Shown: positions 1-64,000 of the stretch, one piece after another | Numbering within the stretch: position 1 is the first letter of the stretch | Layout of the letters: each line of letters opens with the position of its first letter | Assembly: GCA_951406725.2 (NCBI GenBank) | Contig: OX597827.1 | Span: 45,322,001-45,386,000, forward strand | Source of the DNA: Octopus vulgaris | Taxonomy: Eukaryota | Direction of reading: 5' to 3' | DNA length: 64,000 bases | The notes under the pieces: model-generated | Told to the model about the DNA's origin: nothing | What the model saw: the letters and a program-made list of their open reading frames with translations, nothing else | Database searches by the model: none | Translations under genes and position numbers: made by a program

Positions 1-390
1 GAGTATTGGAAACACCTCACCATCAGTCTCTGCAATGATCCGATAGATTATGGAACTCAACCATCACCATCTGCTGTGCTGATAGGTAAACTGTTGGTAG
101 ATGGTGATGGTGATGGAAGTGGTGGGTATTGGTGATGGTGGTGGTGACGAAGGAGGTGGTTGGGATGTTGGGTGGTTGCCACACAAAACAGTGCTTCGAA
201 TATAGACATTCCATCGCACACACCCACACACATACACAGATACCTACACCCGTACACACATACGTATGAATTATATATATGTATGAATATATGTGTCTAT
301 ATATTCTTATACACGCACCAAATATACATACATTCGTATATGCGTATGAATATATCATACATGTGAATATGTTTGTATATATGTACATGC

Positions 391-483
<93 letters not shown>

Positions 484-528
484 GCGAGAGAGATAGAGAG
501 ATAGAGAGATACGTGTATCACACACATG

Positions 529-584
<56 letters not shown>

Positions 585-840
585 CATATATATAAATGTA
601 TTCATTTATATACGCAAACACACACGTACATATTCATATATGCCTCTCTGCATGTATATTTGAATACATATACATCCATATATTTATATATATTACAAAA
701 GTTCCAAATATATTTAGGTATGTGTATATAGATGTACTCACATATATATACATAAATATGTATATACACATATATATATATGCATATACCAATGTACATA
801 TATATGTATATTATATGTTTATATGTACACACACACACAC

Positions 841-878
<38 letters not shown>

Positions 879-946
879 TTATATATGTGTGTGTGTGTGT
901 GTGTTTATATATTTATACTTGCACACACACGCTCCTCTAACTGTTT

Positions 947-1210
947 TTGTTGCCAATGCCACCTCAGCGCTTCAGCTTCTACTGCCACAACCAAAACGCA
1001 TCACAACCACCACCACCACCACCACCGCCACAACCACCACCGCCACCACCACCACCGCCACCACCACCACTACCACCACCACCACCACCACCACCACCAC
1101 CACCACCACCACCGTCATCATCACCACCACCACCATCATCATCACTGCCATCACCAGCATCAGCACAATCGCTGCCGCCGCCGCCGCTGCCGCTGCCGCC
1201 ATTGCTATTG
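947..1210. repeat. Compound trinucleotide microsatellite (CCA)n/(CAT)n/(GCC)n
   Basis: Directly visible; explains the poly-Pro, poly-His and poly-Thr ORFs in three frames. Confidence 0.95.
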
Positions 1211-1677
1211 TTGCTGGTACTTCTTCCTCTTCTGTACCAGACACTGTTACCTACGTTGATGCCATTGTAGGCAAATACAAATATGGAGCGGTGTGGACAA
1301 CGGGAGAGAGAGAGAGAAGGCGGCGGCCTCTCGCTTGTAGTGTTATGTTTATAATATATGCAAGATTGTGTTTGCGTTCATGTGTATGTGTGCGTGTGTG
1401 TGTGCGCGTGTGTTGGTGTGTGTGTGTGTGTGTGTGTGTGCAGAGGGTTGTCTGTGTATTTGCTTCTCTTAACCCGAAATCGAACGCGGCCTAATTTGGT
1501 TGCCAAATAACTTTGTAATCTACTGGCAGAGGTGAAAATTGATTAAGATATCTGGTGATTGATTGATTTCAGCTCCTTCCACGTGTGTGCATGGACGTGT
1601 TTGTTTATATATATGTATATATTTATGTGTATATATATGTGTATATATGTGTATATACATATATATATATATATGTA

Positions 1678-1739
<62 letters not shown>

Positions 1740-1760
1740 TTTATAATTTATACACATATA

Positions 1761-1806
<46 letters not shown>

Positions 1807-1838
1807 CATAAACATAATATACATAGATACCCACATAA

Positions 1839-1875
<37 letters not shown>

Positions 1876-2480
1876 CGCGTGCGCGCAGACACACATATTT
1901 ATATTTATGTATAAAGATTGATGTTTACTGTTAAATGCATATATACATACATATACATATGTATATATAAACGAATGTATGTAATAATTATGTATGTATA
2001 TGTGTATGTGTGTAAATATTATATATACTTACGTATACACATATACATCTGTGTCTATATGCGCGTATGTTTGTGTGTGTGCGTGCGTGTGAGTCTACAT
2101 CCTCGTGAGCATGCGCGCGTATATGTATATGTGTAAGGGTGCAATGTTTGCTTACACATGCAATGTCTAGTTATATGATACGGTACCTGAGGAAACACAG
2201 CCCGGATATAGGACGTTGGAGGGTGTTCATGACGGGGATGTATGGTGTATAAATAGCATATTTTGTTGCGGCGGTGGTGGTAGTAGTTGTGGTAGGAATG
2301 GTTTTAGTGGCGGCGATAGTTTGAGGCGATGGCTCCCTGTTGGTGTTGTAATGTTTTGTGGCAGTGTGCTGTGTATCGGTGTTTTTGTTATTTAACCTTA
2401 TATAATAAGACATTCCAGCAGTGATCTTCCTGTCATTTTTATATGTGTATCAAACACAGGACCATATTATCCAACGCGTG

Positions 2481-2778
2481 AAGGCACATGGCTTAGTGGT
2501 TTGGGTATTTGGCTCACGATCGCTGGGTCGTGAGTTCGAATCCCGGCGGCGCGTTGTGTCTTGAGCAACTCGCTTTGTTTCACGTTGCTCCAGTCCACTC
2601 TACTGGCAAAAATGAATTGTACCAGTAATTCAAAAGGCTAGCCTTGTATATATGTGTCACACTGGCTTTCCCTAAGAACTACGTGAAGGGTGCGAGTGTT
2701 TGTGGAATACTCAGCCAGATGCACGTTAATTTCACGAGTTTATTGGATCAACTGGAATTCTCGTTGTCATAACAGAGT
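2481..2778 (+). mobile_element. tRNA-derived SINE, family B
   Basis: A-box-like TGGCTTAGTGG and B-box GAGTTCGAATCCC; body (ttcacgttgctccagtccactc...cacgttaatttcacgag) matches copies at 34070, 43371 and 56277. Confidence 0.8.
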
Positions 2779-2789
2779 TCTATTTTTTT

Positions 2790-3340
2790 TTATTGTCCAA
2801 CGTGAGACTTGAGGGAGATTTTCTTGCTTTTTCTAGGAACCCGAGGGATCGCATCAAAGCTGGCTCACTTGTTGCATCATGGTGCTTTGAAATTCTTGTT
2901 CCTGTTAATCACAAATCAATCCTGATTGAGCAGACCAATCTTTAAAAGGCGTTCAAGCCATGGCCATCCCGACTTTTTTGTATGTCTGCAATTATGTTGG
3001 CTAATATGCTCTTCTCTTTTAAGACGATAATCGAAGGATTTGAGGAAGATTTGGTTTCTATACTAGAACTTTGAGTGATCACGGGAAGGCTTCGTCGACG
3101 TGATTAATGATTATGATGAGTGACATGTATGGGAATTAGTGCTGGTTATGACTGCGGCTGATGGAGGTATTGGCGTTTTATTGGCGTTGGTAGTGTTAGT
3201 GGTAGTAGCAGTATAGTCATATTTTCCTTTGATGTTTATACCCATATCAATCCTGATCGAGCAGATCGATGATCAAAATTAATCCATCCATGACCATCTC
3301 ACCTTTCTCTGATGTGCATGACCACATCATCCATCTGATG
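2790..3340. repeat. Diverged ~200-bp interspersed/tandem repeat, family D
   Basis: Recurring motifs ttgagggagattt, tcaatcctgat(t/c)gagcaga and ccatg(a/g)ccatc; reverse complement of the units at 6290-7590. Confidence 0.55.
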
Positions 3341-3403
3341 ACCACCATGCTTTTTTAAATCCTTTAGTATTCAGATTACTCTGTCAAATGTAATACTTAT
3401 TTA

Positions 3404-3822
3404 CTCTCTTTTATTCTTTTACTTGTTTCAGTCATGTGACTGTGGCCATGCTAGAGCACCACCTTTAGTCGAGCAAATCGACCCCCAGGACTTATTCGTT
3501 GGAAGTCTGGTACTTATTCTATCGGTCTCTTTTGCCGAACCGCTAAGTTACGGGGACGTAAACACACCAGCATCGGTTGTCAAGCGATGTTGGGGGACAA
3601 GCACAGACACACAAACACAAACACACACACATACGCACACACACACATACACACACACACACACACATACATATATATATACGATGGGCTTCTTTCAGTT
3701 TCCGTCTACCAAATCCACTCACAAGGCTTTGGTCGGCCCGAGTCTATAGTAGAAGACACTTGCCCAAGGTACCACGCAGTGGAACATAACCCGGAACCAT
3801 ATGGTTCGTAAGCAAGCTACTT
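3404..3822 (-). mobile_element. tRNA-derived SINE, family A (internal CA/TA microsatellite)
   Basis: Near-identical to the reverse complement of the full copy at 25004-25420; extreme 5' head missing. Confidence 0.9.
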
Positions 3823-4263
3823 TAAATCGTTTTGAATTAATCATGCATAATCAGCAGAATTCTGGTTTAAGCGGCCCATATAAGCCTCAACATTTTTTAT
3901 TATTTGGAATTTTCAGAAAATGTTTGCGAATTTATCTTTCTGCACAGGGTAATTCATACATTATAAAAAATTGTCAAAAAATGTTCTTTAATCCCTTATG
4001 TCACCTCTGAAAATCCTAAAAGCTGCACTCCTTTTGAATAAAAAAAAAATCGGAGTCTAAAATACGGACAGTCTGAAGTTTTTGTTTAAATCCCAGCAAT
4101 GGATCGCCCTTGGGTGCATCATCATTCCATTAATTGTGTTTATGGGTAGGAAAATATTGAAAAACGTCAATACATGTCAGAGTGACAAAGAAGCGTCGAA
4201 GATATCAGGTGGTCATGAGATGTACTAAAAATAAAAGCTGAATCGCCCTTAAATCGCACGCAC

Positions 4264-4294
<31 letters not shown>

Positions 4295-4317
4295 TGCACA
4301 CACACACACACACACAT

Positions 4318-4415
<98 letters not shown>

Positions 4416-4934
4416 TATTTTTATAATCGTATGAATTCCCAAGTGTAGAACATAGATTCGCAAAATTTTTCTGAAAATTCCCCAAAATAATAATAATAAT
4501 AAAAAAACCCCACTGGTATCGGGTGCTGAAACCAGAATTTCGCCGCATAATCTTGTAGCTTCAAGATTAATATAACGTGATCTCTTATCTATAGATTGAC
4601 ATTGTAGAATAGTCTAAGAGGCCCGATCTGGCTGGCTTGAACATTAAGCAAGTAAAATATTTTGGCCGGATTTGGTCGGTATAAATGCTAAACGGTTGAC
4701 ACAGCCGCCCAAAATTTGAGGGAGAATAAGCTGTTATATCCAGAAGAATGAAAGATTAAGCATCATAAAGGCAACGTCTTCCTCGAAGTGTTGGTGTTAG
4801 GAATGGAGTTATTGCCATTAGTGGTAGTGTTGTTATGGTGTTGGTGGTGGTGGTGTTGGCAGTAGTGTTGTGAGTGGTATTGGTGGCGGTGCTACTAGTG
4901 GTGTTAACGATGTTATTAGTGAGTAGTGTGAGGT

Positions 4935-4983
<49 letters not shown>

Positions 4984-5616
4984 GTGTGTGTATGTGCGTG
5001 TGTGAGTGTGTGTGTGTGTATGTGTGTGTATGTGTGTGTGTGTGTGTAAAAATATACCAGCTTGTCTGCCCTTTGTTTTTTCACATTTCCGATCTTTGCG
5101 CCGAGAAAATGAATATGAAAATAGAAATAAAAATAAAATTGAAACTAAAAATAAAAATAAGGATAAATAAACAAAAGAAATAAAAAAAAATAAACAATAA
5201 AATGTTCTACAGACATTTTGCACGTTAGCGTGATGCCAGCCGTTTTCTTGCCGACTTAACACCATAGTCTCCAATTACGGAACAATCTGTACCGTATTTA
5301 CTGACGTCACTAAGAAGCGAATATATTTATATCTAACATCTGATAAATCAATCAATTAAACACTTCGTTAATTGGTTATTGATTATGCCAGAATTGATCA
5401 AAGAAATACCTTCCTATATATTTTATTCTCCCTCCCTGTCTGTCTGCATGCATACATGAATACATACATGAATACACACAAACACTTACATGCATGTATA
5501 TGCATATATATACACATGCGTATGTATGTACGTATATATATGCATAAATGTATGTATATACATACATACACACACACACATATATATATATGTATATACA
5601 TACATACATATATATA

Positions 5617-5655
<39 letters not shown>

Positions 5656-5668
5656 TCACTAACACACT

Positions 5669-5708
<40 letters not shown>

Positions 5709-5771
5709 TATATATGTATATATTTATGTATGTTTCTATATATGTATGTGTGTATGTATTTATATGTATGC

Positions 5772-5844
<73 letters not shown>

Positions 5845-6289
5845 CGCATGCGTATGTGTGAGTGTGTGTGTGTGTGTGCGACTGCGTGTGTAAATGTGTG
5901 AATTCATCAGCAAAATATAGTTATAAAAAGCACACAGTATGTAAAGAAATACAGGAAACAACAGCAACGCCAACAACACCAACAACATCGACAGAACGCA
6001 ATCCCAGAATGCACCAGCGGCCGCTAATTGGGGGGGAAAATCGAAGTTACATCTTAATAAATACTTTGCGGTTTTCGCGAAACTCCAGCATGACCGCAGC
6101 TCGGTACTCACACTTCGCCAAAATAAATAAATAAACAAATAAATGAATTAATATATGAATATTGAACCTACGATAGCAGTAACCACCACCACCACCACCA
6201 CAACAACAACAACAGTTAAAACAACAATGGTAAACGCAGCGATCACGTTAACAGTAACAACACCGGTGTGATTAACAATAACAGCAGCG

Positions 6290-7590
6290 AGGGACCTTCT
6301 ATATGATCCGTGGAAAATTTCATAGAAGAAAGAGTAGTCAAATCTTTCTCTCAGGTAACATTTTGACCTTTGAAGAATAAAAGGAAGGACACATTGGATT
6401 GCATTAGGGCATGCACGCTTACAATACTAGCAAGGAGATCCTTACACAGTCAGTCGCTTGATCTGTGAGAAATTGTAGACGAAAGTTTACCTCAAATCAC
6501 TGTTTGCTCTCTTAAAGAAAGAGAGGATGGACACATTGTGTAATACAGTCCGAAATATATTCTGTCTGAAAAGAAAGACAGAGGATCAATGCTGTAATCT
6601 ATCAGAGCTGACTAAGGTTTAAACTTGGAAACGCGAGACAATGAAAGATCCTCTACCTGGTCTTCCTATCTGCAAGAAATGGAAATCAAATCTCCTTAAA
6701 TTTTACCGTACTGTCTTAGAAAAGGAATGAAATAGGGAAATATTGAATAATATAGTCCGGTAAAGACTTTACATCGAAAAAGAAGACAGGATGGTCACAG
6801 CTGGAATATCAGGTTAATCAAGGCTGAACCAAAAACTATACTGTAATTTTTTTACTATAGGTACAAGGCCTCACATGTAAAGGAGAGAATTATTCGATTA
6901 AACAACGACCCTTGCACTTAAGTGGTACTTTATTTCATAGATCCTGGAGGTGGGTGAGGATTAAAGGCAAAGTCGACCTCGACGGGATTTGAACTCAGAA
7001 CGTAAAGAGCAAGTAAAAATTCAGAAATATATTTTATCAGACACTAACGATTTTGCTAATCTGCCACTACCTTAATCAAAGAAGAACAACAACAGACACT
7101 AACGGTTCCACCATCAGCGACACCTCTACGTGGTCGCTCGACCTGTTAGAAATAGCAATCAAACCATCCTCAAGCCACCAGCTTTGCTATTATTTAAAAT
7201 AAGGTAAGACTGCATTAAATAAAGTGTTTTAGATGGAATGGCCACGGTTGGAACGCCTTTGATTACGTGTCTGTTTTGTCGGGATTTATCTACGACAATA
7301 ACAACAACATGAACAATAACAATGATTACGAGAAAACCTGTTTGTGGTAGATCAGCATGCTAAAAATAGCAACCAAATAGTTAAACAGCAGCGAGGTTTT
7401 CCTCGAATTGTACACCAACCATCTTGAAAAAAAAAAAAGAAACTAATCAAAAAAAAAATCAACAAATAAAAATAAAAACAATGAAGGAAGGACACATTAG
7501 ATAAAGAATTTGTAGAAAGGAATGGTAACTGGTGGAATGTCTGCCTTTGATCATTGGTCTATTTGATCGGGGATGAAATGAGACTAAACA
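6290..7590. repeat. Diverged tandem array of family D units, interrupted by a family C SINE
   Basis: Motifs cctctac..ggtc, gaaatagcaa.caaa, ggacacatt and atgg.cac...tggaa recur about every 200 bp. Confidence 0.55.
6855..7073 (-). mobile_element. SINE family C, diverged
   Basis: aaaggcaaagtcgacctcgacgggatttgaactcagaacgta is the reverse complement of the family C core at 59760. Confidence 0.75.
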
Positions 7591-8299
7591 GCAACAACAA
7601 CAACAACAACAACAACAACAGCTACAACACCAATAACAACAATAACAACGACAAACGGCATTTTGTAAGTGAAACCCGGATATAAAAAGGAAAAAAAAAA
7701 AAACAGAAAAAGGAGAGAAAACTACGAAAGAATAGAATGACGCAAAAAAAAGATATATATATATACAAAAAGGGGTATAAAAAAGAAAAGAAAAGAAAAG
7801 AGAAACCCTTCAGCAGTAAGTCAAATGCGTAGCAATTGGATATTAATGTGAAATGATCGGTTTTCAGAATGACATTCGATCACCATACATAAGCACAAGG
7901 TCTCATATCGATAAAAGTAGGGATGACATAGTGGTGACGGGAAAGAGAGAGAGGGAAGGAGATAGGTTGATCGACAAATGAGATCCACATGTGACCTACA
8001 TGAATTTGTGTGGTTCTCTTTTTTTTTTTTCAAGGTCATTCCTGAAGCTAACTGCAGATCGATAGGATATGTCTTTTCACCTTGTTATCGATGTTGCTGT
8101 AGTTGCTTAGTCCTAGTTCGGTGCTTCTCAACAATTTTTTTTTTTTACTTATGAACCCCTTTGATTACTTTTTTATTCAGGTGGACCCTAATTGCTATTC
8201 GATGTTTAAAAATCGTATTATATTTTTATTATCAAATATTATTAGGAATAACACACACAAAAAAGAAATTGTTAAAATATTTTGTGTATTTACTCTCTT

Positions 8300-8676
8300 T
8301 TTTTTACTCTATTACCCTTTTACTTGTTTCAGTCATTTGACTGTGGCCATGTTAGAGCACCGCCTTTAGTCGAGCAAGTCGACCCCAGGACCTATTCTTT
8401 GTAAGCCTAGTACTTATTCTATCGGTCTCTTTTGCCGAACCGCTAAGTTACAGGGACGTAAATACACCAGCATCAATTGTCAAGCGATGTTGGGGGACAA
8501 ACACAGACACACAAACATATGCACACACATACATACACACATATACATATACATATATATACATATATACGACGGGCGTCTTTCAGTTTCCGTCTACCAA
8601 ATCCACTCAGAAGGCTTTGGTCGGCCCGAGGTTATAGTAGAAGACACTTGCCCAAGGTGTCATGCAGTGGGACTGA
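8300..8676 (-). mobile_element. SINE family A, head truncated
   Basis: Same body as the other family A copies. Confidence 0.9.
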
Positions 8677-8704
8677 AGCTGATAAGCAAAGGTGCTATGC
8701 AGTA

Positions 8705-8783
8705 GAATCGAACTAAAGGCGGTGCTCCAGCATGGCCGCAGTCAAATGACTGAAACAAGTAAAAGCGTAAAAGAATAAAAGAG
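8705..8783 (+). mobile_element. SINE family A 3' tail fragment, inverted relative to the adjacent copy
   Basis: ctaaaggcggtgctccagcatggccgcagtcaaatgactgaaacaagtaaaag matches 25348-25400. Confidence 0.85.
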
Positions 8784-8850
8784 TGTTCGAAGGGCCTGAA
8801 ACGAGTCCAAGATACTACTCCTCCGCTCTGATTAAGCGATAAAACACACG

Positions 8851-8889
<39 letters not shown>

Positions 8890-9909
8890 ACACATATACT
8901 TACATGCCCCCACATACTCACACGCCCACCCACACACACATCAAGGACTCGTTATCAATGTCCTTCATTATTCAAGATGAACAAGGTGCGATTTAAGGGA
9001 TATTCGGCTGCAATTTTTAGGTAAAAAAATAGCGAAGAACCGTGGAACAGGAGAAGGGAACTTTCCCCACTCTTTGGCCAAAATTTCGCCAGTATGCAAA
9101 TCTGAAATTACTTCGCTGGTGAAGTTCTCAAAAGGACAATACGTTTCGAATCGGCTTTAAGCATAAAAAACAAAACAACAATTTAATACTTGTTGCTGTC
9201 AAACGCACCATAATGAATAAATGAAATAATCCAATTTTCCCGTTAAGGTTTGCCTTGTAATACTTACATGTATTCTTATCCTGTGACAGCAATCATCAAT
9301 GTTAAGATGACAACAAATTTTACGATAGTATGGGAAGACGTAGATTACTGTAAAATTGATGCATAGAACAAGCAGCGAATAATTTTCTATTTTTGACGTC
9401 AGTAAGTGATTTTGATTAAATCTATGAAATACCTAAGAGCATCGTTACTGAAGCATCACCATCTTTGGTAAGTTAAAATATAAACAACAAAACAATAACA
9501 GCAACTCCAAATCTTGCTAGTTTATTCATAAAAGTATTTTCGAAACGTCAACTAAATTCTAATACGTTAATAATGTGTCATTCCGTTATTCAATGGCAAA
9601 AATCTGTGCGTATTCTCTGGGAAATGAATAATGCAATGAAAGTGGTTAGAAAATGCACGAAGACCATAAAAATAAGGGATTGATCAGTGGAAAGTTTAAA
9701 GTCAAATTGAACGACTGTAATGTGTATCATGGTAACATGGTGATTCATACTGGCAATGGCGGGATCTGATCGATAAGTGTTTCTGTGAGTTGAAAGGATG
9801 AGAGATAAAGTGAAACGATCTAAGCATGTATGTATGTAATGTATGTATGTATGTAACGTAATGTCTGTATGTCTGTCTGTCTGTCTGCCTGTATGTATGT
9901 ATGTATGTA

Positions 9910-9940
<31 letters not shown>

Positions 9941-9964
9941 ATGTATGTATGTATGTATGTATAT

Positions 9965-10068
9965 CATTATTCAGTTTCATTTCAAAATTTCTTGCCAATA
10001 GAGAAAGAGCCGGTTTTAAACCTAGATCCAAGGCTCCTCCGTTGGAATTTCAACATCAGCAACAGGGT
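9965..10068 (-). mobile_element. ~100-bp element embedded in (TATG)n, copy 1
   Basis: Clearly homologous to 26019-26120 (aatagagaaagagc...aacctagatccaaggctcct...ttggaatttcaaca...caggg). Confidence 0.7.
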
Positions 10069-10107
10069 ATGTATGTATGTATATATGTATGCATGTATGT
10101 ATGTATG

Positions 10108-10139
<32 letters not shown>

Positions 10140-10189
10140 CTTATCTGGTGGTGAGCCTCCAGTTCGGGAGTTGCGGAGTTTTGGGGAGA

Positions 10190-10405
10190 GAGGAGACACC
10201 CGCTAATTATTACTTCCAGGGTCCCATCTAGTGCTAAATAAGGGGCAGAGGAGGCTTCTGTTGTTTTTAACAAAGCCGTGGGTGAAGGCAGCTCTTCTTC
10301 ACGAACGATACTCTGATATAAAACTTGCAGTCAGAGCAGTACCAGTCATATAGAAATGCTTTTCACTGAAACCTACTATGGCAATCGTGTAAGTGGCAAG
10401 AGTAC
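10190..10405 (-). mobile_element. Degraded RTE-type LINE APE endonuclease N-terminal fragment
   Basis: Hand translation LATYTIAIVGFSEKHF...GFV...PGSNN*R resembles the LA.Y.I.I..LSET.F...GVGF...GIN.R pattern; contains stops. Confidence 0.45.
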
Positions 10406-10533
10406 TGTAGAAGCTTTTGTCACTTAAATCCAATGATATAGAGAAGTTTCGTTATTACGTGACGGCCATCATCTGAAAGACGAGGCAATCATCATCATAT
10501 ATATAGGTAGTTATGTGTGTATGTATGTGTGTA

Positions 10534-10585
<52 letters not shown>

Positions 10586-10608
10586 CGTACGTATGTACAT
10601 GTATGTGT

Positions 10609-10660
<52 letters not shown>

Positions 10661-10706
10661 TTGTGTGTGTATACACACACACACAATATATATATATATA
10701 CATACG

Positions 10707-10779
<73 letters not shown>

Positions 10780-11416
10780 TTATATACTTACATGCATATA
10801 TCCGTATGTGTATTTGTATACATACATACACAATGCATTCACATACGCCCATGTTTATACAAACATCCATCCACACACACACACACACACACACACCATA
10901 TTAAAATAGGACTCACTGTAGATGGCTATGTTTCAGTCTATTCAATATTTTCAAACGAGTTCGGTTGAAAGCTCAACTATGGCCATTGATAATGAATACA
11001 ATTTATTTCATTTAAATATATAAATAATATTATTCTAGACCCGTCGAGAATTTTTCTAACCTCGTCTGGTATCTTTTATTGAAATTTACGTCCAGTCGTT
11101 AAGTAGCTTATAGCAGAATTTAATATAATACATAATATGATGTATTGTTATGATGTAGTACGATATATTATAATATAATCTGGTATAATATAAAATACAT
11201 ACACAGATAGATACATTAAACTACTGTTAAATATGTTGATGCCCAGGGTTGCTTTTCAGTAGATCTAAGCGTGGAGCAAAATATAGCTGTTAATATTGAC
11301 ATTTTGGCGTGTAGATGTTCTTTCAACCGACTGAAAGATGCTTGCAGATCCGCTCTACTAGAAAGGGCATTTAGGGTATTTTCGTGTTAATTTGACTGTG
11401 ACTTCTGTAATATATA

Positions 11417-11643
11417 TTGGTTTTGTCTGGAAAGTTCGTGCCGATTTTTAAAGGAAAGAAAAAAGTCAATAAATACTTGCCATTACATTTTTAATCAACC
11501 AAATATAAACCATTTTGTTGCACAATGCGTCTCCATCTTTCCTTTAACTTGAAAATACCTTCTCTCCAGAATTGAGGTGCCTGGGAGAGTAAGTCTAAAT
11601 GTAAGCTACTATAAAATCGGCACGAACTTTCCGGACAACCCAA
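11417..11643 (-). mobile_element. Internally deleted mariner (MITE)
   Basis: ~31-bp TIRs ttggttttgtctggaaagttcgtgccgatttt / aaaatcggcacgaactttccggacaacccaa, TA on both sides; retains the transposase C-terminus FWREGIFKLKERWRRIVQQNGLYLVD*. Confidence 0.9.
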
Positions 11644-12922
11644 TAATAATTTACACTCTACCAGCGGCATTGAGTATTCTTTTTTCCGTTTGTCACAGCA
11701 AAAACTGTTCAGCACAAACACACATGTAGACTGTGACTGGAATCCAAATAGTCTTGCTACGACTACCTGAAGGTATTTCTGTTGAACTAGCAATTGGAAT
11801 ACTCCAGATCGAAACCGGTAGATGAGTCATGTATTTTTTATACCACATAGTTATGGCAAATTTATAAGAATGAGTAGCAGAAATAACAAGTGGTCACCGT
11901 CTGTGGGAAAAGCAAATAGTTAAGTTGCTTCGATCAAACTTAGAATCGTAGCATAACTTTTAAGTCGTTACATCTTTCACTGCTTATACAGTCTATCTAT
12001 ATCTCTCAGTCATCGTAAAGTATGGCAAATATTACTAATGACTATTCTTCGCTGAGGAAGTTTAATAAGATCGAAACAAGTAAAGAACTATGTTACCTTA
12101 CTCACTAAATATATTCACTCTCCAATGCATGTCCATATTCGACTGCAATTAATTTTAATTTCAGAGTTGCCTACCTTCTCGATCAGAATTAAACATTAAT
12201 TTTAATATCCAATCCTGATTCTTCTTCGCACTACAGGTGTAAATTTAATGGAAGTAGTTTCATTACATAAGTTTTCTAAGCACCGATATAACTGTAGCAA
12301 TTTATTCTTGGGTGTAATAATATTTTCGCCTCTTAAGTGGGTTTTCTGAGGAAACTATATAGATTTATTTCGCTATGAAATGCAGGATAAATATCGTTGC
12401 TAAATAGAGTTCATTAATGTTATTTTACCGTAATCGTGTGTTTTTTGTATTAGAAATCTTTTTATGTCTATGTTTACTGAATTCAGGTAAGCAGTTTCAG
12501 AAGCTTAACGAGATGGTTGATTGCAATATTAATGGACTATTTTAGTTTCTGAGATCATGTCTTGATATCTAAATTAGCATTTATCTGGTTTTTATCTTCG
12601 GATTAATTGCTAATGAGACTTTAATGTATATAATGTGCGTCGTATTTCGATGTAATATCATAACAGTTGATATTTGTGTGGTATTGAAGTTACAAATTTT
12701 CATTTAAGCATATTTGCTTAAAGAAGCAACTGGAGAATTTACGAGCCATCGAAAGACAACCTCATAGGTGACCACTTGGACTTCTTGAAGGAACAACCAA
12801 ACAACCCTTAAATTAGATCCTAATGTCTTAAAAAGAGGAAACGATACGTTGAATAAAATGTGATATATAAAAATTGCAGCGTAGTCACAGCTGAAAACTT
12901 GTTATTAGGACGTACCTGGGAT

Positions 12923-13030
12923 AGGTATGGCTGTGTGATTAAGAACTGTGCCTCGCAGTTACGAGGTTTCAGTTTCGACTCCACTACAGGGTACCTCGGC
13001 AAAATCTGTCCTGAGTTGATAAAATCCACG
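12923..13030 (+). mobile_element. Diverged SINE family A-like head
   Basis: tggctgtgtgattaag...gtttcgactccactac...ggtacctcggcaa resembles the family A tRNA-like head. Confidence 0.55.
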
Positions 13031-13987
13031 TGAAAGAAATTTGCCACATCTAAGCATCGCCCTCTGATCATTGGGTGCCCCTTAGTGGAATCGACACTGT
13101 TGTAAACATTCGGGTTCGGTCTTCTGTAAAGAGTTAACTTCTTGAAGGGTCTGAATAGGGTTATAGTCACTCCTGTGATTAAGCCATTAAAAAAAAATTA
13201 CGAGTAGCTACAACCTAATACTATAAAACATTTAATGCTAAGAACGCTGCATTTTTTAACAGGGCTTTTTGGTGTGTACTACAATGCGAGTTACACTATC
13301 CAATAATCTACTCCTACAATTTTTGTTAAAGAGACTAAGTGTGGTTTGAGGTAGATTGCTGCTGTTTCTAGCAGGTTGAGACACGATAGCATAAAGGTAC
13401 CTATGTTGATAGGTATTAGATGTTAGAAATGTTATAAACTTCAAATTATCAAATATACCCCACCTCGTTCGGGTCCTTTTTTGCATCACCTTCATCCCTT
13501 CCCGGCTCATACAATTTTAGGAATGCCCCTGAATGCCGTACCTTTTACAGTAGACAGCCATCAAGACAGAGGCGAACTAGATTGGCAAATAGCAATCAAA
13601 CACGTAGAGACTAAAATCCCATCAAGGCAATTTTCTTCTTCGTGCATCTACTTAGAGTTTTTACAGCTTCATGTATGACTATTTGTTTTATCCAAGATCA
13701 GCTGGTTCGGCTTTCTGAGATGAATTGGCATTCTAACCCCAAAGTGCCGTAGGTGATGTTCTGTCCTAATCTGACAAAGGCATAGAAAATATCTTTTCAC
13801 TCAGCAACAAGTCTAACGGCTTCTGCACTTAACATGACTTTCTTTTCCACTATTCAGGTATCTAATTTCTGGTGTCTTTTAAGTGAATTTACCGAGAGCG
13901 AAAAGACAAATGTGTATATATTCGCCTTTTGGCTCTCGGAATATTCTCCTTGAAAGACAGCAGAATATATATATATATATATACATG

Positions 13988-14020
<33 letters not shown>

Positions 14021-14192
14021 GCATATGTATATGTTCACACACACACAGATATATATATATATATATATATCTGTGTGTGTGTGAACATATACATATGCAT
14101 ACATATATATATACGTATATATACATATATATACATATATATACGTGTATGTATATTTATATACATGCGTGTATATGTATATACATGCATAC

Positions 14193-14226
<34 letters not shown>

Positions 14227-14289
14227 GTCTATACATATATATATATGTATATATGTATATATACATATATATATGTATGTGTATATATG

Positions 14290-14321
<32 letters not shown>

Positions 14322-14607
14322 AAGAAAAGAAAGAATAGTATATAAGGTGCTTTATATAAAGAATTAAAAAAAAACAGGCAAATAACAAACGAATGAATGA
14401 ACATAACGTTCTTCTTTGGAAGTATAAATTGTTTTTCTTTCTGTATTGAATGATGTCTAGAGAGACTTTCGTTAACTTCCAGGGAAACTTCAGAATAAAT
14501 TCTGGTCTCCGAGGAATTTTCTTGGAAGACGTTCGAGAGCTAAGGAAAAGGTCAAAGTTGAAACGGCGGCGTAGGCAGGATGTGAAAAATATATATGAAT
14601 AATACGA

Positions 14608-14969
14608 ATGAAAGATGGCAATGATGATGATGATGGTAATGATAATGATGATGATGATGAGGAGGAGGAGGGGGAGAAGAAGAAGAATGAAGAAAGAAAA
14701 AGAAGAAAAAAGAATAATGAAGAAGAAAGAAATAAAAGAAAAAGAAGAAGAAGGAGAAGAAGAAGAAGAAGAAGACGAAGAAGAAGAAGAAGAAGACGAA
14801 GAAGAAGAAGAAGAAGAAGAAGAAGAAGAAGAAGAAGAAGAAGAAGAAGCGATAAAGCTGACACATTTCCTAGAGTTGTGAGCTATCAAAAGAAAGAAAC
14901 GATAATGATAATGATGATGGTGATAGTAATGATGATGATGATGATGATAATGATGATGATGATGACGAC

Positions 14970-15002
<33 letters not shown>

Positions 15003-15089
15003 AAATGGTAATGATAGTGGTTTGGAAACTGATAAATGATTGTGATTATGACGATAACGATGGTGATGCTGCTGCTGCTATTGGGAGTG

Positions 15090-15180
<91 letters not shown>

Positions 15181-15195
15181 TGACGATAATGATAA
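14608..15195. repeat. Compound (GAT)n/(GAA)n/(AAT)n microsatellite block
   Basis: Directly visible. Confidence 0.95.
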
Positions 15196-15275
15196 ATGCA
15201 CCATCATGTTAGAAGAAATATTATCAATGACACAGCTTGCACGCACATATACTTGAAGACATGATAGAACCTATA

Positions 15276-15337
<62 letters not shown>

Positions 15338-15395
15338 TTGTCTGTCTGTGTGTCTTTTTGTCTGTTTGTCTGTCTGTCTGTCCCCCCCTCTCTCT

Positions 15396-15456
<61 letters not shown>

Positions 15457-15659
15457 ATTCTTTTATTCTTTTACTTATTTCACTCATTTGACTGCAGTCA
15501 TCCTGGAGCACCGCCTTTAGTCGAACAAATATTCTGTGTAAGCCTAGTATTTATTCTATCGGTCTTTTTTGCCGAAACGCTAATTTACGGGTACGTAAAC
15601 ACACCAACATCAAGCGATTGTCAAGCAATGGTGGGGAACAAATACAGACACACAAACAG

Positions 15660-15714
<55 letters not shown>

Positions 15715-15889
15715 TGTATATATGTACAACGGGCTTCTTTCAGTTTCCGCCCACCAAATCCACTCACAAGTCTTTGGTCGGTCCGAGGGTATAGTAGAAG
15801 ACACTTGCCCTAGGTGCCACACAGTGGGACTGAACCCGGAATCATGTGGTTGGGAAGCAAGCTTCTTACCACACAGCCACTCCTGCGCC
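15457..15889 (-). mobile_element. SINE family A, full length
   Basis: Tail through head (...cagccactcctgcgcc) all present. Confidence 0.9.
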
Positions 15890-15907
15890 TATATATATAT
15901 ATATTCT

Positions 15908-15965
<58 letters not shown>

Positions 15966-16286
15966 GGGTGTGGGAGAGGGAGATAAGGTGAGATAGAAAA
16001 ACTTATATATTCTTCAGTCCATCAGAAGTTTCCAAGGTAACGTTCGAATACTCTCGCTCACAAGATGAATACTCACTTGTAACCTTTGTATTTTCAAAGG
16101 TTACACGAGACCATAACAAAACTACACGAATGCAAGTCTCTTAGTGTGTGTCTGTGTGTGTACACACACACATAACTATATACCTATGTCTTCCATATAC
16201 ACGCAAACACTCGTAAACTTTGATTCAAAGGTCATATAAGAACGCGATACCTGGATGTATGCATATTGAATGTATATCATGTCTGA

Positions 16287-16337
<51 letters not shown>

Positions 16338-16555
16338 TATATATATATATGTGTATATATATATATATGTGTGTATAGATATATATGATATGTATATATA
16401 GTATTAATATATATAATATGTATATGACTGTGTGTTTATGTAATCTATATTGTTATTGATGTATATGTGGGAAGAAAAAACATTTTCTATAGTTGAATGA
16501 TGTAGCTAACATGACAACTGACCATTATTGTTTTCGATTTCTTGCGTGCGTGCGC

Positions 16556-16664
<109 letters not shown>

Positions 16665-17432
16665 TATATGTATTTATGTATAATGTATATCAAGAGCTAC
16701 AGAAAATAATTTAACGAGGTCAATGCCAACATCAATGTTGGCAGGAGAATGAAATTAAAGCCCGTGGTACAGAATGCTGTACATAATATTTTTCTTTAAT
16801 TGCACAAGACAAAAAAGAAGAAAAAAGAAGAAAGAAATCGAGAGGCAAGAATCTCTGAAATAAGAAGGAGAAATGCTAAGAGAAATAACGATTTGGTCTT
16901 TGCATGCGAGGGGGGAATTATGGACCTAAGTTTTGATGGGAAACGTCGAGTGGATTGATAATGATGGTGTTTAATATTTATTGTTAAATGTGAGGATATT
17001 TATATTCTAAGAACATTCGTATCTTATGTGGAAGGAAGTTAGACAGCAGATAGGAAATTATCAACGGAGACAGGAGATAAGAAACAATCAGCGGAATTTA
17101 GCTAATTAATTACAATCATGTCAGTTTTAGAAATGTACGCTTATAATCCACCATTCTGCCATCTATACATCTATCCATCCATCCGTCCGTCCGTCTGTTC
17201 GTCAGTCCTTGCATTTATATATTTAGAAATTATAGGGAGACTCTAATCTCCATATGCCGTTATAACATAAGGGTCATATACTCTTTTTGATTATGTGTGT
17301 TAAAATAATATATTTGCAAGATTCTCTGAGTGAAACAGTGAGTTGAAACTGTTGTATCTTGAGTGTCGTTTCGCCAAAGAGAAACATGCTCAATGATTCA
17401 CTATTTCAACAACCACAACAACAACAACAATT

Positions 17433-17492
<60 letters not shown>

Positions 17493-17546
17493 GTAGTAGC
17501 AGTAGTGGTAATGCTGTAAAAATGCCGTAATAACAATAATAAAAAT

Positions 17547-17708
17547 GCAGGAGTGGCTGTGTGGTAAGTAGCTCGCTTACCAGCCACATGGTTTCGGGTT
17601 CATTCCCACTGCGTGGTACCTTGGGCAAATGTTTTCCACTGTAGCCTCGGACCGACCAATGCCTTGTGAGTGGATTTGGTAGACGGAAACTGAAAGAAGC
17701 CTGTCGTA

Positions 17709-17760
<52 letters not shown>

Positions 17761-18011
17761 TATGTGTGTGTGTGAGGGAGGGGGGGGGGGTTGTGTGTCT
17801 GTGTTTGTCCCCCTAGCATTGCTTGACGACCGATGCTGGTGTGTTTACGTCCCCGTCACTTAGCGGTTCAGCAAAAGAGACCGATAGAATAAGTACTGGG
17901 CTTACAAAGAATAAGTCGTGGGGTCGATTTGCTCGACTAAAGGCGGTACTACAGAATGGCCGTAGTCAAATGACTGAAACGAGTAAAAGAGTTTAAGAGT
18001 AAAGAGTAAAA
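17547..18011 (+). mobile_element. SINE family A, full length
   Basis: A box TGGCTGTGTGG, B box GGTTCATTCCC, (gagtaaaa)n tail. Confidence 0.9.
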
Positions 18012-18012
18012 A

Positions 18013-18846
18013 TGCCGTGAAACCATTGCTGAAGTATGTGAAGAAGTCCAGCATTATCAAAATTGATAATTGTGTAGAGAAAGAAAAATCTGAAGGGGAA
18101 AAAAGTAAGAAAAAAGAAATAACATGGAAAGGAAAAAAGAAACAGCACGGTCGGCTTGCAACGGATACAAGCATCAAGACAGATACAGTAGATCGATGGT
18201 TATGGGTGCAGAAAAGTGACCTGAAGATAGATAGAAGCACTTATATGCGCGGCACAAGAACAGGCATTGAGGACTAACTATATGAAGTGCAGAATTGACA
18301 ACACAACTGAGAGCGACAGATGCAGAATATGTGGTGAGAGGGGTGAAAGGGTATGGCACATTGTTAGCGAACGCTCGAAATTGGTACAACGCAAATACAC
18401 AAGACCACATGACAATGAGGCAAGAATGATCCATTGGGAGCTCTGTGGAAATTACGGCCTACAAAGACCAAATCCCAGAAAGAGTTACCGGGAATGAAGA
18501 TTGCAAAATCCTGTGGGATGCAATGATTCAGTGTGACCATCAGATCAGACATTGGAAACTCGACAATGATGTCAACAAAAGAGAAAAAAAAACTTACATG
18601 ATAGGATCAAAGAGAAAGAAGTAAAAGTGAACAACTATGACGACTTGAAGTGGGAAATACGCAAGTTGTGGGCATTGAAGGGAGTGGACGTGATACCAGT
18701 AGTAATTGGCGCACTTGGCAGTACCATCACTCAACTACCAGTGTGGCTCAAACAGATTGGTACAAATGTAAACATGAATGTCAACAAAAATCATCATTGC
18801 TTGGAAAAGCGTGAGTTCTCCGTAGGGTTTTTGAAGCATGATCAGT
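18013..18846 (+). mobile_element. Degraded 3' part of an RLE-encoding non-LTR retrotransposon (R4/Dong/NeSL-like)
   Basis: Frameshifted motifs WKGKKKQHGR, CRICGERGERVWHIVSE (CCHC knuckle remnant), YTRPHDNEARMIHWEL, KILWDAMIQCD, YDDLKWEIRKLW...VIPVVIGALG. Confidence 0.85.
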
Positions 18847-18939
18847 AAAGAAGTGTGGGAAGGAGGAGGAAGGGAAAGGAAGAAGGATGGAGAAGGAAGG
18901 AGGAGAAAGGCGACATGTACAGACTGGTGTTAATGTAAT

Positions 18940-19190
18940 AACTAATCTGCTTCATGTATTTCCATCCTGTTATTAATGACTGGCCTGAGTTTGTTGATAA
19001 GAAGGGCGTCCATGATTTTGAGATTGCTCTTTCCGCATTTAGAGACCTTGATGGATACCTTTAAACTGCAACTTTGTTCTGTTTTGCTTTCTTTTCCTCT
19101 TGTTGTTTATTTTGTGCTTTCTCGCATTGTTCCGGCCTTATACAACAGATCTCTTTAAAATAATAATAGGCACAGCTTCATCAAAACTAC
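18940..19190 (-). mobile_element. Possible Penelope-like GIY-YIG C-terminal remnant
   Basis: Hand translation NLKIMDALLINKLRPVINNRME resembles the L.I.EALLI...KP.LN C-terminal pattern; abuts (TA)n. Confidence 0.45.
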
Positions 19191-19213
19191 TCTATTTTAT
19201 ATGTGTGTACGCT

Positions 19214-19349
<136 letters not shown>

Positions 19350-20162
19350 AGATATATGTACACCTTCATAAATGACTTTATTATTCTATTTTAAAGAAAA
19401 TACAGAGGATTATGTAAGATCAAAATATGAATTAGAGCTAAAAATATACGATTTATAACAATAGCCGCTACACACATTTAATGGAGGATCTAATTATTAA
19501 TGAACTGACGTATAATTTAAAGAGAATAATACATATATTTAAGCAATTATAGTAGGTCTGTTGTTCTTGGCATGGAATATACCGTCAAAAACAAATATCT
19601 GGAAAAAGATTGCAAGAATAAGAAATTACAAATGATTGAAACTATGGAAGCGGTATTGTTTATAACGAACTTACTTTTTCAATTTGTTTTGTTAATATTA
19701 TTACGCTGTTAGCGACAGTTCGTATTTTATGATTTCTTGTTATACAACTAAAACCATTACATTATCATTACTAATATTCTTATTATGATAGTTGTAATGA
19801 TTATTATGATTATCATTATTGTTCTTGTCGTTGTTATTATTATTATTATTGCTATTATTATTATTTTTATTATGATAATATATACATATCTATCAATATC
19901 TCACCATATGTTTCTTTCTTTCTTCCTTCCTTCCTTCCTTTCTTTCTCCCCACCCCCTCTCTCTATATATACATATATTTATATAGACTGGTAAAAGCAT
20001 ACACACACAAGTATATGTAGATGTCTAGAAATATAATATATGCATATATGCATGGATGTATATATATATATATATATATACATATATATATGAATATGCA
20101 TATATACATATAAATATGTATATATATACATATATATACATATATACATGTATATATATGTA

Positions 20163-20196
<34 letters not shown>

Positions 20197-20262
20197 CATA
20201 TATATGTATGTACATATATACATATATATACATATATATATACATATATATATGTATGTATG

Positions 20263-20293
<31 letters not shown>

Positions 20294-20473
20294 GCATATA
20301 TATATGTACATACATATATATATACATACGTAAAAATATATATGTACATATATATACCTACGTAAATATATATATATACACATCATACATATATATGTAT
20401 GTACGTATGTATATACATATATATATATACGTATATATACATATATATATATATATACATAGGTACATACATG

Positions 20474-20533
<60 letters not shown>

Positions 20534-21031
20534 AATGCGCGCGCACACGTACAATACCTTGTATTAATTACTCACACTCGCACTTCTATTTGCATTCTTA
20601 TCAAAACATATTGACATACACTTTTGTCTTTGTGTGACTGTTCTGCCTGTTTGATGATATGGCCACAAGGAAACCACGAGCCTGCTCTATTGTCTCATGA
20701 TAGGAAAACCTGAATAGCTTCTAATTTCACCCAAATGACATATCGGTGAAAACAATACAGTAATTATGTCAGCTTCCGAATCGATATAGGAAAGTAAACA
20801 GAATATATTTCAGTTCAGCCATTCGAGACGCCATTCAATTAACAGTTGAACGTATATAGCTTCATACTTCACACCATAATGTGTACACGTATGTATTTTG
20901 AAATTTGAATGTATTCATTATGCATGTTATTAAGTGTTATATACGCGTGGGAAAATATTTGTATGTACACACATTTATGCATATACGCATATACATATAT
21001 TTAAAAAAATGTATGTACAAGTATGTTTTTT

Positions 21032-21080
<49 letters not shown>

Positions 21081-21139
21081 TTATAAAAAAAGAAGTTTGA
21101 AAACGCCACTATATGAGATAAATTTTTATTTTCTTAGAG

Positions 21140-21187
21140 ATTTTACATGTTTCGGTTCTTCTTGAAAAAACGAACCTTATCAAAAAT
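21140..21187 (-). ncRNA. Minimal type I hammerhead ribozyme motif, U3-A8 core variant
   Basis: Minus strand reads ATTT-TTGATAA-GGTTC-(13 nt)-GAACC-GAAA-CATG-TA-AAAT: 4-bp stem I, 5-bp stem II, palindromic stem III, GUA site. Confidence 0.65.
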
Positions 21188-21464
21188 ATTTTAAAAGTTA
21201 AGTGTTTTAAAAAAGTTCATAATTGTTTCTTACAAGTCTCAACAGAGTCCTAGTGGTGGTGCTTTGTGTGTGTTTGTGTGTGTATGTGTGTGTGTAGGGG
21301 GAGAGTTTAATGGCTATCTTGTACGTTGACTAGATTCGTTGGCTGTAATCGTGAAAATGACCGTTGGCCGTAATAGCAGTAGTAGCAGTGACCGTTGGTC
21401 GTAGTAGTAGTAGTAGTGACCGTGGTGGTGGTAGCTGGAGTTGTAACACCAGTTTTATGTATGC

Positions 21465-21495
<31 letters not shown>

Positions 21496-21668
21496 TGTAT
21501 GTATGTATGTATGTATGTATGTATGTATGTATGTATATAGACGATTAGAAAAATGAAGCAAAATGGCAATCAACACATTTTGCAGGAGTTACATATGTTG
21601 TTTAAGATCAGTTTGATTCGGCTCCAATGCTCGTCAGATGAACCTAACTCGTCAGAATCGTAGAAACC

Positions 21669-21722
<54 letters not shown>

Positions 21723-21897
21723 ATAGCCTTCTTCAGCATCGAGTGAAAAACGGGATGGACGCTTCGATTTTGTTTTGGTGCCTCGCTCTGTTGTACACGA
21801 CTATGAAGATTTGCATCCCCAACGTATATCGTCTTTTTCGTCTTTTTATCAAACTTATACTTATATTGTAATACATGTCCTTGGAGTAGTAATTATA

Positions 21898-21986
21898 CGA
21901 TGCTGAAGAAGGCTATTGACATACAAATTACATCAATTATGCATTGATATAAACCGTCTAATAAAAGCCAGAAACATATGTACCGC
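21898..21986 (+). ncRNA. Type I hammerhead ribozyme motif, long stem II
   Basis: CTGAAGA (21903-21909), 61-nt stem II region closed by ggct/agcc, GAAA (21971-21974), palindromic ACATATGT, GUA site; stem I is weak. Confidence 0.65.
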
Positions 21987-22088
21987 TAAATCCTTTGCAT
22001 CATGTTTTCATTTTGATAAATATACTCTATCACCTACACCACTAAACGGCATATACAGGTGCTTACAATTATCAAGTATTCACCCTGA

Positions 22089-22147
<59 letters not shown>

Positions 22148-22265
22148 TGTATAGAGGGCATTATTACACATAAATGCCTCACACTAAGAGGGACATAAGT
22201 CATTACTACCAAAATTTCACTAATCGTACCTAATGCAGTTCTTCAAAGCAAGACATTTAAAAGAT

Positions 22266-22342
22266 GAATTTAGTTCTATATCACCTGTGATTTCACACTT
22301 AACGCATAAAAATACGTCTATGTTCATCAGTAGAACTGATTC
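22266..22342 (-). ncRNA. Type I hammerhead ribozyme (left-arm copy)
   Basis: Exact reverse complement of 22518-22594. Confidence 0.85.
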
Positions 22343-22517
22343 TGAACACATCATAAATAAACGACCAACATTACCTGGCGAAGTCGAACAGACATCTGCT
22401 CTCTCCGGCGAAGCACATGGAGATGTTTATAAATCATATATTCGGTAAATGGCGGAGAGAGCAGATGTCTGTTCGACTTCGCCAGGTAATGTTGGTCGTT
22501 TATTTATGATGTGTTCA

Positions 22518-22594
22518 GAATCAGTTCTACTGATGAACATAGACGTATTTTTATGCGTTAAGTGTGAAATCACAGGTGATATAGAACTAAATTC
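22518..22594 (+). ncRNA. Type I hammerhead ribozyme (right-arm copy)
   Basis: Stem I AGTTCTA/TAGAACT extended by GAAT/ATTC; CTGATGA (22530-22536); stem II acat/gtgt plus gacgta/tgcgtt; GAAA (22566-22569); stem III tca(cagg)tga; AUA site, predicted cleavage after 22581. Confidence 0.88.
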
Positions 22595-22845
22595 ATTTTT
22601 TAAATGTCTTGCTTTGAAGAACTGCATTAGGTACGATTAGTGAAATTTTGGTAGTAATGACTTATGTCCCTCTTAGTGTGAGGCATTTATGTGTAATAAT
22701 GCCCTCTATACAATATAAATTAATATGTTCTAAAGAAAAAAATTATTTTCGAATTTTTCTCTTATGAGGTTTTTCACGCTAACTACCTGATAATTTCTTG
22801 TTAAGATTCCTTATTAAGAAGTTATCCTTAATTGTTAAATATATA

Positions 22846-23182
22846 TACACGAGCAAAACGCCCCCCCCCACGTCCAATGGACGGTGCTGAGTTGTCAAAC
22901 ATTTAAACCAAATTTTCTCAAAGCAACTTGTCCGAAAAACACTGATTTAACCTAAATTTGAGACACCAGCAAAAGAAGAAATAAAGATAGACTTTTTTCT
23001 ATTCCAAAGAATGCTTTATCGATCGCATTCTCACCTGGAATTGATTTTTGTAATTTTTTCAAGACTTATACACGCCCTGATACCGTCGGTATCTACATAT
23101 TAAATTTGAGCGCAATCGGATGGAGGATGCCCGAGATCCTAGAAGACACATACACAGACAGACAGAACGAATTTTATATAAT
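22846..23182 (-). mobile_element. Probable non-autonomous Helitron-like element
   Basis: Terminal block aaatttgagcgcaatcggatg...cacagacagacag...ttttatataata resembles the end of the Helitron at 39100-39200; termini not canonical. Confidence 0.4.
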
Positions 23183-23444
23183 AAAATCAACAATTGTTGT
23201 TTTTATTAAATTAATTATATTTCACCCTATATCTGTAATGGCTATTTTACTCCCCTACGACAAAACTACGAATATTTTTTCGGCAGTACTATTTTGTGAC
23301 TCACGTGGTAGAATTCTGGAGGGAAATACGAATTCACTTGTCTATATAAATGTGGATATGCTGATTAACTCTTATATTTTTCGATGTCGCTTGATCGAAA
23401 ATATAGGAGGTAAGTTTTCCTAGCATTTCTAGATTTATAGGAAT

Positions 23445-23503
23445 ATTATGTCGATAAAGGAAACGAATCTTATGATTAAAATCCAGAAACGTACGTCCAT
23501 AAT
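23445..23503 (+). ncRNA. Type I hammerhead-like motif with variant core (U3, C4, A8)
   Basis: ATTATG-TCGATAA-a-gga..aatc(ttat)gatt..tcc-a-GAAA-CGTACG-TC-CATAAT: 6-bp stem I, palindromic stem III, GUC site. Confidence 0.6.
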
Positions 23504-23862
23504 TAACCGGAGACTGTGGTTTCATTATTTTTCTTCTCTTTTTTTGCCATATGTGAGTTACAAATATTGTTGTCTGTGGAGACTTATTTTTGTAGTAAAA
23601 GGAAGTAGTAGTCTTTTGGCTGCTATTTCTAAAATTTTCGGTATGTGGTTTAGCAGCTTGTTGCAAAAAACCCTTATTATTATAATTATATATATATATT
23701 CAGGAAAAAATCTATAGTCAGAAGGCAAATTTTAATACTATGATGTTCTTAACAATCAAATCAACCTCTCTATCTGTATATCTATCTACCCTCTTTATAA
23801 TGTTGGCAAACGAAATGGAAATAAGTATATGTATTGTCCGTTTGATGGAAGACTTCTATAAA

Positions 23863-23946
23863 TGGCTGAAGATTGCTCAACATTTTAAAACTGATGTAAT
23901 ACTTACAATGTTTAATAAAATGAAGTAGCATGAAACGATCGTACCA
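23863..23946 (+). ncRNA. Type I hammerhead ribozyme motif, long stem II
   Basis: TGG-CTGAAGA (23866-23872), 59-nt stem II (tgct/agca, catttta/taaaatg, aaac/gttt), GAAA (23932-23935), CGATCG, TA, CCA. Confidence 0.75.
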
Positions 23947-24965
23947 AATTACCGAAGATATACTTGTTTATTTTGATTATATATTTACACATATATACAT
24001 ATATACATACATACATACACAGACACACACACACATGCACACATGTATATATCATGGATTTGCAGAAATCTATATGTAATAATATTTGATAAAAATAATA
24101 CATATTTTAAGATACATCAGTGTCGTTTGCTGCAAATATCCACGGCTGAATCTACGAAGAATATATATTACTTCCATTGAAACAAACAAAATTTTAGTGA
24201 AATTATCTCTAGCTCACCATCATTTACATATTGGAAAAAACTCATACAGCAGAATTTCATAACAAAAACTGGTGACAGAGCGTTGTTTCGAATGTAGGTA
24301 CCACAGCAGAAATTACATACAATGTTTCATAAACTAAGATAATGTGTTTTCTTAATAACTTAAAGGATGAAAAATATCGGCTGTCAAACGAGAATCAGTA
24401 TGTATATGGTAATGTATCGTTAGAAGATCTATTGTTCGTTACTTGGACCATTTAGAGACAGCGTATACGTATCTGGGCGAGTTAATACAGCAACAACAAC
24501 AAAAACAAGACGAAACCACTCGGCCAGTTTCTTACTCACAGCTGGCGAAAATTCTGTGATTTATTCACCAATTTAGATTTTTTTCAGAATGAGAATAAAT
24601 ATACCTTTATTAAAAATATGGTATAAGATTTCCATATACATATATGATTTCTGTATATATCAAATGGATGTTTTATAAATCTATTCCGAACATACAATAA
24701 CAGCCACACCAACAACCCAACACACCTCCTTCATCAGCTGCCCTACGGATATCACTATGGTTTCGACACCTGGCAGTACCGTTCAATCCGGCATTTTCAA
24801 CAGCACTACTAAAATAAGTGTTGTTTGGGAACAAACATAATCTTAGGTATCACCACATTCATTCAATCTTAATTCTTGGAAGGATTAAATACTAACATTA
24901 TTAATTAAACTCCAACAAAGAAACCACATTTACCCTATGTACAAAAACAGTATCGGTAAATAAAA

Positions 24966-25003
<38 letters not shown>

Positions 25004-25005
<2 letters not shown>

Positions 25006-25420
25006 CGCAGGAGTGGCTGTGTGGTAAGTAGCTTGTTTACCAACCACATGGTTCTGGGTTCAGTCCCACTGCGTGGCATCTTGGGCAAGTGTCTTCTGCT
25101 ATAGCCTCGGGCCGACCAATGCCTTGTGAGTGGATTTGGTAGACAGAAACTGAAAGAAGCCTGTCGTATATATGTATATATATGTATGTGTGTGTATATG
25201 TTTGTGTGTCTGTGTTTGTCCCTCTAGCATTGCTTGACAACCAATGCTGGTGTGTTTACGTCCCTGTCACTTAACGGTTCGGCAAAAGAGACCGATAGAA
25301 TAAGTACTGGGCTTACAAAGAATAAGTCCCGGGGTTGATTTGCTCGACTAAAGGCGGTGCTCCAGCATGGCCGCAGTCAAATGACTGAAACAAGTAAAAG
25401 AGTAAAAGAGTAAAAGAGTA
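25004..25420 (+). mobile_element. SINE family A, full length
   Basis: Head ggcgcaggagTGGCTGTGTGG...GGTTCAGTCCC (Pol III A and B boxes), internal microsatellite, (agtaaaag)n tail; inserted in (TA)n. Confidence 0.92.
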
Positions 25421-25529
25421 CATATATATATGAATTTCTATATGAATTATATGTGTGTGTATACATGCATATATGTATGTGTGTGTATGTATGTAAGTAC
25501 GTATGTGTATGTATGCATCTATGTGTGTG

Positions 25530-25565
<36 letters not shown>

Positions 25566-26018
25566 CACACACACATATATATGCATATATACACATACAT
25601 ATAATTCATAGAGAAATATTTAGTATATGTGTAAATACTCACGCATATATACTCATATACATAGACCTGCGCACATATGCACTTGTATGTATGTGTGTAT
25701 ATAAGATGGAGTCACATTGCTTGTGTTAGAGTGCAAATGCGTGTGTGGGTGTGTGTTTCTGGATACACGAATGAATATTCTATAAACAAAATGTAACACA
25801 ATTTATAGTGGAATAAATAACAAGGGAAGATGTCAAATTTTTTCTAAAGCTTGAAATATATTTCGTTAAAAAACATAAACTAAAAACATAACAAATTATA
25901 TTTATGAAAGATGGATTGTATGTATGTATGTATGTATGTATGTATTTATGTATGTATGTATGTATGTATGTATGTATGTATGTATGTATGTATGTTTGTA
26001 TGTATTTATGTATGTATG

Positions 26019-26120
26019 TCAATACAGTTTTATTTGAAGATTTCTTGACAATAGAGAAAGAGCTAGGTTCTAACCTAGATCCAAGGCTCCTTCATTGGAA
26101 TTTCAACACCAACAGCAGGG
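26019..26120 (-). mobile_element. ~100-bp element embedded in (TATG)n, copy 2
   Basis: Homologous to 9965-10068 with similar boundaries. Confidence 0.7.
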
Positions 26121-26394
26121 TATGTATGTATGTATGTATGTATGTATGTATGTATGTATGTATGTATGTATGTATGTATGTATGTATGTATTGTATGTAT
26201 GTATTTATGTATGTATTTATGTATGTATGTATGTATGTATGTATGTATGTATGTATGTATGTATGTATGTATGTATGTATGTATGTATGTATGTATGTAT
26301 GTATGTATGTATGTATGCATGCATGTATGTATGTATGTATGTATGTATGTATTTATGTATGTATGTATGTATGTATGTATGCATGTATGTATGT

Positions 26395-27028
26395 CTCTTC
26401 TATTTTTTAAATTATAATAAATCTTCCACTGAGGAGTTTCCAACAAAGATACAAGGCTCCATCTTTGGGATGTAGTTAACACAGACAAATTCACATTTGG
26501 AACTTGAGAATAGTCTTATATATTTTTACTGTTCCACTCACAGATTGGACTTGAAATGTACGAATTAGCCGGTCGATTTCTCTTTCTGAAAATCCCAGTT
26601 TATCCAGATTTTCCTTTAAGCATTTATTAACAAAACCTAATGAGTCAATTATTACTGGTATGAATATGAATTCATAGTCTGAATATAAAAGCTGGAGGTT
26701 TCGAAACAGTTGTCCATAGTTATCCTCTTTCTCTTTGATTCTCAAAGAGGTATATCTACAGAGCAGATGACCTCTGTGATGGTAAATACATTTGCCCCTC
26801 TGTTCCAAACAACAATATCCGTCTTGTTATGTTTACATTTGACGGACGTTTTGATGGGAATATTACTTGAGTTGGTATTTATGAATGTATGCCATAACAG
26901 AGGGATTTTCTAAGTTTATTTCAGGACAGTCTTTTTTGCGGATGACATTGTAAATTGTTTTTGTAACAACATCGTGCCGCATAGGGAAGTAGTACCGCGA
27001 CGACATTTTAGGACAGCTGTTACTCACA
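26395..27028 (-). mobile_element. 5'-truncated RLE-encoding non-LTR retrotransposon with 3' UTR and (CATA)n tail
   Basis: Motifs SSCPKMSSRYYFPMRHDVV, KHNKTDIVVWNR (PD-like), KEKEDNYGQLFRNLQLLY..YEFIFIPVIIDSLG; stop at 26491; runs into (TATG)n. Confidence 0.85.
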
Positions 27029-27045
27029 TGCCGAACCGCTAATAT

Positions 27046-27156
27046 TTTGCCGAACCGCTAAGTTACGGGGACGTAAACACATCAACAATGCTTGTCAAGC
27101 GATGCTGGGGTGGACAAACACACACAGACACACACACACACACAGACACACACACA

Positions 27157-27223
<67 letters not shown>

Positions 27224-27382
27224 GACGGGCTTCTTCCAGTTTCCGTCTACCAAATCCACTCACAAGGCTTTGGTCGGCCCGAGGCTATAGTAGAAGACAC
27301 TTACCCAAGGTGCCATGCAGTGGGACTGAACGCGGGACCATGTGGTTGGTAAGCAAACTACTTACCACACAGTCACTCCTGC
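27046..27382 (-). mobile_element. SINE family A lacking its tail, fused to the LINE remnant
   Basis: Family A body and head; a 14-nt duplication (tgccgaaccgctaa) lies at the junction. Confidence 0.88.
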
Positions 27383-27760
27383 TTTTAAATGAAAAATTAA
27401 AGATGTTTCGTGTGGCCATAAAATTTGTGCTGCGTCTCCAGAGATATAAGTAAAAGGAAAAAAAGAGGTGCAGCAATCCAGTAAGTTACGTATCGTTTGG
27501 TTGTTTGGATACTGCTGAAAACTTCCTCGGAAATCAGGGTGGCGAGACATAACTGTCGGCTACGATGTCGAAGGATAAAGACAGTTGTCGCAACCTGTTG
27601 GGCCATCCTTGCTAGATTGATTAAAATACATGTCTGAGTCGCTCAAAGGTGGCGATTCTGCTGACTGCCTCCACTGATTGGAAAGCTGTTATTCATCGGG
27701 TGTTTGACGCACGTGATCAGGGGATCACTGATGAGAGTTATTTAGGTGTATTTTGATGGG

Positions 27761-27803
<43 letters not shown>

Positions 27804-29008
27804 GAGAAAGAGAGAGAGAGAGAGGGAGGGGAAAAGAAACAGCGTAAAGTGAAGTAGACTACAGTTTATTAGCACAGTGCTCGAATGGTTTAAATCGTTA
27901 AAAAACTGTACGAGGCATATCTACTAAATACTAGATTAAGTTTTTAAATGCATCAAATCACATTAGTTTCTAGAAATAAATCTTTAAAGAAATAACGGTA
28001 TCTGATTACTTCGCTCCCTCCAACCTCTATCTGATACAGTCGTATGCTTCCTCTCTTTACAGTTACGCTGAATGTTCCAGCACAACGTATCACACAAAAA
28101 TACTGATTCCACCAGAATATCTTCAAGCAAGCCAGCCTCCCCTCTCCATACCAGCGATGTTATCCAAAGGAAAAACAAAGATCAAAAAATCTGGACGCTC
28201 CACCATCACAATGAATCGTTCATTACCCTTGATGCTTTGTTGGGGAAAAAAGAGGTGGAGAAGACTTCTGCTCGAGCGAATCTACTGCTAAAATTTGATC
28301 TGTGCGGACGTTCTCTTGTTTTCTCTTTTATTTTATTAGCAAAGTTGAAATCCACTCTAAAAGTGCGCCAGTTTCAGATGATAGAAAAGATGGAAGAAAA
28401 ATTGGTTCGGGAACTATGTGCTACTCTTGTGAACGCATTCCAGGTGGTATCCTTAAATGTGGGGAAGACGTTTGTAGCTTTGAGTTATATCAATATTAAG
28501 CAGGAAAGTATTTTGAAAGAGAGAGAGAAAGTTTGCTGAATTATGAGGAGAGAAATAGTTTCTTGTTTCTTTCTTTTTTTGCTTTAAATCCTTTCTTTTC
28601 TCTTTGGACAGACATCGTATGAAGTATAATCGTAGAAAATCTTCAAAATCTTGGCTACACAAATTTATTTATGTGTGTGCATAGAAACACACATGTTCAA
28701 CTTGGATATAAAGATATATTTATAGTCACACATATTCGAAAAGAAACTTTTGGCTACATACAAGTGAGCGCACAAAAACCATACACACACACCATACACA
28801 TACACACACCATATACGCACACGCCACACACACACACACATGTTCATCTTGCACGTATAAACACATACATATTTGATTAGAAAGAAGTAAATTATTTCAT
28901 ATGAATGTGAAAAACAATTTCATTGTACAGAGAGCAAGAAAAAAAAACAAAAACAAAAGAAATACGAAAATATGAGAATAACAGAAAGACATTATTATTA
29001 TTATTACT

Positions 29009-29043
<35 letters not shown>

Positions 29044-29317
29044 TAAAAACCGGAAACAAACTCAATAGAAGAGATTAAAAAAGTATTAAAAAGATAACTA
29101 AAAAATTTTTCAAAGAGAGAAATGTGTATCTCCTATAATATTGCACTCATAAGCAGAGATATTTCCAAACACAAATACACACGCACACATATATATATAT
29201 AGATATATACATTTGGAATATATATGATTTCATAAATACATATGTTACATATATGTATATATGTATATGTTTATATATATATATATAAGTATATATATAT
29301 ACAGATATATTTGTATA

Positions 29318-29357
<40 letters not shown>

Positions 29358-29658
29358 TAAGAAAGTTGGTTTGTGAAATATATATGTGTGTGTATATATA
29401 AACGAAGACAGATATTTACTTATTTATGGCCATACTAGGAAACGCAAGGGATTTGAGCTTCATTCGATATTAGTTTCAGATGAATGATTTAATTTATTCA
29501 TGCTCTGCCCCCAGTATTGCGTACATCTCTGTTGGTCGTCATTGCTAACTTGAATATACATATACATGTATTTATATATTTATATATATGTATGTGCATT
29601 TGTATGTATATGTGTGTATATGTGTGTTAGTATGAGTTATGAGTGTGCGTGTGTATAG

Positions 29659-29708
<50 letters not shown>

Positions 29709-30032
29709 TATGAATATTCCTAAGTATATTTATATAAACGCGCACACATATATAGATGCATACGTATGTACATAAATATACATACCTATATGTATATATA
29801 CATGAATTGCGTTTAATTTTCATATTACAAAGTTTAAGGTTACACTTGTATCAAACACATAGCCTTACATGGTTTCATGATCACACACACACGTGTGTGT
29901 GTGTGTGTATGCATGTATGTGCGTGTTTGCATGTCCCTCTCTTTCTTTCTCTCTCTCTCTCCATATATATAAATACAAACACACAGACATTTCTATGTAC
30001 ATGTATATCAATCTCTCTCTCTCTCTCTCTCT

Positions 30033-30089
<57 letters not shown>

Positions 30090-30211
30090 TAGATAGCCCT
30101 TCATCTCAGGTTAATAAGTAGACTATAAATAATTTAATTCAGTCAGCTGAAGCCAAAATTGAAATAAACTCTCATGTGCCGATATATATATATATGTATA
30201 CATACATACAC

Positions 30212-30274
<63 letters not shown>

Positions 30275-30288
30275 TATATATGTACATA

Positions 30289-30328
<40 letters not shown>

Positions 30329-30375
30329 CAAATATATACATATATATATACAAATATATACATATATATATATAT

Positions 30376-30420
<45 letters not shown>

Positions 30421-30445
30421 TATAAATATATACATATACAAATAC

Positions 30446-30513
<68 letters not shown>

Positions 30514-30754
30514 TATATATTATATATATATATACATATATTTACATATACGTTTGCGCATATATTCATACATTGGTATGTAGACATGACTACGTAAAAC
30601 TGTGTGTATTGTCACATGCAGATATTTGTGCATACACTAACACGCGTATTCACACAGACATCATTATATATGAAATGAAAACAGTAGAAATTCTACCAAC
30701 ATTAACAAACAGAAAAGCGTAACTGCCAACCAAAAATGTGTATGACAAGGAATG

Positions 30755-30804
<50 letters not shown>

Positions 30805-31059
30805 ACACATATATGTGTGTATGTGTGCGTATGTGTGTGCGCGTATATAGAATCTTCGGTATGGTATTCTTTCGTTTTACTTTACATTACTTAGCCATTG
30901 TCTTTTTGCTCCTTGTCTTTTGTACACCATTTCTATAGCTGACTTATGTATGCCATATTCTTTCATATTTCTTATAAACACGATTTTACTTCTCTGTAAT
31001 CTTTTATCTGTTATTTTCTGCTACTTTTTATATATGACTTCGTTTATCTTGGCCTAGTC

Positions 31060-31113
<54 letters not shown>

Positions 31114-31116
<3 letters not shown>

Positions 31117-31245
31117 CGCAGGAGTGGCTGTGTAGTGAGTAGCTTGCTTAGTATGGCATATTGGGCACGTGTCTTCTATTATAGTTTAGGGCCAACCAAA
31201 TCTTTGTGAGTGGATTTGGAAGACGGAAACTGAAAGAAGCCCGTC

Positions 31246-31247
<2 letters not shown>
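31114..31247 (+). mobile_element. SINE family A 5' part with an internal deletion
   Basis: ggcgcaggagtggctgtg...gaaactgaaagaagcccgtcgt. Confidence 0.85.
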
Positions 31248-31301
<54 letters not shown>

Positions 31302-31468
31302 GTATATATATATACACATATATATGTGTGTGTGTATGTGTGTGTGTGTGTGTGTGTATTTATATCTATATCTATCTATATATATATACATACACGACGG
31401 GCTTCTTTCAGTTTGCCTTGGTTCGATGGGTTTTAGGCACAATACGTTTCAATATTCTGCGGTCCCTC

Positions 31469-31840
31469 TCGTTAGCACGCCGGGCGAAATGCTTAGCGGT
31501 ATTTCATCTACATTTTGGGATTCCGCCGAGGTCGACTTTGCCTTTCATCCTTTCGGGGTCGATAAATTAAGTACCAGTTACGCATTGGGGTCGATGTTAT
31601 CGACTTAATACCTATGTCTGTCCTTGTTTGTCCCCTCTGTGTTTAGCCCCTTGTGGGTAATAAAGAAATAGAAATAGGTATTTCATCTACCGTTACGTTC
31701 TGAGTTCAAATTCTGCTGTGGTCGACATTACCTTTCATCCTCTCGGGATCGATTACGCGCTGGAGTCGACGTAATCGACTTAATCATTTTTGTCTGTCCT
31801 TGTTTGTCCCCTCTTTGTTTAGCCCCATGTGGGCAATAAA
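31469..31840 (+). mobile_element. SINE family C, tandem dimer
   Basis: Two head-to-tail units containing gtcgac(t/a)tt(g/a)cctttcatcct..cggg.tcgat and ending tttagcccc.tgtggg.aataaa. Confidence 0.85.
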
Positions 31841-32031
31841 TTATTATACCTGCTACAGCTGGGGTGGAAGTCCATCTTATATATATATGTGTATGTGTGT
31901 GTGCCTTCGTGTTTATGTGTTACTCCTTTTGTTATTGTGGAGTGAATATTTGAAGTGGTAGGACGTATTCGGCATGTTCTTTCAGCATATTGGCATTAAT
32001 AGCTTTTGTGCCCTAAAGAATAATATGTATA

Positions 32032-32093
<62 letters not shown>

Positions 32094-32122
32094 CATATAA
32101 ATGTGTATATACATATATCTTA

Positions 32123-32270
<148 letters not shown>

Positions 32271-32809
32271 GTCTGTCTGTCTATCCATATCAATATGTAC
32301 GTATGGAAATTAATCAAATGTCTCTATATTCGCAACGACCTCCAGATATTATTATAATGGCTTGCAAGAAACAATGTTGTTCAGATATAAAAGAATCCTT
32401 AGAGCTTGTCCGTTCTCTCAAGTTATTGTTGCAGTCCCCCAACCCCATAACAGCGCAGTGTTCGAGACGTGAAGAGTGATGAACAATAGGCGTTATGTAT
32501 ATTAACTTCCCTGGAAGGCTTATTACATGCATATGCTTTCGTCAAGTTGATACTTCTCCAACTTATCAAAACGAACCGGACAGGATTGCATTCAACAAGT
32601 TGTTCTGCATTGTGAGGTATATAAATGACATCTTGCGTATAGAGGATTTGAATATGTAAAGTAAAAATAAATGAATGGATCCTCCGTCGATTTCGACGAT
32701 CTGTATTCCTGTTTTTTTCGATCAACAGTTCAACTTATTCGCTGAGTAATTGAATAGATTACCGAGTATTGCAGAAGAACTTATATCTTCAATCTTTTAT
32801 GGTTTACAG

Positions 32810-33160
32810 ATTTCGGTCTTTGGAATATGGCCATTCTAGGACACCGCCTTAAAGTGCTTACAGGAAGAAATTGACTCCAGTACTTATTTGTTAAGCCTGG
32901 TACTTATCCTGTCGGTTCATTCGCCGAGTCGCTAAGTTACGGGGACGCAAACAAACCACCACCGGTTGTCAAGCAGTGGGGAGGGAAAACAATCACAAGC
33001 AGAAAGATAGTATACTCACACTCGCGCGCGCGCGCAGGACCAGCCTCCACAAAATCTCCGGTCGACCTGGAGCTAGAGTAGAAGGCACTCAATCATGGTA
33101 CTCCGCAGTGTGACTGAACCCGAAACCCCGTGGTTGCAAAGCGACCTTCTTACCACATAA
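32810..33160 (-). mobile_element. Older, diverged SINE family A relative
   Basis: Colinear motifs agtacttat, gctaagttacggggacg, cggttgtcaagc, gactgaacccga. Confidence 0.75.
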
Positions 33161-33540
33161 CGATATAATCTTCAGGAAAATTCTGTATGGCTAAACTAGG
33201 CCTTAATTAATTTTTTGCAACCGTTCATTTGGCAGGTTTACTTTACTCCCAAATTCTCTCAAACCGTCATTACTTGTTGTTGTGAATTAGGGGTCACTCA
33301 ATTAAGGTGTCATTCGTTGCGGATTAACTAACTCGGAATTTTATGACTGCAAAACAAACTTCTAAATCAATTAGACCACAGCTCCCCAAACATCAAGACG
33401 CATCATTTGACCGTGCATCATTTGGTACCGGGTCGCACAGAACGAATAAACTCTTAATAATTATTTCTATTTTATTGACTATTGCAATCTGCAGATTTTG
33501 CATCATATGTATGAGGTATATATATAATATAATATAAATA

Positions 33541-33624
<84 letters not shown>

Positions 33625-33674
33625 GCATATATGCTTATATATATGTATATGCACACACACACACACATGCATAT

Positions 33675-33889
33675 ATGGGTACAGGACGTCACAAACCGTA
33701 AAGAACATGAAATGCGAAAACAAAAGAGTTGAATACATAAACAACGAGAGAAACAAATGGAAAACAGGACAAGTAATGAGGAGTAGATGGACAGCCGACA
33801 ACTGATAAAGGGTCGTTCTTTATGTTACTTGTCCTGTTTTCCATTTGTTTCTCTCGTTGTTTATGTATCCATTTCCAAGTAATTTTATC

Positions 33890-33890
<1 letters not shown>
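33675..33890. repeat. TA-embedded short element with a 44-bp perfect inverted repeat
   Basis: Arms 33733-33776 and 33825-33868 with a 48-nt spacer; related to 62525-62685. Confidence 0.85.
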
Positions 33891-33925
<35 letters not shown>

Positions 33926-34037
33926 CCTGCTCGCTTAGCTAGCGGGGTGGCGCCATTGGAAGGCTAAAATAATGCGAACGCATTGTGACCAGCGATGTGT
34001 AGCAACATCTGATGGTCTGGTCGGTCACGTGATCACG

Positions 34038-34068
<31 letters not shown>

Positions 34069-34069
34069 G

Positions 34070-34340
34070 CTGGCACTCAGTCGGTTGCGACGACGTGAGT
34101 TCCAGTTGATCAGATCAACGGAACAGTCTTCTCGTTAAATTAAAGTGTATGTGGCTGAGCATTCCACTGACACGCGTGTCCTTAACATAGAGTGTGACAA
34201 GACTGACCTTTTGAAATACAGGTACTACTCATCTTTGTCCACCGAGTGGACTGCAGCAAAGTGAAATAAAGTATCTCCTTCAAAGACACAACGGGTCGCC
34301 GAGAATTCGTGAGCCGAATACCCTAACCACTAAGCCACGC
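34070..34340 (-). mobile_element. SINE family B
   Basis: Reverse complement of the family B body and head (ccctaaccactaagcca). Confidence 0.8.
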
Positions 34341-34370
34341 TTAGTATGTATGTACTAAATACGTATAATA

Positions 34371-34577
34371 TTAGGTTGGGCATAACTATTGCTGCTTTTT
34401 TTTCAAAAAAATTTATTTAACAAAAGCAATACCAACATTTAGCAAAAACATCTTTAAATGATTATTCCGGAGCATATTCACTATCTACTTCAATTTCTGC
34501 TTGGTGTTTTGTTCAATTTTTTTGTTGAATAAAATTTATTGAAAAAAAAAAGCCGCAATAATTATGTACCAACTTAA
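34371..34577 (-). mobile_element. Mariner-derived MITE
   Basis: ~55-bp imperfect TIRs (ttaggttgggcataactattgc / gcaataattatgtaccaacttaa), TA flanks; interior encodes IEVDSEYAPE*, like a mariner C-terminus. Confidence 0.8.
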
Positions 34578-35017
34578 TATATGTAATAATTAAATTATAT
34601 ATTGTACATTTTATTGCGTTTTGTCATGCGTATGTATGACTCCTCGGCCCGTGGGAAGATTTTCTTGAATTAAACCGGTCTGCGATGAACAAAAAAGTTG
34701 AGGTCCACTGAAGTAAACTATGTCTACATCTTAATAAAATATGTGCGCAACGAGCTATATGTTTTATTCCAATCAGGTTATGGAATTCAATAAAGATATT
34801 AACTTGTGTATGAAGATAAATGAGAAGTGTGTCAAGACCAACCTTAAAAATTCTAGAAGAACATCAGTGTCAAAACGAATAACGATCGATAAATAGAAAG
34901 AGACAGACTAGGAATAATAGTTATATAAATTTAGAATTGATGGTTTTAGGCAATGAACAGCGTTCTCAGTTGAAGGAATTATAGTAATATAAACATGGAA
35001 TTCGAATTAGATTTACA

Positions 35018-35220
35018 TTTTCTTTTACTCTATTACTGGATTCAGTCATTTGATTGCGGCCGTGGTGGAGCACCGCCTTTAGTCGAACGAATCGACCTCA
35101 TGACTTATTCTTTGTAAGCTTATACTATCGGTCTCTTTTGCCGAACCGCTAAGTTACGGGGACGTAAACATACCACCATCAGATGTCAAGCGATGGTAGG
35201 GGGACAAGTACAGACACACA

Positions 35221-35271
<51 letters not shown>

Positions 35272-35354
35272 GACGGGCTTCTTTCAGTTTCCGTCTACCA
35301 AATCCACTCACAAGGCTTTGGTCGGTCCGTGGCAATAGTAGAAGATACTTGTCC
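35018..35354 (-). mobile_element. SINE family A, head truncated
   Basis: Family A body. Confidence 0.88.
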
Positions 35355-35442
35355 AATACACTCAGATAGAGAAATTAAGGCAAATAGGCACAAGGAGCTG
35401 CGCTTGGTAGTGCAGTGAAAGCACGTGATAAAAATAAGACTA

Positions 35443-35501
<59 letters not shown>

Positions 35502-35502
<1 letters not shown>

Positions 35503-36410
35503 CATCCCCATTAGAAGAGGAATATTCCAGGGAGACACACTCTCCACTCCTTTTCTGCTTGGTACTGACACCTTTATCTGACATGCTAAACAGAAGTGGA
35601 TGTGGCAAAACAGTCAGCCACGTCTTATATATGGATGATCTAAAACTGTACACTACAAATGATAAACAGCTACAAACATTATTACAGACAGTAAATGGAT
35701 CTACTAAAGAAATAAATATGAAATTTGGCTTAGAAAAATGTGTGAAAGCAACTTTGAAAAGAGGAAAACTAGTTAAGAGTAGTTACATCACACTAGACAG
35801 AGCAAAGGAAAAAAGAGAATTAGACCGAAGCCAGACATACAAATATTTAGGAATCAATGAACTAGATACGATACAACATACACAGATGAAAGAGAAAATA
35901 TTATAGATGAGTTAGATTAATACCGAAAACAGAGCTCAATGCAAAAAAAAACAAGATAATAGGTATCGACACTCTAGCCGTCCCAGTTATAAGTTAGAGC
36001 TACAATATTCTTAACTGGACTCTAAATGAACTAATCAAAAATAGACAGGAAAACAAGAAAGATAATGACAGGATTTAGGATGCACCACCCAAAATCTGAC
36101 ATAGAAAGGTTATATATACAACATATGGGAGGTGGTAGAGACCTTATACAGCTAGAAAACTATTACAAAATAACCACCTTAGGACTACAGAGATATCTAC
36201 TTCAAAAGCAAGGAAAACTAATACAAATAGCCACAAAACACGAACAAAACAAAAAACAGTTGTCAGTCTTTAAGGAAGCTGACAAATACAAAAAAGAAGT
36301 CATAGTACCTAACAACTATGAAGGAAAAGAATAAACAACAAAAGCTGTACAACAACTGAAATCCAAACTAAAAAGGGAACAGCAGCAGATCATGATAAAA
36401 TGATGGCAGC
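35502..36410 (+). mobile_element. Degraded reverse transcriptase fragment of an R4/Dong-like LINE
   Basis: RRGIFQGDTLSPLLFCL, SHVLYMDDLKLY, FGLEKC, YKYLGI, MHHPKSDIERLY...GGR; frameshifts and stops; preceded by (TAA)n. Confidence 0.92.
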
Positions 36411-36757
36411 ACAGATTAGAGCTTCCGTTTCCGGTTTTAGTCACCCATAGCCATCTTTTTTCTCTGTTTTACTTTCAACATCCTTATCGAATCGTCCATG
36501 CATTCTTTTCTTTCTCCACCTATTTTCAGCTTTATTCATTCTCAAGTGCTCGTACAATGCTTTATCTTTGCAATATTCCATCCTACACATGCATGAGCTT
36601 CTTACTTTCAATAATAGTGGTTCTGCAGCATTTTTTACATACCATGTTATGTTATTTTTTTCTGCTCTAATGCTGTGTTCGCATCCAAACATTCCTTTTC
36701 ACCTCTTTTTCTTGGTACATACAGTCTGTCTGTGTCACGTTTTTGGTGGAGTGTCAT
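36405..36757 (-). mobile_element. Second RLE-type LINE fragment (post-RT region)
   Basis: YVKNAAEPLL...WRKKRMHGRF..DV...LKPETEALICAA; same region type as 18013-18270. Confidence 0.75.
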
Positions 36758-36794
36758 TCTTCTTCTTCTTCTTCTTCTTCTTCTTCTTCTTCTT

Positions 36795-36893
<99 letters not shown>

Positions 36894-37070
36894 TCTAATT
36901 TGGGTACAAGGCTAGCAATTTTAATGGGCAGGGGTTACCCAATAGCATCGACTCCCGAAAAGTTGAAATGCGAACTTGACCTTTCGGCCTTCAATCAGCT
37001 GAGCAGTGGAATCAGTGGAACGTGGATTTTAGAGAAGACGTAACAGTTAGGATATTCAGCGAGCCGACCA

Positions 37071-37565
<495 letters not shown>

Positions 37566-37583
37566 ATCTCTCTCTCTCTTTCT

Positions 37584-37638
<55 letters not shown>

Positions 37639-38533
37639 CGTAAAGCTCCTCACACTATAATTCCGTTTTCAGCCGTTGTTTTGTAGAATTATTTCGACGA
37701 GTGGGATGGATTCGGCTACTACCTGATGAACTCGGCTGACTTTCTCTTCTTTGCAAAAGAGACCTGCACTGCAGCCTTTAATAAAGGAGGGGCAATGAGA
37801 GTTTATCTATTCGGTTGCTATGAGTAAAACACTTTATCAATTATAATAATGCGTTCTTACTTAAGCACAAGGTTCAAACAGTGTTTGTTTCCAGAATTTT
37901 CTTTGGAGGCGTATCTGTTGCCATCATAATTGCAGCTAGCACATCTTCCCGCTTTCCGAAAAAGAATTTAAAATGAATTACTAGAGAACAATGATTACAA
38001 AACTACAAAACTACAAAAGAATAAAACTGTCCAAGAACGAACCTTTATTTTTTTCAGCCGTAGTTTAATGGAGCGGACTTTCGAATATTCGAAAGCCATC
38101 TGTCGACAAAAATAATCCAAAATAACAATATTTGTTTCCATTTGATAAAAACGTGGTAAATTCCAATACTTCTCTAGAGCTCTCTTAAAGACTTCTTTCA
38201 TTGCAAATAGCAGCAGCAACAATAACAACAACAACAACAGCATCAGTAACAATAAGAAAAGAAGAATAACAACGGTGATAATAATTCCTACGTCTTATAG
38301 TTATAACAACAACAAAGACACCAATAATTGTAATTATAAATCTTTTTAGACGTGTAGGACTTGAATAATGATTGAAACGCGAAAATAAAAAAAAAACAGA
38401 AAGAAAAGGACGAAATCAATAAAACGGAATGGGTTACAAAGACGACAAAATATATATAATATACATCTGTAGATGTGAATGTATGTATTTGTATGTATGT
38501 ATTTATAAATATATATATATATTTATTTGTATC

Positions 38534-38590
<57 letters not shown>

Positions 38591-38811
38591 CAACAAAATT
38601 TTATACTCACACACACATATATATATGTATATGTGCGTGAGTATAAAATTTTTCTGCGATAATATATAATACAATAGAGTCATTATATTATGAACTGTAA
38701 TATAATATAATGCATAAATGTAATGTATAAAAGATATATAAATGCCAATTATAATAGTGATATAAAACGTATAACAGGGCTATTAATAATCTTAACTATT
38801 TTATAATAAAA

Positions 38812-39200
38812 CTAGCAGTATCGCCCGGCGTTGCTCGGGTTTGTTTCAACCCTTTAGAATGGGAATTTTTGAAAAGTAAAAATTTTGCATTACGTGGCTT
38901 GTTATTTTCTTTAAGTGAACATTATTCTGGTTCAAATACACCGAAAAATGGCGACACAGCAGTAAAAAATCGTAAAAAATATGGATTTTCATAGAAAAAA
39001 AGCATCTTTTTGATGTAAATAATTTTTGGTCTTAACATGGTCCGATTTGAATTTTATTTTCTCCGAAATGAAGAGCAAGCCTTCTTCTATCATACTTTCA
39101 ATTTTAGTCAACTTGCGCCGCAGGGTCTCGGAGGAGATAGTGTTAGTTGAAGGCTACCAAACCTGCCATACACAGACAACTTCAGCTTTATATATATAGA
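38812..39200 (-). mobile_element. Non-autonomous Helitron
   Basis: On the minus strand it begins TC, ends CTAG and sits between A and T; hairpin CCCGAGC-AAC-GCCGGG lies ~8 nt before CTAG. Confidence 0.85.
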
Positions 39201-39201
39201 T

Positions 39202-39732
39202 AAGAGCACTTCCCGTTCGATTTTTGAGGCGATTCGGTCTGCAAAATAATTCTCTCATTTTGAGCTATTTTTTGACACCATTTTCAACTGAGAACTCCTT
39301 AAAAAGGCACACTCAAAACAACTAGAATTTGCATTTTTCAAGCTAGAGAATTCAAACTTGCTCCAATCGATTCAGGAAATTTTTCTACGTAAATGCTCAA
39401 ATTATGTTTTTCGAAAAACTCAAAAATTGAACGTGTTTTCGCCCCATTTTCCCGTTGCATTCGCGCAAACACGCGCACAGTCACGCGTAGAATCCAACAT
39501 GTTGCGTGAACACAACTCGAGGCAATAGTGTATGACATCCACTCACTCGCAGAAAATGCACTGTTTCGGGCATTTGTTATCAAGATAGAGACTTGAAACC
39601 TACTCTGGCCGTAACTACACCACGCCTTCTATAGATGTGTAAATTTTCAGCTCGATCCTAGCACTTCTAGTGCCATTGAATCCTTACCAAAGCCAAAGTG
39701 TGCAAGTTGTTTTCCTCTTTTATATAGGTAGA
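39202..39732 (-). mobile_element. Second Helitron-like element (5' end intact)
   Basis: Minus-strand start A|TCTACCTATATAAAAG; its terminal ~92 bp is duplicated at 40279-40368; 3' CTAG end not seen. Confidence 0.55.
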
Positions 39733-39939
39733 TAGATAAGAGGAGAGATCACTCAGTGGATCCCTTATATGCTAAAAATAATATTAATTTCTACTCTTAT
39801 TATCTTTTATCATGCTTTGCTACCTTTTATACTATCAGGTTTGGTGAAATTATTCTTAAAATTATTAATTGCTTTTTTAACTACTTTTTTGATTTCTTTA
39901 TGTTCGATTGAATTAACAGCCAACTCTCGGGCTCGTATG

Positions 39940-39979
<40 letters not shown>

Positions 39980-40278
39980 AACACACACACACATACACAC
40001 ACATACACGCGCACATGCACACACTCACGCACGTACACACGTATGCATGCACACGCACATATTATTTCGCAACAGATAAGTAATCTTGATATTTATGTAC
40101 AGTTTTTACTTGTAAATGTAATCATTGAAACTACTGAGTTGTTCTTTCAACCTATCTATTTCTGAATGCTGAAATATTAAAAAAAAACATTATTTTTGCC
40201 ATAGCAGCCACATCTTTATAGCTTGCGAATTTTAACCATCGCGGGTCGCATTCTCACCACGCATTTAGTATCACTGCC

Positions 40279-40368
40279 AATTTTCAGCTCGATCCTAGCA
40301 CGTCTAGTGCCATTGAATCCTTACCAAAGTCAAAGTGTGCAAGTTTTTTCCTCTTTTATATAGGTAGA
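40279..40368 (-). mobile_element. Duplicate Helitron-like 5' terminus
   Basis: Near-identical to 39641-39732. Confidence 0.6.
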
Positions 40369-40395
40369 TATGTTAAATAAATATAATATATTATA

Positions 40396-40773
40396 TATTC
40401 TTCTATTCTCTTATTCTTTTATTTGTTTCAGTCATTTGACTGTGGCCATGCTGGAGCACTGCCTTAAGTCGAGCAAATCGATCCCAGGACTTTTTCTTTG
40501 TAAGCCTAGTACTTATTCTATCGGTCCCTTTTGCCGAACCGATTAGTTACGGGGTCGTAAACACACCAGCATCGGTTGTCAAGCGATGTTGGGGAGGACA
40601 CACACACACACGACGGCCTTCTTTCAGTTTCTGCCAACAAAATCCACTCACAAGGCTTTGGTCGTACCAAGGCTATAGAAGAAGACACTTGACCAAGTCA
40701 CCACGCAGTGGGACTGAACCCGGGACGATGTGGTTGGTAAGCAAGGTACTTACCACATAGCCACTCCTGCGCC
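40396..40773 (-). mobile_element. SINE family A, full length
   Basis: Tail through head present; short internal (CA)n. Confidence 0.9.
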
Positions 40774-40829
40774 TCATAAAAAATAAAACATGTACTGCAA
40801 ATATATAAAATATTCGTAAAAATATGCAC

Positions 40830-41205
40830 TTTTATCTTGTTATTTGTTTCAGGCATTGGACTACAACTATTCAGGAGCACCTCCTTGAAAGGTTTGGTCG
40901 ACCAAATGCAGCACAGTTCTTATTGTATCAAACAATTTGCCGAACCTCTAGGTTACTGGAAGCACCGGTGGTATTATAGCAAGGATGCATATATACATGC
41001 GTGCACACGCGAGCATGTATATGCATGTATACAACGGGCATCAGCACAGTTTTTCTTTGTTAAATTCATGAGCAACGAAATTGGTCAGTTGGAACTATAA
41101 CAAAAAAAAACAAACAAACAAATATTGCCCTAGGCACCACGCAGGAGATTGAACTCCACACCACACGGTTATAAAGCGAACTACTTAACGACACAGGCAT
41201 ACCTG
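40830..41205 (-). mobile_element. Old, diverged SINE family A relative
   Basis: Colinear degenerate motifs tttgtttcag, ggagcacc, ttgccgaacc, ttgcccta.gcaccacgcag. Confidence 0.6.
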
Positions 41206-41370
41206 AGAAACACACTCATATATAGACACATACATACATGTAAATTTAAAGTGAGTTATATAAAACATTAAAGAAATATGATTACATTATATAAGAAATT
41301 TAAAATGTTTAATATAATAATACGTACATACATGTGTACGTATCTGCGTGCGTATGTATGTGTGCGTAAT

Positions 41371-41507
<137 letters not shown>

Positions 41508-41776
41508 GAATATGTATATAATCTAAACAATAAATATCGCATATGTATGTATACATATTATCTTTTATCCTTTACATGTCCTCCCTCTCTCTCTCCCTGT
41601 ACACGCGCACGCTTACACACACACACACGCGCACGCACAATATTTGTGGGATAATAACAAAAATAAATATACTGCATATTCATTGCGAGCAACAATTAAA
41701 AATGCAATAAAATACAATAGACATCTTAAAAATATAAATGTACACGGGAAAGTATATAAACACATCACAAATCTGT

Positions 41777-41862
<86 letters not shown>

Positions 41863-42445
41863 TAGATATATGTATTAGAAAATATTATATATATGCTTAT
41901 ATACAAACATATGTACCAAAATATAAATATATCAATATATGAAATAAAATATATCAAAAAATATAATATACGATATGCATTCCTACACACCTTCGTGTGT
42001 GTGTGTCTGTGTGTGTGTTTGTGTGTGAAAGATAAAAATCTAATTAAATACAAAAGCGGCGAAACAATAGAGATATTTATATAACAGAATGAAATATCTA
42101 ATGAGAACTGGAAAAAAAAGTGTAATGAAGGAATAATTTATATAACAGGAAAAAGAAGATGGAGTCGAATGAAACTAAAACGATCGTTATTAAACATCTG
42201 TGCATGCATGTATGTATGCATGTATGTATGCATGCATGTATGTATGTATGTATGTATGTATGTATGTATGTATGTATGTATGTATGTATGTATGTATGTA
42301 TGTATGCATGTATGAGTGTATGTATGTATTCAAGTATGCATCTATGTATGAACGTATGTATGCATCGGTGTACGATGTAAGCTTGTATGTATGAATGCAT
42401 GTGCATATATGTATGTACGTATGTGTATACATGTATATATACATG

Positions 42446-42535
<90 letters not shown>

Positions 42536-43259
42536 GATGCATGTATGTACTTACATAGACATAGATATATATACATACATACATACATACAAACATGTAT
42601 GTACGTGTGTGTGTGTATATATATATGGATGTATATATTCATAAACATACATATGCATAAAGCATATGCAAACATATGCATACATAGATATATGCATACA
42701 CGTACATGCATACATTGACAAGTGCATACAAACATGCACACACAAGCAGACATACATACATACTAACACACACACACAAGCAGACATACATACATACTTA
42801 CGCACATACACATACATACATACATGCATGCACATACATACATGCATGTATACATACATGCATACATACACATACATACAAGCATACATACATGCATACA
42901 GTCACATACATACATACATACATGCATGCATACATGCATGCATACATACATTGACATATATATATATATATATTGACGTCGTTGGAATTATGGATCAAGC
43001 TTCCTAACAAAAGATTTCAAGAGACGAAAGATTGCTTATTAATGAAAGAATAATATTGGTGATGACGACGACTGCGATAATGGAATGAAGTCTATGTAGG
43101 AGAAGAAGAAGAAGAAAAAAAAAGAAGAAGAAGAAGAAGAAGAAGAAGAAGAAGAAGAAGAAGAAGAAGAGGAAGAGGATGATGATGACGACGACGACGA
43201 CGCCGGTGGCTGTCATGACAATCGTAATAGCAATAATGATACAATTAAGAAGAATACCG

Positions 43260-43690
<431 letters not shown>

Positions 43691-43999
43691 TTGATATATA
43701 TATACATATATGCATATATATACATATATGAATATATATACATATATGCACATATATACATATATGCATATATATACACATACATACATAGCTGCACACA
43801 CACACACACACATACACACATTGGCGCAATGTTTTAAATGTGAGTCTTCGGCTGGATTTAACGATGATGATGACGACGACGGCGACGATGATAAAGATGA
43901 TGATAACGATGAGGATGTTGATGATGATGAAGAGGGGAATGACGATAACGATGAAAACGATGATGACGGACGACGATGCCGACGATGATGATGATACAT

Positions 44000-46000
44000 A
44001 CTTATAATATTGGTTTCTAACATAATCCGTATCTTTGGTAGATAGATGCGGCAGACCGCCGAGGCAGACATCGGAGTTCATCGTCGGTCGATCTTCGCGA
44101 GTAGTTTTTCAAAGTCCTGCTGGAAAATCATACTTCTTTGCTGCCAGTCAAATAGCATTTGCTGATGCAGTCTCAAAGATCTAAATGTGGATTCGTTGTC
44201 AATTTACGCCACAGACACTCGGGCCCAATGAATGGTCTTCTGTCCTTCGGGTTTCATAACAAGTGCTCAAGCACGAACAGTGCATCCTTCGTTTGTCACC
44301 ATTGAAGATATGGCAGAGGAATATACTCATCACTAGTACGTTGTATTCGATGTCTTGTAACCAGGAGTTGTCAAAAATTAATTGGTCAAAAATTAATTGC
44401 AATAATTGCAATAAATTAATTTACTGCTAAACTCTTTTCAATTGCAATAATTTATTGCGAAGCTACGATTATTGCAATAATAAGGTGGGTGCTAGCCAAC
44501 TACGTTATATTAATACAGCATTCATTTTGCCAACGACTAGCTTGGTTGAAATGTTCTTCAGGGTAGCAACGAATGCCTTCGATGATACAAGACATCAATT
44601 ATCACCCGTATATCTGGAGATGCAACTGCTTTTTAAGAGTAAATGATCATCTTTGGGATAACGAACTTGTTTCGCATATCGTTTCATCCAATCCCCTCAC
44701 GTAAATTGTTAAATGCATACTCATTTTAATTGCTAATAGTATGAAACCGTCCTTTTCCCATTCATTGGTTCTTTTCTGTCTTGATTGGGGTGGTATGGGC
44801 CCTAAGGGGAGTGTTGTAGGCATGTTTTTCCATCGTAGCTTACATCACACATTGGTGGTCAATTTTGTCATTCTGGCAGTCGGTGTAAGAATTTTTTAGA
44901 AAATTGCGGGTCATCCAAACATCTTTCGGACAGCAAAGAAATAGATCAATCAAAATTGAGAAAGTTGATCTTTCATTAGAAATGTACTGTTATTTTTGCA
45001 AAAAATGACATTTTTAGATGCGTAAAAATTTTTACGAGAGGATTTTCTGGAGAGCATTGCAATTATTTATTGCGACGAAAGAAAAATGCAATTAATTTAT
45101 TGCAAAAAAAATAAATAAAATGCAATAAATTCATTGCAACGAAATAAATTTATTGCAAGCTCTGCAATGCATTTTTGACAATGCCTGCTTGCAACACCAT
45201 TTATTGTCTTCTGCTTTTATCGGCTTTTTAGAGCCCTTCTGCAACCATCACCTTGGAATCGAGTTGCACACATCCGTTTCGACTTGTCAAAGACTGATTT
45301 GGAACTTTATTGCTTTGTCGCACTTCTTCATACCAGGCTCATCAAACAGCTTTCATTCCGTCGGCTTTTAGAGAATGGGACATCTTTATAACCATCAACC
45401 CACGTATGTCACGGTTATTCTCACCACCAGCACGCCGTGTACATTACTTTGTTCAAGTGCATGGTTGTCGATTGATTAGCTTATCCTTTAATCCACAACT
45501 GTCTATAGCTACCTCCTTTCTAAAATTAGCGGACACTGCTCTGATTTTTTTTCTTTAGAGAGGCCCCTTCCACCTGTTGTTAATAGTGGTCCCTGTTATT
45601 TTCTGCTTAAACGATCCTTGAAACATGTTCATATTGAGAAAGACTCATTCAACTTTCAGCTACTTGGTCTTTATCTATTAGTTTTATCTAAGTTAATATC
45701 ACAGTAAAAAAGTACTAATTTGTTGGACGCATCACCAACAACACAAAACTGTGGATAGCTTAAACTAAGCCTATTGACTAACTTAATGAACATTCTTGAA
45801 AATCCAGATGATACCTGTATGACAAATGGAACTGCTTAGTCAAATTTGAGAGGGTCTTTCAGATTCATCTTCTCTCAAATGCTCCCAGACATTCCCTGGT
45901 TTGAACAAAAATGCTATCCCTGTCGCCCTCTGATACTAGTGTACAATGTGTTCCAGCGTAGTTTCCAGATGCTGCTTATCTAAGGCACCACCGCTTCACT
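44000..46000 (-). mobile_element. Highly degraded Tx1/L1-like LINE (APE C-terminus and linker), interrupted by a hAT MITE
   Basis: Hand-translated patches YPQFCVVG..NKLV...LDK, KLNES (WKLN.S-like), LKADGMKA...EVRQSNK..QSL..RNG and LGGLPHLS, in the expected order. Confidence 0.5.
44362..45187. mobile_element. Non-autonomous hAT DNA transposon
   Basis: 17-bp TIRs CAGGAGTTGTCAAAAAT / ATTTTTGACAATGCCTG; 8-bp TSD CTTGTAAC/CTTGCAAC; clustered subterminal TGCAATAA/TTATTGC repeats at both ends. Confidence 0.9.
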
Positions 46001-46807
46001 ATATAGATAGATAAATAGGTAGATAAATAGATAGATAGATCGATAGATAGATAGGAACGAGGGAAAAGTAGGCCAACACGTACAACAATTAGTAGGTCGA
46101 TAACGAAGGAGTAAAATCAAGTGATTAAGAGATATAATTTTGTTGTAGAGATATAATTTGATTGAAAATATTTTTGACCGTCTAAATGTCTAAGATCAAA
46201 GTAAATAAAGTCTAATTAACCACAAGTCATTAATTTTGGCAATAAATTACCATCTTTGCATACAGTACACAAGCCTAGTTTTACTGAGTGTCTGAAATTG
46301 TGATTCCCGACTTTTGTTTTTATTTTCCACGCCTATCGCTAGTAGCTCGACAACTTATCCCCATGTGTCCCCTTAATATCATTACCATTATACTGTAGAA
46401 TATAATGGAAAATATACAATAAACAATATATAATTAAAGGTAATAACGATATTGACATTTAGAAGAAAGTAAACGACAGGAATTACTTATAGGAGGTGAA
46501 AAGTAAATTGAATCACGTCAATAAATTGATGATACTTGTGTTAAAAATCTGAGGTACGATGAAATAAAAAATCCATTTCAGAGAGATTTGAACTTAGAAT
46601 GATGAGTATATTAGCAAGAGACCTTTTGGTTTCCGTCACTACTTCACCTACTATAAATAGTGTTACTAGACAAGGTAAGGGAGTCAGTGTTAGAATACAA
46701 GATAAAGAGTTTTGTTAGAAAAGATAGAAAAATGGTTTTATTTGGCAGGTTAGAAACGTTAGTATAGAAGACAAAGAGGTGTTACTATCAACGACAAATA
46801 ATTATTT

Positions 46808-47006
46808 CAGATTTTTGCCACAAGGGCAGCTTGAAGTATTGTCGATTACATCAACCTCACTGTTCAACCAGTACTCATTTTATCAACTCCGAAAGGATGA
46901 ATGGCAAAGTTGACCTCGGTGGAATTTGAACACAGAACGTAGCGACGGGCGAAATATCGCTAAGCATTTCATCCAGCGTGCTAACGATTCTGCCAGCTTG
47001 GCGCCT
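46808..47006 (-). mobile_element. SINE family C monomer
   Basis: Reverse complement of head (aaggcgccaagctggcagaatcgttagca) and core. Confidence 0.85.
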
Positions 47007-47049
47007 TATGAATGATAAATAATGATAAAATGTTTTTAGACGAAATAAA

Positions 47050-47730
47050 AGCGTGTTGTTAAGCAATTTGTAGTGTTTCTGGACAAGATAAACAGAAACT
47101 TATGAAATAAGAGAGTGCTGCCATACAAGATAAACAGAAGCGCTAATAGACAAGATAGAAAAAAAGTGTTATTATATAAAGTGTTATATATAAAGAAATG
47201 TTACTAGATAAATAAAGAAACAATCCAGGATAAATAGTATGTGATAGAGGAGTGTTATTAGGCGAGATGAAAAAGTGTTTCTGGACAAGATAAACAGAGG
47301 AGTTATTGTACGAGATAAAGTTCTGTAACAAGACAGAAATATTATTAGAGAAAGCAAAGAGTTATTATTAGATCAAATAAGATACTATACAAGATAAATA
47401 GTGAACTATACGTGATAACGTATGTTATTAGACAAGATAAAAGAGTGTTATGAAGTAGATATAAAATTATTTCTGGACAAGATAAACAAACGTGTTAATT
47501 GTCTCAATAAAGGAGTGTTACAAAACAAAACAGAGAAGAGGTATTAGAAAAAAATTAGATAAATACTATGAGATAAACTAAGCATACTATAGAGGCTACT
47601 ATACAAAATAGAGATGCCGTACGTAATAAAGAGTGTTATTAGACAAGATAAAATAGTGATATTTATGGAAGATAAAGAAGTGTAGAGAATTGTCATTAAA
47701 GAAGAAATGTTACACAAGATTATGTAGTGA
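47050..47730. repeat. Degenerate ~23-bp minisatellite (gtgttattagacaagataaaaga-like)
   Basis: ACAAGATA and gtgtta recur many times; related units at 46660-46800. Confidence 0.7.
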
Positions 47731-48127
47731 AAGTAGACAATTTAAAGACGCACTTCTATGAGTATTACAAAAGATGGATTAAAATACTTGGAAAGTAAAT
47801 CTAAAATGAATCGCAAGAAGTGTTCCAGGTTGGACACAGTCCAATGGATGAAGCCAGTGAAGGAATAAAGAAGAAGACTTAATGAATTCTTTCACTAATA
47901 ATGTAGCCGTTAAGTAATGTTAACATCATAAACCATTGCAGTCATAGACTGACAGATGATGCTTTTGGTAAACAGTCACACGCACATACAAGAACATATG
48001 CATAAAATATGGAACGCTTTACAAATTTATGTTATCCGTTCGCATACACACACACACACACACACACACTGACACACACAGACACACACACAAACTCATA
48101 CACACAAATACACACATATATATGTAT

Positions 48128-48161
<34 letters not shown>

Positions 48162-48162
48162 C

Positions 48163-48242
<80 letters not shown>

Positions 48243-48950
48243 AATAATCATATGAGAGCAAAAGAATGAATGAGACCTCGATATTATGTAAAATAGAGGA
48301 ATTTTTCTATAACATAATTGACACATATTATATTTATATATATATACATATATATACATACATACATATATATATATACACACACACACGCACACACATA
48401 TATATATATATGAATATATATATATATATATATACATATATATAAGTGTGTGTTTATTTATTTATGTGTACAGACACAGACACAGACACACACACACATA
48501 TGTACATATATGTGTAAGTATGAGGAGTAACAAAAAGTAAAGCTCTGTCCAACGTGAGCCTCCTTCGGTTCTTTCTGTTACGTTACCGGAAAAATTGTTT
48601 CAACAAATATTTACCAAGAAGTTACAATAGGAAAGCATAAGGTATCATTTCATTGCAGGCTTCAATGATTAGGTATTGTGAATGTATTTTGTATCAACTA
48701 TCATATTTATATACCTAATCGGAATTTTAATGTTTTGTACCATTAACAATAACAGCCACCGATATCGGAAAGAAATCAATATTGTATTCTTATGTTCCAT
48801 AAGGAAGAATTTCTCAACATACGTGGTTAATATTTCAATGTATTATGTTCCATCGGCTACTAAAACCACAAATATTTGAAAGCTATTGTGTTCAGACAAA
48901 TTCACACGCACACACACTCACACACACACACACATATATATGTAATATAA

Positions 48951-49047
48951 AGACGGCGAGCTGGTGGAATTGTTAGCACGCAGGACGAAATGCATAGCGG
49001 CATTTCGCCCGTCGCTACTTCTTGAGTTCAAATTCCTCCGAGGTCGA
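48951..49047 (+). mobile_element. SINE family C 5' fragment
   Basis: ggcgagctggtggaattgttagcacg...gagttcaaattcc.ccgaggtcga. Confidence 0.8.
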
Positions 49048-49326
49048 TATAATCCGCCTTTCCCCCAAATTTTCAGGGCCTTGTGCTCAGAGTAGAAATA
49101 ATATATATACATATATTTAATGTAGGATAACATTTTTTTCGAAAAAAAATTTTTCAATGGCCAGCATATTAAAAAATACCTTTAAAGGTTAAATTTATAA
49201 ACAACTTATAAATGAGGGCAAACGAAAAAATTTTCTAATGCCATATGCTGAAAATTAGACATATTGTCCATAACCATTATAATTTTTCACAGAACGCACG
49301 CTACTCCTTTTTTGGAGTATATAAGT

Positions 49327-49414
<88 letters not shown>

Positions 49415-49602
49415 ATAATCGACTTGCCTAACTTACTTGTCCTTACATTTATTCCTCTTCGGGTCAAGTTCAAATCTCTTGAGCACTTCGAAGTGTGTTT
49501 TATATAGAAAATACCTGTCTCTAACCTATAAACTACGCACACACACACACACACACACACATACATAAATGTCATATTAATATCTCTCTATCTCTCTCTA
49601 TA

Positions 49603-49665
<63 letters not shown>

Positions 49666-49748
49666 AATCTAAAGAAGAACAAGCACAGAAAAACAACAGC
49701 ACGAGGACGTGATACATGTAAAGTATTAGCAGACGTTCAGGGAAGGAA

Positions 49749-49797
<49 letters not shown>

Positions 49798-50131
49798 CAT
49801 ACATTTGAAGAAAATGAATACATAAATGAAATTAGCAATTTATCATCATAGTCTAGTCAAATTAATAAGTTCATTAATTTGACTTGACTATGATAAATGA
49901 TTCTTCGAATTTTTAAACATTTTTCTCCTATATCGAAAATAATGTAAATCTCCATAGCGATAACTGGAATACCAGAGGTGTAAATTACTAATATTGAAGA
50001 AGAACCAACGATAATCATGAGTACATATACACGTGAAAAATTTCCAGTATCGTAAATCGATATTAGTGAAAAACTGGTGTATGCTTTGGATAATATATCC
50101 CTAAGAAAGAACAACTTTCTATGCAGACTAA

Positions 50132-50176
<45 letters not shown>

Positions 50177-50179
<3 letters not shown>

Positions 50180-50445
50180 GGGACAAGAACTCAAAACATC
50201 CAGACAGTTAGGTGATGCAATAAAGGAGGACAACAAAACATTCAGATAGACGATACAAAGAAAACAAGGACCGAAGTTTTCTTTCCTCAGTTGAGTTCCA
50301 GATTATCTTTGCAATTTCAGCTGGTTATACTCGAGATTGCCCCAGCCTGACCAGCCCCAAGGAAAAACTAAGCTAAGAGTACTAGATTCTTTGCAAGAAA
50401 GCAGCGAATGTATACGAAAGTAAAGAAGAAAAAAACGGAGAATAT
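50177..50445. mobile_element. TA-embedded short element, same family as the 50673 hairpin
   Basis: aatgggacaagaac.caaaacatcc.gaca...gacgatacaaag is the inverted match of 50850-50930. Confidence 0.75.
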
Positions 50446-50469
50446 GTGTTTGTGTGTGTATGTATGCAT

Positions 50470-50542
<73 letters not shown>

Positions 50543-50623
50543 CGTATGTATGTGTATATGATTAACTTTCTCTTTATTGATATCCCGAAAATTCCACACA
50601 GCCTTGATTTTTTGTCTCATTTC

Positions 50624-50672
<49 letters not shown>

Positions 50673-50676
<4 letters not shown>

Positions 50677-50886
50677 GGACAACAAAACATCCAGATAGAC
50701 GATACAAAAAAAAACACGAAGGGGTCATTCGAAGCCCCCACCCTCAGTCAAGAACCGGATCATCCTCGCAATTTCGGCTGATTAATCTTGCGAGGATGAT
50801 CGGTTCTTGACTGAGGGTGAAGGGCTTCGAATGACCTGTCCGTGTTTTGCTTTGTATCGTCTGTCTGGATGTTTTGTTATCCCCTT
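50673..50886. repeat. ~99-bp imperfect inverted repeat with a 16-nt spacer
   Basis: Arms 50673-50771 and 50788-50886; left end abuts (TA)n. Confidence 0.9.
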
Positions 50887-50970
50887 TTGTGTCACCTGGT
50901 TGTCCGGATGTTTTGCGTTCTTGTCCCATTTTGTATTTTATTTTATATATATAGCGGCGTACGTATACTT

Positions 50971-51044
<74 letters not shown>

Positions 51045-51046
<2 letters not shown>

Positions 51047-51242
51047 TTGCTTGCGCAGTACCACCGCTTGACAACCGCTGTTGGTTTGTGTACACCCCCG
51101 TAACTTAGAGGTTGGCAAGAGAAACCGTTAGAATAAGTACAGGGCCTTAAAGTAATAAATACTGGAGTCAGTTCGTTCGACTAAAATCCTATGTAGTACC
51201 CAAAAATGGCCGCAGTCCAATGACTGCTACAAGTAAAAGAAT
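51045..51242 (+). mobile_element. Diverged SINE family A 3' half
   Basis: cgcttgacaacc...ccccgtaacttag...tagaataagtac...atggccgcagtc.aatgactg. Confidence 0.75.
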
Positions 51243-51869
51243 ATAATTCGTCTCTGAATAAGCGTTAGCAGGCCAAAAAGGACATAAAAACATTATATAT
51301 GAGAGAATTTATATGGGAGAGAACATACTACAACAGAGAATTTTATATGTATATATACTTATGCATTGCAAAGTAATCGAAATCACTTCCATGTTTGCAA
51401 ATAACAACCAGTCCCATGAATTGAATCAAGAACAGTTTAAAAGCTAAGAGCTTCAACGCAAAGAAATAATTAAATTTAAGATTTAATTAGCATTAGGAGA
51501 ATCTGAAATCATATTAGTTAATCTAGTCAAAATTTTATCGTCAATGTTATCATATCACAGTGAGATAACAACCAGCTTTGTAGGACATTTCTCTTCCTAT
51601 TTAACAAAAGATTTTCTGAATCAATAGAAATTCTGTCAATTATTTAATAGGAATACTATAAAAGTGAACTACAGTTACATACTGAGCTTATCAAGAATCA
51701 TTTACAGTTACAAACTTAAAAATTACGTCATGAAATTAAGAACTATTTAATTGTCATAATATCGTAATATGGAATCTTGTTCTTACAAGAGAAATGGCTC
51801 GTACAAAGGCATTCGTGACCGTACCGATGTCTCCGCTGCTGCTACAAAACGAAAAAAAAACTATAAAAA

Positions 51870-52140
51870 GGCTCACAGATCGTTCATTCAAAAAAAGTGC
51901 CTGATCCAACACAGCAATTCATTCCACAATCACCATCAAGTACACACCACTGCAGTTTCGAAATATATTTGGAAATCAAAAGATCAGTAGAGCAACATCC
52001 ACAGGGTTGTTTAGACCCACTAGAAATAACACCCAAATCCCTCACAAATGACAGAAATTTTGTCCTGAATGCACAAAAAGCCGAGATGATTGCGTCTCAA
52101 TGAAGGGAGATGTAGAGTAGAAAAAAAAGATAAGCACAAG
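51870..52140 (+). mobile_element. Possible degraded Naiad-like GIY-YIG remnant
   Basis: QHSNSFHNHHQVHTTAVSKYIWKSKD matches the H..SF.....T.LSKYIW.LK pattern also seen at 58950-59020. Confidence 0.5.
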
Positions 52141-52513
52141 GTGTGAAGTGGTAATAGGTTTAATTACTAAATGAATTGCAAAACAACAGGAGTCATGTAA
52201 ACACCTTCATTAACGTATAGTCGTTTTGGCTATAAGGAACTGTGGGTGCAGCCAGAGTTGAGTGCCATTCCGACATATTATGGCTGCGGTTTACACCCCC
52301 ATACACACATTGTCCCTACAACACAATTGTGTCATTGTAGGGGCAATGCAGTGTTCTTGAAAAGAAAGAAAAATTATGAATTGCGATTGTTCAGAATTAT
52401 AAATACATATATCCACCAAACATACACACATACACATACATATATGTGTGTGTGTGTGTGCGTATGTGTGTGCATAGTATTTATATATATGTATATGTAT
52501 AAATATATGTATG

Positions 52514-52566
<53 letters not shown>

Positions 52567-52574
52567 ATATATAT

Positions 52575-52787
52575 ATCTTTTCTTTTATCCTTTATTTGTT
52601 TCAGTAATTTGACTGCTTTGAAGGGTTTAGGGTCGATGAGATCGATCCCAGGGCAAATTTTTAAAGCCTAGTACTTATTCTATCGATCTCTTAGGCTATG
52701 TTACAGGGTCATAAACACACAAGTACCGGTTGTCATGCAATGACAAGCACAGACAAAAATACACACAAACACTCACACACTACACAC

Positions 52788-52855
<68 letters not shown>

Positions 52856-53010
52856 GAAGGACTTCCTTCAGTTTCCGTCAACCAAATCTATTCACAAGGC
52901 TTTGGTTAGCTCGAAACTAGAGAAGAATACCCTTGCCCAAGGTGCGACGTGAGGCACTGAACCCGAAGCCATGTTGTTGGGAAGCAAGCTTCTTACTATA
53001 CAACTACGGC
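52575..53010 (-). mobile_element. Diverged SINE family A
   Basis: Colinear family A motifs. Confidence 0.8.
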
Positions 53011-53018
53011 ATATATTT

Positions 53019-53076
<58 letters not shown>

Positions 53077-53087
53077 CAAAAGACGAA

Positions 53088-53119
<32 letters not shown>

Positions 53120-53676
53120 CGTATTTTAACCCTTGCCCGTCCAGTAACGGTCTCGTCTGGAATTACTTTTATCCAGTTTCGTATGTCCATTTCCACATTG
53201 CTTGTTCGTCCATTTATTGTTTGTCCGTCTCATTTTGTTATGTTTTGGTCTCATTCCCGGCAAGTTTCTTGCCGGTTGACACTAGAGTGGAAGCAATATT
53301 ATCGATTATGGCACGAAATTGCGTTTTACACTCTTGACCATAACTGACGAGGAGTTGGTGACCTTCTGAATTTGTTTTCCGTTCGTCTGTGCATTTAGTA
53401 TATGTCTTCCCACTTGACCTTCTGTGTCCGTTTGCCGTTCGTTTGTTTATTTCCTATACATTGTTTGACTGATATTTATAGATGTACAGAGAGAGATGGA
53501 GAGAGAGAGAGAGAGAGTGAAACAGAGAGAATGGGAAAGAGAGAGAGAGAGAGAGAGAGGAACGAAACGTGTGTGTTTATATAGACATATATACCAGCTC
53601 AGTTGTCTAATTGAACGTCTGTAAAAGTGAATTCGTATTTGTGTGTATCTGTACGTGTGTGTGTGTCTGTATGTGT

Positions 53677-53715
<39 letters not shown>

Positions 53716-53782
53716 TGTGCGTTTGTGTGTATGAGTGAGTGAGTAAGTGTGTATGTGTGTATCTGTGTATGAGTGACTGAGT

Positions 53783-53835
<53 letters not shown>

Positions 53836-54097
53836 TGTGTGCTGTGTTGAATTGTTAAACTTCCTTTCGCTTTAATATGTTTATTGTCTCTTTTTTGGCT
53901 TCCGTTGCTTCTAATTATTACCTTCGTTCTTTCATGATTCTTTAGTCGCTATTTTATGATGTTGCTAACTGCTACTGATAATGCTGATGATTGAGAGGAT
54001 GCTATTGATGTCTGTAAAGACGATGGCAACGGGCCGGGCATTACGATGGTGTAGATGATAATGACTATGTGTGTGTGTATAAGTATAAATATGTCTG

Positions 54098-54167
<70 letters not shown>

Positions 54168-55330
54168 ATAATAATAATGATATTAGGTAGTATAATATGA
54201 TATAATATAATATTGTATAATGTAGTATAATTCTCTAATTTATATATATTATATATATATGATGATAATGACTATGATGATGATTATGATGATGATTACT
54301 ATGGTGATGATGATGATGTGGAATAGGAGGATGTTGATATTGATGATGATAACAATGGTGGTGGTGGCGGTAGTAAAGAGGATGATGGTGATGATGATAA
54401 TGATGATGATGACGATGACGACGATGACAACGGTGATGCTGACTACGAGTGATATGATGGCGGTAATAATAATGACTTTAAAGAAGAGATCGAGGAGAGA
54501 TTGAAACAGAGGAGGATAGTGACGACGACAACGACGACGACGATGATGATGAATTGGAGGAGGAGGAGGAGGAGGAGGAGTGAGAGAATAATGATGATGA
54601 AGATGGTGATAAACGATTTTAATACTTATGAGGGATGGTTGAAATGCTGGTGTAGTATTTGGAGTCTGTACAATTTCATAGAATTAGAATTGGTAGCGGG
54701 GTTAGTAGTGGTACTAGAGGTAGTGATGGTGATGATAGTGATGATAGTGATTGTAGTCGTAGTGGTGGTGGTAGTGGCGGGCTGGTGGTGGCATTGGCGG
54801 TGCTGCTGCAAAGCGTTGAGATCGACTCAAAGTAGCTTATAGACTTATTGGTTGGATGAAATCATTCTAAGAGTATTCATCCCCCCCTTCTCCTCCCCAC
54901 CTGGCCACCTGTCCGCCTTCCGGACTGCCGTCGCTAACTGACTGATTGTCCGGCTGTCTGACTGATCGTCTGTCAGTCTGTTTGGTTACTTAATCCCTCT
55001 TATCAGCTGCTTACTATTTTCTACCTATGCACATATACACACACACACACAGGTATTCATATATAATATATATTTACATACACATATTTATGCATACATA
55101 TATACATACATATACATATATACTTATATGTAAATACATTTATACATTTTTACATATAGATACATACATATATAAATGTATATATATATATATAAATACA
55201 CATGTATATGTGTGAATATATATATGTATATATATACATATATATATGTATATATATATATTTATATAAAAAATATATACATGCATATATATATATACAT
55301 ATATATATATTCACATATATACCTATATAC

Positions 55331-55406
<76 letters not shown>

Positions 55407-55554
55407 GTATATGTGTGAATATATATATATATGCATATATATTTTTATATATTTATATATATCGATATACATTTGCGTATACATATACGAAAATATATAT
55501 GTTTACGTAGAAACACGTACTTGTGTGTGCCTATAGATGTATGATGTATACACA

Positions 55555-55591
<37 letters not shown>

Positions 55592-56276
55592 GAAATAATC
55601 TTTTTTATCTCCAGCTATATGTCCAGCTCTCTTTCTCTATCTTCTCTCTCTTCCTATGCCTCGACCCCCACCCCACCCTCTCGCATACAGAAACAAACAG
55701 AGTCCAGGCAGAAAGCTTCTTTCTGTTTCCCAGTGTAATATCGGTACTTATCTGTAATACAAGATAAGCAAATTCACATATATTGCATTATCCAACTGAT
55801 AATGCAATAAATAAAACGTGAGATCGCTACTCGTAGTATTTTAATAACTCCGTCGGCAAAACGTAAACACGATGTACTTTAGAGTTGCCATGGAAACTAA
55901 GATGCAGTTTTTCTAGTCCATACCAAATGACCAAGTATAATCTCATCGAATAAGAATGTGAATGAAATAAATATGCAACAAAACAATAAGCCGAAGCATC
56001 AACGACAACGCGACATATATCCAATGCTGGAATGAGATATTGCTGCAATATCAGAGATCAGCTCTTCAAACGCGTTTCAAGGATCAAAAGTCATTTGAGA
56101 TCTCTCGCTAGTAAAGGGCAATAACAGGTACAACGAGAGGTCAAGTTCTGCAAGGAGCATATGTATGTGTGTATGTATGTACGTACGTACGTATGTATGT
56201 ATGTATGTATGTATGTATGTATGTATGTATGTATGTATGTATGTATGTATGTATGTATGTATGTTTGTATGTATGT

Positions 56277-56656
56277 GGAGGCGCAATGGCCCAGTGGTTA
56301 GGGCAGCGGACTCGCGGTCATAGGATCGCGGTTTCGATTCCCAGACCGGGCGTTGTGAGTGTTTATTGAGCGAAAACACCTAAAGCTCCACGAACTCCGG
56401 CAGGGGATGGTGGTGATCCCTGCTGTACTCTTTCACCACAACTTTCTCTCACTCTTACTTCCTGTTTCTGTTGTACCTGTATTTCAAAGGGCCGGCCTTG
56501 TCACTCTCTGTGTCACGCTGAATATCCCCGAGAACTACGTTAAGGGTACACGTGTCTGTGGAGTGCTCAGCCACTTACACGTTAAATTCACGAGCAGGCT
56601 GTTCCCTTGATACGGATCAACCGGAACCCTCGTCGTCGTAACCGACGGAGGCTTCC
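56277..56656 (+). mobile_element. SINE family B variant, well preserved, in (TATG)n
   Basis: A box TGGCCCAGTGG, B box GGTTTCGATTCCC; 3' half shared with 43371. Confidence 0.88.
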
Positions 56657-56710
56657 GTCATGTATGTATGTATGTATGTATGTATGTATGTATGTATGTA
56701 TGTATGTACG

Positions 56711-56744
<34 letters not shown>

Positions 56745-56796
56745 TGTATGTATGTATGTATGTATGCATACATGTGTGTGTGTGTGTGTATATATG

Positions 56797-57108
56797 CTTT
56801 TACTCTTTTACTCTTTTACTTGTTTCAGTCATTTGACTCTGTGGTCATGCTGGAGCACCGCCTTTAGTCGAGCAAATCGACCCCAGGACTTATTCTTTGT
56901 AAGCCGAATACTTATTCTATCGGTCACTTTTGCCGAGCCGCTGGGTTACGGGAACGTAAACACACCAGCATCAATTGTCAAGCGATGTTGCGGGGGACAA
57001 ATACAGACACACAAACACACACACACACATATATGTACATATATACACATACATACATACATACATACATACATACATACATACATACATACATACATAC
57101 ATACATAC

Positions 57109-57146
<38 letters not shown>

Positions 57147-57308
57147 GACGGGCTTCTTTCAGCTTCCATCTACCAAATCTACTCACAAGGCTTTGGTCGG
57201 TCCGAGTTTATAGTAGAAGACACTTGCCCAAGGTGCACGCAGTGGTACTGAACCCGGAACCATGTGGTTGGTAAGCAATCTACTTACCACACAGTCACTT
57301 TTGCGCCT
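56797..57308 (-). mobile_element. SINE family A, full length
   Basis: Tail through head; expanded internal (CATA)n/(TA)n. Confidence 0.9.
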
Positions 57309-57692
57309 ATATATATATATAATAAAATAAATTTTCAGGATCAAGTGGAATCAAGGTACTTAAGTAACAAAGATACCAATGTAGAATCGGGTATGACATA
57401 TCTGTGCCCTAACGTACTTACCAAAGAAAATATAGATGTATATTTCCTATTAAGCATATATTCACAAGTAAGGACTAAATATACAAAGTATACGTAAAGT
57501 CACGCAGGAGTATACTTCGGTACATATTCTATGGTCCACTGTACGCTCAAAATCCAACACAGGGAAGGTTTCGAGTGTAGTGAAGTACAAATAGTAACAC
57601 AGATGGATAAATGTTTAATGATATAATCGATTTGTTCATCAAGAAAGAACGCCTCTGAAACAGCTGTAGTGAAGCTTTCTGCTCATCTGTGT

Positions 57693-57723
<31 letters not shown>

Positions 57724-58448
57724 ATAAATGAAGGGGTTGTGTTGACCGCACGTGGAGAAATGATAGGCAAGGAAAAATTATAAAAAGGCAGGATGCTAAA
57801 TTGAAAGAAAATTTTAATGAAAATGGGTGTATGGAAAATTTCGAAAAATTGATAAGATATATATATATTAATTCAAACCGGTTTTCGTCACAATGTGACT
57901 TTTCAAGAATTGTAAAGAAAATTTTTTTGTTAAATTTGAGGAGGGAGAAAAAAGAAAATTACATTGTTTGTTGCAAAAAAATAATAATAAATATTCAAAA
58001 ATTAAAAAAATAGGTACTCCGATACATTGTAAAGTCTGTGTATCTTAAGTTTAATGATAGTTCTTGAAAAAATTACCTTGGAGGATTGAGATCCATGGGA
58101 TTAAATCCATGTGCTGTTTAATTTAATTAAGGATGTCTCTTATGTAAAATGGCAAACCAGGAAGTAGTAGTCCAGTTTCTGTGAATAAGGGGAAACAACT
58201 CTATGGGTTTTAAGCTCTTCAATTTGGGTTTATCAATTTTTTGTAATAAAGGGTGTTAATAAACCTTAAATTATAAAATTACCATTTTAGCTTCATTTGC
58301 ATTAACTTTTTTTTATATAATTGTTTGCTAACTTAACATTCAGATTTTAACACTTTATTTATATTGTTTTCTAATTATATAAATTTACATAAACCAATTT
58401 ATAATTACATTTCAGATTGTTCTGTCATATATAATAAAAATAATAAAT

Positions 58449-59234
58449 TATAATGTCGCGCCGTATTGTAATAATGCACAAAGAAACAGTGGAGTCTCGG
58501 AGAAGATCCAGTATAGTCAAAGCACAACTGACAGTAACAGAACATGTAGAACTAGAACTAGGTAAGTTTTGTGGTTTAATCCGACATTTAATATTGCCAT
58601 GAAACCCAATATAGGTAGGGAATTCTTAAAACTAATTTCTAAGCACTTTCAAGTAAACCATAACTTCTATAGAATTTTTAATTGGAGAACGCTGAAGGTT
58701 AGCTATTCTTGTTGCAAGAGCTTCACCTCTTAAATTAACCAGCAAAACGCGAAAACCGTTAGAAGTAACCACAGTGCCGGGAATAATAATAAGAATTGTA
58801 ATTGAAAAGAACAAAGTTGCTGTCCGTTAAGAGGAAATTGTCTAGAGAAAGGAATAGTATATAGAGCTAAGGTGCAAATAGATGGCTCACAAGCATACAA
58901 GAAGTATACAGGAGCTTCGGAAAATTCCTCCAAGACTAGATTATATTCCGATCGAAATTCATTTTGATACCCTTAAAATAGAACTGCAACGAGTCTCGCT
59001 AAACATGCCTGGCAATTGAAAGAAAATGATACCTGTCCTTTCAAAATCAGCTGGATAATGTTGGAGAAAGCAGCAGCATTTAAACATAGAGCATATAGAA
59101 GCCCAATGAGGTGCAATTTGTGCCTGAGTGAAAAGTTTTTCATTCTGTTTCAGGATAATTACGCACTGAACCAAAGACGGGAGCTTTTAATTTCCTGCAG
59201 ACACGCCATGAAATATAAAATGTCGCGTGAATAA
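58449..59234 (+). mobile_element. Penelope-like element (Naiad-like) 3' ORF remnant: RT thumb/linker plus GIY-YIG endonuclease
   Basis: One unbroken frame: APY..AQRNSG...WFNPTFN...NIGREFLKLISKHF...IFN..TLKVSYSC...CN*KEQSCCPLRGNCL..GIVYRAKV...YTG...RCNLCLSEK...LNQRRELLISCRH; five in-frame stops (58563, 58731, 58803, 58965, 58974). Confidence 0.9.
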
Positions 59235-59688
59235 ATATCGTACGGATAACATTGACTTTCGCATTTGAAATTGACTTTTTCACCTAAAAACCATTTAGTA
59301 CGACATCCATCTTACATTTTCGCCTTTCAAGAAAACCTTCGACAGGATACAAACTATATATTTCTATTTTTATTATATTTTTATTTTTATGATTTTTATT
59401 TTCATGATTTTACTGTAATTATTATTTTTCAATGCACCTTTTAAAAATTGTAATTTACATTGAAATTTAGCCCATAAAATACCTCTCAACGTTGGTTTTT
59501 TTAATGCACATCTATAAAAGTGCATCTGCAATAGCCCTAAATGTGTTTTAAGATATCGAATACCTGAATAGATTTTTTTAGTAATTTGTTTTATCTTATA
59601 ATTTATTATTATTATTATTTATTATTATTATTTAATTATTTTACTTTCATTGCATTTATTTATCATTATTAACATCATCATCATCGTT

Positions 59689-60171
59689 AAAGTGGCAAGC
59701 TGGAAGGATCGTTAGCAAGCCGGGCGAAACACTTAGCGATATTTCGTCTGTCTTTACGTTCTGAGTTCAAATTCCGCCGAGGTTGACTTTGCCTTTCATC
59801 CTTTCGGGGTCGATTAAATAACTATCAGTTACGCACTGGGGTCGATATAATCGACTTAATCCGCTTGTCTGTCTTTGTTTGTCCCTTCTGTGTTTAGCCC
59901 CTTGTGGGTAGTAAAGAAATAGATATTTCGTCTGCCGTTACGTTCTGAGTTCAAATTGCACCGAGGTCGACTTTGCCTTTCATCCTTTCGGGGTCGATTG
60001 AATAAGTACCAGTTACGCACTGGGATCGATATAATCGACTTAATCCGTTTGTCTGTCCTTGTTTATCCTCTCTGTGTCTAGCCCCTTGTGGGTAGTAAAG
60101 AAATATGTATTTCGTCTGTTTTTACTTTCTGAGTTCAAATTCCGCCGAGGTCGACTTTGCCTTTCATCCTT
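59689..60171 (+). mobile_element. SINE family C tandem multimer (184-bp period, ~2.3 units)
   Basis: atttcgtctg recurs at 59741, 59925 and 60109. Confidence 0.9.
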
Positions 60172-60180
60172 TATATATTA

Positions 60181-60344
60181 ACGACGGGTTTCCTTCAGTT
60201 TCCGTATACAAAATCCACTCACAAGGCTTTGGTCGGCCCGAGGCTAAACCAGAAGATACTTGTCGAAGTTGCCACACAGTGGGACTGAACCTGAAACTAT
60301 GTGGCTGGGAAGCAAGTTTCTTACCACACAGACACTCCTGCGCC
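60181..60344 (-). mobile_element. SINE family A 5' half
   Basis: Head to the internal-microsatellite boundary. Confidence 0.85.
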
Positions 60345-60741
60345 TGAACACACACACACACACACACACACACACTCGTATATATAAACCCATATGGGTT
60401 TAGGTGATAAGGCCGAACGTGCGAAGGGGAATTTCAAATGACTTAGATATAAGCATATCAATAGTTTGACTGACCGAACACTCGGCTTTCTGCGTTTTTA
60501 AATGAATTCGGGGTAATTGTGAAAGACGGCCTTCAAAAAGCTCATATCAAAAAAACCCCCCAAAAACATGCAAAATAATAGCGTCAGAATAAGTATTTGG
60601 GTGGGGGTGGAGCAAATGTCTTAAAACATTTATTTGCAGTTTTAGAACAACGGTTATTACAGAAAAACTTTATAAAGTGTACTGTTCTTTTTTATCATGC
60701 CACGCGTAAAGAAGAAATGGCATACGAGAATATATACGTAC

Positions 60742-60815
<74 letters not shown>

Positions 60816-61420
60816 AACATGTATAAAAGATAATTTATACTTACATATATATATGTACATATACACATACATACAAATACATACGCACATGCAAATGCAC
60901 ACACGCACACACAACAAATACACACAGGCATGCACAAATACATACATACACACACACACAAATATACACGCACAAACACATATCATAACAGGGGTACAGT
61001 ATCGAAGACAATACGGGATTTTGAATAGTTTATCTATCGAATTCTTCCATCTTTCAAATGCTTTCATTATTGAATAGTTCACTTAAATTTTTTCTATACA
61101 AACGCAAACAAACTTAACGGCTGAAAGACCAAATTTTCATTGATTGATAGCACGCGCTTTCACTTGCTTATTTCCCTTTGAATGCACTCTTTTGCAGTGT
61201 ATTCCTAATAAAATTATTTTTTAAAAAAGGAAACAACATTTTAAAACGTTTGGTATGTTTACGTTTCTATCAAAAGCAAAAACAAAAATGGAAACATTCA
61301 ACAAGGAGAGATGTTAAAGATGGGATGTATTTGGTAAATAAATATTTACAGCTCTTGCTTATCTTCGACGTCATATCCATGCAGTGTACTAATTTGAAAT
61401 ATATGTGTGCGTGTGCATGT

Positions 61421-61480
<60 letters not shown>

Positions 61481-61625
61481 ATATGTATACATGTATAAGT
61501 ATATATATGTGTGTGTGTAATATATGTATATGCATATGTATATATGATCATGTATACATGTACATGTATATGTATACATATATGCATAGACATATACATA
61601 CACACACACACACATATATATATAT

Positions 61626-61794
<169 letters not shown>

Positions 61795-61987
61795 GTAATG
61801 TAAGTACAGCACTTCTGTAAGTAAATATCATCATCGTATTCTGCTTGCTTTTATTATTCTTACAGAGCATGATAAAAAATATTCATGTTACGTTTCTCAA
61901 ATAAGCTCGCATTTAAAACAGTAAAAAAAGAAAACTTTTTAAACGTTCAACTACTACTACTACTACTACTACTATCACTAATAATAA

Positions 61988-62156
61988 TGGTTTCAAGTTT
62001 TCGCCACACGGGCAGCCATTTTACTGGGACTTAGTTAATCGACTCCGAAAAGATAAAAGGCAAAGTCGACCTTCGCGGAATTTGAAACCAGAACGTAGTG
62101 ACGGGCGAAATACAGCTAAGCATTTCGTCCAGGGCGCTAACGATGCCGCCAGCTCG
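61988..62156 (-). mobile_element. SINE family C, diverged
   Basis: aaaggcaaagtcgacct..gcggaatttgaa...gccagctcg. Confidence 0.78.
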
Positions 62157-62280
62157 AATAATAATGCTCTCTATAGAATAACTGATATAAATGGTGGCTG
62201 GTTGATTCCTTCAGTCATGTTTTATATAATAAAAAAAATTACTGAAATTCGACCTCACACTTGGTCTCATGTTCAGTCCC

Positions 62281-62313
<33 letters not shown>

Positions 62314-62460
62314 TGTATGTATGTATGTATGTATGTATGTATGTATGTATGTATGTATGTATTATGTATGTATTATGTATGTATATATGTATATAATAAT
62401 ATAAATAATATATATATATGCATATATACATACATATATGTACATACTTACATCTATAGT

Positions 62461-62517
<57 letters not shown>

Positions 62518-62524
62518 TATGTGG

Positions 62525-62682
62525 ACACAGGACGTCACGTGTACAACAACAAAAAATACGAAGTACGAGTACATAAAATATGAACTATTTTTTCGAACAA
62601 TTAAAGACACAAACAAGACAGGCAATATAAAGAATATCACTTCATCAGTTGTTGGCTGTTTTTCTTCTCTCGTATTTCGAGC

Positions 62683-62685
<3 letters not shown>
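62525..62685. mobile_element. TA-embedded short element, relative of 33675-33890
   Basis: Shares acaggacgtcac and ataaagaa...cttcatcagttgt.ggctgt. Confidence 0.6.
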
Positions 62686-62749
<64 letters not shown>

Positions 62750-62759
62750 GTACATAGTA

Positions 62760-63320
62760 GATACATGGAAAAAGGACATGGAGAGAAATATGTTCGTAAG
62801 TTTGGATCAGGTGAGAAAAACAAAAGAGGAGAACGTTTGGTTACCGCGGCAGAAGCAAGACGACTATAAAATGGGAACAGCGTATACATCCCGGTCGATA
62901 AAAGACACATATTGCAGGATGTCTCAGTAGTAGTGCCATTCCACACAGGCAGTGGTCATCGTTTGCCGCAGGCAAAAATCGTGATGAATGAAATCAGAGA
63001 GAAAAAGGCTCTGCATGTCTCAATCAAGAATACGTGTCAAATACTTTGATGGGAAACAGTTACAGGAAGCTATCCACAAGAAAATTTGTGGTCAACTTGA
63101 AGAGCTCGGTGAGGACTTCAATTTGCTTGGCCAGATAATTAAAAGCTTCATATGGAGAGCAAAAACTGCAAGCCAGCGGGAGTCTGGCGGAAGAATCTCG
63201 GGGGGAAATGATGAAACTGTTAGAGGAAAGGAAAATGATGAAGAGGAACATGAAAGTTCACCTCGAGTATTCCATTCCCTACAAAGCGATCCGACAATAT
63301 CTAAGAAATGCCACCAGTAA
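62760..63320 (+). mobile_element. Degraded RTE-type LINE APE endonuclease C-terminal fragment
   Basis: [17 protein letters not shown] and [21 protein letters not shown] match G.FG.G.RN.RGERL and F.TGSDHRL motifs. Confidence 0.75.
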
Positions 63321-63667
63321 TTACTCAGGGTAGGCAGTTGGCGGCTTTTATGTAGTAAAACACACTGCCTTTATAGTGCGTAAAAAAGGTTGTTATAGAA
63401 ATGTACGCAGCACTATGCGTAGCTTAAATACTGAGAGTGAAAAACGGGGCGAATTATGACTTTCTGATCTACAAATAAATAAATAAATAAATAAAAGATT
63501 TTGCCTTTTATGCATAGTAATCAGACTAACCTTCATTATTTTATTGAATTAGCTGCATATTTTGCCATGGTAGGAAAACGTTTCTATCAATCGATTTTAT
63601 TCAAGGTAGGCACAGCCTACGTTGCCTACCTAGGAAGCACGACCTTGTACACATATATATATATAAT

Positions 63668-63820
63668 TTTATTATTCTTTTTTATTTGTTTCAGTCATTT
63701 GACTGCGGCCATGCTGAACCACCGCCTTTAGTCAAGCAAATCGAGCCCAGGACTTATTCTTTGTACGCCTAGTACTTATTTAATCGGACACTTTTGCCGA
63801 ACCGCTAACTTACGGGGATG
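63668..63820 (-). mobile_element. SINE family A 3' part
   Basis: Family A tail region. Confidence 0.85.
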
Positions 63821-63866
63821 TATATGTATATATGTACATATATAGATGTATATATATATCTATATG

Positions 63867-63900
<34 letters not shown>

Positions 63901-63934
63901 TGTATGTATGTATGTATGTATGTATGTATGTATG

Positions 63935-63965
<31 letters not shown>

Positions 63966-64000
63966 ATGTCTGTCTGTCTGTTTATGTATGTATGTATGTA

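Follow-up and report, generated by a model that had tools for sequence, protein, structure and literature searches.

The foldback at positions 22140–22720 of the Octopus vulgaris window analysed here (the whole 64,000-nucleotide stretch of contig OX597827.1) is genuine: it belongs to an abundant repeat family, has no ORF and carries a hammerhead ribozyme motif on each arm. It is likely the pLTR of a Penelope-like retroelement that was inserted head-to-head into (TA)n as an integration by-product, with the ribozyme likely carried as a passenger. Structures of this kind have already been published, and the locus is likely a new example of them, not an evolved RNA switch.

The foldback consists of two inverted arms, 22140–22407 and 22453–22720, of 268 nt each, which differ at one position and form the longest inverted pair within 20000–25000. 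The left arm lies on the minus strand as the inverted copy of 22453–22720 and adjoins a (TA)n microsatellite (22095–22139, the array running to 22147) that is the likely insertion target; this arm ends at the short 3′ end of the family and is likely a 5′-shortened inverted pLTR. Between the arms is a 45-nt spacer (22408–22452, plus strand) of the same repeat family, which would be the 5′ part of the presumed pLTR and which contains a palindromic TATA-like octamer (22426–22433) that reads TATAAA on both strands, with its centre at 22429.5 and the symmetry axis at 22430. The right arm is the direct copy, on the plus strand, and its inner end is occupied by a GC-rich plus-strand hairpin (22451–22483), a heptamer of which has direct-repeat occurrences at 22377 and 22407. 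Beyond the right arm the same family continues through a one-sided extension of 119 nt (22721–22839, plus strand), likely the “tail” that separates the two 3′ ends in Penelope elements, and the element ends at (TA)4 (22840–22847). A preliminary description of this DNA had reported the 268-bp foldback with its one mismatch and 45-nt spacer, and the arm coordinates were re-derived identically. It had also anchored the arms in (TA)n, which holds for the left end, at the long (TA)n of 22095–22147, whereas the right arm continues for 119 nt before (TA)4 is reached; both the 3′ extension as part of the element and the great abundance of the family were overlooked in that first reading. The sole arm mismatch, 22263 G / 22597 T, lies just outside the ribozyme and corresponds to an arm–arm divergence of 0.37% (95% range 0.01–2.1%, from this one mismatch). 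This value fits the earlier characterisation of the element as young, but conversion between the arms could yield the same identity; the arm pair is either recent or homogenised.

Each arm carries one hammerhead motif. A hammerhead descriptor applied to the 64 kb matched exactly two sites, at +22530 and –22330, and matched none in each of 40 shuffled controls at both thresholds. Both motifs have a stem I of 7 bp, a stem II of 4 bp and a stem III of 5 bp, and present CUGANGA, GAAA and an NUH site in that order, here as the core CUGAUGA/GAAA and the site AUA. In the right arm (22518–22594, plus strand) stem I pairs 22523–29 with 22582–88 and is prolonged by a paired 4-bp extension (22518–21 with 22591–94), the core occupies 22530–36 and 22566–69, a long stem II spans 22537–65, and the palindromic stem III at 22569–80 is closed by a 2-nt loop; the cut is predicted between 22581 and 22582. 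The left-arm motif (22266–22342, minus strand) mirrors 22518–22594, its core starting at 22330 and its predicted cut falling at 22279/22278. With stem I open, as in type I hammerheads, all 27 listed pairs are standard, and the 2-nt loop leaves stem III four usable pairs in the monomer. The descriptor scan thus bears out the complete, outward-pointing type I hammerhead that had been claimed for each strand, with its 7+4-bp stem I and AUA site. The Infernal search with Hammerhead_1 that had been proposed alongside this claim fared differently, as the Rfam hammerhead models gave no match on the arms, whether the cut-off was the gathering score or an E of 10. Rfam microRNA matches to the element had generic hairpin scores far under gathering and were rejected.

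To place the foldback in a family, contigs of four of 24 listed public sequencing runs (X1, X2, X3 and X12) were aligned to 22360–23150. X1–X3 come from three studies with two organism labels, and X1 may be the source of the window. Summed contig depth over the spacer, arm and extension in X1–X3 ranges from thousands to over a million, compared to ~43–58 for the listed contigs; such depth does not equal copy number and is read here only as “very abundant”. High contig depth extends across 22414–22467 (spacer and inner right arm) in the three runs. Spacer, arm and 119-nt extension belong to one very abundant repeat family. Forty contigs of X1 pass from the element into (TA)n at about 22717, which is also where the left arm stops, and other contigs continue past 22717 to about 22845, with depth staying high to 22845; therefore the family has two 3′ ends.

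The inversion junction recurs as well. At 22404, inside the left arm, depth is 4487, 8751 and 9317 in X1–X3, respectively, or ~104-, 185- and 161-fold the median for the eight listed contigs per run, figures that give no copy number, and at most two records per run fit two places. The records at this position should therefore span the inversion. In one X1 contig a form of the junction displaced by 4 nt is bridged, flanked by 50 letters to either side, and no contig among the rows listed contains the exact junction with 31 letters on both sides. Two other head-to-head joints, 22549/22696 and 22674/22755, are present at single-locus depth, and there the ribozyme is broken or absent. The joint 22409/22493 is ambiguous, and 22379/22494 and 22382/22493 were rejected as new inversions because they are deletion variants viewed through the mirror arm. 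Contigs of X12, a run only presumed to be RNA, cover the element and the junction; no end peaks are listed among their end positions, and contigs cannot reveal ends, strand or level. A>G plus T>C changes account for 10 of the 38 changes listed in X12 and for 14/47, 16/53 and 18/53 in X1–X3, shares that carry no information on editing since contigs drop rare variants.

The copy in the window departs from the family majority at at least nine places in all three of the DNA-type runs X1–X3, eight of the nine listed being within the arms, and it therefore belongs to a minor subfamily. Among the 40 variant rows listed, the hammerhead core changes only at the free position N7, and the pair is retained in six of ten paired-site variants, or in seven if 22529 A>G and 22582 T>C, which together make a double change in stem I, are counted. 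The expected retention is 19% for any substitution and 57% for transitions alone, so that 6–7/10 exceeds the first but not the second. The family-majority base at 22537 gives stem II a U.U flank.

The anatomy of the element is that of an ORF-less Penelope-type insertion: a hammerhead lies within the repeat, the inverted copy is head-to-head and shortened at its 5′ side, and a tail is present on one end only. Published Penelope insertions have a pLTR bearing a hammerhead, next to which lies an inverted copy truncated at its 5′ end; only one end has a tail, and (TA)n is the target in several clades (PMC8557442). In rotifer Pen2a_Av the inverted pLTR lies head-to-head with the direct one and falls 37 bp short of it, and solo pLTRs exist (PMC3846280); the element shares with this arrangement the shorter inverted copy (by 45 nt here), the one-sided tail, the two-way TATA and a hairpin near the junction (PMC3846280; PMC8557442 Fig. 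2). It differs from the Pen2a_Av type in that no ORF follows, a single junction recurs at high depth and the tail measures 119 nt, as against a published 30–40 nt. The length of the tail weighs against the Penelope reading.

Penelope-like elements of the Hydra clade provide a second comparison. Like Hydra-1_Obim and Penelope-13_HM, the element has a (TA)n target and a type I hammerhead near its 3′ end (PMC8557442 files S1 and S2), and its canonical hammerhead has the palindromic stem III with a 1–3 nt loop seen in this clade. A U.U stem II flank is found in 14 of 25 Hydra-clade families and in the majority form of the foldback family, and Penelope-13_HM carries a hammerhead on each strand by way of an inverted copy (supplement, PMC8557442). 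The AUA site, by contrast, stands against a GUH site in all 25 Hydra-clade rows, which also counts against the Penelope reading; stem III has 5 bp here rather than 3–4, stem II is much longer here, and the hammerhead listed for Hydra-1_Obim is of different sequence (PMC8557442). Six short words from the window gave no match in the supplement of that paper, in which line breaks can conceal matches. A further parallel comes from Schistosoma, where dual hammerheads 100–700 bp apart on opposite strands were reported in 2014 (PMC4209133), the two cores of the foldback being 200 nt apart. The authors read these Cercyon pairs as truncated Penelope-like elements; they are minimal motifs without stem III, whereas the foldback hammerhead has all three stems (PMC4209133). 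For O. vulgaris itself, Penelope-like elements are reported as 190 consensus families making up 6.83% of the genome, in a paper whose main text makes no mention of ribozymes (PMC13282606).

We searched the window for coding sequence that might belong to the element. It contains 755 frames of at least 45 aa, of which 539 were dropped as low-complexity and 216 were run against Pfam. None of these 216 complexity-filtered frames matched a GIY-YIG family, and the only curated-level Pfam match is a reverse transcriptase at 35502–35903 (PF00078, E 4e-12), 13 kb from the foldback. Among these frames there was thus no sign of the linked RT/GIY-YIG ORF that the preliminary description proposed to look for, nor of the RT plus GIY-YIG ORF of an autonomous Penelope-like element, and the tail (22721–22839) has no clear ORF start. 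We infer a Penelope parent for the family, no Penelope ORF having been found. Of the earlier view that this is a recent, non-coding, ribozyme-bearing retroelement of Penelope type, the lack of coding sequence, the hammerhead and the Penelope-type anatomy stand, while the recency rests on the one mismatch. The best relative of the RT fragment is 61% identical, and the fragment is presumably of the non-LTR R4/Dong type.

No host exon was recognised in the window, and read-through across the foldback stays hypothetical; a sigma-70 promoter scan gave 0 matches, but such a model has no bearing on an animal locus. A splice-like donor is seen at 22486 and acceptor-like AGs at 22518, the start of stem I, and at 22575, in the stem III loop; in D. 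virilis Penelope the intron ends where helix I starts (PMC4209133). The window is animal DNA rich in microsatellites. It holds at least ten copies of a short interspersed repeat, ~400 nt long and itself enclosing a microsatellite, at 3406–3822, 8302–8677, 15402–15904, 17547–18008, 25003–25431, 35021–35356, 56799–57299 and other positions. Directly to the right of the element, at 22848–23185, lies a different repeat of still higher depth, which includes an (ACAG)n tract close to its end and which we take to resemble non-autonomous Helentron-associated elements.

Two weaker foldbacks of like build, from other families, add to the reading as a Penelope insertion. The first is older, with arms of ~100 nt (50673–50772 and 50788–50886, the feature extending to 50946) that are identical at 90 of 98 aligned bases around a 15-nt spacer; an extension of ~59 nt is confined to its right side, each end abuts (TA)n, and it carries a decayed hammerhead-like core at +50811 and –50747. 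The second comprises the inverted ends 21721–21741 and 21898–21918, identical at 21/21 positions and containing a CTGAAGA core together with the beginning of a stem; it has a 156-nt interior and (TA)25 on the left, and no tail was established. Neither has any sequence in common with the main element. A further 3′ end of the first family was noted at 50178–50271 on the minus strand, and minus-strand CTGACGA words occur at 21655 and 21637.

Relatives were also sought in metagenome and viral contigs. The family-specific pattern had 0 matches in either collection, and a relaxed hammerhead pattern found 39 and 4 loci, respectively, with a stem I of at least 4 together with a stem II of at least 3 in 0/43. 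No relative with flanks was present in the metagenome or viral contigs searched. Four of the loci (L004, L011, L025 and L028) were rejected as relatives, being unrelated to the foldback element and without a clear hammerhead; they are related contigs of one metagenome, 75–94% identical, which have in common a hammerhead-like core and a palindromic stem III without adjacent stems I and II. The family was not found described in the literature searched, outside of which lay repeat libraries and the supplements of bioRxiv 10.64898/2026.07.22.740005, and the deposited repeat libraries of genome papers may already contain its consensus.

How such a product could arise is suggested by work on one purified Penelope protein: it can cut both strands of the target and extend them, and synthesis begins at either of two sites inside the RNA, which set the limits of the tail (PMC11167929). 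In the mechanism that we propose, a Penelope RT-endonuclease supplied in trans would cut (TA)n on both strands and prime reverse transcription from each end. One cDNA would begin at the short site (~22720) and the other at the long site (~22840), leaving a one-sided tail; both would extend towards the RNA 5′ end and be joined there, one of them shorter by 45 nt. Thus, we infer two-strand priming, with one cDNA per start site, followed by joining at the far ends. A published alternative route, the self-priming foldback of a single cDNA, would lead to the same product, and the choice between the two for the origin of inverted pLTRs is treated as an open point in PMC8557442 and PMC3846280. The recurring junction could reflect either a master locus copied many times or a fixed RNA 5′ end combined with a fixed stop point. 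The ribozyme would act in a tandem precursor RNA, likely as a stem III dimer or with protein help, and would likely be a passenger in the head-to-head copy, from which read-through RNA would form long dsRNA without cleavage. In the same tested Penelope the ribozyme needed the protein, insertion in vitro did not require its cleavage, and RNA ends were not observed at the site (PMC11167929).

An alternative that we regard as unlikely is an independent non-autonomous element, retrozyme- or SINE-like and of ~430 nt (22408–22839), which has no surviving parent sharing its pLTR and is mobilised in trans by Penelope or another RT, the foldback being one amplified subfamily. The very high depth, the lack of an ORF and the differences from the majority at nine or more places in X1–X3, which mark a minor subfamily, would all fit. 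Animal non-LTR retrozymes are likewise non-coding, abundant and low in GC, have a type I hammerhead and a similar unit size (170–400 nt in PMC7229834), and have been argued to derive from pLTRs (bioRxiv 10.64898/2026.07.22.740005). These retrozymes are, however, defined by head-to-tail tandems that yield circles (PMC7229834; bioRxiv 10.64898/2026.07.22.740005), whereas the foldback is head-to-head with a tail; no such tandem is found in the window, and none of the 15 joints listed is a same-strand 3′-to-5′ joint. Moreover, both the inversions and the pair of 3′ ends are characteristic of Penelope elements.

Two proposals give the TATA on the axis a function. It is doubtful that a Penelope-derived foldback subfamily, amplified with one fixed junction, forms a mirror cassette that sends self-cleaving RNA outward in both directions and yields an uncleavable 268-bp dsRNA on read-through. 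A little more doubtful is a symmetric promoter cassette or start-site switch, selected and amplified as a unit, in which the axis TATA fires into both arms, so that single-arm RNAs from 22453–22459 and the mirror positions self-cleave and read-through dsRNA cannot. The geometry is suggestive. The centre of the octamer lies within 0.5 nt of the axis, with a chance of 4e-4 for this octamer, or of 5e-3 if either of the two-way TATA octamers may lie up to 2 nt from a centre, a coincidence spotted post hoc; the inner arm ends, 22453 and in one X1 contig 22459, are 25 and 31 nt downstream of the TATA; and the junction recurs at high depth. There is also a precedent in the rotifer pLTR, whose two-way TATA was remarked on as a possible bidirectional promoter (PMC3846280). 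The 15-nt spacer of the 50673 foldback, by comparison, has no centred TATA, and an RNA started in the spacer would lack the junction and so could not propagate it. Inversions also occur at points that destroy the ribozyme, and the dispensability of cleavage for insertion by the one Penelope tested speaks against selection for such a switch.

Predicted folding bears on the switch from both sides. In the full foldback the active fold lies ~100 kcal/mol above the hairpin and its computed share is nil, in agreement with the earlier suggestion that read-through RNA would hide the ribozyme in ~270 bp of dsRNA (a 268-bp duplex in our computation). Such masking needs no selection because it follows from the duplex itself. 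The “on” state is predicted to be weak: minimum-energy folds do not display the active three-stem form, and the active-fold share, in a model that leaves out tertiary contacts, falls from 2e-3 in the bare motif to between 1e-5 and 4e-5 when the native 5′ flank is included up to 22600, and to about 1e-6 in the whole arm. In spacer-started RNA a rival hairpin (22510–22541) is predicted to win; it would be weaker in the family-majority form because it pairs A22537, a base that differs from the majority. The palindromic stem III, with a computed self-duplex energy of –13.2 kcal/mol, points to dimer-type cleavage, stems of this type having been described as acting in dimers (PMC4209133). Dimer-type cleavage is unavailable in cis because the pair is head-to-head, and the switch would thus lack a tandem partner. 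The preliminary description had proposed a start-site-dependent cleavage switch with a spacer-started transcript as its cleaving state. This is not supported, and nothing observed speaks for a switch shaped by selection, given that the geometry is a documented Penelope by-product, that other copies invert in ways that break or drop the ribozyme, that two more foldbacks of like build from other families lie in the window, and that the active fold of such a transcript is predicted at only 1e-5 to 4e-5.

A DNA transposon of the foldback or MITE type, in which the 268-bp arms would be terminal inverted repeats, TA the target and the hammerhead captured cargo, is very improbable: long near-perfect inverted repeats, TA ends and a recurring junction are what it would leave, but the family runs 119 nt beyond the right repeat only and is not bounded by repeats at both ends, it stops at either of two 3′ ends and inverts at varying points, and the ribozyme core is conserved across variants among the 40 rows listed. 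Near-perfect palindromes are a known artefact of long reads and amplification, and no listed contig covers the whole stretch; a read-level assembly artefact, which the preliminary description had named as something that would refute its reading, is nevertheless scarcely credible and largely refuted, since runs from separate studies, with two organism labels, cover the region of the junction and the mirror stops at a natural short end of the family, with differing flanks and one mismatch.

As a Penelope insertion product, the foldback adds an abundant hammerhead family that goes undetected by Rfam, and it is itself an unusually clean example, combining two 3′ ends, one tail and one recurring junction. 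If the mirror cassette were true, ribozyme switches that depend on the start site would number in the tens to hundreds across the genome, together with ready ADAR or Dicer substrates; and should the centring of the TATA and the dependence on start site prove real, this would be a natural, dispersed ribozyme switch, of which no case was found in the literature searched at the level of titles and listings. With its thousands-fold depth and varied junctions, the family could allow genome data alone to test two-strand priming against self-priming as the origin of inverted pLTRs.
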